Part shown: positions 1-64,000 of the stretch, in pieces
Position numbering within the stretch: the first letter of the stretch is position 1
How the letters are laid out: each line of letters opens with the position of its first letter
From: an uncultured Planctomycetota bacterium
GTDB taxonomy: Bacteria; Planctomycetota; Planctomycetia; Isosphaerales; Isosphaeraceae
NCBI GenBank assembly: GCA_963845755.1
Contig: CAWJTV010000033.1
Location: 224,001-288,000, forward strand
DNA: 64,000 bases
Reading direction: 5' to 3'
Notes under the pieces: generated by a model
What the model was told of the DNA's origin: nothing
The model's database searches: none
Seen by the model: only the letters and a program-made list of their open reading frames with translations
Position numbers and translations under genes: made by a program

Positions 1-2524
1 GCGATGGCGTAATGAGTCAACGCCTCATCCATCGAACTATCCTGGTCCGCGACGTAGGCCAGGTAGAACTGATACCAATAATTGTCCTGCTCGAGCCGGA
101 CGGCATGGCGCATCCATTGGATCGCCCGGCTTCTCTGATCGTTGCGCAGGCAGAGCAGGGCCCACTGGAACGACGCGAGGGCCGATTTCTCGGCGCCGAT
201 CTCGTGGGGCTCGCCTTTGAAAGAGGGGCTATCCCGCCCCGATGGCCGATCCAGCAGACCGTCCCGAGCGTTCCGGGAGCGCTGCACCCAGGCCCGCAGC
301 GCACGCCAGGGCTCCTTCGGCGTGGCGAACGCCAGAGCGGTGTCGCACAACGCGACGAGCTTCGCGATCCCCTCCTCCCGCAGCCGCCGAGCCTGGTCCC
401 CGGCTCCTTGTTCCGAAGAGACGAACTCGTCGAGCGTGACGACCCAGAAGAACAGGAGCTGGTTGACCTCGATCCGGAGCCTCTGGAGGCGCGGGGCGTC
501 GAGCAGTTCGACGATATATTCGAGCTTCGTCCAATCTTGCGAGGTCAGCACGTAGAAGGGGGCCAGCGCGTTCTGGAGCTCGACCCCGGCCTCGGTCAAC
601 TGGCGACGGTTCAGCAAGAGGCGGAACCGGAGCCGCTCGGCGGTCTGGAACAGCGCATCGGCGTCGCCGCGGATCTGGGCGAACCGTTCGGCGAGTTTTC
701 GCTTCTGCATGGCCCGGGTCTGGATCTCGTCGAGGTTCGGGCCGAAGTTGAGGTTCCGCAGCTTGTCGACGACCGCCTTGATCGTGGTCGGGAAGCCCCG
801 CCAACGCGAGGGGTATTTCCGGGGGTCGAGATTGTCGAAGTGGTTGATCAGGTCGATGGTGGCGTCGAGCTGCTTCCGGGCCGTCTCGAACTCGCCGCTA
901 TCGAACGAGGCCACTCCCTTGTCCAATTCCTTCTGGATGAGCTTCCTCGTATCGTCCCGATCGAGGAGGATGCCGAGGCCGGCGAGGAGGGTGGCGGCCA
1001 GCGCGACGAGGATCGCGGATGCCATGGCGAGCCGTCGTCGCCGTCGCCGCAGCCAGCCGGAGATGCGGCTGACCCAGGGTTCGCGCGAGTGGGGCAGCGG
1101 GAGGTCCTTGGAGACGGCCTGGAGGTCGGCGGCCAGCTCGATGGCGGAGGGATATCGGTCGTTGGGCTCGGGCTCGAGGCAGCGGCGGACGATCGCCTCG
1201 AGGGACGGGGGGATCTCAGACTCCAGTGCCCGCGGGTGGGGGGTCGCGCGTCGGCGGTCGTCGGCCGCCCGGAACAGGGCCTCGACGACCGACGAACCGC
1301 GTCGGGGCGACGCGAACGGCCGCTGTCCCGTCAGGGCCTCGAAGAGCACGACGCCGAGGCTGTAGATGTCGGAGCGGCCGTCGACGGCCTCCGGCCCGCC
1401 CTCGGCGAGGGCCAGGAGGTGCTCGGGAGCCATGTAATCGACGGTCCCGCCCAGGGTGGCGGCGTCGGCGGCCGCGCCGTCGGACGCGACCGGCTCGCGC
1501 GCCAGGTTGAAGTCCAGCAGCATGGGCATGCCGTCGGAGGTGACCAGCACGTTCGACGGCTTGATGTCGCGGTGGAGTACGCCGCGATCGTGGGCATGCG
1601 CCAGGGCCTCGGCCAGCCGGGCTCCCCACCAGGCGATCGCCTGGTCATAAGTCCGCAGCGTCAGGGCCACTCGACCCGCCGACGGGCCGGCCGGTACGGC
1701 GTCGCCCGGCTCGAGTCGGTCGATCGCCTCGACCAGCGCCGTCCCCGAGCGGTCATCCCGTTCCCGGCAGTCCGAGAGGACCTGGGCCAGCGTGGTGCGA
1801 CCGAAGTAGGGCATGCACAGCAGATGGAGTCCCGTCGCCCGATCGATCCGGTGGGAGTGCACCGGAACGATATGGGTATGCTGGAGCCGGGCGAGGGTCT
1901 GCGGTTCGCGCGAACCGCGACGGGTGACCTTCAACGCGACGGGGCGGTCGGCCAGTTGCCGCTCCCGGGCCAGGAAGACGCGCGCGAACGCCCCGCGGCC
2001 CAGCTCCTCGACCAGATGAAACCCCGCGATCATCTGGCCGGCCTCGGGGAACGCCCCGGCGGTTCCCCCCATCGACGCCGCTTCGGAAAACAGCGCCGTG
2101 GCCGTCGAACCCGAGCCGACGAGTTGGTGGATCTCCAGCACGCGGCGCAGCGGGCCTGCGACCCGAGAGTACCGGGTCAAGAACTCGGCCGGGTCCGGGG
2201 CCTCCTCATCCTCCTCGCGCAAGCAGAATTCCTCGTACGCCAGCGCGACGATCGTATCTTCGCTCAGGTCGGCGTGGTGGTCGATGTACCATTGCGCCCC
2301 ACCTTCTCCCCGGACTCCCAGCGGAGCGAGAGGTCCGTGCGGAGCAAGGCCAGGCGCGCGCCAACGCCGTCGCCGCCGCCGGCCGACTCGAGAAACGCAT
2401 GGGGATCGGGCCGGTGTCGGAGGTGCTCGGAGTCGCGCCAGGCTTGCTCATACTCTCGGGCCAGACGAACCGCGGCAGGCGACGACGCCTCCTCCCACGT
2501 CCGCCGGCTGGCGGACACGCTCAT
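1..2524 (-). CDS. Ser/Thr protein kinase with TPR repeats (runs off left edge; frameshift near 2300)
   Basis: Starts MSVSASRRTWEE, with its ATG overlapping the sigma stop codon. The minus frame has LGRGAFARVFLA, HRDIKPSNVL, LDFNLA and GTVDYMAPE, then TPR-like helices. The ORF track misses it because it has no stop in the window. Confidence 0.9.
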
Positions 2525-3129
2525 CACGAGGTCCCCCACTCCCTCTCCATTCGGCGTCTCAACTCCTCGAGGACACGCTGGACCGTCCGTTCGCTGATCC
2601 CCAGCCGATCGCCGATATCCTTGCTGGAGAGGCCCTCGGCCTTCATCTCCAGGATGGTCCTCCGCTCGGCGGGCATCAGCTCGCGGAGCCGGATCAGGAT
2701 CTCGTGCGCCTGGGCCACCTCGCTGGGCGAGTCGATCGAGTCGGGCACGTCCTTGGGGCGACGGCCGTCGCCCCAAAGGGGCTCTTCCCGATGCATGTCA
2801 TGCTTGCGACTGGCCGCGCGACGGTATTCGTCGATTACCTTATTCTTCGCAGCCCGCGCCAGAAATGCGACAAGATGCCGCGAGTCCTCGAATTCCGTCG
2901 GCGCCGTGCGCATCCGACGGAAGAAGCTCCCCCAAACGCTCTGGAGAAAGTCGAGCGAGTCGAACCGCGATCGCAGCAGCCGCGGCAATTGCCGACGCAC
3001 AACCAGGCGAACCTCCGCCTCGAACCGGCTGAGCAATTCGCGCGCGGCACTCTCGTCGCCGGACTGGATCCGCTTGAGGAAATCCGAGAGCTCGCTCTCC
3101 CCTCGTTGCGTGGATTCGCCGAGGGCCAT
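2524..3129 (-). CDS. ECF RNA polymerase sigma factor (kinase-associated)
   Basis: Region 2 (RFDSLDFLQSVW...AAKNKVIDEYRR) and region 4 HTH (GLSSKDIGDRLGISERTVQR); translationally coupled to the kinase. Confidence 0.93.
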   Translation of the reverse strand: MALGESTQRGESELSDFLKRIQSGDESAARELLSRFEAEVRLVVRRQLPRLLRSRFDSLDFLQSVWGSFFRRMRTAPTEFEDSRHLVAFLARAAKNKVIDEYRRAASRKHDMHREEPLWGDGRRPKDVPDSIDSPSEVAQAHEILIRLRELMPAERRTILEMKAEGLSSKDIGDRLGISERTVQRVLEELRRRMEREWGTS

Positions 3130-3613
3130 GCCATAGCCTCCTCTGCCCGGTCCAGGTTCGCCACTCGGCGTGGTGAGACCTCCGTGTCAGACGCCTCGGT
3201 TCGGACGCTTACTTTGATTCCGATCAGACTAACCCGAATCGCCCTCGGTTGACAAGTTCAGGTGGTCGTTCGTCCTGGGCTACGATCCTTCGATCGCGGA
3301 ATCGCTCTCTCGAACCTGGAATCGCAACCACCGACCGGTCCAGGCTTAGGCCCAAAACCGATCTGCTGACAGGATGCCACCACCGATCCCCTTGACAACA
3401 AACGGTTTGGGGTGTGTCTGAAACCCCTTTGACAATCGCTGGAGATAGATCGTTCTCTCCACCATCGAGTCGCACAGGTCTTTCAAGTCGTCTTCGGCAA
3501 CCTCCGCGTCGCTGTGGCGAGTTCTCTCAACATTGGCTCAATGTTCCAGGATCCAAATCAAGTGATGGCCTGCCCCCATTTGCACGTCCCACCCGATCGG
3601 GCTATCACCAATC

Positions 3614-5548
3614 CTAGCGGCGGCGCTGTTCGGCGAGCCACTCCTCGAGCGATTCACGCTGGTCCGCGTGCAGCTTGATCAGGGTGGCGAACTCGTTGTC
3701 AGCCGCCTTCATGTCCTTGTCGTGCAGGAGGCATTGCACCAGAAACATGCGCGCGAACCTGAGGAACGGATTGATACGGAGCGCCTTGCGCGCTTCGTGA
3801 CGCGCGCCGTTCCAGTCCTGACACTGCATGGAGAGGAAGGCGAGCCGCTCCCGGCAGGCCGCGGACCAGGGATTCAGCGCGACGGCACGCCGGGCGGGTT
3901 CCAGCGCGGCCTGGTAGCGTTTCAGGTCGATCGCATAAGAGGTGTAATCATCCAGCAACAGCTCGTACGAGGGGTTCAACTTGAGGAGAGAATCGGCGAG
4001 CTGCAAGGCTTTCCCGTATCGCCCGGTGAACGACAGGACCTGTGCCTTCATGCGCGAGGCTTCGAGATCTTCGGGATTGTCCGTGACGACTTTGTCCAGA
4101 GCGGAGACAAGGAGGGGTCCGATCGTCCGCGTTTGCGGCGTAACGGGCAGCCGCGTCCACTGGGCCACCACGGCAATCGCCAGCTCTCGATCCAGCGATT
4201 TGAGGTGCTTTGGATCGACATCGCCATTAAGACGGACCAGCGGAAACGGGGAGCCGCTCCGTCTTGCCGCGGTCAACCAGGCATTCGGCTCCCTGAGGAT
4301 CCGGTGATCTCTCACGGCGATGTGCACGGCATCCACCGTCTGCGACATGGGCATATGACAGCCAACGCAAGAGTCCTCCCGGTCTCTGGCGAGGCGTATC
4401 GTCTCGGGGAGCTTGCATCCGTGATCCTCGTGGCAGGCCAGACACCGCTCGCGGAAGTAGGCAACCTTTTCCTCGGGGTCTGGGATCTCGTGAGGGTCGT
4501 GGCACGACACGCAGCCGAGGCGGCCCTGGCTCGCGCGGAAGCACCGGCTGTCTTTCATCTGCTCGACCTGCCCCACCAGCTTTTGCCCCTCGTCGGTCGT
4601 GTAACCGTAGTTGACGAAGAACTCTGTCAGGGGCAGGCCCGGGCGATAGTCGAAGGCGTCTCGGCCCAGGCGGTTGACGCGCCGGTCGCCGACCAGGTGG
4701 CACTGCTCGCAGACGTTCCCGCGGAGGACAGGGTCGAGGTGCCTTGGGTTGACGATCGTCAGGTCCCGGCCGCCCGAAGCCTCCTGGTGCCGCGCGTGGA
4801 GCTCGCCGGGACCGTGACAGCGCTCGCAGCCGATCGCATAGCCCCGGAAGATCGGCTCCTCGTAACGGTTCGCGGAGAGGGCGACGGGCTCGACGCGGTT
4901 GGAATGACAAAACAGGCAATCGGGATCGATCGGCCGGTCGAAATGCGCGCTGATCTTCTCGTAGCCCGGCGAGAGGTCCCATCGCTGCTTCTGGGTGTAC
5001 CAGGTGATGGGCGACTCGAACAGTCGGCCGTCGCGCTCGACCAGGTACGTGATACTCCGCGCGCCCGACCCCACGGCGTACGCGACCTCGGCCTCGACTT
5101 GCGCCAGCACGTGACCTCCGTCGAGGACGGTTTCACGGTGAATCTCACGTCCATCGCGCCGTTCGATCGTGAACACAGAGGGAGCGACGCCGAACGACGT
5201 CGTCCCGGTCGGCCGAGCGGAACCGACCGCCGGTGCCGACGCGATCGGAGTGAGCGATCGTCCCATGGGATGGCGCCGGAACGTCTCGGCGATGTCGGGG
5301 TGGCAGTGGGTGCACGCCGCGTCGCCGACATATTTGACCCCGGGCCGGGCGTTCAACCAGGGGGACTGCGGCCAGGAGAGAGCCTGGCGCGCGAGGCTTG
5401 CTGGTCGTTTAGACGAGAAATGAACCGTAGGCCACAGGAATCCGCCGATGCCAAGCCCGACGACGAGCAAGAGACACGCTAGCGCGACGATGGAGGCGTG
5501 CGGATGGTGTTTGAGCCGTCGGGCTCTTACTGGCTGCTGCGCGTCCAA
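3614..5548 (-). CDS. Multiheme c-type cytochrome with C-terminal TPR repeats
   Basis: N-terminal TM segment and seven CxxCH motifs (CTHCH, CLFCH, CERCH, CEQCH, CVSCH, CLACH, CVGCH), followed by a TPR-like tail. Confidence 0.88.
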   Translation of the reverse strand: MDAQQPVRARRLKHHPHASIVALACLLLVVGLGIGGFLWPTVHFSSKRPASLARQALSWPQSPWLNARPGVKYVGDAACTHCHPDIAETFRRHPMGRSLTPIASAPAVGSARPTGTTSFGVAPSVFTIERRDGREIHRETVLDGGHVLAQVEAEVAYAVGSGARSITYLVERDGRLFESPITWYTQKQRWDLSPGYEKISAHFDRPIDPDCLFCHSNRVEPVALSANRYEEPIFRGYAIGCERCHGPGELHARHQEASGGRDLTIVNPRHLDPVLRGNVCEQCHLVGDRRVNRLGRDAFDYRPGLPLTEFFVNYGYTTDEGQKLVGQVEQMKDSRCFRASQGRLGCVSCHDPHEIPDPEEKVAYFRERCLACHEDHGCKLPETIRLARDREDSCVGCHMPMSQTVDAVHIAVRDHRILREPNAWLTAARRSGSPFPLVRLNGDVDPKHLKSLDRELAIAVVAQWTRLPVTPQTRTIGPLLVSALDKVVTDNPEDLEASRMKAQVLSFTGRYGKALQLADSLLKLNPSYELLLDDYTSYAIDLKRYQAALEPARRAVALNPWSAACRERLAFLSMQCQDWNGARHEARKALRINPFLRFARMFLVQCLLHDKDMKAADNEFATLIKLHADQRESLEEWLAEQRRR

Positions 5549-5734
5549 CGGCCCCTCCGAGCTCCATCACCGCCGCGCTTGGGGGCGGTTGCCGCCCACC
5601 GGCGTGATTCCGCGGCTCCGAAACGAGGTCTTCCAATCGATAAACCATCGTAATCGGAGTCAAGGGGTGCGGCAACGGGTCCAGGCGATCGTTCCCGACC
5701 CCGCCCCCCCCGCTTTCACCCACCAACCGACGAC

Positions 5735-6139
5735 TTAAGGTGACGTCTTTTCGTTGGCCCGTTCCGTCAAGATCGCTTCGAGTCGTTCTTCCTGGTCAGA
5801 ATCAAACTGATAGGCGGACCGGCCTCCGATCCTCAGTACCATTTCCGGGTGGGCGAACTCACAACGGTCTGCGATGAATCCAGTGACAAAGCCGCAATCG
5901 GGCTGTCGCTTCCAGGGGCGTCCGGCCAGTCGCTTCAGGTAGCGTGGCCAGAACGGCGGTTGAATGCCTGCCCAACCGGCGAGGGTGGGAGTACCACGAG
6001 TGTCGATGCCGGTATGAACATGGTATTCCGTCGTCCGATAGACCTCGACCGCTGGAATCCCCAGCCCGAGGCACACGGCGATGAAGAACACAATGATCAT
6101 GATGGAACGGATCGAAATTCGGCGTCGGAATGCCATCAT
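5735..6139 (-). CDS. Hypothetical membrane protein
   Basis: RISIRSIMIIVFFIAVCLG N-terminus typical of small planctomycete membrane proteins; GAGG upstream. Confidence 0.6.
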   Translation of the reverse strand: MMAFRRRISIRSIMIIVFFIAVCLGLGIPAVEVYRTTEYHVHTGIDTRGTPTLAGWAGIQPPFWPRYLKRLAGRPWKRQPDCGFVTGFIADRCEFAHPEMVLRIGGRSAYQFDSDQEERLEAILTERANEKTSP

Positions 6140-6302
6140 GACCTCGTCACTGACTGGGCAATCGTGGGCGGCCTACTCTGTAAACGTGTGATCCGAGCTC
6201 CATATTCGTCGTATCCAGCTTGATGCTTCACCCGACCCCGACCAGTCGGTATGCTGAAGCGGGCCTGGGAACCTGGCGCTGGAACCTACAAGGAGATTCC
6301 TC

Positions 6303-7938
6303 ATGTCGAGACCGCGTCGATCGGCTGCCGCATTGACTCTGGCTATCCTCTTCGGGTGGGGCTCGATCGCCCTGGCCTGCACGAGCATCGTGGTGAGTCG
6401 GGGAGCGTCCAAGGACGGCTCGGTGATGGTCACCTACTCGGCGGATGCCCCGTTCATGCCGAAGCTGCTCTACGTGCCCGGCGGGACGCATCAGGCAGGG
6501 GAACTGATCCAGGTCCGCGCCTGGGAGAACGATCGGCTTTGCGGACCGGTGAAGCAGGTGGCGAAGACGTATTCGGTCGTGGGTCTGATGAACGAACATC
6601 AGCTTTCCCTCGGCGAGACGACGACGGGGGGACGCCGTGAGCTGCGCGATCCCAAGGGGATGCTCGACTACGATGCCCTGATGCTCTTGACCCTCCAGCG
6701 TGCCAGGACCGCGCGCGAGGCGATCAAGATCGTCGACGAGCTCGCGCGCGAGTATGGCTATCAATCGTCCGGCGAGACCTTCTCGATCGCCGACCCGAAG
6801 GAAGCCTGGATCATGGAGCTGATCGGCAAGGGACCCGATCAGAAGGGGATCGTCTGGGTCGCGGCCCGGGTCCCCGACGGGATGATCACCGCACACGCCA
6901 ATCTGAGCCGGATCACCACGTTTCCGCTCGACGATCCCGAGAACTGGCTCTATTCGCCCGACGTGATCTCATACGCGATCGAGAAGAGATTCTATGCCAC
7001 GGATTCCTCGAAGCCATTCAGCTATCGCGATGCCTATCATCCCGGCATCGGCCCGTCGCAGCAGCGGGCCTGCGCGGGACGCGTCTGGAGCATCTACCGC
7101 CGTTCCGCGGCATCCCAGGGGTTCTCCGACGCCTTCTTCCGGGGGAAAGATGGGGCCGAGGACTACCCGCTCTTCATCAAGCCCGATGCGCCTTTGAGTG
7201 TCGCCGACGTGATGGCCCTGATGCGTGACCACTACGAAGGCACGCCCTACGACATGACCAAGGGGCTCGACGCCGGCCCGTTCGGCACCCCGGTCCGCTA
7301 CCGGGAGCTTCCCTTCAAGGTGGATGGCGAGTCCTATATGTGGGAGCGGCCGATCTCCACCCAGCAGGCGGGCTTCGTCGTCGTGAGCCAGAGCCGCAAG
7401 GGGATGCCGGACGGCGTGGGTGGCGTGACCTGGTTCACGCCCGACGACGCGTTGACCTCGTGTTTCACCCCGTTCTACTGCGGGATCACGGCCCTGCCGG
7501 CCCCGTACGTCAAGGGGGACTACAAGAAGTTCGAGTGGGATTCGGCGTGGTGGGTGTCGAACCTGGTCTCGAACCTCTGTTACGACCGCTGGTCGAGGGT
7601 CGCCCCCGACGTGCAGGCCGCCCAGTCCCAGCGCGAGGCCGACCTGCTCAAGATGCAGCCGGTGATCGAGGAAGCCGCCGCGAAGCTGGGGGCGACCGAT
7701 CCGGCCTTGATGCGCGAGTTCCTGACCAATTATTCGGTGTTCGACCGGCGAGGCGGTCTTCCGCAACTGGCAGGGCTTGGCCGAGTCCATCCTGACCAAA
7801 CATGTCGATGGCTATGTAAAGAGCGCCCAGGGCCGACCGAGGGGAGTTGGCTACTCTCCCGAATGGCTCAAGCGCGTCGTCGCCGATCAGCCCGATCAGT
7901 TCAAGGTCCAGATGAAGTCCAGCGAGACTGATCATTGA
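6303..7938 (+). CDS. Peptidase C69 family dipeptidase (frameshift near 7740)
   Basis: Signal peptide followed by the Ntn-hydrolase nucleophile CTSIVV, plus MNEHQLSLGETT and AWIMELIGKG. The C-terminus continues in another frame to TGA at 7936-7938. Confidence 0.88.
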
Positions 7939-7944
7939 GGAAGA

Positions 7945-8125
7945 CCTAACGCGGCTTTCGGCTGCAACCCAGGAAGGATTCGAGATTCGAGATTCCCGAT
8001 CCCGAAATCGTTCCTTTGGGGATCTCGAATCGGGGATCTCGAATCGGGGATCCAGGATCCCCCAGGTGGCGCACGCCGCAGAGATTTGACGGAGGAAGAC
8101 TCCAAAAGGCTGTTTCATCAATCTC
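7945..8125. repeat. Composite palindromic repeat, heptamer-arm family, copy 1
   Basis: GCGGCTTTCGGCTGC hairpin, inverted arms of (ATTCGAG/CTCGAAT)n and a GGAGGAAGAC tail. An inverted copy lies at 11680-11820. Confidence 0.75.
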
Positions 8126-8208
8126 TGGCCCAGCCCCCGAATGGAGGCGGCAGGACTTAGCCAGGAGCGTCAGCCCCTGGACCAGATGCTGATCAAAGCG
8201 GCCCCGAG

Positions 8209-8250
8209 CCCCCCGACGGGGAGAAGGTGCCCCCAGGGCGGAGTAGGGGG
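8209..8250. repeat. REP half-element (GGGAGAAGGTGCC family)
   Basis: ccccccgacggggagaaggtgccccagggcggagtagggg matches the reverse complement of the REP at 19606-19640. Confidence 0.6.
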
Positions 8251-8319
8251 ATCCTGCATACGAACCGGACGAGTGCGCAGCCCAGGCGTTCTCCTCGATA
8301 GGATACTTCCCCACTCGGG

Positions 8320-8868
8320 CTATGGCGTCGGACGGAGCTTGACCAGCGCCCAGCCCGTGTCGCTCGATCGGAATTCGTATACGCCCGCCGAGATTGCATA
8401 CCGCTGAACACCGAAGTCACCGCTGCGGTCAAAGAGGATCCTCGACGACGGTCCCACAACCAGTCTCTGGACGCTACCGTTTTCGGTCTTGTAGGTAATG
8501 CCATCGACCACGTAGTTGACGGCGACGCCCGTCTGCTCGGGGTTGCGGATTACCACAGAGACCTCAGCCCGCGTCGTCGTGCTGGGTGTCGATCCTGATG
8601 CCGCATTGGACGATGCCCCGCCGCCAGGCGCCGGGTTGAGGACGGGTGCCGGCTGTGGGAACTTGTAGAACTGTGTCGGATTGGACGGATAATAGCCGTC
8701 GCCCGGATACTGCGGATGGGGGACAAGGGCAGCACTCAGGCTGATCGGCTGGGGCAGGGGACGCCGGCCGAGCTCTGGCGGCAGGATCAGGTTGCCGACC
8801 TGCCAGGGCGCAATCGACTCCGCCGGCGCGGTGGCCACGTCGGTGGCCGGTAGGATTGGCCTGTTCAT
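8320..8868 (-). CDS. Hypothetical protein
   Basis: ATG at 8868 with GAGGTG upstream; Pro/Ser-rich N-terminus and a compact beta-rich C-terminal domain (ILFDRSGDFGVQRYAISAGVYEF). Confidence 0.65.
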   Translation of the reverse strand: MNRPILPATDVATAPAESIAPWQVGNLILPPELGRRPLPQPISLSAALVPHPQYPGDGYYPSNPTQFYKFPQPAPVLNPAPGGGASSNAASGSTPSTTTRAEVSVVIRNPEQTGVAVNYVVDGITYKTENGSVQRLVVGPSSRILFDRSGDFGVQRYAISAGVYEFRSSDTGWALVKLRPTP

Positions 8869-9167
8869 GCACACCTCGCGGTTGGTTGCACCCGGTCCGT
8901 CAACGACCCGAGACGGATCACGACCCAATGCTATCAAACAGGCGAAGCGGCTCGCGTTCCAGGACCCAGTCGGGAGATTCGAGGAGGAGAATGGGAGAGC
9001 CCGGGTCAAACCGGGTTCCGCGGTCGGTGGCAACCGGCGCAATCGCGGTTTCCGGCTTCCGCGACCTCGGGTAGAATCCTCGCGCAGGAGGGAACCACCA
9101 TGCAGACCATGGGGCTTGTTGCTCGGGCGAACGAGCAAGGCCGGCGACCCCGGACGGGAGGCCAGCC

Positions 9168-10551
9168 ATGAGCGGCCTACGCAAGCCGCAACCGCCCCGA
9201 CGCCTCTTTCGCAACCGCGACCGCGCCGGCGTGGTCGCTCCGCGCGCGGATCGCGCCGCGACTCCCGATGTCGCCGATCTCCTGACCGACGGCAAGACGC
9301 ACCTCCAGGCCGGTCGCCCGGCCGAGGCCGAAGCCTGCTTCCGCCGGGTCGTCGCGATCGCGCGGGAGAGGACCCCGGATCGTGCCGCGGCGCATGCCTG
9401 GCTCGGCCGGCTGGCGGCCGACCGGGGCGACCTGGACGAGTCGCTCGATTGCTACCAGCTCGCTTGTCAGCATCAGCCCGATGAGCCCGGGATCCGCGGC
9501 GATCGCGGCTTCATCCTGAACCGCCTCGGTCGATTCGAGGAGGCTGCGTCGGAGCTTCGTGAGACCATCAGGCTCGATCCCGGGTTGCCGACCCCCCATT
9601 TCAACCTGGGGATCTCGCTGCTGGCGCAGGGAGACTTCGAGCGAGGCTGGGCCGAATACGAATGGCGGCTCCGGATCGATTTCCCATGGATTCACTTGCG
9701 CACGACCGAGTGGCCGCGGTGGGAGGGCGAACCGCTGGCAGGCCGGACGATCCTGTTACATACGGAACAGGGAATCGGCGACGCGATCCAGTTCATCCGC
9801 TTCGCGCCGACTCGTGAAGGCCCGAGCGGGTCGAGTGCTCCTGGCCTTCCCGCCGGAGATGACGCCGCTGGCCGGGTTGCTCCACTGGGCGGTTCGCTGC
9901 GCGCCCGCGAACGGAGGCGAATTGCCGGAACCGCCCGCCGAAGGGAATGCGCGATGGGACGCGCACGCTTCGCTGATGAGTCTGCCGTTCATCCTCGGCA
10001 CGACCCAGGCCACGATCCCGCCAGCCCCGTACATCCTTCCCGAGCCCGATCACCTCGAGCGATGGCGACCGGCCATGGATTCCATCAAGGGGTTCAAGGT
10101 GGGAATTGCCTGGCGTGGAGGCACCGTCCATCCGGAAGACCGCTTTCGTTCATTCCGCCTGGCCGAATTCGCACCATTAGCCGACATCTCCGGCGTGCGG
10201 CTGATCAGCCTCCAGAAGGGTGAGGCCGTGCAAGAGCTGGCCGGCTCGGCTTTCCCGGTCGTTGACCTTGGCCAACGCTATCAGGCCGGCGACTGGCTCG
10301 ACACGCTGGGAATCGTGAGTCAGCTTGACCTGGTCGTCGCGTGCGACACCGCCATTGCTCATCTGGCCGGCGCGCTCGGCAAGCCGGTCTGGATCGCGCT
10401 GCCGCATGCGACCGACTGGCGGTGGATGGTGAATCGGGACGATAGCCCGTGGTATCCGACCCTGAGATTGTTCCGCCAGGGCAAGCCCGGCGAGTGGGCG
10501 GGCGTGTTCGAGCGCATGGCGGAGTCGCTACGGGGCGTGATCCGACCCTGA
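9168..10551 (+). CDS. TPR-repeat glycosyltransferase family 9-like protein (frameshift near 9810)
   Basis: TPRs, then GWAEYEWR, EQGIGDAIQFIRFA, LDLVVACDTAIAHLAGALGKP and DSPWYPTLRLFRQ, split across two ORFs. Confidence 0.88.
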
Positions 10552-10721
10552 AGATGTCATCCAGGGGACCAATTCATGAGACGAAGCGGAATGGTGTCCT
10601 GAGCTGCGCGGCTCGGATCGCGCTCGCCCCCGCGTCAAAGCCCGGGACTGATCATGCCGGCAAGAAAGTCGGTCGGGCTGGAACGCCCGACCTACTTCGC
10701 GTGCCCGAACCGGGCTCGTGG

Positions 10722-11429
10722 TCAGGTCGAAGGTCCCGTCCGTCGGCGCCCGAGTCGCGGACGGGCCTTCCGTACCAGGAGTCCCATTGCCGACATCCCG
10801 ATCAAGGCCAGGACGCCGCTCGTGGGCTCGGGGACCGAGGCGACCGTTGTGACGGAGGCATTATCGGCGTAGAATTCCCCAGTAGTTAACAGGTTCTCTG
10901 AATAGATGGCAACCAGATCGGCATTACTTCCTGCGGGTGCCGTGAACGAAATCGTCTCCCACTGGTCGGTGGTCGTGCTGAGAGTTCCCCCAATAAAGGT
11001 ACCTCCGCCATTGCCGAAAAGGGCCACGATCACGGGCCCGCTCAACACGTCAACGTTGACCGACGCCGTGACCGCCCCGGACTGTTGTGCGAAACTTTGT
11101 TGCAGCCCGTTGAAAAAGGGAGGACCCCCGTTGGCGCCCACGGAGGTCACGTGGATCATGAATTCGCTGCCGAGGGGATCCGTCGTCGGCAAGAGCTCCG
11201 AGCTGGTCGTGGCGGTAAAATTATTGAAGAGGTTCCAGAATTCGGCGGATGACGGCGCAGCAACTCCCGAGGCTGTGATCGATGTGGGATAGTTGGGGGG
11301 CGTCAGTCCGGGTGTGGGTGTGTCGAATCCCCCATTCAGCAGCAGGTTCCCGCCCCGGGCGGAAGACGGTACGCAACAGGCTGCCATTGTCGCCAGGAAA
11401 AGAACGTTTCGGCGTAATGAAAGCAACAT
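10722..11429 (-). CDS. PEP-CTERM sorting domain protein
   Basis: Signal peptide, NLLLNGGF carbohydrate-binding-like start, and C-terminal VPEPTS followed by a TM segment and basic tail. Confidence 0.88.
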   Translation of the reverse strand: MLLSLRRNVLFLATMAACCVPSSARGGNLLLNGGFDTPTPGLTPPNYPTSITASGVAAPSSAEFWNLFNNFTATTSSELLPTTDPLGSEFMIHVTSVGANGGPPFFNGLQQSFAQQSGAVTASVNVDVLSGPVIVALFGNGGGTFIGGTLSTTTDQWETISFTAPAGSNADLVAIYSENLLTTGEFYADNASVTTVASVPEPTSGVLALIGMSAMGLLVRKARPRLGRRRTGPST

Positions 11430-11577
11430 AGATGATCCTCGCGGGTTTAAATGTCCGTCGGGATTCATATGACATGGCGGATCCAACGACACCTGATCTC
11501 CTTGCCGAGGTCAAAAAGCCAACGAACCGAGGCCGTGTCAGCGCGCTTCACGGTTGGTTTGCATGCAGGCGAGTAGC

Positions 11578-11647
11578 CCGTAGGGTGCTCTGTGAGCACC
11601 GATCCGTGTCGCCGGGCCTTACGCGGTGCTCACAGAGCACCCTACGG
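11578..11647. repeat. GTAG-type REP doublet (REPIN-like)
   Basis: Perfect 24-bp inverted repeat ccgtagggtgctctgtgagcaccg ... cggtgctcacagagcaccctacgg. Confidence 0.85.
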
Positions 11648-11679
11648 AACCGGCCAGGTGCTGCTGCGCGTGCCCAATC

Positions 11680-11820
11680 CATTCGTTAGCGTCTTCCTCC
11701 GTAGGATCCCTGCGCCGCGCACCTCTGGGGAATTCAAGATTCGAGATTCCCGATCGAACGATTTCTGGATCTCGAATCGGGAATCCCTCTTGGGTTGCGG
11801 CCGAAGGCCGGGTGAGGCGC
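11680..11820. repeat. Composite palindromic repeat, heptamer-arm family, copy 2
   Basis: Inverted homologue of 7945-8125, including gggttgcggccgaaggccggg. Confidence 0.75.
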
Positions 11821-12245
11821 TCTAGGATTGGTCTACGTGAGCGTGAGGGTTGCTGGCATGAACGATGTCTTGCCATTCGCCCACGCTTACTAAAGTTGCT
11901 TCGGTGACCCGCGACCTGACATTGTCGCTGTTGTCGTGATTGAAGAGTTACCGCATCATCCGGCAGAGAAGCGTTTTCACCCGACCACTTCGGCAGGCCG
12001 ACCCCCTCCCTCCCCTAGGCACAATCCTTGCGCGAGCAGTGCAGAGCAGGACCGTCGCAAGACCAATCGCATTCATCCTGATCCAAGCGAATAGCAAGAA
12101 TACATCCAGGACGACAGAATTGGTAGCCTATTGTCGCATTTCTGAATGCCGAAGGCAACCTTTGAGGTCATTCTGTTGCGTTTTCGCAACATGAGGCCAT
12201 CTTGGTGCGACTATAAAAATAATTATAAATATGATAAATCAGATT

Positions 12246-12785
12246 TCAAGGTGATCTGACGACGGTTCGCGTCTCCAGCTCGTCGCGCGTGCGATGCAAT
12301 CGCCTGGCCAGGAGTCCGCCGAGCAGGGCGGCGATCGGAGTCAGCAGCGCGTGGCAGATGACCCGGTATGGCTCGGGGATTGCCCAGTTGAACGGGATCG
12401 CATTCCGAAGCGGCTCTGACCAATACTGCCAGATGCCGTCCGTGGTTGCCCCGACCCCGCCCCTGCCACTCACGTCACCGATCGTGGGATAGACGAGATC
12501 CATCAGGGCGGATGTGACGATCAGGGGAGTCATGCCCGAGCCGCTCCAGGGGTACGAGCTCAACCCCAGGTAGAGCCACCCGCAGAAGGCGAAGCCCGTC
12601 CAGAAGGCCCGCCGCGCGCCCAGCCGATAGACGGCGGTCAGCGTGGCCGCGGCCATCGAAGTGGTTACCAGGCTGAAGAGGGTGCTGGCCCAGATCCAGG
12701 AGGGCGAGCGCATCGCGGCGAAGCCGACCCCGAAGTAGACGATGATCAGGAGCAGGCGGGCGATGGTGATCCGAAACCGACCCAT
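12246..12785 (-). CDS. Hypothetical multi-pass membrane protein
   Basis: FRITIARLL start, RRAFWTGFAFCGWLYL motif, four hydrophobic segments and a GGAGG RBS. Confidence 0.8.
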   Translation of the reverse strand: MGRFRITIARLLLIIVYFGVGFAAMRSPSWIWASTLFSLVTTSMAAATLTAVYRLGARRAFWTGFAFCGWLYLGLSSYPWSGSGMTPLIVTSALMDLVYPTIGDVSGRGGVGATTDGIWQYWSEPLRNAIPFNWAIPEPYRVICHALLTPIAALLGGLLARRLHRTRDELETRTVVRSP

Positions 12786-13090
12786 CGGGACCTCCGATCA
12801 TGAGGCGTCGGACCCGCTCGTCCGATTGTCGGCGAGGCGGGGCGCGATGATCGCTTCGCCAGGAGAGCGGAAGGGAACGAAGGGGTCATTCACCTCGTAA
12901 CTATACGCATCTCGCGTGAACCGCTCCAGGTCGAGGAAAGCCCTCTCGGCGAAATAGTCCCGCCCATCCGCCGAACTCCTTGACAGGCGGTGTGGTTGCA
13001 GCCAGGATCAGGCCGGGGCGACCGCACCAGGCGGACGCGTATCGGCGGAGACGTTCTCCGCACCGCGGTTGGACTTGGCATCAGGGGTCG

Positions 13091-14228
13091 ATGGCGATGT
13101 TGATGACGGGGCTGTCGGGAAACGAGATCTACTGTCTGGCGCAGAAGGGATTTGACCCCGGGAACATCGTGGTGGGCAACAGCGTCTACTCGCTCGGGTT
13201 GTTGCGGGGTATCACCAGTGGGCTCAAGACGCTCTCGGGTGGGGAGATCGGCAGCATCACCCACCTCATCGTCAACGGCCGGCACGCCGCCATCAGCCGG
13301 CTGGAGAAGGAGGCCCAGGACGAAGGGGATCGGGGGCTGACCGGCGTCGCCTCCGAACTGCGGAAGATCGGGAATCTGATGGAGTTCCTCGCGATCGGCT
13401 CCTCCGTCAAGAGCAAGGCAGCCGCCGGCTCGTTCTTCTCGACGGCCTGCTCCGGGCAGGATCTGTTCTGTCAGATCGACTCGGGCTATGAACCCCGACA
13501 CTTCGTGATCGGCAACGTCGCCTACGCGTTGGGGGTCGCGCGGGATCTCGGGCGGGCTGAAGATGTTCGCCCGGCGCGGCGAGGTCAAGGAGTTCTCGGA
13601 CATGTACAACCACACGCGCCATCTCGCCCTGGAGCGGCTGGAGGCCGAGGCGGCCGAGCGCGGTTGCAACGCGGTGGTTGACGTCATCACCCGGATCATC
13701 CCGTTCGGGCCGGGAGTCCGGGAGATGCTCATGGTCGGCACCGGCTCGTACAACCCGGCGCTGGGGCAGCCGAAGGTGCCCTATACGTCCGAGCTGACCG
13801 GTGAAGAGCTCTGGAATCTGACCCAGTTGGGCTATGCGCCGCTGCGGCTCTTGCTGGGGACGAGCGTCTACGCGCTGGGGCTTGCCGGCGGCATCTCTGC
13901 ATTCTTCCAATCGTTCGGCCGGGGCGAGATCGATGAGGTCACCCGGCTGGTCTACGACGCCCGGGAGAACTGCCTCGACCACATCCGAATCGAGGCCCAG
14001 CAATTGAAGGCCGACGCGGTCATCGGCGTCAAGCTCTTCATCAACGAGCTGGGCTCGGGACTCGTCGAGGTGATGGCCATCGGCACGGGGATCCGCAAGC
14101 ACGCCGGCGTCTCGACCCAGAGCGATCAGCTCATCCCGCAGGCCATCACCCGCGATCGCGACACGTTCTTCGACCAGGCCCCGGCCGTGCCGGGAATGCC
14201 GCAACCCCGGAACCTCGAACGAGCCTGA
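13091..14228 (+). CDS. Multi-domain YbjQ/heavy-metal-binding family protein (frameshift near 13545)
   Basis: Three repeated units (GNSVYSLG / GNVAYALG / GTSVYALG, each ending in AIGS, MVGT or AIGT) across two ORFs. Confidence 0.85.
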
Positions 14229-14310
14229 CCCGATTCCCGAATCCGTCTTCATCCGGAATCCGGAATTGGGAATCGTGAATTCCTCTTGGGTTACGGCTGA
14301 AGTCGGACAT
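14228..14310. repeat. Degenerate heptamer-arm repeat, copy 3
   Basis: cccgattcccgaatcc...ggaattgggaatcg followed by ctcttgggttacggctgaagtcgg. Confidence 0.6.
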
Positions 14311-14366
14311 GCGGATTGCGTCGGACGAGCTCACCAGGGCAAACTCAAAGTTTTCGGGATTGACTG

Positions 14367-14395
14367 TTGATTGCCCGGGGTCGGGCGGATACATT
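14367..14395 (+). promoter_or_regulatory. Sigma70-type promoter
   Basis: TTGATT-N17-TACATT. Confidence 0.65.
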
Positions 14396-14399
14396 TGAG

Positions 14400-14675
14400 T
14401 TGTCGGTCGAGACATGACACACAGCATCGGCCGACTTTCGTGTGGGTCGCGCGAACGGCGCGACGGACTAGAGCCCGCCCCAGCTCGAGGCTGGTCTCTG
14501 GCTGGTCCGGGGAGGCTAGAACGAAAGGAGGTGATCGCGTGTGTAGTGATAACCAGGAGCGGCTCGCCTAACGGCAGCCGACGGGTTGCCCGTCGGGCAG
14601 CCGCATGCTTGACCATAACCTTACGGTTGGGATCGGCCAGGTTCGGGCCTCCGGGTTTCGAGCCTGGCCGGATCC
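14400..14675 (+). ncRNA. Candidate structured RNA or small-ORF transcript
   Basis: Serial hairpins downstream of the promoter, GAAAGGAGGTGATC at 14523-14536, a 10-codon ORF at 14539-14571 and a long terminal hairpin at 14630-14675. Confidence 0.5.
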
Positions 14676-14729
14676 TATGTGCTATAAGATCTTCTTGCCT
14701 TGGGTTTGCTGAACGGGAGACGGGCTCCA

Positions 14730-14846
14730 TTGGTTCGGACCTACGCGGGTGAGTACGGCCTGTTCTTTGACCGTGGCTGGTGGTGGTCCTGGGCGTTTAC
14801 CAGCTCCACGACAGGTCGCCGGGCCGAGGACGGAGTATCCCCCTGA
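14730..14846 (+). CDS. Aromatic amino acid attenuator leader peptide (38 aa)
   Basis: TTG start with GGGAG upstream; MVRTYAGEYGLFFDRGWWWSWAFTSSTTGRRAEDGVSP contains 2 Tyr, 3 Phe and 4 Trp; lies upstream of a terminator and DAHP synthase. Confidence 0.85.
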   Translation: MVRTYAGEYGLFFDRGWWWSWAFTSSTTGRRAEDGVSP

Positions 14847-14878
14847 CTCCCGACTCAACTTCTTGAGCATACACACCA

Positions 14879-14915
14879 AGCCCCGGGACCTCTCGACAGG
14901 TCCCGGGGCTTTTTT
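14879..14915 (+). terminator. Intrinsic terminator (attenuator)
   Basis: 13-bp stem agccccgggacct/aggtcccggggct, 6-nt loop and a T-tract. Confidence 0.9.
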
Positions 14916-14967
14916 GTTGGCGATTTCCGATTCTCCGGTCATGGGTGCAGACTGGCGAATGCCTTGT

Positions 14968-15025
14968 GTAGGTCGGGCTTTCCAGCCTGACGCCCGGTCC
15001 TGTCAGGCGGGAAAGCCTGACCTAC
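14968..15025. repeat. GTAG-type REP doublet
   Basis: gtaggtcgggctttccagcctgac ... gtcaggcgggaaagcctgacctac, an imperfect inverted repeat. Confidence 0.8.
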
Positions 15026-15057
15026 TCTAGATCCAACACTCGGGAGGGCGGTCAACC

Positions 15058-16071
15058 GTGATCGTGGTCATGAAAGCGGACGCAACACCGGCGCAGATCG
15101 CGCACATGGCGGATCATATCGCCTCGCTGGGTTTCAAGCCCCAGGTGATCCACGGGACGCACCAGACGGTCATCGCGGCCCTGGGTGAAGAGCGGGCCGG
15201 TCTGACCGAGGCTCTCGAACCCGGCGAGGGCGTGGAGAAGGTCTTGCCGATCATGGCGCCGTACAAGCGTGCGTCGTCCGAGCTGAAGCGCGAGCGGACG
15301 ATGGTCAAGGCGCGGGGGCTGGAGGTCGGCGGCACGCGCGTGGCGGTGATCGCCGGCCCGTGCTCAGTCGAGGATGAGGAGCAGATCGTCGCGCTGGCGC
15401 GGAAGCTCAAGAGCCTGGGCGCCACCGGGCTGCGCGGCGGTGCGTTCAAGCCGCGGACCAGTCCGTACAGCTTCCAGGGTCACAAGGAGCTGGGGCTGAA
15501 GATGCTCGCCACGGCGCGGGCCGAGACCGGGCTGGCCATCGTCACGGAGGTCATGGCACCCGAGCATGTCCCGATGGTCGCGGAATATGCCGACGTCCTC
15601 CAGATCGGCGCACGCAACATGCAGAACTATCAGTTACTTCAAGCGGTCGGCGACTCGGGAAAACCCACCATGCTGAAGCGCGGGATGAGTGCCACGGTAG
15701 ACGAGTTCCTCCTGGCCGCCGAGTACATCCTCGACCGCGGCAACCCGCACGTGATGCTCTGCGAGCGCGGCATCCGCACGTATGAGGACCACACCCGATT
15801 CACGCTCCCGCTGGCGACGGTCCCCTACCTGCACGACAAGAGTCACCTGCCCGTGGTAGTCAACCCCTCGCATGGCACCGGCAAGGCGAAACTCGTCGCA
15901 CCGATGGCCAAGGCCGCGGTCGCCGCCGGGGCCGACGCGTTGATGGTCGAAGTCCACGACGACCCCGAGCACGCTGCTAGCGACGGCGCCCAGACCATCA
16001 CGCCGGCCGCGTTCAAGCAAATGGTCAACCAGTGCCGCCGAATCGCCGAGGCCGTCGATCGGACGATGTGA
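15058..16071 (+). CDS. aroF: 3-deoxy-7-phosphoheptulonate (DAHP) synthase, type I-beta with N-terminal regulatory domain
   Basis: [37 protein letters not shown] and LCERGIRT motifs. Confidence 0.95.
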
Positions 16072-16153
16072 TTCGCCAAGGTCGTTCGATTTGGGGTGGA
16101 ATGCAGGAAACGCAAAAGCCCGCGACCGACCGTCACGAAGCCAGGAAACGATC

Positions 16154-16399
16154 ATGCCGTTGGTGATTCCTGATGAGGCGCTGCGAGAGGCGGGCCTCAG
16201 CGAACGGGATGCGCTGGTGGAGTTCGACTGCCGGATATTTGCGGCCGAGAAGCTCACGCTCTGGTCGGCTTCGAAGCTCGCGGGGTTGAGCCGGGTCTCG
16301 TTTGAACAGGAGCTTTTCTCCCGCGGGATTCCCCTCTATCGGCCGGATCCCCACGATCTGGCCGAGGATCTCGCCGCGATGGATCAAGTGGGAGCCTGA
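16154..16399 (+). CDS. UPF0175 family protein (putative antitoxin)
   Basis: KLTLWSASKLAGLSRVSFEQELFSRGIP; directly upstream of a PIN-domain gene. Confidence 0.85.
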   Translation: MPLVIPDEALREAGLSERDALVEFDCRIFAAEKLTLWSASKLAGLSRVSFEQELFSRGIPLYRPDPHDLAEDLAAMDQVGA

Positions 16400-16401
16400 T
16401 C

Positions 16402-16890
16402 GTGGCTGTCGTCGTCAGCGACACCTCTCCGATTCGGGCGTTGGCGCATCGGGACCTGCTTGCGCTGCTCCCGGGGTTTTTTTCGCAAGTGCTGGTGCCT
16501 CCGGTTGTGGATGACGAGCTGAAGACGCCACCGGCAGGGCTGCCCCGTGTCGATGTCAGGGATCTTCGCTTCGTGACCATCCAGGCGCCACGCGATCGGG
16601 CGAAAGTAAAGGTGCTTCTTCGGGATCTTGATCCTGGCGAATCAGAAGCCCTGGCACTGGCCGTGGAGGTCGGTGTTTCGGCGGTCCTCATCGATGAGAG
16701 TGCCGGTCGGAGAATGGCGAGGCAACTCGGGCTGCTTCCGATCGGGGTTCTTGGTGTTCTGATCCGGGCCAAACCGCGCGGGCTGGTACCCGAGGTCGTT
16801 CCTCTCCTCGACCGTCTGAGAAGCGAGCTGGGCTTCTTCATCTCCGATCAGTTGCGGGCCGAAGTACAGCGCCTCGCCGGTGGGCCTTGA
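16402..16890 (+). CDS. DUF3368 PIN-domain protein (putative toxin)
   Basis: VVSDTSP, LDPGESEALALA, VLIDE and GVLGVLIRAK motifs. Confidence 0.88.
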   Translation: MAVVVSDTSPIRALAHRDLLALLPGFFSQVLVPPVVDDELKTPPAGLPRVDVRDLRFVTIQAPRDRAKVKVLLRDLDPGESEALALAVEVGVSAVLIDESAGRRMARQLGLLPIGVLGVLIRAKPRGLVPEVVPLLDRLRSELGFFISDQLRAEVQRLAGGP

Positions 16891-16955
16891 TCCGGATCGG
16901 CCTCTCGACTTTTCCGCTCATAACCAAGATTCGGCGCGGGACAGGGACCGAATGG

Positions 16956-19861
16956 TCATTTCTTGGAGAGAATGCGGTCGATTCGGTCGGGGATCTCCAG
17001 GCTCCTGGCGGTGAGTCCGATTTTCAGCTCCTCGGCATAATCGTAGTTGATCTGACAGGCATCCGGAGCGTCCCAGAGGATGTACCGCTCCTTGTTCTGG
17101 AAGTCAACGTAGACGATCGCCATGCTCGCGTTCTGGTACATCCAGACGGCGATCGCCGTTCGCGAGGAGGAGTTCCTGGTGAGGGCCGAAGGGGTGAAGA
17201 TCTCGATCTCCTTTCCCCGTTGCTGCATACCCTTCAAGACCGCCCGAACGGCCGATCCCGCCCGAATGGCGGACCGGCCCCGGCCCGTGGGGATGACCGC
17301 GAGTTCGTACGGCCCGACGGGCAGCGTCCGGTGAGACACGCGGAGTTGCGTGGCGTTGCCCTGCGCATCAATGGCCTCTTCCCACAGTTTGCGGAGGAGG
17401 TTCTGGTCGAACAGGAACGGGTCGGCCGGCGAGAGAGGGACGATCACCTTGACCCGCGGGGCATCGTCGTCGTCGGACACCTCGTCGTGAGGGATCACGC
17501 CTCCGACGTAAAACGGACGCCGCACGGGAGTCGCTGGGATCTCGGAGGAGCTCGTCTCATCCGCGTCGATCTGAGGGTCGTCCACGAACGTGGAGAGGTC
17601 CGCGTCGAGCTGCTCGGCGACTTCCAGCGGGATGGCGACGATCATCATCCGGTCGAGCCGGACGCCCGCCACGGGGACACGGAGCAGCTTGCCGACCAGA
17701 TAGTCCCAAAAGGCCTCGGGCCCGGATCGAAATGTGCGCTGCCAATGGGCATGCTCGATCAAGGGGTAGACGACCTCGGGCCAGAGGTCGACGCTGACCG
17801 TATCTCGGTGGTTGGATCCGGTGGAATAACGGAGGACCGCCTGGCGGAACTCATCCTCCTGGCGCCAGATATCCGCGACGCGATTCCAGAGGGAGACGCG
17901 GTGGGCGTCCATCGCGTCGTGAGGCGGGGCGATGAGCGTCAGATCGCTGAGAGTTCGGGGCATCAGGCCGGGGTTGAGCACGCCGTTGGAGTCGAGCATC
18001 GACTTGCGGGCGTAGACGCTGGCCTCCTTGAGCCGCTTGCGGACCTTGCGGAACCATTTGTTCTTGGCGGGGCCATCGCGGCTGGCCAGGTACTTGACCA
18101 CCATCACGGGAGTGAGCGCGGCGCGAACGTCGGGGCGCGCATCCAGCAGCACGCTGGCGCGCTGGACCGACTCGTCGGTCGGCCCAACGCACCCCAGCCA
18201 GGTCATCGCCAGCATGAGCCGCGCGCGGTCCGCGTTCCGAGCGTCGAGCGGTCGTCTGAGGAGAATCCCCTCCCGCCGCGCGCCGCCGAGGAGGAACGCC
18301 AGGTAATGACCGCAGAGATAGCGCTCTTCGGCGGAGAGGACGACCGGCATGGCCAGCGTCTCCGCGAGCATCTGCCTGGCGACCGGGTGGTCGCACGACC
18401 CCTGGGCGCCGGGGTGGTCGGTCCTGGACGCCCTGGGGGAATCCTGGGGAGCGGACGGCGGAGACCCCGCGGTCTCCGAGCGCACCCGATGCGCCGCGGG
18501 AGGGGCCTCCGTCAGTGACGACATGACGAGTCCAGGGTCCGCTCCTCCTGTCCCGTTCGCCGGGGCACCCTCAGCGTTCTTCGGGCCGCCCACGGTCCGC
18601 GTGCGCGACGGTGGCGGGGCGACCAGGAGTCGTGGATCTGATCGCGGAAGTCCGGGGTTGATTCGCTGAAGCCGCTGCGCCGCCCGGCTTCCTCGAAGAG
18701 CTCGAGGGCCACCACGTTGCCCGATGCGGGCCGCTGGATCGGATTCTTCGCCAGGAGCGAGAGGATCAGGTTCTCGAGCGTTGACCAGATCTCGGGGTTC
18801 TTGAACCGGGGAGGCGTCGGCGCGGCGTTCCTGTGCTGCCCCATCACCGAGAGCGCATCGCCGGCGAAAGGAACCTCGCCCGTCACGCATTCGTAGAGCA
18901 TCACACCCACGGAATACAGGTCGGTGCGATGGTCGAGCGATAGGCCCTGGGCCTGCTCCGGGCTCATGTAAAGCGGGGTGCCCTGGATCGTCCCGATCGG
19001 GTCCATTTGGTCGCCGGTAACCCGCGACAGACCGAAATCGGAGAGCTTCGCCTCGTCGCCCGGTGTAAGCAAAACGTTGCTCGGTTTGACGTCGCGGTGG
19101 ATTACCCCCTGGATGTGTGCGTAGTGGAGGGCCTCGGCCACCTGTCCGCAGATCCGCAACCGATCATCCAGGGGCAGGTCCCGCCAACGATTCGCGAGGC
19201 TCGGCCCGTTCACCTCCTCCATGACGAGGAAGTAATTCCCCTCCGACTCACCGTAGTCGTACAACCGCACGATCCGGTCATGAACCAACCTGGCGAGAAT
19301 CTGGGCCTCGAGGCGGAGCTTCTTGGCTTCCTCCTCGCTGCGGGCGTCCTTCAAGAATTTGATGGCCACGTTCCGCCCGAGCAACTGATCGGTCGCCCGG
19401 TAGACGGTGCCCATGCCGCCCTGGCCGAGTTCCGCGTCCAGGGTGAACCGCTCATTGAGCCTCGCGCCGACGCCGATCACCCGACCGGCCTCTCGAGAGG
19501 CAGGAAGCCGGCAACCGTTTCGATAGACACTGGCTCCGTCGCCGGTTCGGGATGGGGGTGCTGTCTCAACGGGTGTACGAGAAGTCTCGGGTCGGCGGCG
19601 GATCACCCCCTCATCCGCCCTTCGGGCACCTTCTCCCCGGGGGGGAGGAGAGGATGGATCCGTCCCCCTCGCCCCTGGGGGAGAGGGTTGGGGTGAGGGG
19701 GTCGAGGCGGCGACCTTCTCGTAGACCTTCTCAGAAAAATCGGCCGGAGCCGGGTTCCGTCCCCTCGATCCCTCGCGGACCAGACAGGCCGGACACTGAG
19801 CCTTGGGGGCGTTTGCAAGGATCGGCCCCCCGCAGTTCGGACATCGTTCGCGTACCGCCAT
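16956..19861 (-). CDS. Ser/Thr protein kinase with long uncharacterised C-terminal region (frameshift near 18690)
   Basis: N-terminal CPNC/CPAC, LGQGGMGTVY, HRDVKPSN, DFG and GTPLYMSPE; continues into ORF 16956..18890. Confidence 0.88.
19571..19727. mobile_element. MITE-like element enclosing a REP doublet, in-frame within the kinase
   Basis: Outer inverted repeat ggtgtacgagaagtc / gaccttctcgtagacc around ccctcatccgcccttcgggcaccttctccc ... gggagagggttggggtgagggg. Confidence 0.7.
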
Positions 19862-20404
19862 CAGCAGCCTCCCCCACGGCTCGGGGTCGCTTCCATCACT
19901 GATTCAGACGCGAGCCGGTCGGAAAACTTGCAGGCTCGGTGACCCGATTCTCCGCTAACTCGACCGCCATGACTGACGCATCGGTTCTGCCGCCTGTTCG
20001 GGTGACACTGGCAACGGAGTGCGTGCGATTCTGCTCTCCGCCCATTGCCCCGGCACATCACCGTCAGTCAAAATGGTTGCATCAACGCGCGTATTCGATC
20101 GAGATTCCTGTGGTCCTCAACATAATTACGAAGACTCTATACACGACGCGGCGAACAACGCCAGTCGTGAACTGGCGATCTGGAACTCAAGGGGCGATCG
20201 GAGTTCCCATGGCCACCGCGTTCACCGGGCGCGACACGAGAGACTTGCCTGCCCGCAACGCGACAGACGCGCGGAGTGGGTAGGGGATGGGCTCGGCCAA
20301 GCGAGGCTGGGGCTTTGAAAAGCGATCGGTCGCTCGATCACTTTCTGGCACAGTCATGGTAAAGGTTTTCCTGTAGCCGTTTTGCGCCCATTCGTCGTTC
20401 ATTG

Positions 20405-20612
20405 GCGGATCCGAGCTTTACACTTCCATTCCCCTCATGGGTATGCGAGAATCCCGCCGGATCTCCTCAGTTAAGAAATGTGAAACAGAAACTGAGCCGC
20501 TTCTCCAACAGCGCCGTTGGGGGACGAACGATGCACACCGCAGGGGCGGGGCGACGTGACGCCAAGCTCAATGAGGACCGTGCCGGTTGCCGGGACCCCA
20601 AGGATCGACTGA
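20405..20612 (+). pseudogene. Truncated paralogue of the promoter and 5' end of the ECF sigma at 23698
   Basis: Visible DNA homology to 23575-23775 (ggtatgcga..aatccc, gccgttgggggacgaac.atg, gctcaatgaggacc, ggatcgactg). Confidence 0.8.
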
Positions 20613-20625
20613 ACCTTGCGGGAGC

Positions 20626-20690
20626 AAAAAGGGACGGGGCGAATTGTTGAGTTGGAGGCCGGGAATTCGTTCGGTCCCCGTCCCTGTTTC
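20626..20690. repeat. Palindromic element, AAAAGGGAC-ended family
   Basis: aaaaagggacggggcgaa ... ttcggtccccgtccctgttt; sits where the sigma remnant stops. Confidence 0.6.
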
Positions 20691-21084
20691 GGCCGCCGTG
20701 AAAAGGCCCGCGCGATCGTTTATTCTGGAACACTGGGGCGAAGGAACGGGCGTGTCAGCCGTCGCCAGGGCCATCGAGGACAAGGGGAGGGCAAAGGGAT
20801 CGCAGCGTTTGCACGGACCGAGTCGGGGGAGCCGGGGACCCTGTTTTCCCCATCAGAGGCAGAGCGTTATTACAGTCCCCTCGGCGCCTGGAAAGGTCCC
20901 CTGCCAGCACGCGACGTCGAGGACGAGTCGCTCCACTTCTGGCGGTCGAGCGGCGACGAGGGCGTCCGGTGGCTCATCCATCGTCTGGGGGACGAATTCC
21001 ACCTTGAGACGCTCCACGGGGTCGCCTCCCTGCTGGCCGATCTCGGCGAGATCATCCTCGCTCCGGTCTTCCCCCCCCTTTTCG

Positions 21085-21307
21085 CCCCCCCGTCGAGTCC
21101 GTTCTTGAAGAAGCCGCCGCCGGATGTCGGCAAGGGCAACTCGGTGATGACCCCCGACAAGGTGATTTGACCGATCGCGTTATTCAACGTGTCGGTGAAG
21201 TAGACGTTGCCGTCAGGCCCGCCGGTAATCCCGAACAGGCCGTTTCCTATGGCCGGGCTTCCGGCCGGGATCGGGTATTCCGTGATGCTGGCCAAGACGC
21301 CCGTCAT
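21085..21307 (-). pseudogene. Fragment of a Vgb/streptogramin-lyase-like beta-propeller protein
   Basis: ITEYPIP...GITGGPDGNVYFTDTLNNAIGQITLSGVITELPLP; breaks off at a poly-C junction. Confidence 0.7.
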
Positions 21308-21499
21308 TCCAGACTCTCAAAACGCAGTTTCGCCTCGCGACGGCCCGCCGTTGATGGTGCGATCCCACGAGCCTTCCCGCGTGTCCACTCCACTCGAAGA
21401 TAGCGAATGAACGTTCCACGCATGATGAGGTGCCCCATCAAGAGTCGATGTGGGCCAACTTATGGGACCAGGGTGCGAGGGGACGCTCGCAAGGGAGAA

Positions 21500-22171
21500 T
21501 CATGAGGCTTTGCAGTAGCGATGCCGGGCGACGAGACCGCATACCACGGCCGATAAGCTGCCCAACAGCAACGACGATGGCTCCGGGACAGAACTGCCCT
21601 GGAACGAGAGGTCATCGATGGCGAAGTCGTTACCCGCAACCAAAGGCTGAGGGTTAACATCGGAGATCGTGAGGGTCAGGGTCGTCTCGGACCCCGTGGT
21701 CAGGCTCCGCGTGAACTCTTGCCACTGGCCGGGCTTCGTCGCATCGATAGGAAAGTCAGCGCCAGTAGCCACCCCGTTAGCCGAGAGTTGCAAGATGGCG
21801 GGATTGGCAGTGTCGGCAGCGGTCGCCCAGCCAACAAAGATGTAGTTGGTATGGGAAGCGACGGTAATCGTTTCCGACCAGAACGGATTCTGGCCGCCGG
21901 CTCCGTCTCCGAACATCATCAGTCCCGAGCCAGTCGTATGGTCGCCGAAGGACTCATACCCATTGGTAAAGGCCGTGGCGGGATTGGTGACGACTCCGTA
22001 ATCGCCAGGTCCTGTGAATGTTCCGTTAGGAACATGGGTGTAGCCGGACGTGAAGCCGGTGTTGCCGGCGCTGAAATCCCCGTTGACAATCAGATTGCCT
22101 CCACGAGCATTCGTCGTGACGAATCCGCTGATGATAACCCACATCAGACCTTTGAAAAGCGACATTTTCAT
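21500..22171 (-). CDS. PEP-CTERM sorting domain protein
   Basis: Signal peptide, NLIVNGDFSAGNTGFTS, GNDFAIDDLSF and VPEPSS with a TM tail. Confidence 0.9.
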   Translation of the reverse strand: MKMSLFKGLMWVIISGFVTTNARGGNLIVNGDFSAGNTGFTSGYTHVPNGTFTGPGDYGVVTNPATAFTNGYESFGDHTTGSGLMMFGDGAGGQNPFWSETITVASHTNYIFVGWATAADTANPAILQLSANGVATGADFPIDATKPGQWQEFTRSLTTGSETTLTLTISDVNPQPLVAGNDFAIDDLSFQGSSVPEPSSLLLGSLSAVVCGLVARHRYCKAS

Positions 22172-22253
22172 CGTAACCTCACTTTCCTCCGAAGAACGAG
22201 ACGCCAGGCTGGAGTCTCAGTGTCTGTTCCATCAGGATCGGAAGTCGATCCCG

Positions 22254-22320
22254 GAGGGTGGGTGAAACCCCACCGAATGGCGATGACTGACGTCGCTGGG
22301 TTTCACCCAGGCTACGACGG
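22254..22320. repeat. Degenerate GTAG-type REP doublet
   Basis: gggtgggtgaaacccc ... gggtttcacccaggctacg. Confidence 0.55.
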
Positions 22321-22356
22321 TCAAACCGGCTTCAGGAACCGACTTTCACAGCCGAC

Positions 22357-23103
22357 TCACCCCGCCCGAGACGCGCACCCGAAACGGTCGAAAGTCAAAG
22401 CCGGGCACCGTCCCCTCTCGGGCAGGGCTTTCGTCGTCGCCAGCCCCAGTAGCCGAGGCCACAGGCGGCAGCAATGCCGAAGCAGGATCAGGCTGGCGGG
22501 TTCGGGGACGGCGTTTGCCGTGAAGCTGATCGGATTCAACGCAAACCCATCCGTTACCCCGTTGCCTTCCACGTAGAATTCGATCACGTTCAGTCCCGGG
22601 ACGAAGCCGCTGGAAAGGTCCACCGTGGGACCAAAGCTATAGGTATCCCCTCCGGGCCACGTACCGGTTATCAGGGGGCCGCCATTCAGGCTGTATTTTG
22701 GCACCCAGGTCCCACGGTCGGCGAAACCTTGACCGGAATCGTCCGCGGCCCACTGGAACTGCAGATCCGCGGTGTTCGGATCGTAGCCCGTCAGGTCGAA
22801 GGTCTGGCGGAACACGAAGAAGGTCCAGTCTCCAACAGGCCCGTTCGTTCCGGTCGAATTGTTGGCAATCCATCCCGTCGTCCCGGTAAACCTCCCCGTG
22901 ACCGCGGTGGCCGTGACGAAGCCCGTGGTCGGAAACGACGAGAACGAACCGTCCGTACCGCCCACGTTGACGGCGACCTGCCACTGCGACGCATTGGAAG
23001 TCGAGTAAAACGTGGGCCCACAATACCCTTCCGTGGTGCCCAAGGTGAGACAGACGGCCACGGCGCTGATCACCTGCAACCTGCTCAGAGTCGAACGCTT
23101 CAT
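22357..23103 (-). CDS. PEP-CTERM sorting domain protein (probable frameshift in TM tail near 22475)
   Basis: MKRSTLS signal peptide with GGAGGA RBS, FRQTFDLTG, WAADD and AVPEPASL. Confidence 0.85.
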   Translation of the reverse strand: MKRSTLSRLQVISAVAVCLTLGTTEGYCGPTFYSTSNASQWQVAVNVGGTDGSFSSFPTTGFVTATAVTGRFTGTTGWIANNSTGTNGPVGDWTFFVFRQTFDLTGYDPNTADLQFQWAADDSGQGFADRGTWVPKYSLNGGPLITGTWPGGDTYSFGPTVDLSSGFVPGLNVIEFYVEGNGVTDGFALNPISFTANAVPEPASLILLRHCCRLWPRLLGLATTKALPERGRCPALTFDRFGCASRAG

Positions 23104-23697
23104 CGGGTTGTCCTCCTCCATCAGGGGATGTCGATTTAGGTTTCGAGAATGATGCCGTTCCGGTGGGGACGGACCGGGATGCTTTTCCACACAAGTCGAA
23201 TCCGTTGCCAAGAATTTCGAGCCACTTCTTGATTTCGGATCCGGCGGTTCCTAGGATGGATGCCATCAAGTAATCAGACCGCGATCGGCCTTGAACGCCG
23301 GATCGGCATAAGCGTCCTCGCCTAGAGGCTCGACCCGACGACTCACGGACGCAACGTGACCAGGCCAGCAGTTGCGGCGACACATGACCGGCGGTCGAGA
23401 CCGGGATTCGCAGATCACAGCCAGGTTGGCCCCGCGAGCCAACCGAATTCTCCTTCTATCTGAATTACGAATCGGATCCACACGTATCCCAAAAAAGTCG
23501 CGTGACGAAACTCATGCGTAGAGACTCCGTGACGAGGAGTCCCGGCGTGAAACGCCTTTCGCCTTCTCGTTACCGGATCGAGCGTCGAGCTTCCATCCGT
23601 CTTATCGGTATGCGAAAATCCCGTTGGATCCCCTCAGTCAAAGAATGTGAAATAAAAATTCAGCCGATTCTCCGACAGAGCCGTTGGGGGACGAACT

Positions 23698-24271
23698 ATG
23701 AGCGTCGCAGGGCGGGGTGACGCCGTGCTCAATGAGGACCATGCCGGCGGCCCGGACGCCAGGGATCGACTGGTCCGGGCGATTTACCAGGACTTGCTGC
23801 GGCGTCGCGCGAGCCATGATGCGGCGCGAGCGCCGCGACCACACCTTGCAGGCCAGTGCCCTGGTCAACGAGGCCGTGATGCGCCTCGTCGAGAAAGAGG
23901 CAATCACGGAATCCTCCGACGCCAGCCACGTCCTCGCTGCGGCGGTCGAGGCGATGCGCCAGATCCTGGTCGACCACGCCCGGCGGCGCAACGCCGGCAA
24001 GCGCGGGGGCGGTCGGGCCCGCGTCCCCCTGGACGAGGTGCTGGTGAGCTTCGAGGAACAGGGGGTGGACGTGATCGACCTGCACCAGGCCCGCGAACGC
24101 CTCGCTCAGTCCCATCCGGACCCATCGCAGGTCGTGGAACTGCACATCTTCAGTGGGCTGTCGATCGGCGAGATCGCCAAGACACTGGGGGTCTCGCGCA
24201 CGACCGTCGAGACCCGCTGGCGGTTCGCACGGGCCTGGCTGCACGACCAGCTTGGAGGCTCGGAACGATGA
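23698..24271 (+). CDS. ECF-type sigma factor (TIGR02999-like; 5' frameshift)
   Basis: ERRDHTLQASALVNEAVMRL, AMRQILVDHARRRNAGKRGG and RWRFARAWL. Confidence 0.9.
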
Positions 24272-26778
24272 CTCCCGAGCGCGGCCAGAGGGTCTATGCC
24301 GTCTTCGAGGCGGCGCTGGCGTGCGATCCGGCCCGTCGTGCGGCCTTGCTCGAGGAGCGGTGTGCCGACGACCCTGAGCTGCGTACCGAAGTCGAACGAC
24401 TCCTCGTCGCAGGACTCCGAAGCCGAGCGGGATTGCTTCCTGGCAACTCCGGTCTCGACGGACGGGGAGGCACGCGACATGACATGTTGACCGAGAAGGA
24501 CCCCGAGTTCGGTCGGTCGAAAAGCTTCGAAGGCACGAGCGGCGTGGCCCCGATTCCGGCCGCTCTGCTGCCTCCCGGCCTGGCCGACCACCCCGATTAC
24601 ACGATCAAGCGGATGCTGGGCCGGGGCGCGATGGGCGTGGTCTACCTGGCCGAGAATCGACTCATGGGGCGGGACGAGGTGCTCAAGGTGACGAGGCTGA
24701 AGATTGTGGCCGATGGCCCGGAGGTCCTCGAACGCTCCCTCCGCGAGATTCGTGCCGTCGCGAAGCTCGATCACCCCAACATCGTCACGTCGCACCGCGC
24801 CGTCCAGCTCGGCGAGAATCTCGTACTGGCCATGGAACACGTCAACGGCCGCAACCTGTCCCAGGTCGTCAAGGCCCGGGGGCCGCTGCCGGTGGCGGAC
24901 GCCTGTCATTACATCAAACAGGCGGCGCTGGGCTTGCAGCACGCGCACGAACGCAGGATGGTCCACCGCGACATCAAGCCCAGCAACCTCATGCTCACCC
25001 GCCAGGGCGGCCGCGACGTGATCAAGGTGCTCGACTTCGGCCTGGCGAAGGTCCAGAGCGAGGGGCCGACGGACGCGACGCTGACCCACGAGGGCCAGAT
25101 GCTGGGCACGCTCGACTACATCGCACCCGAGCAAATTCGCGACGCGCGGCGGGCCGACATCCGAGCCGACATCTACGGCCTGGGTTGCACCCTCTATTAT
25201 CTCCTGGCCGGTGGCCCGCCATTCCCGAGGTCCAGCTACTATGAGATCTTCCACGCGCACCACGAGGCGGAGGCAGCCCCGCTCGACGAGGTGCGTCCGG
25301 AGGTGCCCGCGGCGCTGGTGGCTTTGGTGGCCAGGATGATGGCCAAGGAGCCTGACGATCGGCTCCAATCGCCCGCCGAGGTGGCCGACGCGCTGACGCC
25401 ATTCCTCGAGCCGGGCGCGAACCACGAGTCCGGAGGATCGCGTCCCGCGACCTCCCGCGCCGGAGAGGCCGCTCTGTCTCTCCAACCGGTCGGCAATGAG
25501 TCCGCGCCGGTGAACCCCATGGTCACACACGCGCCGTCTCCAGGGCCGCGCCGATCGTGGGACCGGGCGTCGGTCGCGGCCGGGGTGTTGTTCCTTTCGC
25601 TTGTCGTCGCCTCGGTGGTGATCTTCAAGACTCGGAACGGGACCATCGTCTTCGAGAACCTGCCGGAGAAGGCGGTTGTCACTGTCGACGGCGATGCGAT
25701 GACCGTCGAATGGCCGGACGGCGAGGGCCAAGGCCGCGCGCGGATCACGCTCGCGCCCGGCAAACACGCGGTCCAGATCCCGGTGAACGGCGTACGCGTG
25801 ACCGGCGAGGTGGTGAGCGTGGAATCGGGAGGGGTGAAGCCGTTCGTCGTGCGGATCGAGCCACGGCCAGTAACTGCCGAAGCACAAGTGCGAGCCACCG
25901 CTCGATCAGGACAGCAGCCGAAACCGGTCAAGAATTCGATGGGTATAACGCTGGTGCTCATTCCCGCGGGGGATTTCGTGATGGGCAGTCGATTTGAGCC
26001 CCCAGGCGAAGACGAGCGGCCTCCGCACCCGGTCCGAATCACCCGGCCATTCTACCTCGGTGTCTATGAGGTCACCCAGAAGCAGTATGAGACGATCATG
26101 GGGAAGAATCCGAGCCACTTCTCGGGCCGACCCAGGAATCCGGTCAACGATGTGACCTGGATCGATGCGGTCAGCTTCTGCAACAAGCTTAGTGAGCGCG
26201 AGCGGCTCCCGCCATATTATTGCATCGTGGGTGCGAAGGAAGTGACCATTCTGGATGGCACGGGATACCGGCTACCGACCGAGGCGGAGTGGGAATATGC
26301 CTGCTGGGCAGGGAATTCCGATACCATCTCATTCCGCAACAACACCCATTTGAGTCGATATGCTTGGAATGCGACCAACTGCGGTCGAATGACCCACCCC
26401 GTCGGCGAGAAGGAGCCCAACGCCTTCGGCCTGTACGACATGTACGGCAACGTCTGGGAATGGTGCTGGGATTGGGTGGGGCCGTATCCGTCGAACCTGT
26501 CGATCGACCCGACCGGTCCGGCTACGGGGAAGGTCCGCGTTCTGCATGGCAACGGTTGGTGGAACGGCGATTGCGAATCGACTCGACCGTCGTTTCGTCT
26601 GGGCTTTCCGCCCGGGAGGACTTCGCCGAATCACGACTTTGGATTACGCATCGCCGCAGGTGGAACGGATGGCTTGCCCAACATCGCCGCCGAGAGTCCC
26701 GCTCGCACGCCGGTGGGCAAGCCGCAGGTGCCACCCACCGTCCCCCCTTCGCCGGGTGAACAACACCGGTTGCCCTGA
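24268..26778 (+). CDS. Ser/Thr kinase with TM segment and FGE-sulfatase (SUMF1/CLec) domain
   Basis: ATGA overlap with the sigma; HRDIKPSN, DFG, TM segment, YRLPTEAEWEYAC and GLYDMYGNVWEWC. Confidence 0.92.
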   Translation: MTPERGQRVYAVFEAALACDPARRAALLEERCADDPELRTEVERLLVAGLRSRAGLLPGNSGLDGRGGTRHDMLTEKDPEFGRSKSFEGTSGVAPIPAALLPPGLADHPDYTIKRMLGRGAMGVVYLAENRLMGRDEVLKVTRLKIVADGPEVLERSLREIRAVAKLDHPNIVTSHRAVQLGENLVLAMEHVNGRNLSQVVKARGPLPVADACHYIKQAALGLQHAHERRMVHRDIKPSNLMLTRQGGRDVIKVLDFGLAKVQSEGPTDATLTHEGQMLGTLDYIAPEQIRDARRADIRADIYGLGCTLYYLLAGGPPFPRSSYYEIFHAHHEAEAAPLDEVRPEVPAALVALVARMMAKEPDDRLQSPAEVADALTPFLEPGANHESGGSRPATSRAGEAALSLQPVGNESAPVNPMVTHAPSPGPRRSWDRASVAAGVLFLSLVVASVVIFKTRNGTIVFENLPEKAVVTVDGDAMTVEWPDGEGQGRARITLAPGKHAVQIPVNGVRVTGEVVSVESGGVKPFVVRIEPRPVTAEAQVRATARSGQQPKPVKNSMGITLVLIPAGDFVMGSRFEPPGEDERPPHPVRITRPFYLGVYEVTQKQYETIMGKNPSHFSGRPRNPVNDVTWIDAVSFCNKLSERERLPPYYCIVGAKEVTILDGTGYRLPTEAEWEYACWAGNSDTISFRNNTHLSRYAWNATNCGRMTHPVGEKEPNAFGLYDMYGNVWEWCWDWVGPYPSNLSIDPTGPATGKVRVLHGNGWWNGDCESTRPSFRLGFPPGRTSPNHDFGLRIAAGGTDGLPNIAAESPARTPVGKPQVPPTVPPSPGEQHRLP

Positions 26779-27146
26779 ACTTCCAGCGGGGAGTCGATGG
26801 CTAAGCCACGTGCGTCATCAGGGTTCTCCCCTCTTCCCGGCCTCCGCCCGTACCACCAGGCCAGCGAGTCGGGCGTCCCGTTCTACAAGAGTGCACGACC
26901 ATCCCGAAATGTCCGAGTCCCCGGAGAGATCTGGGTGAACTGCCTCTGTAAGGCGACCGGTGCCGACCCGGTCGAACTACCCGGCGAAGTGTGGGGTTGG
27001 TAGAATCCCAGGTGTACGAAAGTCGTCATGGGGCGATGGTCATCGCCGGTCGGTTTGGAAGGTCCGGGATCGGGAAGTCCCAACTCAACGAGTGAGGAAC
27101 TCACGATCGAGCTTCCTCGAGAATCCTTGAACAGGAGGATGGCCCC

Positions 27147-27404
27147 ATGGTCAAGATCTTGCGAGGCGTCGTTCACGGCCGGACCATCGAGTTGGAAGCC
27201 GAGCCCGACATCGAGGATGGCCGGACCGTCGAGGTCATCGTCCGATCCAAATCGCTTCCTGGTCCGCCTCCCGGGTGGCGGCCGGGAGGCCGCGAGACGG
27301 CGGCGGGGATGATGGCCGCACACTGGACCGAGGAGGACGATCGGATCCTCGAAGAGATCAAGCGGGCCCGTCATCAGCCCTCAACGCGGGAGATTCCGGA
27401 GTGA
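27147..27404 (+). CDS. Putative antitoxin
   Basis: GVVHGRTIELE...GRTVEVIV beta-barrel-like start; GTGA overlap with the PIN toxin. Confidence 0.75.
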   Translation: MVKILRGVVHGRTIELEAEPDIEDGRTVEVIVRSKSLPGPPPGWRPGGRETAAGMMAAHWTEEDDRILEEIKRARHQPSTREIPE

Positions 27405-27796
27405 GTTTTCTTCTCGACACGAACATCCTCTCCGAGCACCTCCGGCGACCCGCGGGACTCACCCATCGCTTCGTCCAGCATTCCGGCCGGCTCTACACGT
27501 CGAGCGTTTCCCTGGCCGAACTCCACGATTGGGCAAACGGCCGTGGTGATCCGACTCCGACCCTTGCGGCCATCCGGGACCTGCTGACGTATGAGGTGAA
27601 CATCATTCCCTTCGACGCCGACCGTGCCGAGGACTTCGGGCGATTGAGGGTCCTCCTCCGCCGGCAGGGTATCAACGTAGACAATATGGATCTGCTCATC
27701 GCCGCGACGGCTCGTGTCTACGACCTGACACTCGTCACACATAACACACGGCATTTTCAGGGAATCCCGGACCTCAGGCTCGAGGACTGGCTCTGA
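27401..27796 (+). CDS. vapC: VapC family PIN toxin
   Basis: FLLDTNILS, DLLIAATA and LVTHNTRHF. Confidence 0.92.
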   Translation: MSFLLDTNILSEHLRRPAGLTHRFVQHSGRLYTSSVSLAELHDWANGRGDPTPTLAAIRDLLTYEVNIIPFDADRAEDFGRLRVLLRRQGINVDNMDLLIAATARVYDLTLVTHNTRHFQGIPDLRLEDWL

Positions 27797-28108
27797 TCGG
27801 AATGTCCCGCTCAGAAAAACCGGGAGCCTGGTGTGACGCCACCGCGAGACGTCACGACAGCGAGGAGCAGCACCGGCCCTGGAGCCAATCACGTGTCCAT
27901 TCGCAGACACTCCTCAAACAGGGTGAGCCAGATCGATTTGGCAGCGGTTCAGAGGCTGTTCCAGAATCGTTCGTTGGCGGGGGAGCCTCACCTGGGGGAT
28001 CGAATCGTGGTTCTCTCGTACGCCGCAGGCGTTGCATAACTCGGCCCACGGTCGCCGCAGGCGCACCCTGGGACGAAGTCGCGGATCCGAAGATGTTCAT
28101 CGCAGTAG

Positions 28109-28860
28109 TCAGGAGACCCGCGCCGAGTACGTCGGGAGGTGATTCCCGCCCCATCCGTAAGTCGCCTTCATGAGAGTTCCGGCCTCGTGATCCGCTTCGG
28201 CGTGCATCAGCGCCTGCACCCGTTCCTCCTGGGCGTCGTCCAGATCCGAGTACGCCTCCAGGAATACGGCCAGAAGGAACTTCCGATAGTCATTCTCCCT
28301 CGAAGCGGCGATCCGTTTCGACCCCTCGGCATACAGCCCGGCCCGCCGCTCCGCCGGGATCTTCATCAGGGCGTCGGCGCCTCGCCCAGCAGGTTCTCGC
28401 CCATCGCATGAGCCTCCCCGGGCACGGCCGGCAGGCCGACGTAGGCATACTCGAACCGGAGGACCCGCTGCTCCCAGAAGTGTTCTTCATGGACATCCCA
28501 GCCGGACCCGTCGAGCCCGACGCGGAGGAACCACGCGATGAGGAATACGGGGCAGCCCAGTGTCGCGGCGAAACTGGACGTAATAGTCGAACTTCCGCGG
28601 CCGGAAGACCACACCTGTCGCGCGACTCGACCTCGACGTGGACCAGCGCCACCAGGTCGGTCACGCCCGCGCGGACCGGCGGCGCGCCGGGCTTCAGCTT
28701 CAACTTGGCGACCAGATCGAGCCGCCGCTTCTCCCCCTGGGGTGGTGCCAGGGACCGAACTGCCGAGGCCCTGCGACGCCACCCTCAAGGCCGGAGAGCC
28801 AGCCGAGTTGAGGAGCCTGCTCCCGGATGCGCGCGAAGACACACTTGACCTCGCGACTCG
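28109..28860 (-). pseudogene. Decayed Rpn/PD-(D/E)XK-like hypothetical gene
   Basis: Fragments LVHVEVESRD, FEYAYVGLPA and FLLAVFLEAYSDL spread over several frames. Confidence 0.6.
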
Positions 28861-29099
28861 ACGACCTAATGGCCGATTACCGACGTGGCCTGGCGCTCAA
28901 GACCTCCACCGAAGATCGGGGAGGATTGCTGGATCCGATGATCGCCAGACGGCGCAACATACAATCAATAGTTAATAATTATAAATATTAATTATATATT
29001 ATATTGAATCGCGCTTTCCTGAAATGTTCACAATGATGGTCCCCCACCTCCACACCTGATTCTCCACCTGTTATCAGGGGGGTCGCGGATCGCCTGGGT

Positions 29100-29147
29100 G
29101 AACGGTCCCGAACCGGCGGGGTGAACGGTTCGGGACCCGTTCTTGGC
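29100..29147. repeat. Hairpin (terminator or REP)
   Basis: gaacggtcccgaaccg / cggttcgggacccgttc, about 100 bp downstream of the phosphoesterase stop. Confidence 0.5.
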
Positions 29148-29245
29148 CCGCCCATTCCGCCCAACCCGAGCTCGAGGACCGACAACCCGCGCGGCAGACC
29201 ACGGTGTCGGGCGGTCCGTGCATTGCTGTTCACCGAGAAGTCTCT

Positions 29246-31743
29246 TCATTTCCCCCGGTACGCGATCGCACGCCGCGCCGCGGGCGGCACGGGCGCATCC
29301 TTCCCCTTGATCGACTTCCAGAGGATCTCATTGAGCTCGAAGTCGTCGATCCGGTCGTACTCGTCGAAGTCCATCTTGAGCGACCGCTCGGCGCCGTAGG
29401 CGGTCGGTAAGTTGACCTCGTTCAGATCGATCTGTGCGGGCTCGAGGGCATAAGGCGTCACGTCGGGCTTGTCGGTGAACGAGGCGAACATCGGCCGGGC
29501 CGACGCGTCGAACTGGGAGAGCGGCGCCAGGCCCAGGATCAACTCGATCGTCCGGAGCATGCTGACCGTGCTGTACTGGCTGCTATCGAGTTGCTTCCGC
29601 CTCGTATAAGCGCTGATGACCAGCCCGACGGTGCGGTGGGCATCGACGTGGTCCGGGCCGTTCTGGGCATCGTCCTCGATGACGAAGATCGCGATCTCGG
29701 GCCAGTGCTTGCTGTGCGTGATTGCCTCGACGATCCGCCCCAGGGCCTGGTCGTTGCTGGCGACGCAGGCGCGCGGCGTGAAGGTGCCCGGGACGCGTGC
29801 CGGTCGTATGATCTTCGCCCAGGCTCATCACCATGAACCGCGGCAGGTTGCCGTTCTTCTCGAATTCGCGGAATTCTCGGAGGAAGGTCTCGGCATTGTC
29901 GGTATCGCGGTTGCGGCCGCCGCGGACCTTGGCGATGCCGTAATCGGGGCACATATGACCGACCAGACCCGGCACCGCCCCCTCGACGCGGAGCGAGCCG
30001 TCGGGCTGGCTGACTCGGCGTCCGTACTCGCCATAGCTGCGATAACTCAATCCCGCACGAGAGCACGCGTCCCAGAGATAGCCCGAGGGGGCGTTCGACA
30101 GATCGCCGTCATCATCGTCGTGGATTCCCGTCCGGCCCGAGTAGGTCAGGGCCCAGTTCCGCGCGATGTAGTCGGTGTTGTAGGCCATCGTCGACCACGG
30201 GTGGCCGTCGGCCGAGACATGGCCGTTGCAATACAGGTTGTCCAGGAGCACGAACTCCTCGGCCAGCTTGTGGTGGTTGGGCGTCACCTCACGCCCGAAC
30301 ATCACCAGCGACGGGTCGCCGTTGCCCCGGGACATGTCGCCGAAAACCTGGTCGTAGGTTCGGTTCTCCTTGATGATATAGAGCACGTACTTGATCGGCG
30401 ACGGATCGCCCACCTTGGTCGGGATCGCGGTCTTCTCCGGATGCGGGGCGTCGGTGATGAGCTGATCGGAATACGGGCAGTTCTTGTAGACCGTCTCGGT
30501 GTATTGGGCCAGGGCCTTGTCGTCGGGGACCGGGACGATCGACAACGACCCCGAGAGCGTCGTGCCGATGTAGGGGAACGGCAGGACTCGGCGCTTGGCA
30601 ACCGGATCGTACTCGGTCTTCACCTTGGCCTTGGCCGGCTCGATCGGGTTGGCCCGGGTCTGGTTCCCTTTCCCGACCCCGACGAGCAGCGACTTGCCGT
30701 CCGGCGTGACCGCCACGGCGGTGGGATACCAGCCTGTGGGGATGAAGCCCTTGACCTGGCTGCGGCTCGGCATGGCGACGTCGATGACGGCGATGCAGTT
30801 GTTGTCGGCGTTGGCGACGTAGAGCGTCTTGCCATCCGGAGCGATCGCCAGGGCATCGGGCGTACTCCCCTCGGGAGCCATGGGGAACAGGGCCGTGTGG
30901 ATCGTCTCCACGACGATCCCGCGCCGGGTGTCGATGACCGAGACGCAGTTGCTCGAGGAGCAGGCGACGAAGATCCGATCGTCCTGGGGATGGACGGCAA
31001 TCTGGTTGGGGTGCTCGCCGACGCTGATCCGGGCCACCGTATGAAGATCGACCGGGTCGAGGACGCGGACGACCCGGCCGGCCCAGTCGGAGACGTACAG
31101 ACGGGAGCCGTTGCGGGCAATCGCGACGTCATAAGGCCGCGCGCCGGCCGTTGCGGATTGGATCTCTTTCTCGGTCGCCAGATCGATGGCCGTGATGCGT
31201 CCCGGCCTCGACGTCTAGCGAGTAAAGCATCTTACGCTGAGGATCCAGAGCCAGCCCGCTGCGGAAATGGCTGGCGCCCGCCGATCGTCCCTTGCTCTTG
31301 GCCGTTTCCGCCGCCCCGGTTCGGGTCAAGCGATGCTCAGCCAGACCGAATGCGTGCAGCATGTTGCCGCCGCCGCCCGACCACCAGATCCGGTCGGCCT
31401 CGGGCGTGACCGCCAGGCCGAACCAGCTCTGGCGGACGGTCTGTTTGTCGACGACCTTCTTCTCCTGCAGATCGACGATCGCGAGTTCGTGGGCGTTGTA
31501 ACCGCTGGTCGCGGCCAGCACATGGCGGTTGTCGGCCAGCGGGATGATGTTGAGCGGAAGGTCGGCCAGCGGGATGTGCTCACCCGCGGGCTTCAATCTC
31601 CAGCCGTTGGGCAAGAGGAAGCCTTGGTCGGTCGGACCCGCGTAACGGGGAGTCTCTTGAGCCCGTGGCGCCGTCGTCCCGAACAGGGCCAACGTCAGAG
31701 TCGCCAGGATCGCGAGGGAAAGCGACGTGAGCTGCCTGGTCAT
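29246..31743 (-). CDS. YVTN/YncE beta-propeller plus alkaline-phosphatase-like (phosphoesterase) protein; several frameshifts
   Basis: Signal peptide, LPNGWRLKPAG, GFIPTGWYPT, YIIKENRTYDQVFGD, SADGHPW and MLRTIELILGL. Confidence 0.88.
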
Positions 31744-31879
31744 GGAACGAGCCTCTTGCAGGGTCGAAACGGGGTGGGTCAAGCCGTCGAAGTCCCGCCC
31801 ATGGTGACCGACCGCGGTGAGGAAGTCCAATGAGTTTTCGGTGTAGAGGCGATGGAAGGGCGACCAACCGCTCATGGAT

Positions 31880-34800
31880 TCAAGGACGTCCGAGAGCTCC
31901 GACAATGGCAGCCTTGAGCTTCTCGACATCGCGCCCGGTTCGAACTCGGCGTCGGCGACGATCTTGCCATCGGGGCCGATGACGGCGTAATCCGGGATGA
32001 AGCCGACATGGAAGTCGTCCCAGGGTTTCGCGTCCCAGCCGGCCAGGAGCGCCTGCGGCCAGTCCATGCCGTGGCCGTCCAGGAACGCGCGCCATTCCGG
32101 GTCGTCCATCCCGGTCGCCATTGAGATCATGGCGAAGCGGTCGGTGCGCCCGGAAAGTTCCCGATGAAGCGCTCGCAGCCCGGGAATCGCACGGATGCAC
32201 GGGCCGCATTTCGGCCCCCAGAAATGGACCAGCACGACCTTGCCCCGATGATCGGCCAGGGCGAATCGCATGCCGTCGCGCGTCGTGACCGAGAACTCGG
32301 GAGCGCGCTGGCCGACCTTCGCGTAAGAGATCTTCGCGCCCTGGTACAACTCACTGATCTGATCGAACGGCTGGATCGTGTGGAGCGACGGCAACTTCGA
32401 TCTCAGATCCCGGATGGCTTCTCCCGACACGGTCTTCGTCTCGAGGCCCAGCATCCGTAGCGATGTCAGCACCTCCAGGTGTCGCACTCCTTCGTCGCTG
32501 ATCCGGCCGCCGATGACCAGGAAATCCAGATGCTTCATGCCGGACAGGGCCGCGAGTCCCTTATCGGTCAGGTGAGGGTCCCGGAGTCTCAGGTCAGTCA
32601 TGGCGGTCAGGGGCGCAAGGTGTTCGAGAACTTCGTCGGTGATCCGGCCGTCGTACTCGAACTTCTCCAACCGCGTCAGGCCGGAGAGATAGGCGAACTC
32701 CGCCGGTTCGAAGTCGATGCCGTCGCGCGGCGGGCGCCGCCCCTCCACCTTGGGCAGATCGAGCCAGGTGAGGGACTTGAGGTTCCGGAAGGGCCGGAGC
32801 GTCGGCCGGCCGGGCTTCGGCGACATCTGGTAAAGGTGAAGCTCCTTGAGATTCGGAAACTTGTCGAGCTGGGCCAGGTCGTCGAAGGTCAGGGATTCAT
32901 CGCTCAGGGTGAGCGATTCCAGGGAGGGCGCCTGGCTCAGGGCCGCGAGCCCGGCTCCGTCGAGCGCGCTGCCCCACAGATGGAGCCGCTTCAGGGTCTT
33001 GATGCGGCTGAGCGCGAGCATGCCCTTCCGCGTGATCGTTCCCTGGGAGCTCGCGAGCTGGAGATCCTCGAGCATTGGCAGCGTGGCGAGCGGGGCCAGT
33101 CCGGCGTCGCCGTACGTGCCGCTGCTGAGATGAAGTTGCTTGAGCGTGCTCATCCCGGCCAGCCGAGCCAGTCCGGCATCCGTGAACTGACCGTATCCCA
33201 AGCTGAGACTCTCGAGGGCCGGCAGTTGGGCCAGGTGAGCCAATCCTTCTTCGGTGAAGGAGTTCCCACCGGCTCCCAACCCCTTGAGCTTCTTCAGGCC
33301 GGTGAGGTGCGCCAGTCCGGCGTCGTTGGCGCCGGTCGAGTCGAACCTCAGGCTCTGGAGTTCCGCCAGCCCACCGACGACCTCGAGACTGGCATTGGTC
33401 GCCTTGGTATAGCTGTAACTGAGCGATCCGAGCCTCTTGAGATCCTTGAGGTAACCGATTCCCTGATCGGTGATCTCGGTCATGCCGAGATCGAGACTCA
33501 CGAAGGACGTCATGGTGCCCACGGACCGGAGTGCCTCGTCCGTGATCCGGGAGCGGAACAAACGGAGGTTGCGGAGGTGTCGTAAGCCCGCGATGTGGCG
33601 GATCCCCTCGGCCCCGATCAGGCTGTCGCTGAGGGAGATCGACTCGAGCCGTTCCAGTCCGGCCAGGGGTTTGAGGCCCTCATCGGTGATGAAGTTACCG
33701 CTGAGGACAATCTCCTTCAGACCCTTCAAGTGTTCCACATGATGGAGGGCATCGTCGCGTGCGCCGAGGTGATCGAGCCTGAGCGACTGAATCGCATCAG
33801 GTGCGAGTTGATCCAGCGGCGAGAGGTCTGCGATGGCCGCCTTGCTCAGGTCGAGTCGAATCAATCCCCTGGCCGGGAGCCGCACCCCGCCCCGGGCGTC
33901 GCCGATCCGTCGCCAGGGATCTGTCACCAACATGGGGGATAGGTCGAGCTCGTCAGCATCCTGCATGTAAAGGATTCCCAGGGCGCGGTCGTCAGGAAAT
34001 CGGATCGTTCGGCCCACCGGCAGGCTTCGCCGAGCGTCGAGATCGGGCGGTTGAAGGTCCTGCCGTTCACCCCGCGCCAGGACTCCCGCGCCGACGGTCG
34101 CGATCGCGCCGGCCGTGAGAAGGATCATCGCGGCGGTCCTGAGCCTGGCACGGAACATGGCCCGGAGTGCCGCGTCGGTCCACGCGAGGGCCCGGGCCGA
34201 GGTCGCTCCGGCGGCGAGGGCGTCGAGCGTGAGGGATCTCATCGAGCTTCGGATGGTCGTCTGGAGCAGTTCCGGCGCGATCGCGGCATGCATTGGAGTT
34301 GGAAATACTGCGGCGGCGAGCCCAGCAACCGACAGGGAAACACCGCGCCGGACCAGTCGCGACCGCAATCGAGCTCGGGCGCGGGAGAGACGCGCCAGAT
34401 GGTCCCCACCGGACACCCCAATCGCCGCGCCGCCGCGTCGGTGAACAAACCCTCCAGGTGGCAGAGAACGACCGGGATCCGGTAGCGTTCGGGGAGCCGG
34501 TCGAGCTCATCGAAAAGGATGGCGATCTCGTCGCTGCCGGGGCGTTCGGCGTTCTCCGAGGCGATCCGCCCGGCGTATTGCTCAGCGCCCCGGCGTTCTA
34601 CCTGGCGGCGCCGGGCGGATTCGGTGCCCGCGCGGACGGCGATTCGATAGGCGACCCGGCACAGCCAGCTCGCGAGCGAGTCGCCGCCGCGGATCGAAGC
34701 CGCCTTGCGGGCCAGCACCAGGAACGTGGCCTGGAACGCATCATCCGCATCGTTCGAGTCGGATAGCACGCTACGGCAAACATTGAGAACCAAAGGAGCG

Positions 34801-34934
34801 TGCCGGCCCACCAGCACCTCGAGAGCCATCCGATCGCTTCGCGACGCGAACCGCTCCAGCAACTCGAAATCCGAAAGGCCCGTCAACGTCCCCGAGGCGA
34901 ACAATGTGGCAAGCCCGGCCTGAACGGGATCCAT
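31880..34934 (-). CDS. ECF sigma-70 factor fused to TM segment, leucine-rich repeats and a TlpA/redoxin domain (frameshifts near 34400 and 31935)
   Basis: DADDAFQATFLVLARKA, LPERYRIPVVLCHLEG, many L.L....ITD.GL..L repeats and GKVVLVHFWGPKCGPC. Confidence 0.85.
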
Positions 34935-35124
34935 TGGCAAACCCTCGCTTTTTCCCCGAGACAACCCTCAGGATGATCTCCTTCATAAGAGGCGGGAAGG
35001 ACGCGTTGGCTTGCATACCGATCGGGTATTGGGCTGAGATTTCCATAACCGGTCTTGGTGGCAGATTACGTTAAGACGCCAGAAATGGACGAGAAATGCC
35101 AGGTGCCGTTGCAGGGCCTGTGGC

Positions 35125-35355
35125 TCATCCCTCCTCGGCCAGCCGGATCGCCGTCAACCGGCGGTCGGCATTGGTCAGGAGATAGAAGCCCCTATCCTCG
35201 TGCCTGTAATCGCTGAGGATCGGTTGCCCGTCGCGGATGGGACGAGCCTCGGTGGCGTGCCGTTTGATTGCCTCGATCATAACGGGCCGAGGGACGTGAG
35301 TCAGGAAGTCAGGCGAGGCAATGATGGCTCCCAGGCGGAAGAGTGCGGTTTGCAT
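35125..35355 (-). CDS. Small hypothetical protein resembling plasmid-associated proteins
   Basis: LFRLGAIIASP...ILSDY...LLTNADRRLTAIRL pattern; GGAG upstream. Confidence 0.45.
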   Translation of the reverse strand: MQTALFRLGAIIASPDFLTHVPRPVMIEAIKRHATEARPIRDGQPILSDYRHEDRGFYLLTNADRRLTAIRLAEEG

Positions 35356-36293
35356 GGCGAGGTCTCCGTACTTGGGTCGCCGTGCCGGCGTTGAAAGAAA
35401 TCGATAAAGCAACAATGCAATCGCAAGCATTGAGTCTAACTTGGCAACAAACCTGCTAGCAAGCGGTGCGCCAGATAAAGGAGAAAGGAGGGCTGTTCCT
35501 TGCGGTTCACGGTCCGGCGGCTCAGGACTGGGATCGCATTGCTCGCCGTCCTCCTCCTGGGGGAGCGAATCCGGGAGCAGTGGGTCTTCTACTCCGCACA
35601 ACCCATCTTGTCTGCACCTGTTCCCGCCACGATTCCGCCAACGTCGGCATGCCATGGGCGAGCGATTTGTAGATTGCACCGATTGGCGATTCATCTTCGA
35701 GTTTCCGATCATCTCCTCCATTCTTGGGAGCTCTCCGATGAACAGCCGAGAGATCGTTTCGATGCAATATCCCGAAGCACAATCGGTGGAAGAATCGCTG
35801 AGATTTTGGCGATCCCCACGGCCTGAACGAGGACACTGGTTCGTGTACGCGGGGCCAGAATTGGACGCTCGCGTATTGGGTCGAGGCATTACCGAGGCCC
35901 AGGCTTGGGCTGACGCTTCCCGGAGATTTGGAAAGGCCAAACGAAGAGTGAAGTTGCTTGTCGCGCGCTGATTGAACGCTTCCGCCCGCTTGAGGGTGGT
36001 CGGGGCATCGCTGTTTTCGGAGCGGCTCTCATCGCTCGGTAGGCTCATTGGCGTCCGTTCAGACTCATGGATGTCAGAGGATTCTCCGCGCCGTCGGCGA
36101 GTCCGAACTGCTGCTAGGCCTTCTGGACTTCCCGCATCAGGCCCGCACCGACAGTGTACCCGTTTGACAGTCTTTTCCTCCCCGTTGCAATTGTCTTCCT
36201 CCGGGTCCATCCTAGAGAGACCATGGGGCGTGCATCGCCGCGCCCCGAACGAACGAGCAGACCGATCGAGGGCATCAACGGGGAGCGACCATC

Positions 36294-37658
<1,365 letters not shown>

Positions 37659-37820
37659 TGGTGGATTGAGGGAAGTCGTCGTCAGAGACGGTCGTTGTCC
37701 GATCGGCGTTTCGGGGGAAATTCGATGCGGTTGATCTAACGGAGTCGGCTAAGAACCGCTTGTGATCTTCGATGTAAGCGTGGATTGCCTCGCACAGCGG
37801 CAGCGGCTTCGGTTCCTCGG

Positions 37821-38035
37821 TCATGACTGAACTCCTCTCGCAATGCGTTTCTTCAGCCTCCGATGCTCGATGATGAGCAGCCTCGACTCGTTCTCCGGCA
37901 CTTTGTTCAGCGCCTCCCAATTCCTGACCGTGCGTTCGGTGCGGTTGGTGATCCGCGCCACCTCGAACCGCCAGCGATCCTTGCTGTGATCGGGGAGGAA
38001 GTCCTCCCCGATCTGCTGCATCTCGGCGGCGTTCA
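37821..38035 (-). CDS. Small HTH-like hypothetical protein
   Basis: EVARITNRTERTVRNWE; ATGA overlaps with both neighbours. Confidence 0.6.
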
Positions 38036-38693
38036 TGCAGCCTCGTCGTCTTCGCCGACGTTCTCGAAGGTCTGAGAGGCGTAGCCATACTCCTTCGGGT
38101 CGCACCGTGGGTTCAAGTCGAACCAGAGCTTGACGCCTTCTGCGTCTTCCAATTCCTGCTCGTCAGCCAACCTGCCCTCCAATGTATTTCACGATGCCGG
38201 CATTCCGGCCCTTATCCTCGTCGGCATACTCCAGAGTGATTTCTACCTCGGGAAACTTTGCGGCTATCGCTTCGAGCACTGAAGTCGGCGCGGCCCATGC
38301 CGTTTCGAAGTCGATCACATGATCCGAAAGCCGCTTATGATCGTATGCGTTCCATTTCGTGCCCCACTTGGCAATGCCCCAGTCGTACCAATCCGAGAAT
38401 CCGGTCTTGGCTATTTCCCGCAGCTCGTGGCTGGTCAGCAGGCGATCGGGCTTCTTATTCGGATCGTTATCATCCACGCTATTATCAGTCCACCAAGTGG
38501 AAACGCGTTGACCTTCTATCGTGTTGGAGCCTCTGCCAACGTTTTTCAAGACCTCGGGCATGGGGATGATTTTGTCGAAGTCGATCAGCCGTTCTTTGCC
38601 GTCGGCGTATATGCCTTTGATGGCGTCGAAGACCTTCGAGACTTTGCCGGGGTCGCCTAAAATTGTGAGCCGATTTGAAATGTGATTTGGCAT
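38032..38693 (-). CDS. DUF1281/YubB-like ferredoxin-fold protein (frameshift near 38170)
   Basis: MPNHISNRL, FDKIIPMP, WYDW...WGTKWN and FETAWAAP; GGAGG RBS. Confidence 0.8.
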
Positions 38694-39094
38694 GTGCCCT
38701 CCTTGGTTTTGCGAGTCGGGCCTCATTGCCTGACAAGAGAACATTGGTTGAAATGATTTCCATTGCAAAGGAAAATGTTTCACAAAAATCAAACAAAATA
38801 AACCCACCCGCAGACGGTGCGGCCTTGCTCGGTAAAAGCCCCATCCCCCCATGAATGCAGGCGCGCAGCGCCACTTGGACGCGAAGCGTCCGGCGGAGCG
38901 CGATAGGGATCGTTACCTTTGGCGGAGACTCGAAGAGGCTCCGTGAGCGCAGCGAGTAGAGCCCGACCCGGTAGAGATCGCCCAAACCTGGATTTTTACT
39001 GTACGCCCGTTGACTTCTCGCCGATAAATTGTTCCAATCCCCGAATCCGGCGGCCCGGACGGCAACCACCAGCGGCAAGATAAGGACAGCAGAG

Positions 39095-39505
39095 ATGACG
39101 GATACGATTCCGAAATGGCAGCGCGTGACCGGATGGGTGCTCTCGGGCATCCTCGCCCTCTTGTTCCTGCCTAGCGCCTTCTTCAAGATCGCGCAACCCA
39201 AGGGCTTCATCGAGGAGTGGTCCAAGACCTATCCCGCCGGCTCCGCCCTGCCGCTAGGGGTCATCGAGCTGACGCTGTTTGTCCTCTACCTCGTCCCGAA
39301 GACGCGCTACCTCGGCGGCCTCCTCATGCTCGCCTACCTGGGCGGCGCTGTGGCGACCCACCTACACGCCAACGACGGGATGTTCTTCGTGCCGGTCATC
39401 GTCGGCATCGTCGCGTGGCTCGGGCTGTATCTGCGCGACCGCAAGCTCCGCGCCCTCGTGCCGCTCGTGGCTGAGAGCGTGTCTGTGAATTCCCGAACGG
39501 CGTGA
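39095..39505 (+). CDS. DoxX family membrane protein
   Basis: LYLVPKTRYLGGLLMLAYLGGAVATH. Confidence 0.9.
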   Translation: MTDTIPKWQRVTGWVLSGILALLFLPSAFFKIAQPKGFIEEWSKTYPAGSALPLGVIELTLFVLYLVPKTRYLGGLLMLAYLGGAVATHLHANDGMFFVPVIVGIVAWLGLYLRDRKLRALVPLVAESVSVNSRTA

Positions 39506-39618
39506 ATGGGGCGTGCGCGACACGCGAGCGATAAAATCCGATTTTTTCTGTCGAATGCGAGGAACGCCATTCGACCACTTTAGTGGACAGTCACCATCCA
39601 AGTGTCCAGGAGCCAAAT

Positions 39619-40473
<855 letters not shown>

Positions 40474-40542
40474 GGAAGCTGAACAGCTTTACGGCAATCG
40501 AGCGTCCTAGCAGGCAAAACATCCAACAGACGGAGACTCACA

Positions 40543-41122
40543 ATGAGAAAGATCAGGATCTTCGAACATATCTCGCTGGACGGCGTGATCGCTCCGCCCG
40601 GAGACAGCGACTTCGCGAATGGCGGATGGTCGGCACCGTATCGAACTCCGGCCGGGGCAGCGGCCCTCGCCGAGAGCACAGGGCAAGAGCTTCGATCTGC
40701 TGCTTGGCCGCCGCACCTACGATCAATGGGCCGGCTTCTGGCCGAAGGTCAAGGACGGTCCGTTCGCGGACGGTCTGAACGCCGCGACGAAATATGTCGC
40801 AACCCACAGGCCGGAGAGCCTCGAATGGGGTCCGGTCGGCGACCTCGGCGCGGACATCATGGAGGGGATTCGCGGCATCAAGTCAAAGGACGGCCCCGAC
40901 CTGATCGTCTGGGGAAGTTCGACGCTGACGTCCGTGCTGCTCGAACAGGGACTGGTCGACGAGGTTGTGCTGATCGTCTACCCGGTCTTGCTGGGCCGGG
41001 GCAAACGCTTCTTTTCGGACAGTGCCGACCCGCGCGAACTCGCTTTCGTCAGCACGAAGGCCACGCCCACGGGCGTGCTCATGAACACTTATCGGTACGT
41101 TGGGTCGCTGCTGCCGAAGTGA
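40543..41122 (+). CDS. Dihydrofolate reductase/RibD C-terminal family protein (frameshift near 40680)
   Basis: ISLDGVI, LLLGRRTYD, GSSTL and PVLLGRGKRFF. Confidence 0.9.
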
Positions 41123-41173
41123 GCGGCTGAGCCGGCGCCAATAACCGAGAGACTGAGGCAAGGACGGAATCCA

Positions 41174-41545
41174 ATGAACATTCTATTGTGGGTCCTGCAG
41201 GTGCTCGCCGCGCTCCTGTACGGAGCGTCGGGAATCATGAAGGCCTTCATGTTCGAGAAGGTCAGCCATGACGTCCCTTCCTTCGGCGCGTTGCCGCGGG
41301 AAGCCTGGAAGACCCTGGGGATCATGGAGCTCATCTGCACGGTCGGGCTGATCGTCCCTTCCGCCCTCCGCTGGTGGCCTGCTCTCACGGTGGTTGCCGC
41401 CACGATTCTGGCGATCGAAAGCCTCGTGTTCATCGGGGTGCACGCCAAGTACCGCGAGATTGCGCCCATTATTCTGTGCAGCGTTCTGGGCCTCGTCATG
41501 GCGTTCATCGCGTGCAGCCGGATGGTCCTGATGCCGATCATCTGA
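41174..41545 (+). CDS. DoxX-like membrane protein
   Basis: MNILLWVLQVLAALLYGASGIMK and four TM segments. Confidence 0.85.
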   Translation: MNILLWVLQVLAALLYGASGIMKAFMFEKVSHDVPSFGALPREAWKTLGIMELICTVGLIVPSALRWWPALTVVAATILAIESLVFIGVHAKYREIAPIILCSVLGLVMAFIACSRMVLMPII

Positions 41546-41665
41546 CCGGCGACCAGTTCGAACCCTCAACCCGTCGGGCCGATCGATGATGCTGGCCCTG
41601 GCTGCCTCAATGAATCTCCCGGTACATGGGGAGGAAAACGGGGACAGGAGGAAAACGGGGACCGT

Positions 41666-42948
41666 TGGCCTGCCCCCCAAAACCTGGTCCAGTCTTAATG
41701 GGAATCGTACAACTGGCAGAGAGCCAGGGAGCGACCCATGCGAAAACGACCCCGACCGGACCAGATTGCATCCATCCTTCGAGGCTTCCAGGCCGACCTC
41801 GACGCCGGCTTGACCCTCCACCAGGCCTGCCGCAAGGCCGGCATCGGACCCACCACCTACGACCGCTGGAAGGCCCTCCAGGAGGACCCCGTATCAAGTG
41901 AACAACTTCGCATTTCAGAACTCGAAGCCGAGGTCGATCGGCTCAAGCTCTTGGTCGCCGAGCTGGCGCTCGACCGCCGTATGCTCCAGGAGGCCTTGAA
42001 AAAAAGCCATGACCGCCCTCAGACGCCGTCTGATCGTCAACGAATTATGTGAAGAATTCCACGTGTCTCAACGTCGCGTGGCGCGGTGCTGGACCTGGCC
42101 CGGTCCGGCCTCTGCTACGCGCCGGTCGTGCGCGATGAGCAGACGGCGTTGGCGCGACGCATCGAAGGACTGGCCGGGGACCACCCGCGGTTCGGCTACC
42201 GGCGGATCTGGGTCCTGCTCGATCGCGAGGGCTGGACGGTCAACAAGAAAGCCGTGCGTCGCCTCTATCGCGAGCTGGGGCTGAGAGTGGCTGTACCGCG
42301 GCCCAATCCCAAGCCGCGCCGCCCGCATGGACAGGACCAGAACGCCTGCCATCTCCGGCCCTCGCGCGGCAAAGACGACGTATGGACATGGGACTTTATC
42401 TTCGATCGTACTAGCGACGGTCGCAGTCTCAAGTGGTTGAGCATTATTGATGAATATACTCGAGAATGTCTGGCGTTGAAGGCGCGCCGGAACATGACGG
42501 CCGAGGACATCCGGGCCATCCTGGCCGAGGTCGCGGCCGGTCGCGGCGGCTCGCCCTACCGGAGGCGGAGCGACAACGGACCGGAGTTCGTTGCCGAAGT
42601 CGTGCGGTCGTGGCTGGAGGACACCGGCTCCGGGACCTGGCCCGTGGCGCCGGGCAGCCCCTGGCAGAACGGCTATGCGGAGTCGTTCATCGCAAGGTCC
42701 GTGACGAGTTCCTGAACCGCGAGGAGTTCGAGAGCGAACCGCAGGTCATGGCCTTGGGCGCGCTCTGGAAGGAGGAGTGCAATACCGAACGCCCGCACAG
42801 TTCTCTGGGATACCAGACACCGGCCGAATTCGCGGCCACTTGTGAGAGGTATGTGCCTATCAATGAAGACCTGCCCGATCCCTCGTCTGCTGTATCAACG
42901 AACAGGTGATTCCCATTATCACTGGACCGAGAAATGGGGAGCAGGCCA
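41666..42948 (+). mobile_element. IS3 family insertion sequence
   Basis: TG...CA ends; inverted repeats tggcctgccccccaaaacctggtccagt / actggaccgagaaatggggagcaggcca; orfA HTH from 41738; A-run frameshift window near 42000; orfB with WTWDF, SDNGPEF and PWQNGYAESF. No target duplication seen. Confidence 0.93.
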
Positions 42949-42994
42949 AAAAAAGACGATGAAGCTGAATCGGTCCACGCAATAGGAAGACCAT

Positions 42995-43075
42995 GGCCGG
43001 GTAGACCTGGGTGCGCGCCCCCCAATCCCCTCACAGATCCCGACGTGCGCGTCAAGTCCTCATCCGAGAACTGTC
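42995..43075 (-). ncRNA. Group II intron domain V-VI relic
   Basis: Minus strand reads cggatgagg...cgcacgtcgggatctgtgagggg...ccaggtctacccggc, the typical DV/DVI 3' end. No RT ORF. Confidence 0.65.
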
Positions 43076-43540
43076 ATCTCGTGCCTCTCTCCTTTCTTAC
43101 CCCGGTGGACCGTGTGCGTCGGAGCATCCAGACCCCGACTTCTAGGTAGCGACCTTTCAACTCGTGCTGGAGCAACGCAACTGCTAAGAGACGATGATCG
43201 GAACGCTTGGCAGCTTGAGCCGTTAGAAGCGTTCTAGTTTCTCCTTTCAACTGAGCGGATCGCGATCGGGAAGCCAATCTGCGTCGCCCTCGAGCCGAAG
43301 CCCGATCGCGAACTAATCGCCGTGCGGCCAATTCGCCGGAACAAGGGTGAGACGGCTATCAGTCAGCCCTGAGAAATCCGCCCCTCGGGCGGTAGGCCGG
43401 CACGCGGAAGCCGCGTGGATGGCGACCGAGGGCCGGCAAAGGCCGTAAGGGGACGGGCTCGAAGGCGGCTTCGAGTGCGACCGCTATCAGACCCTGAAGA
43501 ACCCGGCTGAACCTGGAACACGCCCACCCGCCACCGGCGG

Positions 43541-45016
43541 CTAACTGCTGTCCAGTCGGATCTGGATCGGCCCGGCTCCGGCCGGCTCGAAGACCTCGTC
43601 CGGCCAGTGTCGAAACCGCAGGCTCTCCAACAATCGTTGCGCCATGTTCTTCAACGAGCCGAACAGCTCCACGGCCGTTCGCTTCCCCTGCTCTTGGGCC
43701 AGGTGCCGCAACAGGCTCCCCTTCTCCACCAGTTGCAACAGCAGATGGGCGATCTGCAACAGGAAATAGTAGGCCGGCCAGCATCTGTGGCTGTAGGCAT
43801 GTTCCAGGTTCAGGCCACTGTTCTTCTGGGTGTTAAATCCCTCGTTCTCCTCGCGCCAGCGTGCCCTCCCTCCGTTGGTCGCTACTTCCACCACAGTCTC
43901 GTGGCTCAAATCCAGAGAGGTCACCCACGACCATTCCGTCTGCTTTCCCTCCTTGCCCGTCTCGGTGCACTCCAGAGCGTTGATGGTCCAGTCCCGACCA
44001 TCACTGTCCCTGTAGTGCAGGCCGTTGATCCAGCGATAGACCTGCCGGACCCCTTGCGGCGTCATCCGTTCCACGCGCTGGTCGGGACACAACCGCAGCA
44101 ACCCCTGGAAATCCTCCCAGAGGGCGGGAAGTCGTCCAGGCTGAAACGTGTAAATGTAGTCGCATCGATAATCTTTGGCGACCTGGAATCCTTCTCCGCA
44201 GGCATACAGGCCGTCACCGCCGAGGCAAATCCGCAACTGCGGGAACTCGATCCGCAACTTCTCCACCAGGCGTCGCAAGGCCTTCAACTCGCAATCCTGC
44301 TTGATCCGTTCCGCGCTGGCACCCGCTGGGGCACTGGCGACGTCGTGGTTGTCGATGAACTCACTGGCGATCGAGATGACCGTGCCGGCCGGCCCCAGCA
44401 CCTTGGCCTCCAGCACCTGGTGCATATATAGCGTCGTCTCACCGTGCCGCTGGGTCAGGCAATCGTCGCAATGCCGGGAGTGAAACACCAGATAGCCCGA
44501 GCCGTCAATCAAGACGACGAACCGCCCCTGCAGCCGCGCCGCGTCCAGAGCCTTCATGCGGATCAACCGCTGGACCATCCGCTGCCGCAACCCGGCGATG
44601 GGGTCGGGGCCGATTTTCCCCAGGAAGTACTCCAAGGTCTGGTTCACCGGCCGGCTCTCTTGCGCCGTACCCGCCAGACGATTGAGATTGGGCAGGACCT
44701 CCGGGCCGTCGGTGTTCAACTGGTAGTCCAGTTGGCGCCGGCTGCTCAACTTGCACAGGAACAAACTCAGCCCCCACCACAGCAGGAACCGCTTGTGGTA
44801 GATCACCAAGGGGGCAAACCGCGGGTCATCGATCGCATCGATCCAGGTGTTGAGATCGGGGAAGAAGTGACCCAGGGTTCGCACCAGGATAGGTCCGATG
44901 TTCAGCGTCGTCCCCGCCGCCGCTTTCGGTGCGAGACGTGGCCCTGGATCAAGGCCAGGGTCAACTGGCTGATTTCGTGGATCAGGCCTTTGAGACGTTG
45001 GTGTTCTTGCACCCAT
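43541..45016 (-). CDS. DDE transposase (true start probably near 44940)
   Basis: LIDGSG, KQDCELKA, GDGLYA and GRARWREENEGFNTQKN. Confidence 0.88.
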   Translation of the reverse strand: MGARTPTSQRPDPRNQPVDPGLDPGPRLAPKAAAGTTLNIGPILVRTLGHFFPDLNTWIDAIDDPRFAPLVIYHKRFLLWWGLSLFLCKLSSRRQLDYQLNTDGPEVLPNLNRLAGTAQESRPVNQTLEYFLGKIGPDPIAGLRQRMVQRLIRMKALDAARLQGRFVVLIDGSGYLVFHSRHCDDCLTQRHGETTLYMHQVLEAKVLGPAGTVISIASEFIDNHDVASAPAGASAERIKQDCELKALRRLVEKLRIEFPQLRICLGGDGLYACGEGFQVAKDYRCDYIYTFQPGRLPALWEDFQGLLRLCPDQRVERMTPQGVRQVYRWINGLHYRDSDGRDWTINALECTETGKEGKQTEWSWVTSLDLSHETVVEVATNGGRARWREENEGFNTQKNSGLNLEHAYSHRCWPAYYFLLQIAHLLLQLVEKGSLLRHLAQEQGKRTAVELFGSLKNMAQRLLESLRFRHWPDEVFEPAGAGPIQIRLDSS

Positions 45017-45258
45017 TCTTGGACCTCCGTGAGCAGGTCCTGGGGCACATACACCGTGCGAGTCTTACCCCCCTCCGAGAAGGTGAGGTGGTGGGCGGAG
45101 TGCAACGGGCCACCGTGGTGGCAGGCGCAGGAGGGCTGGCCGCAACGTTTCTGCACCTGGGCCAGGCTGGCCGCCAGGAGCGGCCCAGCCGGAGCCAGTT
45201 GCTTGAGGCGGCGGTCGAGCATCCGACGGACCAGCGTGGGGTGGCTCGGCACATGCAT
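44902..45258 (-). CDS. DUF6788-like IS accessory protein
   Basis: RCGQPSCACHHGGPLH and GKTRTVYVP. Confidence 0.8.
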   Translation of the reverse strand: MHVPSHPTLVRRMLDRRLKQLAPAGPLLAASLAQVQKRCGQPSCACHHGGPLHSAHHLTFSEGGKTRTVYVPQDLLTEVQEWVQEHQRLKGLIHEISQLTLALIQGHVSHRKRRRGRR

Positions 45259-45580
45259 CGATGGGCCCCTGGAACTTCCGGTAAGTGGACCTTATACCGG
45301 GAAAGGCCCGAAAAGTCATGAGGTGCGAAGAAAAAAATTGAGGGCCTAGGATGGTCGGGCACTTCAACAGAGGTTCTACTCGGGACTTACGCTGCCGTCA
45401 AGGTGCGACAAATTCCCCAATTCCTCAGAGCTGGCTATCAGTGATTACTCTCGCCCGACAAGATTCTAAGTCGGTTGAATGAGTTCTTTTTGCTTTTGAT
45501 CTTTGTTATGCTGCTCAGGTCGCACAAGCTTGCATTCAGACGAGGCCGGGGGAGATTCCGGGTTTCAGGAGATGATCCCG

Positions 45581-46183
45581 ATGCGGCGAGAGCACTCCTC
45601 GCGGACGAGCGTGACTCTGCTGGGGCGGCTCCGTCGGGAGCCGAACGACCAGGCGGCCTGGAATGATTTTGTCGCGCGGTACCGGCCCCAGATCCTCCAG
45701 TGGTGTCGTCGCTGGCGACTCCAGGAGTCCGACGCCCAGGACGTGACCCAGGTTGTGCTCCTGAAACTCAACGGATTGATGGCGACCTTCGTCTACGATC
45801 CGTCGCGGAGTTTCCGTGGCTGGCTGAAGACGCTCACGCATCATGCCTGGCGTGACCTGGTGTCCGATCAGCGGCGCGTCGGCATCGGCAGCGGCGACGG
45901 CGCAATGCGCGAGTTTTTCGAGAGCCTGGAAGCCGGCGACGACCTGGTCCAACATCTCGAGGACGAATTCCGCCGCGAACTGATGGACCAGGCGATGTTG
46001 CGAGTCCGGCCGCGGGTCGCCGCTCGGACCTGGGACGCGTTTCGGCTGACGGCGCTGGAGGGATGCTCGGGTAACGCGGTCGCTGCGCAGCTCGAGATGA
46101 AAGTCTCCCACGTGTATGTGGCCAGGAGTGAGGTCAAGAAAATGATCCAGAATGAGGTCCGGAAGTTGGAAGGGCTCGAATGA
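45581..46183 (+). CDS. ECF RNA polymerase sigma factor
   Basis: TSVTLLGRLR, DQAAWNDFV, DAQDVTQ, SFRGWLKT and TWDAFRLTALEG. Confidence 0.93.
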   Translation: MRREHSSRTSVTLLGRLRREPNDQAAWNDFVARYRPQILQWCRRWRLQESDAQDVTQVVLLKLNGLMATFVYDPSRSFRGWLKTLTHHAWRDLVSDQRRVGIGSGDGAMREFFESLEAGDDLVQHLEDEFRRELMDQAMLRVRPRVAARTWDAFRLTALEGCSGNAVAAQLEMKVSHVYVARSEVKKMIQNEVRKLEGLE

Positions 46184-46310
46184 CAAGCGAACCTCGCCCC
46201 GACCGCGAGTCGCTCGTTCTCCTCCCGGACGAGCGCCTTGCCGATACCGAAAGCGACGAACCGGAGTGTCAAGCCGATTTCGGGTCCGACCTCGCCGGGC
46301 AAGGTCGTTC
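46180..46310 (+). pseudogene. Probable N-terminal stub of the cognate kinase or anti-sigma
   Basis: ATGA overlap with the sigma; MTSEPRPDRESLVLL...ECQ, then an abrupt shift to AT-rich sequence. Confidence 0.45.
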
Positions 46311-46382
46311 TATGAGATTATTTGTTTTAACATACGATCACGAAAAACTAAACTGGCCGTGGTGGTGACCATCTGGAGTCGA

Positions 46383-49300
46383 TCAGTGGTAAGTCCTGGA
46401 GGGGCGAAAGCCGAAGTTCAGGTTGGCGGCCGAAGGGTCGTACACGATTCGCATCGCCGATCGGACGTGCGCCGGTCCGATGTAGAACGCCCCGCCCCGG
46501 AGGGGAGGATCGTCCTGGTGATCTATACGTCTTATTACGTCGATATTATCGATGATAAATAGATTACTGCCCGTGCGATATGGCAAGTACTGGTTGTGAC
46601 ACCACTCCCATACGTTCCCGAGCATGTCCGACAAGCCCAGATCGTTCGGGAATAGGCCCCCGCACATCCAGGCACGCTCCTTGATCTTGGCTTGAATCCC
46701 GGCATAGGCGTCGAGCAGGTCGATCGAGTCACCGTAATATCGGCTGGTGGCCGCACCCGCCCGGCAGGCGTATTCCCATTCCGCCTCGGTCGGGAGCCGA
46801 TAGCCGAGGAGCTTCAAGGCATCGGCCTTGACCCGCATTCCTTCGCCGTACTCGCCCTTCTCGTTCGGCTCGTAGCACTCGGGTAGGTTCTCTCTCCGGC
46901 TGAGCCAGTTGCAGTAGGCAGCCGCTTGGTACCAATTCACCGCGTTCATCGGGCCGTCCAGGTTGGAACTGAATCGGGCGGGATTCGCGGTACCGCCTCC
47001 TGGGTTATCGGCCACAAATGCTCGATACTCCCGGATCGTCACCTCCTGGACAGCGATGGCGAACCGGCGGGGGATGATGCGGCGGTGCAGGATCTCTTCG
47101 GAAGATCGCCCCGGCTCGCTCGGCGGCGAGCCCATGGCGAACTCGACGGGCCCCTCGATCACGGCGAACGTCTGCCCCTGGCTGTTGACGTACCACCGCC
47201 GTTGGCTCCAGTCCTTGACCTTCATCAACTCGGCATCCCGTTCCTTGAGCTCTCGCTGCCGCTTCCATTGCCGCAAGGTCCAGGCCGCTGCCCCGTGAAT
47301 GCCTGCATCCGGATCGTTGCGGTAGAGATCGAGTAGTTTGTCGATCAATGGCTCCCTCTCGCCGGGAGACAGCCCATCCGTCCCGTATGTCCCCAGCGCC
47401 AGGATCAGCGCCCGACGCATCGAGGTCTCGGGGTGGAAGAGGATTGCCTCCATGAGTTGCTGTCCCTCGGCGGGACTCGTCTGGGCGGAAGCAGGCAGAC
47501 GATTCAATTCGAACGCGATGGCGCTAGGGTCGGCCCCGAGCAGGCTGAGCCAGTTGACGATGAAGCTCCTCAGCCGGGGGTCGGCACTGTGCCGCAGCAA
47601 TGGCGTGATCTCGTCCGGTTTCCCCATGCGAAGGAGAGCAACCGCCGCCCGAGCCTGTCGTTCCGCCAGTCGGTCCCTGGCCTCCTCCGTGATCACCGGA
47701 CGGTGCCAGACCGAGGTGGTGATCGGCGTTCCCTCGAGGGAAGTCCGGGCGACCGAGAGAGCGACCATGCGGTAGCCCTGAACCACCAGTTCGCGGCAAC
47801 GCTGGAGATGAGCAGTCGGGTCGAGGCCAAGGACGGGACTTGTCTCGAACCGGAATTCGCCCGTCCAGACAGCGGCGTAGGAGCGGTCCAGGTGCCCTGC
47901 CTTCATGATGTCGGCGACTGCCGGTTGTTCTCGCAGGGCGTCGAGGTCGGCTTCCTCTTGCACTTGCCTGTAATCGGCGTAGCCATTCTCGATCGCCTTG
48001 CGAATCAAGGCGATGGCCCGATCCGAAAGCGACCGACTCCGCGCCGGGTCCTTCCGGGCAACAGCCTGAGATGCCAGGGCATAGGCACGGGCGGCATCAT
48101 ATTGCCGTTCGAAATTCTGGGGCTTTTCCTCGAGGGCAGCTTCGAGCCGCTCCAGCGCCTCGTCGGTTCCCTGTCCCAATTCCGCTGCCACGATGACCCT
48201 CAGGTAGAGCTTCCGGCTCTCGCTGACGTATTCTCTCTCGAACTTCTCCAGATCCGCCCTCGCCTGGTCCTTGTGACCCAGCCGGGCATGGGCGGTGGCA
48301 CGGAACTGATGGGCCTGGGTGTGTTGCGGCCAGCGCAGGATGACGGCATCGAGCTCGTGAATGGCCTTCTGGCCCTCGCCAAGCTGTAAGTGAGCCGACG
48401 CCCGTGCGAGTTGAGCGTAGATATCTTCAGGGTCCTCCTTGATGGCGGCTTCCGCCACTTGAAGGGCCAGGGCGGCACGCGCCTTCCTGCTGGTCTGCGG
48501 GGGTGCCGCTGTGAGATCGAGATCGATCAGGGAGCTAGACTGCTGAGCAACCACGCCGGGGAGTTGCGCTTCCGAAAGACCATACTGAAAGACAGACACG
48601 TCGGAGACTCCGATGGCCGTCTTGTGCCAGACCCCGGAGTAGCCCAGTTTGCCATCCGCTTGCTGCCAGGCATGCAATGTCATGGGGGCCAGCCCGGCGT
48701 TCTTGATTTGGTCTGCGAGCTTCGTGAATTCGGCGGCGGATGACGCCAGGACCATTCGTGCATCGTCATCGAGCCCTGTCCTCCGCGCCCACAGGGCGGC
48801 GAAGCGAGAGGTGGGTTTGCCCACCTGCCCCCCCGCAGCCAGATATCCGGCGACATCGGACGGAAGATATCCCTCCTTGCGATTCCGATCGTCATCCCGG
48901 CGAGTCTCGTCGGCTGTCTGATCGTGAGCCATTCGCCAGGGACGCCCATCTCGTATCCAGACCGCCGCCACCCGAAGGGTTTTGCCATCGGTATAGGGAC
49001 GGAACCGGGTCGGACGATAGCCCGACGGCCGAAGAACCTCGGCAACTTTGACGAACTCGTCCAGGGGCATTGTCTGGCAGAAGGCGAATCGTTCCGTGAG
49101 CATCCCCTGAACCGATTCGATCCTGGCGGTGAGTGTGGGGTCCGGCGTGGTCCAGTTGGGATCGAGGGGAGGGTCATTCCATGTGAGCGTGAGCTTCCTG
49201 GCCAGTTCAGCGTGGAGAAGCGGTGAGGTCAGCGCTTCGTGGTACTCGGCGATGGAGTAACACGCCGCATACGTCTGGGGGCCGGCATCCATGAGCACGT

Positions 49301-52300
49301 TCGCGACGTTCTGAAAGATTGCCCCGAAGGATGTCACGATGGGTGTCCGCGCCGGGCGGAGTGCGCCGAGCCATGCACGGAGAAACATGGGATTGACCCG
49401 GATCAGGGCTTGCGTCAACTTGCCACCCACCGACCCCCAGCGAGGGCTGGCGGCGTCGTAATCCGCCAGGGCACTCGCTACTGGAAGCAGGCTCACGTCG
49501 CCGGTTTGGTCTGAATCGAGCACCGACCACAGCTTCGGGACCAGGGTCGCCTGATGGGGTTTCAGGGCATCACGGAGCACAGGAAGTTCGCTGGGAGCGG
49601 CTTTGATCAGGCGGTTGAAGAGGTAATCCACCTGGGTTGCATCGACGGAGAGAAGAGCGAGGCTGGCATGAAGTTTCTGCCGTGAATCCTCCGAACTCTT
49701 TTCCAGTTCGTTCCTCAGCGCGGTGTCGACCCACTTACGATAATCCCGCATGGCACGCACGATGTCCGGGACCTGGAGGGTGTCCGCATCGAGAACACGT
49801 TGGACCAGACCGGCTGCGCGGGTGGCGCTCCGATTCTCGATGAACTGGCGACGACCGGCGATCCCGGCAAGAACTCCCGCACTCAGGAGAGCCAAGGTCA
49901 GGACACCTCGCACCCCATGCACACGCCCCGCCCGCGCCATCATCTTGCGTTGGGGATCGGTCCAGTCCCGTCTCTTGGTCAGCAACCAAATGTTCGCCCA
50001 TTCGAGGGCGGATGGCAGGTGACGGCTTTCGGGTTTGGCATTCCAGAAAGACGAGCGTTCCGCCAACCGAAGCTCCGCTCGACCTCGCCGGGTTTCCCTT
50101 TGCTTGCGGGTTAGCCAGTCCCGAAGTGAGTGGACCAGATAATCGTGAGTGAGCTGGTAATACGCGAAGGATGAAGGATGAAGAATGAAGGATGAATCGG
50201 AACCCGGATCGGCGGATTGCCGCCCAGAGGGTTCATCATTCATCCTTCCGCCTTCATCCTTTCCCGAAGCGTCGGTGGGTGTGATCAGGCGAAGCTCGGG
50301 ATCGAGGATGCGAATCAAGTCATCGAAGTCCTTGGGGCGGTTCCCATAGCCGGACACTGAGAGCAACTCCTGGCGGGATCTCAATTGCCCCTTGATGTCG
50401 GTGCCGGTCTCGGGAAGGAGCGCCTTCAACACCGTCTGGGCGGCTTTCTGGTGGAATCGATGCTCGGGAGGCGCGGTCGAGGCGCTGAAAGTCTCTTCCA
50501 GGAACGTGACACCGACACCCTCAGTGCCGCCGACTTCCTCCAGGGTGGAAGGAGCCCACGGTTTGCCTTTCATCATCTCGGCATAGAGCGCCAGGCGGAC
50601 GGAAACGACCTTGCCTTGTTCCGCAAGTCCATCCAAGGATCTCTTCAGGAATTCGTTCAGTTCGCTCGAGGTGTCCGACACTTTCTCGGGAACCTTGCCG
50701 AATGCCCGACCGAATGCCACCAGGACCTTTCGCGCGTGGTCCAGGTCGAAGAGATCGACGGCCGCCGAGTTCTCGCCTTCGAGGAGGCGGATCTCCAGAT
50801 TCTTCATCAACCGGGTCGCCGCCATCCAGAAATCATCCCTCACCATCACGACGGCCTGAACATGTTCGCCATCGCACTGACGAAGGGCGGCGATCAGTTC
50901 GCCATTCCCCTCACCTCGCCTGGCAAACAGCCATTGCTCGAACTGGTCCAGGATCACCAGCACCTTATGCTGAGACGGCAAGATGCGACCTTTTCGCAGT
51001 CTCGCCAGTGAATCAACCAGCCCCAATCCTCGGGGCAGTCTAGGACGAACCTTGCGTAGACCTCTGAGCAGCCGAGCCTCGGTCTCTTCTGGAGTCGCCT
51101 CGAGGTATACCGGAAGGACGTGCTTGCCGAGCCGGGGCAAGAGTCCCGCTCTGACCAGCGACGACTTGCCACAACCCGAGGGGCCGTAAATCAGGCCCAC
51201 CCGGAAAGTCAGATCGGGGTCGATCTGCTCGATTTTGCGCTTCCAGAATCGGATGCTTTCCGGCAGTCCATCCCGATCGCGAGGTCCGGGGAGAAGTTCC
51301 AGGAAAAAGTCGGCATCATCCTCGTCGAAGGCTCGCAGCCCCTTCGGGACGATCTTGACGGGTCGGTCGTCGGAATCGGTTTTCCGGGAGGTGGCCGGGA
51401 GGGGAGCGGACTCCAGACTTGATCCGGCCGTGCCGTTCGTCAGAGCCGTCAGGGCGCCCGCCGCGGCCTGGACGAACAAGCGTAGGTCTTCCGCCATGTC
51501 CTTGGCGGTACTGTACCGATCCGAAGCCCGCTTCGAGAGGGCCTTGAGGCAGATCCGTTCCAGTTCCTTGGGGATCGTGTCGTCGATCTGCCGAAGCGGG
51601 CGAGGCTCGACGGAAATGATCTGCTCCATGATCTCGAGCCGAAAATCACCTCGGAATGGTCGCTTTCCGGTCAACAACTCGTACAACACGACGCCCAGGC
51701 TGAAGATGTCGGATCGACCGTCAACCCGATGACCTTCGCCCCTGGCTTGCTCAGGACTCATGTAGGAGGGTGTGCCACCGAGTCCTCCACCTTTTCCGAA
51801 GTCCTCGTCTCGGAGGACCAGACCGAAATCGGCGATACAAGGCTTGCCCGATGCGTCGATCAGGATGTTGGCGGGCTTGATATCCCGGTGGACAAGCCCA
51901 TGAGTGTGGGCGTAATGCAATGCGTCGGCAATGGCTGGCAGCCAGTTCCGCCGAATCCCGGAAGGTCGGTCGAGCGTGTCCCATCCTGACCGCCAGATCG
52001 CTGCCTTCGACGAGCTTCGAGACGACGAACCAGATTCCGTCCTCCGTGCGACCCACGTCATGAACCGGCACGATATGGGGATGGTCGAGATTGGCGAGGA
52101 TCTTGGCTTCAAGGAGAAACGCTTCGGGATCCTCGATGTGGGTGGGCCGCTCGAGCTTCGGCACCTTGATGGCAACGAGGCGGGCCAGATCATTGTCGCG
52201 AGCACGATAGACCCGTCCGAACCCGCCCTCTCCCAACCTGCCAAGGATCGTGTAACGCCCGATCTTGTCGGGATCCCCAGACGGGAAACTACCCGAACCC

Positions 52301-52422
52301 TCGTTAGACAGTTGCGAGCCAGCGGTTCCCGACAGGCCGTTTGACTCATCCGAGGAGCCATCCAACGCCTCAGCAGGCGCCTGAGAGGCAGTCCAATTAG
52401 ACAGATTCTTCGTTTCACCCAT
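46383..52422 (-). CDS. Ser/Thr kinase - STAND NTPase - tandem repeats - TPR - FGE/CLec protein (frameshift near 51945)
   Basis: LGEGGFGRVY, HRDIKPAN, GPSGCGKSS, LDQFEQ, Y/F-AAVW repeats, TPRs, YRLPTEAEWEYACRAG and terminal GFRPSRTYH. Confidence 0.92.
50166..50262. repeat. Heptamer (GAAGGAT)n palindromic element, in-frame in the CDS
   Basis: gaaggatgaaggatgaagaatgaaggatgaa ... ttcatcattcatccttccgccttcatccttt. Confidence 0.8.
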
Positions 52423-52559
52423 TGTTCGATCCCTGACGACGATCGATCTCGTTGATGATTGTCGAGCAGGTCGATTATCTCATCCCCAGCCGGCACAAAG
52501 AAGTGCGGTCAACAATTGGCGGCCTCGGGGGGTGACTCCCATTCAGGCGCAGTATCAAG

Positions 52560-52910
52560 GGAACGAGGTGTAGGTTGCGTGACGGATCCGATCCCAAGGC
52601 TGGGCGACGATTACGGGGAATCGGTTCAAGTGTGCCCGATTCGTCGTCGCGATGTTGACGCGATCCCCCGACTGGACGGGGAGGGATGTTGTCCGGCAAG
52701 GATCGCCTCGGCGTCGAGGACATCGGGAGATGCGGTCGGGAGGCCCGACAGTCGGAGGAAGCCCCAGAACTCCACGGCCTTGATGATCGCGTCGGTCGGC
52801 GGGGTCAGGTATTTGAAACCACTACCAGGATCGAGAGCCCCCTGTTGTCCCCTTGAGCTCGTGTCGCAATGCAAGAAACTCGGCGTCCCGGATTCTCGGT
52901 CGGCGTGTAG
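52560..52910 (-). pseudogene. PIN-domain toxin remnant
   Basis: KYLTPPTDAIIKAVEFWGFLRLSGLPTASPDVLDAEAILAGQ, then IATTNRAHLNRF in another frame. Confidence 0.7.
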
Positions 52911-53121
52911 ACTGGTCGAGGCAAGAGATAGCCCGTCGGAGCTCCGATCCGCGCAGGTCTCCAGACTCCGCCGTCTGGCGGACCGAAGGTCCTCCGTCGG
53001 AGTTGAGAATGGAGACCTTCGGTCGGCCGAGTGGCAAGTTCCGGAGATCTTGCCACAACGGGTCGTGGATCGCGAATAAACCGGGAACGGATTCACGACC
53101 TGTTCCGCAAGTACGGAAACG

Positions 53122-54048
53122 CTACTGGATCTGCTGCCCTCCAACACACATCAGGGCAGGCGCGGCCTGACTCGTCTGCCCGGTAACAGGCGAGCTCGAC
53201 GTCCATGTGCTACCGCCGTCGCCGGAGGCGGTCACCTTCAGGTCGTTGCTGTTGTCATTGGATACATATGCTAGGACAAGGGAACCATTGACGTTGCAAA
53301 GGCTTGGAGCCATCTTGCTCGACTGCGTTCCCACCTTCACAGACGCGGTCCATGTGCTTCCGCCGTCGCTGGAAGTGGTCACTTTCAGGTCGTTGCTGCT
53401 GTCGTTGGCGACATACGCCAGGACCAGCCCCGGTCCGCCTCCAATCAGGGCGGGAGCCATCTTGCTCGACTGCGTTCCGACCTTCACGGACGACGTCCAT
53501 GTGCTTCCGCCGTCGCTGGAGGTAGTCACTTTCAGGTCGTTGCTGCTGTCGTTGGCGACATACGCCAGGACAAGCGTGCTTCCGACTATCACCAAGGCGG
53601 GAGCCATCTTGCTCGACTGCCCCCCCGTAACAGGCATGGATGAAGTCCAAGATCCGATTCCAGAATCCGATGTTGTGACGAGCAGTCGATTCGAGCCGTC
53701 ATTCGCGACATAGACCATGACGACTGCGCCGTCGCCATTATCGAGCACGGCAAGGGCAGGCACCAATTTGCTGGATTGGCCGCCGACGCCCTGGGGTGGC
53801 TCCCACGTCGTGCCATCGATTGAGATGGTCGTCATAAGGTCGTTGTTGTCGCTGTTTGCAACGTAGGCCACAACCGGACCATTTGCCGAATTGCAGACCG
53901 CTGGTCCGGTCTTGTTCGACTGCCCAGGGATCGCTGTGCTCGGGCTCCAAGGGCCAGTCGCCTCGGGGAAGCCTGAGAGCGTCCAGAGCAGGTCATTGCT
54001 GCTCTTTGCGAGGTAGAAGAGATATGTGCCAAAGGTAGTGGCTGCCAT
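53122..54048 (-). CDS. BNR/Asp-box repeat beta-propeller protein A (308 aa)
   Basis: Repeats of about 47 aa (SSKMAPAL...LVLAYVANDSSNDLKVTTSSDGGSTW); no signal peptide. Confidence 0.88.
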   Translation of the reverse strand: MAATTFGTYLFYLAKSSNDLLWTLSGFPEATGPWSPSTAIPGQSNKTGPAVCNSANGPVVAYVANSDNNDLMTTISIDGTTWEPPQGVGGQSSKLVPALAVLDNGDGAVVMVYVANDGSNRLLVTTSDSGIGSWTSSMPVTGGQSSKMAPALVIVGSTLVLAYVANDSSNDLKVTTSSDGGSTWTSSVKVGTQSSKMAPALIGGGPGLVLAYVANDSSNDLKVTTSSDGGSTWTASVKVGTQSSKMAPSLCNVNGSLVLAYVSNDNSNDLKVTASGDGGSTWTSSSPVTGQTSQAAPALMCVGGQQIQ

Positions 54049-54285
54049 GTACCGCTCCTGGAGTTGATGGGTCCGCTGCCCGGACGGAATCAGGCCCTTG
54101 CCGCCATCGCGTCGCGGCCTGCTCGCACGAGCAAAAAGAGAGTCGTCTATCAGTCATTACTCTCTTCACCGGAAAACCTATGACGGCTGAGTTCTTTTTC
54201 TTGATTCGATCTTCGGTTGTGGTTGGATTGTGCAGGCCTGCATCCGGACGAGGCGATCGAAGGCTCAGGCGCCCTCGGAGACGGT

Positions 54286-54372
54286 GCCCTTGCCCGCAGA
54301 CCACTCCTCACAGACCAGCGTCATCTTGCTGGTCCGGCTCCGACAGGACCCGAGGGATCAGGCGGCATGGAA
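54286..54372 (+). pseudogene. ECF sigma N-terminal stub
   Basis: PADHSSQTSVILLVRLRQDPRDQAAW aligns with REHSSRTSVTLLGRLRREPNDQAAW at 45581. Confidence 0.8.
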
Positions 54373-54424
54373 ACACCGAGCCTGCCTGCTCCGACGACGC
54401 GGCGCGCCCGTAGGTACGGAAACG

Positions 54425-55351
54425 CTACGTGATCACCTCCGGCGTAATACACATCAGGGCGGGCGCGGCCTGACTCGTCTGCCCAGTCACAGGCGAGCTC
54501 GATGTCCATGTGCTACCGCCGTCGCCGGACGTGGTCACTTTCAGGTCGTTGCTGTTGTCGTTAGCGACATACGCCAGGACGAGAGTACCTCCGAGGTTGC
54601 CAAGGCCGGGAGCCATCTTGCTCGACTGCGTTCCAACCTTCACGGACGATGTCCAGGTGCTACCGCCGTCGCTGGAGGTGGTCACTTTCAGGTCGTTGCT
54701 GCTGTCGTTGGCGACATACGCCAGGACAAGCGTGCTTCCGAACACCACCAGGGCGGGAGCCATCTTGCTCGACTGTGTTCCAACCTTCACGGACGATGTC
54801 CAGGTGCTACCGCCGTCGCTGGAGGTAGTCACTTTCAGGTCGTTGCTGCTGTCGTTGGCGACATATGCCAGGACAAGCGTATTACCGACAATCGCCAGGG
54901 CGGGAGCCATCTTGCTCGACTGCCCCCCCGTAACAGGCGTGGATGAAGTCCAGGATCCGCCTAGATTATTTCCTGTTGTGACGAGCAGTCGATTCGAGCT
55001 GTCGTTCGCGACATAGACCAAGACGACCGCGCCGTCGCCGTCATCGAGTACGGCAAGGGCGGGCACCAGCTTGCTGGATTGCCCGCTGACGGCCAGGGGC
55101 GGCGTCCAGGTCGTGCCTTCGGGTTGGGTGGTCGTCATAAGGTCGTTCTTGTCGCTGTTTGCAACGTAGGCCAAGAACGCTCCATTCGTCGTATTGCAAA
55201 CCGCTGGCCCGGTCTTGCTCGACTGCCCAGGGATCGCTGAGCTTGGGCCCCACGGGCCAGTCGCCTCGGGGGAAGTTGAGAGCGTCGAGAGCAGGTCATT
55301 GCTGCTCTTTGCGAGGTAGAAAAGATATGTATCAAAGATGACATTCGCCAT
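54425..55351 (-). CDS. BNR/Asp-box repeat beta-propeller protein B (308 aa), tandem paralogue of A
   Basis: Same length, same repeats and a near-identical 5' flank; AGGAG RBS. Confidence 0.88.
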   Translation of the reverse strand: MANVIFDTYLFYLAKSSNDLLSTLSTSPEATGPWGPSSAIPGQSSKTGPAVCNTTNGAFLAYVANSDKNDLMTTTQPEGTTWTPPLAVSGQSSKLVPALAVLDDGDGAVVLVYVANDSSNRLLVTTGNNLGGSWTSSTPVTGGQSSKMAPALAIVGNTLVLAYVANDSSNDLKVTTSSDGGSTWTSSVKVGTQSSKMAPALVVFGSTLVLAYVANDSSNDLKVTTSSDGGSTWTSSVKVGTQSSKMAPGLGNLGGTLVLAYVANDNSNDLKVTTSGDGGSTWTSSSPVTGQTSQAAPALMCITPEVIT

Positions 55352-55715
55352 GTGTCGCTCCTGGAGTTGATGGGTCCGCTGCCCGGACGGAATCAGGCCC
55401 TTGCCGCCATCGCGTCGCGGCCTGCTCGCACGAGCAAAAAAGTTATCTATCATTCATTACTCTATTTACCGGAAAACTTATGACGGTCGATTCTTTTCTC
55501 GATTCGATCTTCAGTTATGGTTGGATTGTCTATGCCTGCATCCGGAAGAGGCGATTGGAGGCTCAGGCGCCCCCGGAGTCGATTCCGTTGCCGGCGCACC
55601 CTGGCGGAGCCCGAAAAGGCTTCAAAGCCGGCCATCACCGGATCGATTGTTGGCGAGCGTGATCCCGGGTACGCGACGCGCGAGTTTCAGGACCGGCGGA
55701 CCGGGCCCGTGCTGT

Positions 55716-55826
55716 CAGAGTCTGTTCCGGAAGTCCGGTTCCGGGCGAGCGGGGGGCGAGCCCCCTGCTTCTCGGACTCCGGACAGGGGGCTGACGCCCC
55801 CCGCTCGCCTTTTGGAACAGACTTCA
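55716..55826. mobile_element. MITE-like element enclosing a REP doublet
   Basis: Outer agtctgttcc / ggaacagact; inner ggcgagcggggggcgagccccctg / cagggggctgacgcccccgctcgcc. Confidence 0.65.
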
Positions 55827-55871
55827 GTCAGCCGGTCTGATACCTCGTCACCTTCTCCTGATGGACGGTGT

Positions 55872-57233
55872 TCATGCCCGCGCGGTCTTGCCGCGACGGC
55901 GAGCCAGGTAGAGGCCCACACCCGCAATGCCGACAGCGAATAGGACCAGTGAGGTGGGCTCGGGAACGGCCCCGGCCGGCGTGAACTCCCACACAGTGCC
56001 GTTGCCGTAGGCGCCGTCGAACCGAGTCGTACCGAAGATGTCGCCATTATTGCCGAGAAGCACGCCGCTATACGGGTTGCCTCCGTTGGTGGTGCCGTTG
56101 AACGAAGCGAGGACGGTGATCGTGTCCGAACCCGCCACGATTTCGTACAACGTGCCATGGCCGTAGGCGCCGCCGAGGTAAGTCGCTCCGAAGAGGTCAC
56201 CCTGACTGTCGAGAACGACGCCTACGGGGAATTCGCCAGTCCCGGGCAGGAACGAAGCGAGAGTGGTGATGGTGTGTGAACCCGCCGCGATTTCATACGC
56301 CGTACCGTAGCCGTAGGCCCCGCCGTTGAAAGTCGTACCGAATAGGTTGCCCTGACTGTCGAGAACCACTGGGCCGTAGGGGTTGCCACCGGTCGTCGGG
56401 CCGTTGAACGAGGCGAGGGTGGTGATGGTGTGCGAACCCGCCGCGATCTCGAACACCGTACCGCTTGTTCTGGCACCCGTGCCGTAGGCGCCGCCTGTGC
56501 TCGTCGTCCCAAAGATGTTGCCTTGAGCATCGACAACCACGCCGCTGTTGGGGAGGCCTCCGCCTGTGGTGCCGTTGAACGAAGCGAGGGTGGTGATGGT
56601 GTGCGAACCCGCCGCGATTTCGTACACCGTGCCGTAGCCGCCGTTAATAGTCCCGAAGGTGCCGCCGTACGTCGTCGTGCCGAAGATGTCGCCGTGAGCG
56701 TCGAAAACCACGCCGCCCGCCGGGCTGCTGCTGGCCGTGGGGCTGTTGTCAAAAGAGGCGATCGGTGTGAGGGTGCTCGTACCGGCCGCGATGGTGTAGA
56801 CCATCCCGACTCCGTTGGCGCCTCCAGTGGTAACCGCGCTGTAGAGGTTACCCTGACCGTCGAGAACCACGCCGTTGTTGTACGGGCCGCTGAGGAGCTG
56901 CGAGCCGTAGAAGGTCTGGAGGGGAGTGATGGTGTTCGAACCGGCCGCGATCTTGTACACCGTGCCGATGCCGTTGACGCTGCCGCCGGCGGCAGTTGTA
57001 CCGTAAAGGTCGCCCTGACTATCGAAAACTACCCCGCTGCTCGGGCTGCCGCCGGTCGGGGAGTCGGTGGCGAAAGAGGCAATGGTGGTGATCGACTGCG
57101 CCTCGGCGCGATCGGTCAGACAGGCGTTCCCGATCAAGGCGACGATCAACGAAACAAAGACCGCCAACGATCCTCGTTGACGCGTTGGTGGTTCGATCCC
57201 ATTCGTGATCACGCTCTTTAGCTCCTGGTGCAT
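55872..57233 (-). CDS. PEP-CTERM protein with tandem GNLYGTT..GG....GTVYEI (GloVer-type) repeats
   Basis: Signal region, about 7 repeats, and AVPEPTSL with TM and basic tail. Confidence 0.9.
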   Translation of the reverse strand: MHQELKSVITNGIEPPTRQRGSLAVFVSLIVALIGNACLTDRAEAQSITTIASFATDSPTGGSPSSGVVFDSQGDLYGTTAAGGSVNGIGTVYKIAAGSNTITPLQTFYGSQLLSGPYNNGVVLDGQGNLYSAVTTGGANGVGMVYTIAAGTSTLTPIASFDNSPTASSSPAGGVVFDAHGDIFGTTTYGGTFGTINGGYGTVYEIAAGSHTITTLASFNGTTGGGLPNSGVVVDAQGNIFGTTSTGGAYGTGARTSGTVFEIAAGSHTITTLASFNGPTTGGNPYGPVVLDSQGNLFGTTFNGGAYGYGTAYEIAAGSHTITTLASFLPGTGEFPVGVVLDSQGDLFGATYLGGAYGHGTLYEIVAGSDTITVLASFNGTTNGGNPYSGVLLGNNGDIFGTTRFDGAYGNGTVWEFTPAGAVPEPTSLVLFAVGIAGVGLYLARRRGKTARA

Positions 57234-57567
57234 CGCTCGTTCGCTCCGAAAACGGTAAGAAAGGGCTTGGCGAGAGGCTTGGCGGCAGCCTCGACAAGGG
57301 CCAGTGCCTCGTCGGCGCGGTCCAGCCCCAGAAGCCAAGACACAACGCGGTTGCGCACCTTCGCTGTACCCCCGCACCAAAATTTCATTCACGACACCTT
57401 CGCCGCCAACTGGACGCGGCCTGCTCGCCCGAGCAAGCCGCCGCTCGTCTATGAGTCACTACTCGCGTCCCTCGAAAACCTAAGACGGCGGAAGTCCTTT
57501 TTTTGATTTCGGCTTCGGTTATGTTTTGATTCAGCAAGCTTGCATGAGGACGAGCCAATCGACCGCT

Positions 57568-57975
57568 CAGAATTCCAGGACGACCTGCTGGACAAGGCGA
57601 TGGCGCTCGTGCGGCGGTGAGTTGCCCCGCGGACGTGGGACACGTTCCGGCTGACGGCGATCGAATCGAAAGTTGCGGAATCTGCCAGCACACGCTTGAG
57701 GAGCCGACGTGTGCCGCGGCTTGCGACCTCGAGCCCGAGCGCGGCACCTGGATCACTCACTCCGCGGCCGGCCAGGCTCGACATGCGAGCCCCGAGCGCA
57801 CGCTATCGCTGACCTGCCGCGCCGTCGAGTTGGGGCCCCGAACGAGGCTATGTACCTCAACACACTCGGCATCGCTCAATACCGCGCGTTCCCTTTCGCG
57901 CAAGCGACCGAGGCTCTGCAACGAAGCCCCGCCGGGACCGAGAGTGGCTTGGAGCTGACCTTGGCATGGCCGAGA
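57568..57975 (+). pseudogene. Collapsed ECF sigma C-terminal remnant plus TPR remnant
   Basis: EFQDDLLDKAMALVRR*VAPRTWDTFRLTAIE matches the 45581 sigma; YLNTLGIAQYR is a TPR motif typical of kinase tails. Confidence 0.7.
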
Positions 57976-57977
57976 TA

Positions 57978-58040
57978 GGGCAGGAAAAGGGACAGGGCAG
58001 GAAAACGGGGAGGAAAACGGGGGGAGGAAAACGGGGACAT
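57978..58040. repeat. Tandem GGAAAACGGGG units
   Basis: Three GGAAAACGGGG units plus GGAAAAGGGAC; the same unit occurs twice at 41630-41662. Confidence 0.7.
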
Positions 58041-58260
58041 AGCACATATCAACAAATATACGAAATCGGCTTCGACTCTAGGGCATCTGTCGATATTCGC
58101 GATGTCCCCAACTCGGTCCTTGGCGATGGAAGACGATAGCGGAGAATCGAGTGATCAAAGGGACATTGCTGATCGGCGCCAATCTTCCGCGAGTCTCTGG
58201 CAAGCGGGAAGGAAAGTCATCGTCAGATCAGCACTTCGAGGAAGGTCGGCGTCAGGAACC

Positions 58261-58354
58261 GTCGTTGTCGGAACCGCGTTTCGGGGAACCGTTGATAAAC
58301 CTGATCTAACACGGGAGTGAGTCATTGTCGGCTCCGCGTTTCGGGGAACCGTTG
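58261..58354. repeat. 34-bp direct repeat pair with 60-bp period
   Basis: gtcgttgtcggaaccgcgtttcggggaaccgttg versus gtcattgtcggctccgcgtttcggggaaccgttg (31/34 identical). Confidence 0.75.
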
Positions 58355-58495
58355 GTGGGGGAAAGTTGAGGAGGATGATCCGACGCCGGATCGCCTCCCG
58401 GGCGATGTGAGCTCGCTTGCCCCCCATCTCAGGGCAGTGTTGCCGTTACAGCCAACCCGGGATGATACGTCACCATCAACCGGAGTCCATCGCCG

Positions 58496-60340
58496 ATGCC
58501 GGACGACTTGGTTCCTATCCACGGTTGTGCAAACGAACGCCGATTTGGGGACGTCGTATTCGTCCACGGGCTCAACGGCAATGCGCGCGAATACTGGTGC
58601 TACGAGGGTAAACGGGAGAATTACTGGCCCGCCTGGCTCGGCGAAGACCTGCCCGAAATCGGCATCTGGTCCCTGGGTTATGAGAACGCGGCCTTCAAGC
58701 CGAGGAAAGTTTCCTTCCTGGGCCGCTCCGGCTACCGGGGCTTTGCCATGCCGCTCTGGGACCGGGCCAAGAGTGTCCTGCTCCAGTTGGAGGTCGCAGG
58801 ACTTGGCGACCGCCCCCTGGTGTTCGTCACTCACAGCATGGGAGGCCTGCTCATCAAGCAATTGCTCAGCTCCGCGAACGAAAACTCCGCCCAGGGCCCT
58901 TGGCAAGCCATCATCGAGAATACGCGTGGCGTCTGCTTCATCGCGACGCCGCACATCGGCTCCGATCTCGCGAAATGGGCGTCCTATTTCCAGACATTCC
59001 TCGGCACCAACGTCTCCATCGAGGAATTAAGGCCCCACGACGCGATGCTGCGGCAACTGAATGAGATGTACCTCAACCTCGTGACGAGTAAAGGTAACAA
59101 GATCCAGACACTCTCGTTCTACGAGACGAAACCCTTATTCGGCGACACCCTCGTCGTCGCCGAGGGCGACGCCAATCCGAACGTCCCCCGGGCGGGACTT
59201 TACGCCCTGGGCGAGGACCACATCTCGATCTGCAAGCCTCGGTCGAAATCGTCGGCGATCCATAAAAAGCTGGTCGATTTTATAAAAAATGACTGCTTGA
59301 AACTCCCGGACGCCCCGGCGTCACAGACCGGCCAGATACCGCCCCCAGGAGAGACGACGTGGTCTCCGAGCCCCACACCGGTTCGTGAGACTCGGAAGCC
59401 CGCACTCCTGGTCTCCCTCATCGGAGTTGCCGCGGTCGCCTGCGTTCTCGTGGTGCTCGCGACACGCCACTTCGGACCCGCAAGCGGCCGGGCCGACCTT
59501 CCGAACCCGGCCGGCCCGCCGATTGCCATCGAGAAAGGCAAGGAGCCGGCCATCGAGCTCCCGAAGGTCCGGACGGAAATCGCCTCCAAGGCCACGGCCA
59601 GCACCGACGTGAAAAAACCGGGCCAGCTCACTCTCGGCGCCGTGGTCAAGGGTCGGGTCGACCCCATGTCCCGGACCAGCAAGTCCCATTACTGGCTCTA
59701 CGACTTGCCCGCCGGCAATTATAAAGCCGTCGCGGACATGGAGCGCAGCGACCGCGACAGCTCGAACATCCAGGCCACGTTGTTCTGGCTCAACCAGGAC
59801 GGCGGAGGCCAGCAGCTCCTCGGCCATTTCAACGACATCGACTATCGCGCGCGGCACACGTTCGCGTGCAGACTGGACGAACCGCGAAAGGGGATCATCC
59901 GCGTGGAATCGTCCGGGGCGATGATGGACTACGATTTCGGCCTCTTCGAGTTGACGGCCTCCGTGCCCGTACCGTTCTTCCGCAACGCCCCCAAGGTGAC
60001 TCCCATCCAACTCGAGCAATCCGTCACGTCTCCGCTTCTGGACAACACGTCTTGGAAGACCGATAGTGCGTACTACTCCTTGACGTTACCCGCCGGTGAT
60101 TACACGTGGTCGGTGGAAATGCGAAGGTTGGACGACAGGGTGTCGAATCTCCAGGGTGGCGTGTTCGCGCTAGACGAGGATGGCGTCATCACGGCGACCC
60201 TGGGTGGATTCAATGAGATCGACAGCCATACCGTCAAGTCATTTCCGATGGCTCTTTCTGAAGAGCAATTCATGATCCTGCGCGTCACGGGAGGACAGGT
60301 GAAGGCGACGATCAAGGTATCGCCGCAGCGCCAAGAATAG
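58496..60340 (+). CDS. SERAC1/PGAP1-like alpha/beta hydrolase with TM segment and duplicated extracytoplasmic beta domain
   Basis: FVHGLNG, THSMGG, IATPHIGS and DHISICKP; TM LLVSLIGVAAVACVLVVLA; two LPAG.Y...M.R.D...SN.Q repeats. Confidence 0.85.
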   Translation: MPDDLVPIHGCANERRFGDVVFVHGLNGNAREYWCYEGKRENYWPAWLGEDLPEIGIWSLGYENAAFKPRKVSFLGRSGYRGFAMPLWDRAKSVLLQLEVAGLGDRPLVFVTHSMGGLLIKQLLSSANENSAQGPWQAIIENTRGVCFIATPHIGSDLAKWASYFQTFLGTNVSIEELRPHDAMLRQLNEMYLNLVTSKGNKIQTLSFYETKPLFGDTLVVAEGDANPNVPRAGLYALGEDHISICKPRSKSSAIHKKLVDFIKNDCLKLPDAPASQTGQIPPPGETTWSPSPTPVRETRKPALLVSLIGVAAVACVLVVLATRHFGPASGRADLPNPAGPPIAIEKGKEPAIELPKVRTEIASKATASTDVKKPGQLTLGAVVKGRVDPMSRTSKSHYWLYDLPAGNYKAVADMERSDRDSSNIQATLFWLNQDGGGQQLLGHFNDIDYRARHTFACRLDEPRKGIIRVESSGAMMDYDFGLFELTASVPVPFFRNAPKVTPIQLEQSVTSPLLDNTSWKTDSAYYSLTLPAGDYTWSVEMRRLDDRVSNLQGGVFALDEDGVITATLGGFNEIDSHTVKSFPMALSEEQFMILRVTGGQVKATIKVSPQRQE

Positions 60341-60456
60341 ATTCATCGGCCACGAAACACCTCGATCGCGCCGGCGGACAAGAGCGTCGGTTTCAATGCC
60401 ATGCTCGCGAACCTGGCCTTCCCGGCCGACCCGTTCGCGCAAGGGCAATAAAGTAA

Positions 60457-61026
60457 ATGGGTGACATCGAATTCGTTCAACTGCTGTCCTCGCGCCTCAT
60501 CTTGAGGCGGCTTCGCGAATCGGACCTCTTGCGGTTCTGCGGCTATCGATCCGATCCTCGGGTCGCGCGATACCAGGACTGGGAATCCTGGTCGGAGGAG
60601 GAGGGACGTCGGTTCATCGAAGGGCAGACGACGCTCCATCCCGACGTACCGGGGACCTGGTTCCAGTTGGCGATCGAACTCGTGGAGACGGGGGAATTGA
60701 TCGGCGACTGCGGACTGCATACCCTCGCGGATCGGCCGGGCCAGGCGGAGATTGGGATCACGATGGCCTGCGAGCACCAGGGCCGAGGTTATGCGACCGA
60801 AGCGGTCAGTTGCCTACTCGATTATGTATTCAGGAGACTAGGAAAGCATCGCGTGATCGCCGTCGTCAACACGCGGAACACGCCCGCGGTGCGCCTGCTG
60901 GAGCGGGTCGGGATGCGGCGCGAGGGACACTTCATCGAGAACGTCTGGTTCAAGGGCGAGTGGGGGGATGAGTACCAGTACGCCATGCTCGAGCGAGAAT
61001 CGCGGGCGATGGCGACGTCTCAGTGA
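60457..61026 (+). CDS. GNAT (RimJ/RimL) N-acetyltransferase
   Basis: RLILRR, QGRGYATEA and LLERVGMRREG. Confidence 0.92.
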   Translation: MGDIEFVQLLSSRLILRRLRESDLLRFCGYRSDPRVARYQDWESWSEEEGRRFIEGQTTLHPDVPGTWFQLAIELVETGELIGDCGLHTLADRPGQAEIGITMACEHQGRGYATEAVSCLLDYVFRRLGKHRVIAVVNTRNTPAVRLLERVGMRREGHFIENVWFKGEWGDEYQYAMLERESRAMATSQ

Positions 61027-61249
61027 GGAGACGCTGCTTTGCGCGGCACACCTAAAGCCTCGATGACCTCAGCGTATTTCATCAGCAGGAAGTAGTTGCG
61101 CAGGCCGTAGCCGTGGTTCCGCACCGCCCTCTCCCAATAATCGTCCTGGTATGACTTCGGCGTGCTCGGGTGTACGCTGTCACTGCGCGAACAGAGTTGG
61201 CACATCGTCACACTCAAACATTCGGAAGGCAGCCGAGGGACAGGCCGCC

Positions 61250-61651
61250 TCATGGTTCCTGCGGGTACTCCTCCTTCGCCTGGCTGATCCGGAAGACGTG
61301 ACCGTCGGGATGCCGGACGTGCATCTCACGGACGCCCCAGGGCTCATCCGTCGGCGATATGGTGATCTCCAGGCCCTGCTCCAGGCAATCCCGATGCACC
61401 TAGACGACCCAGACCGACATCCAGACGCCCTTGTCGCCGTCATGGTCCCTCGTCGCCGCATGCTCGCTCTTGCCGCGGCCGCCCTGGCCGTTCTGGCACA
61501 GGAAGAGGGCGAACCTGCCTGAACCCACCGAGCCGAACGTAGGGGGTTCACCCCATTCCCAGAGCTTCTTCCAGCCCAGCTTCTCGAACCAGGCGAAGGT
61601 TTGCTGGATGTCCGAGACATTCCGGATCGGGTTGAGGTCCTTGGCGAGCAT
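61250..61651 (-). pseudogene. VOC/glyoxalase/bleomycin-resistance family gene with in-frame TAG at 61400
   Basis: FAWFEKLGW...VWVV*VHRDCLEQG...DEPWGVREMHVRHPDGHVFRIS. Confidence 0.8.
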
Positions 61652-61740
61652 GGCGGTTTCCCTGCAGAGGGGATTGCTGAATCCGACGACAATGGCGATG
61701 CCCAGCGAGTTTGCCTGACTTCCCCATGCCGATTGCCGAA

Positions 61741-62155
61741 TCAGCGAAGTTGCCCGTTGACGCGCAACTGCTTCTCCCGCAGCATCCCTCCCAACCAAGC
61801 CGGCGGCAGCGCGAGCACGACCAGCGATAGCGGATACCATTCGTGTCCGAGGGCCGGCGCCTGGTTCCACGTTGCCACGGCGCCCGCAATACTCACGATG
61901 AGTCCCAGCGTACCGAGGATCAGGGCGTGCCTCATGGGTCGATCGGGAGCAAGCCGGGCCGCGATGTATCCCCCGGCAATGGCGTAGGCCGTGCGATAGA
62001 TCGTGGCGAGAAGAAGCCTCCCATCGCCCATCGGCTGCCCGAGGGACGGGAAGACGCCGAGAGCGCCCAGTGCCACGTCGGTGCCGATCGAGAGAATGAT
62101 TACCGCCAGCACCCCGGCGAATATGGCCGCGATGCTTCGAAAGCGCCTGGCTCAT
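61741..62155 (-). CDS. Hypothetical four-TM membrane protein (5' frameshift)
   Basis: GGYIAARLAPDRPMRHALILG and WYP motifs; AGGAGG before the ATG at 62155. Confidence 0.8.
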
Positions 62156-62993
62156 GGCAGCCTCCTGCGTGATTCGTTGCCGGAAACCCGTCCCGTGAAT
62201 TGAAACGAGTTATCGGCAGATCATAAACTAGTGTACAGTAATAATCCAGAGGAATCAAGAAGGGAGGAGCGGGCGGGTATCGACCGCCGAGTTGCATCGA
62301 GTCAATGAGGCATGGTGTTCCATCGAGGACGAGGCCAGCGCATGCGAGCATGCCGGCGATTTCGGGCTGCGGTCATCGAGCAGTCGCGGTCGGTCTCTCA
62401 GTAGAACGACCACCGCGCGGCGATGGATCGCCGGATCAAGGCACGGTTGGGCTCGTAGATCGTCGGGGAGAAGTCGTATGCCACTCCCATCAGCGCCGTT
62501 GCAGTCTCCCGTCGAAAAAATTTATCCAGATTTTTTATGTCTCAGTTACATAAAGGGTTGCGCCGAGAGAAGGGGCCAATCTCACCGTAGGTGCATTTAC
62601 GCTTTTCCAAAGCTGCGGCATCCTAATAAGTAGTGGCCAGGTGTTAGTAGTCCGTGTTCCGCATTCCGGAAAGGCAAGACCTCGACATCGCTCGGATCTC
62701 CGCTTCGTCCCCCGGCATTTCCTGACGACGGACCACGGAGTCGCGATGCTGGAAAAGTTGCCAGGGAGTGCAAATCTCTGCCACCAGTTGGCTGCCCGAA
62801 GTCCAATCAGAAGAAGAGTTTACTTCAGAGCCACGTCATGCGTCCAACCAGCGGGTGTGCCACGCTGGCTCCGGGACAACTCAACCTCCGTCAGCGGATC
62901 GCGGAGATTCTGGGCGGTGATCCGGAAAACCGCTCGGCCAGGGCCTCGTGTCATGGTTTTCCTGGACCGCAGGGAACTCGATCCAAAACCGCG

Positions 62994-63543
62994 TTAGCCG
63001 ACCGCCTTGCCACACTGATTGCAGAACCGCGCGGCCGGGGTAAGGCTCGCACCACATCCCGGGCAGGACGGGTTCTCGAGTGCCGCCCCACACTGGCTGC
63101 AAAACTTGGCGCCCGCGGGATTGGAGGCATCACAACGAGCCGCAGGGAACGGTACCCGGATCGGATAGTCCATCTCCCCTGATCCCCGATGACATTCCGC
63201 GTCCCATCGCATGAGCCACGGTTTCGACCCCTCCCCGCGTTCCTTCGGCCATGGTGTTGAAGGTGTCTCTCGCCACGGGAGTGAGTTCCTCGGAGAGGTA
63301 CCGGAACGACTCGCCGAGATACGCAAGCCGGGTGAGAGCCAGTCCGACACCGATCATGGGCAAGCCGATAATCGCGGCCCAGAAGTATTTCGGCGGTTGA
63401 AAGGTCCCGAACGCCGAAAAGAAGCTGATCAGCCCGATCGCCGTCAGCACCACCCCGAGGACCACCACCGGGAGACCAAATAGGCGTAGGCCAGCTCGGA
63501 CCTTGTCGTGATGAGAATCGATGATGGGCGGAAGCTTTTGCAT
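62994..63543 (-). CDS. Membrane protein with C-terminal double zinc ribbon (frameshift near 63160)
   Basis: Two TM segments, then NPAGAKFCSQCG and CPGCG...RFCNQCG. Confidence 0.8.
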
Positions 63544-63674
63544 GGGTGTATCGACCTTTCACGGTTGGAACCTCAGGTAGTTCGGCTCGTGCGGGACGAT
63601 CTTAAGGCTGCTACAATCCGCTAGTGGAACTGGAGCCACGTTCTCGATTGTCAATCTTAATCGGATCGTTGAAG

Positions 63675-64000
63675 ATGCGAATCCTCGGCCTGAAGTTCGG
63701 TGCGATGGGGCTAGCCCTGAGCCTCACGGCCGTCGCGCTGACCGCCTGGGGCGAATGGGGGCGTCGCCGCGGGCCGACGACGATCCGGTCCCGGATCCGA
63801 AGGCTCCGGGTCCGATCGTCTTTCGCGAGGTCGCCGCATCGGCCGGGGTTTCCTTCCGGTTCGAGACTGGAACGCGGGGCAAGCACGACCTCCCCGAGAT
63901 CATGGGAGGCGGCGTGGCGATCTTCGATGCCGACGGCGATGGACGGCTGGATGTGTACCTGTGCAACGGGGGCCCGATCGACCCGGCGCCGGGTCGGCCG
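63675..64000 (+). CDS. CRTAC1/ASPIC-UnbV FG-GAP repeat protein (partial)
   Basis: Signal peptide, FREVAASAGVSF and PEIMGGGVAIFDADGDGRLDVYLCNG. Confidence 0.88.
   Translation, partial: MRILGLKFGAMGLALSLTAVALTAWGEWGRRRGPTTIRSRIRRLRVRSSFARSPHRPGFPSGSRLERGASTTSPRSWEAAWRSSMPTAMDGWMCTCATGARSTRRRVG

What the first reader, a model, noticed from the sequence alone, without database searches (positions are those of the whole stretch)
14367..14675. Structured transcript with a 14-nt perfect complement of the 16S 3' end and a 10-codon ORF
Seen: a good sigma70 promoter precedes about 275 nt of back-to-back hairpins (gtcggtcga/tcggccgac, gtcgcgc/gcgcgac-like, ccagc/gctgg, ccgacggg/cccgtcgg, and a long closing stem at 14630-14675). 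GAAAGGAGGTGATC lies between the hairpins and is followed by GTG TGT AGT GAT AAC CAG GAG CGG CTC GCC TAA. Established: this 14-mer complements the usual 16S tail GAUCACCUCCUUUC and is far longer than the other RBSs noted in this window. Inference: this could be a small RNA that binds or traps 30S subunits, a micropeptide mRNA, or a second regulatory layer for aroF. I recognise no RNA family for it.
Basis: partly seen in the sequence, partly recalled or inferred. Interest (0 to 1): 0.75.

Follow-up and report, generated by a model that had tools for sequence, protein, structure and literature searches.

The report
Planctomycete two-Shine-Dalgarno mini-mRNA with pseudoknot
This is a real, single-copy small RNA gene found across planctomycete bacteria that looks built to grab a ribosome and have it read a tiny frame whose peptide hardly matters; similar RNAs are known in other bacteria, but their purpose is unsolved and this version shows extra folding that makes the question testable.

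Summary
Confirmed. 14367-14675 is a stand-alone structured mini-mRNA: promoter, about 120 nt of covarying 5' hairpins, a 14-nt complement of the genome's own 16S tail (the only other copy in 14.3 Mb is the 16S gene), GTG, ten codons, a folded 3' rod and a closing hairpin. A model finds one copy in 78 of 101 class and 51 of 151 phylum genomes. Start and stop stay in frame (70 of 73 loci) while the peptide turns over. aroF follows only within the family, behind its own Trp-rich attenuator. The class is known: alphaproteobacterial rre mRNAs (Hahn 2016), Rfam CC2171 and Ms_IGR-5, all of unknown function; this scan met the class before on other DNA. It passes no Rfam cut-off. New here: a covarying pseudoknot that locks the ORF to the 5' domain, a second SD-like run 5-8 nt before the last codon (40 of 45 representatives, 17% background), a constant C-GRCG-G loop and a translation-switchable 3' fold. 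Best reading: an RNA that works on the ribosome, weakly translated, with passage of the ribosome refolding it and setting its turnover. Function is inferred, not shown.

The parts
14367..14395 (+). sigma70-type promoter (-35 14367-14372, -10 14390-14395, 17-nt spacer); start site inferred near 14401-14402
   Evidence: pattern present in 32 of 32 family loci; below the threshold of the simple scan
14402..14435 (+). P1 hairpin; its loop (ACACAC 14417-14422) can pair with the start-codon region
   Evidence: 7 of 9 pairs with two-sided changes; loop vs SD/start run 5.8 nt cognate, 5.4 non-cognate (p = 0.019), 3.8 shuffled, n = 26
14436..14441 (+). 5' strand of P0, pairs with 14521-14526 just before the SD core
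   Evidence: weak: 72.6% of cells paired, 1 of 5 pairs with a two-sided change
14446..14464 (+). P2 hairpin with an ACG-containing loop
   Evidence: 5 of 7 pairs with two-sided changes; small loop with ACG, GCG or CCG in the 5' domain in 35 of 45 representatives, 16.6 expected from shuffles
14465..14519 (+). P3 long interrupted hairpin; apical loop 14490-14495 is the pseudoknot partner of the ORF (ACCAG 14552-14556)
   Evidence: 8 of 8 pairs of its main helix with two-sided changes; loop-ORF covariation across the phylum
14523..14536 (+). SD1: 14-nt perfect complement of the genome's 16S 3' tail
   Evidence: core invariant in alignment A3
14539..14571 (+). 10-codon ORF, GTG start, TAA stop (MCSDNQERLA)
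   Evidence: frame kept in 32 of 32 family loci, the four insertions are of 3 nt, TAA/TGA exchange in 5; 70 of 73 vs 1 of 46 in-frame test
14555..14559 (+). SD2: second SD-like purine run in register with the last sense codon and the stop
   Evidence: run of 4 or more at spacing 5-8 in 40 of 45 representatives vs 17% of 4146 genome ORF ends; 24 of 27 in loci found by a pattern that did not specify it
14559..14604 (+). 3' rod: outer stem 14559-14564 with 14599-14604, stop codon in the junction, inner hairpin 14573-14590 with GACG loop; alternative hairpin 14584-14602 when the ORF end is covered
   Evidence: cognate vs swapped duplex energies, 45 representatives; constrained folds
14630..14675 (+). 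closing GC-rich hairpin; terminator-like, without a U-tract in this genome
   Evidence: TTTT follows within stop+45..150 in 57 of 116 homologous loci
14730..14918 (+). context, not part of the RNA: 38-codon aromatic-rich leader ORF (14730-14846) and U-tailed terminator (14878-14918) before aroF (15058-16071)

Best explanation
A single-copy, stand-alone mini-mRNA of Planctomycetota whose job lies at the ribosome, not in its peptide; the planctomycete form of the rre class. Supported by comparison: own promoter, conserved fold, extended SD, kept frame, free peptide sequence, no shared neighbour gene. Inferred steps: (1) at rest the ORF is locked, its first half by a pseudoknot with the P3 loop and its second half in the 3' rod; (2) the extended SD docks the RNA on the 16S tail, while the lock and the GTG start make initiation slow; (3) an elongating ribosome unzips the pseudoknot and the outer stem, which exposes SD2 in register with the last codon in the P site and the stop in the A site, so the terminating ribosome is handed from SD1 to SD2 and lingers; (4) with the ORF end covered, the 3' domain refolds (the GRCG hairpin gives way to the 14584-14602 hairpin), which probably sets decay or partner binding, as the start codon sets decay for rreB. 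The RNA's level and shape would then report, or buffer, the supply of free and recycling ribosomes.
For: Covariation in 26 of 52 pairs, 0 of 500 shuffles. One match per genome in 78 of 101 and 51 of 151 genomes. Start in frame with the structurally placed stop in 70 of 73 loci vs 1 of 46. Peptides differ between classes; Cys codons are TGT 39 to TGC 5 against a genome bias of 2.6 to 1 for TGC, so the constraint is on the RNA. Pseudoknot: Watson-Crick run 4.71 vs 3.93 (0 of 20,000 permutations), holds at 22 and 15 representatives, 7 of 8 control tests not significant. SD2: 40 of 45 vs 17%. Alternative 3' hairpin covaries (-10.3 vs -7.4 kcal/mol), two control pairings do not. Analogue rreB binds 30S, is weakly translated, and lives longer without its start codon (PMC5711450). 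Contigs of 4 of 4 metatranscriptomes laid cover the core, none the promoter bins.
Against: No experiment on this RNA; ends, ribosome binding and translation are not shown. The MFE fold of this copy hides the SD in a rod made with the 5' end instead of P1, so the resting state is uncertain. SD2 is 51-98% paired in the 3' rod and may be only a G-rich stem strand; GC-matched shifted windows give 6-16 of 45. With G-U allowed the pseudoknot signal is weak (p = 0.025); one control was nominally significant by energy (p = 0.012); only 25 of 45 reach five Watson-Crick pairs with automatic loop picking; within the family the pair is invariant. One rre-like alphaproteobacterial locus (L185) has no SD2. 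Twentyfold rreB overexpression had no growth effect (PMC5711450).
Confidence: 0.45

Rival explanations
1. Ribosome store or sponge: a very abundant RNA that binds the 16S tail stoichiometrically and parks 30S or 70S particles (or shields the anti-SD); translation serves only to release and clear it.
For: 12-17 nt complement in 104 of 116 loci; -26.5 kcal/mol duplex; summed contig depth over 14494-14601 of 7e4 to 1.5e6 against at most about 90 over aroF in the four runs laid, a weak hint because the runs were chosen for this stretch, depths sum many organisms and contigs cannot rank genes.
Against: rreB overexpression did not slow growth and ribosomes far outnumber it (PMC5711450); strict frame keeping implies elongation to the stop.
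Confidence: 0.2
2. The product is the peptide: a 10-16-residue, often Cys-containing micropeptide made at a low, tightly set rate.
For: Frame kept; Cys in 32 of 45 representatives; family-level conservation of D/E-N-Q-x-R-L-A with some synonymous Leu changes; rre peptides are conserved within clades (PMC5711450).
Against: Sequence turns over between classes; TGT strongly preferred over TGC; most ORF bases are explained by pairing; synthetic RreB and RreR were unstructured and RreB overproduction had no growth effect (PMC5711450).
Confidence: 0.13
3. A cis leader: the RNA's promoter and leaky closing hairpin feed and tune the aroF operon through translation of the mini-ORF.
For: aroF lies 164-850 nt downstream in 31 of 32 family loci; no U-tract after the closing hairpin here; low-depth relatives' contigs bridge 14606-14825 (a contig shows no single transcript).
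Against: No aroF in the 32 long loci outside the family and varied neighbours on either strand; U-tailed terminators in 57 of 116 loci; aroF has its own attenuator; the ORF has no aromatic control codons.
Confidence: 0.1
4. A protein-binding or trans-pairing regulatory RNA whose two CG-containing loops (P2 and the GRCG loop) bind a protein or kiss each other; translation is only an off switch.
For: GRCG loop in 45 of 45 representatives, partly by selection; ACG in a small 5' loop in 32 of 45; GACG tetraloops make loop-loop contacts in MuLV RNA (PMC5874298, passages).
Against: No partner identified; the most conserved element is the SD itself; 27 of the 45 representatives were found by a pattern that required the loop.
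Confidence: 0.12

Closest known systems
rreB / rreR small mRNAs of Alphaproteobacteria (Hahn et al., RNA Biol 2016, PMC5711450)
   Same: Stand-alone transcript with own promoter and terminator; extended complement to the 16S tail; GTG start 7 nt after the SD core; 14-18-codon ORF conserved within clades but not between them; context conserved only within a family; function unknown.
   Different: rreB has 8 nt before a 17-nt complement; this RNA has about 120 nt of structured 5' domain and 14 nt of complement (16 or more in 12 of 116 loci). No pseudoknot, second SD or GRCG loop in the sections read. The paper reports only Alphaproteobacteria; no planctomycete term in its one supplement file.
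Rfam RF01867 CC2171 (Caulobacter sRNA)
   Same: Its consensus holds the same 14-mer followed by GUG; the model's best hits in G173 and G153 are the homologues of this RNA; a true member (L161/L183) has an SD2-like run and scores 34 bits with my model R2.
   Different: 18.3 bits here against a cut-off of 75; best homologue 31.5 bits; the match covers only SD to terminator, not the 5' domain.
Rfam RF02471 Ms_IGR-5 (Actinobacteria sRNA)
   Same: Two Streptomyces members show a TTGATC promoter, an SD near the 5' end, a 12-codon ORF and GAGGTG 8 nt before the last codon.
   Different: No match at this locus even at E 10; R2 scores them 7-12 bits. Their long hairpin lies 3' of the ORF and carries a 6-7-nt complement of the ORF, the mirror of the order here (two sequences, seen by eye, not tested).
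Rhodopirellula-1 motif (Weinberg et al. 2010, PMC2864571)
   Same: A planctomycete-linked RNA motif without an Rfam number in that paper.
   Different: The alignment rows seen are about 90-110-nt single hairpins with no extended SD or ORF; not this RNA.
rpsO (S15) pseudoknot entrapment of 30S (recalled, no call)
   Same: A pseudoknot beside an SD that must unfold before the start codon is accommodated.
   Different: rpsO is a cis leader of a protein gene with a known repressor; here no downstream gene is shared.

Membership tests
rre small mRNAs (Hahn 2016) | Perfect complement of 16-17 nt to the 16S 3' end reaching the first base of the start codon | tested here: not met
   14 nt here; 16 or more in 12 of 116 homologous loci and 10 of 45 representatives, measured against G000's tail only
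rre small mRNAs (Hahn 2016) | Short ORF (14-18 codons) with GTG start directly after the extended SD | tested here: met
   10-16 codons; GTG 103, ATG 11, TTG 2 of 116; frame test
rre small mRNAs (Hahn 2016) | Stand-alone gene with own promoter and terminator, context not conserved beyond the family | tested here: met
   ends inferred from sequence, and this copy lacks a U-tract
rre small mRNAs (Hahn 2016) | Binds 30S, weakly translated, start codon needed for fast decay | not testable with these tools
   needs gradients, fusions and half-lives
Rfam RF01867 CC2171 | Score at or above the gathering cut-off of 75 bits | tested here: not met
   18.3 bits; 0 of 5 genomes over the cut-off
Rfam RF02471 Ms_IGR-5 | Score at or above the gathering cut-off of 45 bits | tested here: not met
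   no match at this locus at E up to 10; 0 of 5 genomes over the cut-off
tmRNA (RF00023) | tRNA-like ends and a resume-codon tag frame | tested here: not met
   no ARAGORN or Rfam hit in the window; the genome's tmRNA is on C31
6S RNA (RF00013) | Model match to the long rod with central bubble | tested here: not met
   no hit in the window; the only genome candidate is on C20, 35.6 bits, below cut-off
Ribosome-mediated attenuator of aroF | Control codons for the pathway's amino acids and a fixed downstream operon | tested here: not met
   no aromatic codon in this ORF; aroF absent outside the family; the separate leader at 14730-14846 has these features

The most novel reading that the evidence does not exclude
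rre, CC2171, Ms_IGR-5 and this RNA are one ancient, widespread and abundant class of ribosome-binding RNA that uses two SD sites 10-16 codons apart to carry a ribosome from initiation to a held termination state, acting as a housekeeping gauge or reservoir of recycling ribosomes beside tmRNA and 6S; the planctomycete form reveals the mechanism through its pseudoknot lock, and Ms_IGR-5 would be a domain-permuted version.
Probability: 0.2. Interest if true: 0.85.

Novelty: new variant of a known kind. Interest (0 to 1): 0.55.

Why it matters
Extended-SD mini-mRNAs have been an unexplained curiosity of a few alphaproteobacterial and actinobacterial lineages. A single-copy version in most Planctomycetia searched, with a richer and covarying fold, argues for a housekeeping role and gives precise handles (pseudoknot, second SD, 3' switch) that can each be broken and restored, which makes the function of the whole class directly testable. 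It also adds an RNA family that Rfam lacks and that appears in soil and plant metatranscriptomes.

Tried and rejected
Rfam at cut-off over the whole window: 0 matches; at E up to 10 only weak hairpin matches and CC2171. tmRNA or 6S identity rejected; the peptide's LA ending recalls tmRNA tags (recalled), but the genome's tag differs and the ending is not kept across the phylum. A stray 16S fragment rejected: the bases flanking the 14-mer differ from the 16S gene. A kink-turn in P3 was considered and dropped because the GA pairs are not kept. Link to the upstream YbjQ gene rejected: present in 1 of 32 loci. Rows left out: L010 from alignment A1 (36-nt insertion); L107, L125, L163 (no short ORF) and L136 (short flank) from the 116; L051, L052, L093, L147 from A3. 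R2 found 1 of 41 genomes in the phylum of G243 and none in single genomes G241, G247, G248, G249; not found in those searched, not absence. Wider searches of Verrucomicrobiota and Alphaproteobacteria were not run. No raw-read RNA run was offered, so ends, strand and level stay open; absent cover over the promoter bins proves nothing. No paper on this RNA in Planctomycetota turned up in searches; term look-ups in the main text of three motif surveys found no planctomycete term (PMC11109978, PMC5737381, PMC8632094). Their supplements and those of bioRxiv preprints were not seen and could hold the motif; subscription papers are not searched. Earlier-finding look-ups by sequence, by place and by planctomycete words returned nothing.

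Full report
OBSERVATION. The stretch folds with z = -5.6. In the 14.27-Mb genome the 14-mer occurs twice, here and as the reverse complement of the 16S 3' end; the duplex is -26.5 kcal/mol. The promoter copy is below the simple scan's threshold and the closing stem has no U-tract. No Rfam family reaches its cut-off. The genome has its own tmRNA and a weak 6S candidate elsewhere.

FAMILY-LEVEL CONSERVATION. BLAST found the element in 31 of 36 same-family genomes and in 0 of 24 genomes of other families (one hit there is to the aroF terminator only). Titled records that score above 140 bits with my model are labelled Isosphaeraceae, Isosphaerales, Tautonia, Paludisphaera or broader planctomycete names, which is my basis for calling the family Isosphaeraceae-like. 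All 32 loci keep a promoter-like pattern, the SD core, GTG at 7-8 nt and a frame of 10 codons (28) or 11 codons (4, each by a 3-nt insertion); 5 end in TGA instead of TAA. On an alignment of 31 sequences, 26 of 52 named pairs show two-sided changes and no shuffle of 500 reaches any measure (relatedness inflates this control, but slid partners fall from 90% to 32-48% paired). P1, P2 and P3 are well supported; P0 is weak.

PHYLUM-LEVEL DISTRIBUTION. Model R1 found 15 of 150 other genomes of the phylum. Model R2, built on the SD-to-3' core, matches 78 of 101 class genomes and 51 of 151 phylum genomes, one match per genome (lower bounds, since few candidates were scored per genome), and 1 of 41 genomes in the phylum of G243. 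Over 116 loci (not independent; some were reached by two routes) the ORF is 10-16 codons, starts GTG in 103, and the complement to G000's 16S tail is 12-17 nt in 104. The pattern fixed the stop without regard to frame, yet a start codon is in frame with it in 70 of 73 planctomycete loci and in 1 of 46 others. The peptide changes from class to class, and Cys is TGT 39 times and TGC 5 times against the genome's preference for TGC. The frame is selected; the peptide mostly is not.

CONTEXT. aroF follows in 31 of 32 family loci, the upstream YbjQ gene in 1 of 32. Among 85 long loci aroF follows in 50, all of the family type; it is absent from the 32 distant ones, whose neighbours are mixed (32 of 58 frames had Pfam hits, no family next to more than two loci). 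aroF has its own 38-codon aromatic leader and U-tailed terminator. The RNA is therefore stand-alone; read-through into the aroF leader in this family remains possible because the closing stem lacks a U-tract here.

NEW ARCHITECTURE. (a) Pseudoknot. Among 45 representatives below 80% identity, the P3 apical loop pairs with its own ORF better than with other ORFs: Watson-Crick run 4.71 vs 3.93 and -10.3 vs -8.7 kcal/mol (0 of 20,000 permutations). It holds at 22 and 15 representatives; 7 of 8 control tests are not significant, one gives p = 0.012 by energy. With G-U allowed the signal drops to p = 0.025, and 25 of 45 reach five pairs. The pairing words differ wholly between lineages (for example L038, L041, L042, L046, L078). 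(b) 3' rod and switch. The ORF end pairs with the 3' strand (-16.3 vs -11.3), the inner hairpin closes a GACG or GGCG loop (26 and 19 of 45; MFE in 35), and an alternative hairpin between the last two segments also covaries (-10.3 vs -7.4) while two control pairings do not; it forms when a termination footprint is held open. The loop was required by the pattern for 27 of the 45. (c) Second SD. A run of four or more SD bases lies 5-8 nt before the last sense codon in 40 of 45 (five or more in 29) against 17% and 6% of 4146 long-ORF ends; 24 of 27 in loci found without specifying it; shifted windows give 6-16 of 45. It is largely paired at rest, so a purely structural reading is open. The same run appears in two Ms_IGR-5 members, two acidobacterial-type loci, a Thermotogaceae locus and a CC2171 member, but not in L185. 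(d) The P1 loop can pair with the start region (p = 0.019, n = 26), and the MFE of this copy hides the SD in a rod with the 5' end, so the RNA may have open and closed states.

EXPRESSION. Twenty runs in 12 studies hold a small share of the stretch, 19 on record as RNA. In the four laid (contigs, 80% likeness) cover starts in the 14386-14439 or the next bin and is summed to 7e4-1.5e6 over 14494-14601, 800-2800 at the peak over the aroF leader and at most about 90 over aroF. These are relatives' contigs, chosen for this stretch and summed over organisms; they show presence in RNA libraries and only hint at abundance.

WHAT IS KNOWN. The scan's earlier notes pointed me to the rre mRNAs and Ms_IGR-5; I had already found CC2171. 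In PMC5711450 (read: abstract, introduction, methods in part, results parts 1-2 of 3 plus the last results section, discussion; supplement searched for four planctomycete terms, none found) rreB is a 165-nt mRNA with a 17-nt SD, GTG and 14 codons that binds 30S, is weakly translated, is more stable without its start codon, and gives no growth effect on overexpression; function is left open and only Alphaproteobacteria are reported. CC2171 and Ms_IGR-5 are expressed but uncharacterised in the passages seen (10.1101/2022.01.24.477521, 10.1101/2021.12.14.472595, PMC8079986). This RNA works like an rre mRNA but fails the 16-nt criterion and both Rfam cut-offs, and differs by its 5' domain. Rhodopirellula-1 is a different motif (PMC2864571, passages and supplement rows). 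PMC10117765 and PMC4833913 (passages) did not bear on it. That it is not in print rests on searches and look-ups; unseen supplements may hold it.

MECHANISM AND VERDICT. Shown by comparison: stand-alone gene, fold, extended SD, kept frame, free peptide, pseudoknot covariation, SD2 enrichment. Inferred: docking on the 16S tail, slow initiation through the lock, hand-over to SD2 at termination, refolding of the 3' domain and translation-gated decay, giving a gauge or buffer of ribosome supply (0.45). Rivals: stoichiometric ribosome store (0.2), functional peptide (0.13), protein-binding RNA (0.12), aroF leader (0.1). New variant of a known kind; interest 0.55.

Noticed in passing
window 14730-14918 (+): A 38-codon TTG-start leader rich in Trp, Phe and Tyr (four Trp within five codons) with a U-tailed terminator lies before aroF: a ribosome-mediated attenuator that may sense all three aromatic amino acids. 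A Trp-rich frame is present in most family homologues and missing in L029, L030 and L032.
   Followed up: partly
window 12980-14228 (+): Two overlapping frames (12980-13681 and 13563-14228) both carry YbjQ_1 domains; probably one gene with a frameshift or sequencing error near 13550.
   Followed up: no
window 14960-15033: A long hairpin between the aroF terminator and the aroF start that draws chance miRNA-family hits; it looks like a dispersed palindromic repeat.
   Followed up: no
L034:1501-1671 (G000:C20): The genome's only 6S RNA candidate scores 35.6 bits, below the Rfam cut-off.
   Followed up: no
L192:1500-1720 and L193:1500-1720: In two Streptomyces Ms_IGR-5 members a 6-7-nt word in the mini-ORF is complementary to a word in the long 3' hairpin, suggesting the same pseudoknot with the hairpin on the other side of the ORF; both share the TTGATC -35 seen in the planctomycete family.
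   Followed up: partly
L186, L191, L184, L065: Extended-SD mini-ORF genes with an SD2-like run outside Planctomycetota (two from the phylum of G243, one Thermotogaceae, one Pseudomonadota record); L186 also has a long structured 5' region after a TTGACA promoter.
   Followed up: partly
window 16091-16890 (+): Adjacent UPF0175 and DUF3368 genes after aroF; an antitoxin and PIN-like toxin pair by recalled family knowledge.
   Followed up: no
L029, L030, L032 (P1 loops): In these three homologues the P1 loop is pyrimidine-rich and complements the SD instead of the start codon, so the 5' lock changed target but was kept.
   Followed up: partly

Follow-up and report, generated by a model that had tools for sequence, protein, structure and literature searches.

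A probable ribosome-mediated transcription attenuator with Trp, Phe and Tyr codons upstream of the DAHP synthase gene in Planctomycetota

We analysed a window of 64,000 nucleotides from an uncultured planctomycete of the Isosphaeraceae, in which a gene for DAHP synthase, the first enzyme of aromatic amino-acid synthesis, is preceded by a short aromatic-rich ORF and an intrinsic terminator. The product of the gene, recognised as a DAHP synthase in the first-pass annotation of this DNA and confirmed by profile scores, has an N-terminal ferredoxin-like regulatory domain (PF18152). The REP-like palindrome 5' of aroF recurs many times in the genome, across many contigs, among the matches listed; matches to Rfam miRNA families fall on this palindrome and were rejected. 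At window positions 16091-16890, 3' of aroF, there is a UPF0175 and DUF3368 gene pair, which we take to be a probable toxin-antitoxin module, and positions 12980-14228 hold a YbjQ-like gene (PF01906), apparently on the minus strand, which overlaps plus-strand ORF calls that are also YbjQ-like. The features of the leader region and the gene are:

14715..14719, plus strand: SD-like site (GGGAG) of the leader ORF, from sequence and conservation
14730..14846, plus strand: leader ORF of 38 codons with a TTG start, preceding the DAHP synthase gene
14756..14825, plus strand: predicted protector (1:2) hairpin over the aromatic codons, best conserved in its inner stem (14789-14792 with 14800-14803)
14796..14798, plus strand: Phe UUU as last regulatory codon, within the apical loop of the protector (14793-14799)
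14813..14825, plus strand: segment 2, the 5' arm of the predicted antiterminator, pairing with 14879-14891
14878..14915, plus strand: intrinsic terminator (segments 3:4 and U tract), with segment 3 common to the antiterminator
14970..15023, no strand: REP-like palindromic repeat between terminator and aroF, outside the switch
15058..16071, plus strand: DAHP synthase (aroF), family I, above the curated cut-offs of NF006421 and TIGR01361

The regulatory codons of the leader ORF are Y5, Y9, F12, F13, W17-19, W21 and F23, and residues 5-23 thus comprise two Tyr, three Phe and four Trp, or nine aromatic residues in 19 codons; translation of the ORF agrees with its earlier description. The frame stays open further 5', to a TTG at 14700, and the TTG at 14730 was taken as the start because GGGAG lies 10 nt before it and the start position in relatives agrees.

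Loci containing aroF were drawn from 41 related genomes (30 loci) and from 80 named contigs, and 92 non-duplicate loci with at least 350 nt of upstream sequence were kept; four partial matches and two loci with short upstream sequence were skipped. Among the named relatives, the nearest belong to the Isosphaeraceae. Alignment of aroF upstream regions, which the first-pass annotation had proposed as a check, came out in its favour: the aromatic codons are kept at 76 of the 92 loci, as a cluster that ends in Phe and is followed by a stop codon, and the stems covary. The leader loci are related, and these counts overstate their independence. An ATG, GTG or TTG is found in the leader frame 17-27 codons 5' of the last Phe in 73 of the 76 leaders (18 and 12 in the other frames), and a stop codon falls within the leader core in only one (27 and 35 in the other frames). 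An SD-like word stands ahead of the start at 43 of 75 loci; with the search interval moved by 20 nt, the count is 3 of 75. These measures of start, stop and SD conservation are independent of the aromatic clusters on which the loci were anchored, whereas the count of aromatic codons itself (6.46 per 17 codons in the leader frame versus 0.54 and 2.26 in the others) is partly circular for that reason. Most of the starts are TTG or GTG, which we count against an attenuator. The kept start, SD and open frame suggest that the ORF is translated.

The terminator stem (14878-14911) has 14 pairs, is followed by a U tract and folds at -29.5 kcal/mol, and the terminator previously assigned to 14879-14915 is thus present. 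Covariation was assessed in an alignment (A1) of 71 of the 76 leaders, in which L023, L025 and L029 are misaligned in the 5' part; L015, L017, L022, L087 and L089 were omitted because of their length or wrongly cut ends, and the shuffle control ignores the kinship of the loci. For the terminator, 92.1% of cells are paired, 10 of 13 pairs and 49 cells are changed on both sides, and none of 500 shuffles scores as high on any measure. For the antiterminator the values are 80.6% of cells, 8 of 13 pairs and 42 cells, with 0-4 of 500 shuffles as high, and its register is the best among slides of -3 to +3. Since segment 3 is common to both, the antiterminator excludes the terminator. The protector (14757-14826, -34.1 kcal/mol) is more variable, in that its outer stems shift register between loci. 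Its inner stem, symmetric round the last Phe codon, has 68.8% of cells paired and 41 changed on both sides; no shuffle of 500 is as high on three measures, and 53 and 328 are on two others, the figure of 328 being that for the pair-count measure. The folding energy of the whole region is unremarkable alone (z -1.94; 8 of 200 shuffles as good).

All of the complementary stretches named in the first-pass annotation are present where it had placed them, and its core of leader, protector, antiterminator and terminator holds by conservation and covariation, although the pairing registers differ. Instead of an antiterminator with a bulged G, covariation prefers an unbulged register with two internal mismatches, and in the protector it prefers 14789-14792 with 14800-14803, closing the UUU loop, over 14777-14781 with 14799-14803. 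The alignments demonstrate the anatomy, the conservation of the frame and the covariation of both mutually exclusive helices.

The last regulatory codon is UUU in all 76 anchored leaders, under an anchor pattern that also allowed UUC; L110, a leader missed by the anchor, has UAU at this position, and in distant families the last Phe codon is less strictly UUU. In the aroF genes of the same loci UUU accounts for 40 of 422 Phe codons, in the leaders for 61 of the 125 remaining ones, and in long ORFs of the source genome for 4714 of 45541 (10%). The codon that follows is ACC or ACG in 67 of the 76 leaders, the UUU itself is mostly unpaired (mean pairing probability 0.07-0.19), and its distance to segment 2 is 17 or 20 nt in 55 of the 76 (18 were unmatched by the pattern). 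UUU would be the last site at which a stalled ribosome leaves segment 2 free. The source genome has one tRNA-Phe anticodon, GAA, and the invariance of UUU may reflect wobble decoding by this tRNA, a requirement of the loop, or a pause signal. The dicodons at the last Phe are the same as those in Escherichia coli pheL (TTT-ACC) and pheM (TAC-TTT-AGC).

The region combines end-product codons, translation signals, an intrinsic terminator and an exclusive antiterminator, all features of classical attenuators, and a ribosome-mediated transcription attenuator very probably controls aroF, a reading drawn from sequence. From this anatomy we infer the stalling, the termination, the direction of the response and which amino acids count. 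In the proposed mechanism, RNA polymerase would make the leader RNA with a ribosome following behind. With ample charged aromatic tRNAs the ribosome would cross segment 2 to the stop codon and occupy the RNA between segments 2 and 3, so that segments 3 and 4 would pair and the U tract near 14915 would end transcription. If Trp- or Phe-tRNA (and probably, to a lesser degree, Tyr-tRNA) is scarce, the ribosome would stall at or before UUU and hold the protector open; segment 2, which lies 17 nt beyond UUU, would stay free and capture segment 3 before segment 4 exists, and aroF would be transcribed.

In the stalling model, folding was restricted to RNA lying 3' of the ribosome; an earlier version, in which RNA could pair across the ribosome, formed no antiterminator for a stall at any of the regulatory codons and was replaced. 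In the window the predicted antiterminator probability is 0.0 when no ribosome is present, rises to about 0.8 for an A site at W17-T24, and returns to 0 when the ribosome covers segment 2. Over 73 loci the contrast is weaker, with 0.52-0.54 without a ribosome versus 0.66-0.77 when stalled, so the effect of the protector is weak in the model. With both conformers folded, a further check suggested at the outset, the window sequence switches, and the loci as a group show little contrast. Because the ribosome-free value is already 0.52-0.54, the main control is probably exerted as the ribosome crosses segment 2, rather than by the protector. The switch must be kinetic, since at equilibrium the antiterminator region (-26.8) is less stable than the terminator (-29.5).

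Which amino acids are sensed is a separate question. The proposal that one leader reads all three aminoacyl-tRNA pools is plausible for the family, in that Trp and Phe occur within 17 codons in 76 of 76 leaders and Tyr in 67 of 76, but it is weak for Tyr in the source genome, since the two Tyr codons of the window leader lie 14 and 18 codons ahead of the last Phe and the predicted antiterminator there is small or unstable (0.00-0.02 for a stall at Y9; 0.82 or 0.02 at Y5, depending on the transcript end). Sensing of Trp and Phe is better supported than sensing of Tyr, and the chance that all three are sensed in the source genome is about even. A rival account, which we rate at somewhat under an even chance, keeps the same attenuator and makes it effectively a sensor of Trp and Phe, to which the Tyr codons add little, at least in the source lineage. 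Consistent with this, and with the stalls modelled at Y9 and Y5, Tyr is present in the last ten codons (-9..0) of only 43 of the 76 leaders, and in the available text of PMC11802643 the Phe-Tyr-Phe leader aroR of Corynebacterium glutamicum responds to Phe with no effect of Tyr supply. Yet Tyr codons are more frequent than in base shuffles, both at codons -18..-10 (46 observed versus 16.4 expected) and at codons -9..-1 (58 versus 8.7; Trp there is at 204 versus 31.4), the model permits the antiterminator at a Tyr codon in 60 of 69 Tyr-bearing loci, and Tyr stands immediately 5' of UUU in 17 of 76 leaders.

Explanations that dispense with tRNA charging fare much worse. Nascent-peptide arrest of the TnaC type, in which the peptide itself would stall the ribosome upon a free aromatic metabolite, could draw on the recurrence of W-x-F-T and of a GRRA-like stretch 3' of it, but in L007 and L059 that stretch, which forms the antiterminator arm, is read in a different frame; W, F and Y occur in freely varying order, and Phe is fixed as a codon, beyond the level of the residue. 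Moreover, stalling frees the antiterminator, and product-induced arrest would turn synthesis on when product is plentiful; we regard this explanation as very improbable. Slightly less credible still is a small Trp-rich peptide gene with a function of its own, followed by an ordinary terminator. Contigs from RNA libraries of relatives do span the leader in four of four runs (these are contigs and not proven transcripts), but the N-terminal half of the peptide varies across loci, the peptide has no match in Pfam or NCBIfam, the ORF is always immediately 5' of aroF, and the covarying antiterminator would be left unexplained. Of similarly slight probability is a ribosome-independent switch, in which a protein or ligand would bind the RNA at the UUU loop and the aromatic codons would be a by-product of conserved GU-rich sequence; this would suit a UUU that is invariant at the base level and unpaired but not starts, SD sites and an absence of stops that are frame-specific, nor W, F and Y codons that substitute for one another, nor the lack of any Rfam match in 10 loci besides an unrelated tmRNA.

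Upstream of the attenuator lies a second conserved element, with the following features:

14367..14395, plus strand: likely sigma-70-type promoter of the upstream RNA (-35 at 14367-14372, 17 nt, -10 at 14390-14395)
14402..14605, plus strand: structured RNA 'U', a conserved neighbour of the switch
14524-14536, plus strand: perfect 13-nt SD within U
14539-14571, plus strand: 10-codon ORF within U, with indels in multiples of three
14630..14675, plus strand: strong hairpin after U, with no U tract in the source genome
14680..14688, plus strand: TGCTATAAG, an extended -10 candidate, its pattern in 1 of 75 loci

The extended -10 that the first-pass annotation had suggested at 14680 is present in its letters, but the one locus with the pattern is the source locus, and we do not retain it. 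At the position of the upstream RNA promoter, TTGnnn-16/18-TAnnnT is found at 54 of 56 loci; the promoter at 14367..14395 has 8 of 12 consensus matches, below the scan threshold, and promoter scans of the upstream and leader region called none. Structured RNA U has four covarying hairpins and an invariant loop, and 24 of its 45 predicted pairs are changed on both sides in an alignment (A2) of 43 of 61 copies. It is single-copy in the source genome, its pattern is found in 11 of 14 other Isosphaeraceae genomes and in none of 46 genomes of other families, and it lies beside aroF in 12 of 12 cases, including those where the leader is absent. No Rfam family matches it at gathering level (there is a weak likeness to CC2171, E 0.065), and a literature search found no paper describing it. 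No terminator was called within 14200-14760, and because the closing hairpin of U is without a U tract, read-through into the leader is plausible. The promoter at 14367..14395 is thus a possible source of the leader transcript, and we lean weakly towards the leader transcript of Isosphaeraceae probably arising from the promoter of the upstream RNA. In L020-L023, from other families, a TTGAC-type promoter was seen by eye directly before the leader. Ten metatranscriptome runs contained just 5-6% of the words. RNA-library contigs of relatives (82% likeness) cover both U and the leader in four of four runs, with many on U, and in three of these runs (X1, X2 and X5) contigs join the leader with the 3' end of U; the contigs carry no strand, ends or level and are not informative on termination or abundance.

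Sixteen of the 92 loci are without an anchored core, of which L057 and L110 do have a leader when inspected and L063 has its terminator farther upstream; a group at 73-77% protein identity is without it. One lineage, at 73-75% AroF identity (L018, L097, L099-L102 and L104), has lost the aromatic leader, leaving the upstream RNA and a single hairpin immediately 5' of aroF; the leader called at L104 is a false anchor, its match falling within a hairpin that lies 68 nt 5' of aroF. In this lineage the small ORF of the upstream RNA gains a Trp codon through a compensatory base change in a helix. The aroF gene of L018 has one in-frame TGA.

Outside the family, in the same class, the leader is present at 8 of 11 loci. 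A phylum-wide sample gave an aromatic ORF with a similar terminator at 11 of 26 new loci, nine of these in six families outside the class; 14 of the 26, including all nine lowest-scoring, are without a leader, and one locus is incomplete. Cultured carriers include Singulisphaera acidiphila (L072), Singulisphaera sp. Ch08 (L055), Tundrisphaera lichenicola (L060), Aquisphaera insulae (L107) and Tautonia sp. (L091).

Within the source genome (14.3 Mb), 271 short ORFs have their end 35-130 nt ahead of a terminator-like site (441 such sites in all), and just one of these ORFs has at least five aromatic codons in 10, namely the leader ORF. At the thresholds used, leaders for His, Leu, Ile/Val/Leu, Thr/Ile or Lys were likewise looked for ahead of terminators throughout the genome, and none was found. 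No aromatic leader of this kind precedes either of the two aroF paralogues of the genome. An aroF paralogue at G000:C5:287243-288252 is split in two pieces; similar aroF splits are seen in several long-contig relatives and may be assembly errors. Near position 250100 of G000:C41, upstream of a prephenate dehydratase match, there is an aromatic-rich stretch that partly coincides with an AT-rich promoter-like region; it has no terminator and is probably due to chance. No TrpR was found in the source genome, which is 88% complete.

In E. coli, thrL (Thr and Ile) and ilvL (Ile, Leu and Val) are leaders that each sum several end products of a shared pathway; they resemble the planctomycete leader in having multiple inputs but serve other amino-acid families, and no sequence kinship is expected. 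The arrangement is also like that of E. coli trpL, pheL and pheM, with a cognate-codon ORF, protector, antiterminator and U-tract terminator (NC_000913.3 and the available text of PMC11802643 and PMC3082878), although those leaders have 14-15 codons with one amino acid dominant and belong to branch-specific or synthetase operons. Searches with the Rfam Trp_leader and Phe_leader families gave no match to E 5 in the window and none at gathering level in 10 loci.

Among DAHP synthase leaders, a close parallel is C. glutamicum aroR-aroF, where an aromatic leader peptide likewise precedes the gene and ribosome stalling raises its transcription (Neshat et al. 2014, as summarised in the available part of PMC11802643); the aroR leader was first listed in PMC4046766, judging from the text available of that paper. 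Compared by description, aroR is Phe-Tyr-Phe with no Trp, whereas the planctomycete leader is longer, SD-led and dominated by Trp; an aroR-type motif without Trp is not matched here, Trp being present in 76 of 76 cores. The uORFC-13-1 motif of Acholeplasma is a predicted uORF that precedes an intrinsic terminator and aroF and contains a U run encoding at least one Phe, known from 24 sequences that are confined to Acholeplasma and environmental DNA (PMC8632094, in its accessible portion). Again by description, in that portion of the paper, it differs from the planctomycete leader in being presented without Trp or Tyr input or an antiterminator. The supplement text of PMC8632094, as far as it was available, holds no aroF or planctomycete entry, and the accessible part of PMC4833913 mentions Planctomycetes only for leader-gene spacing. 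The first-pass annotation knew of no such attenuator described in Planctomycetota, and our literature searches, in which subscription papers were thinly covered, likewise found no leader-peptide attenuator in this phylum. The mechanism of attenuation is textbook, and leaders of DAHP synthase genes are already published; what would be new relative to the known aroF leaders is the predicted Trp input besides Phe and Tyr, and the planctomycete host.

A fuller picture would join these elements: a phylum-wide Trp/Phe/Tyr attenuator at the entry to the pathway, forming the only aromatic leader control of the genome, with UUU as a wobble-read last checkpoint or as a pause signal common to pheL and pheM, and fed in Isosphaeraceae by read-through from a structured small-ORF RNA to give a two-tier leader. 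We offer this combination tentatively and think it rather unlikely to hold in every part. The attenuator itself would imply close coupling of transcription and translation in planctomycete bacteria, and the fixed UUU provides a sharp way to ask whether codon identity or loop sequence counts in attenuators. With the attenuator, Planctomycetota would gain a defined, testable control of aromatic amino-acid synthesis.
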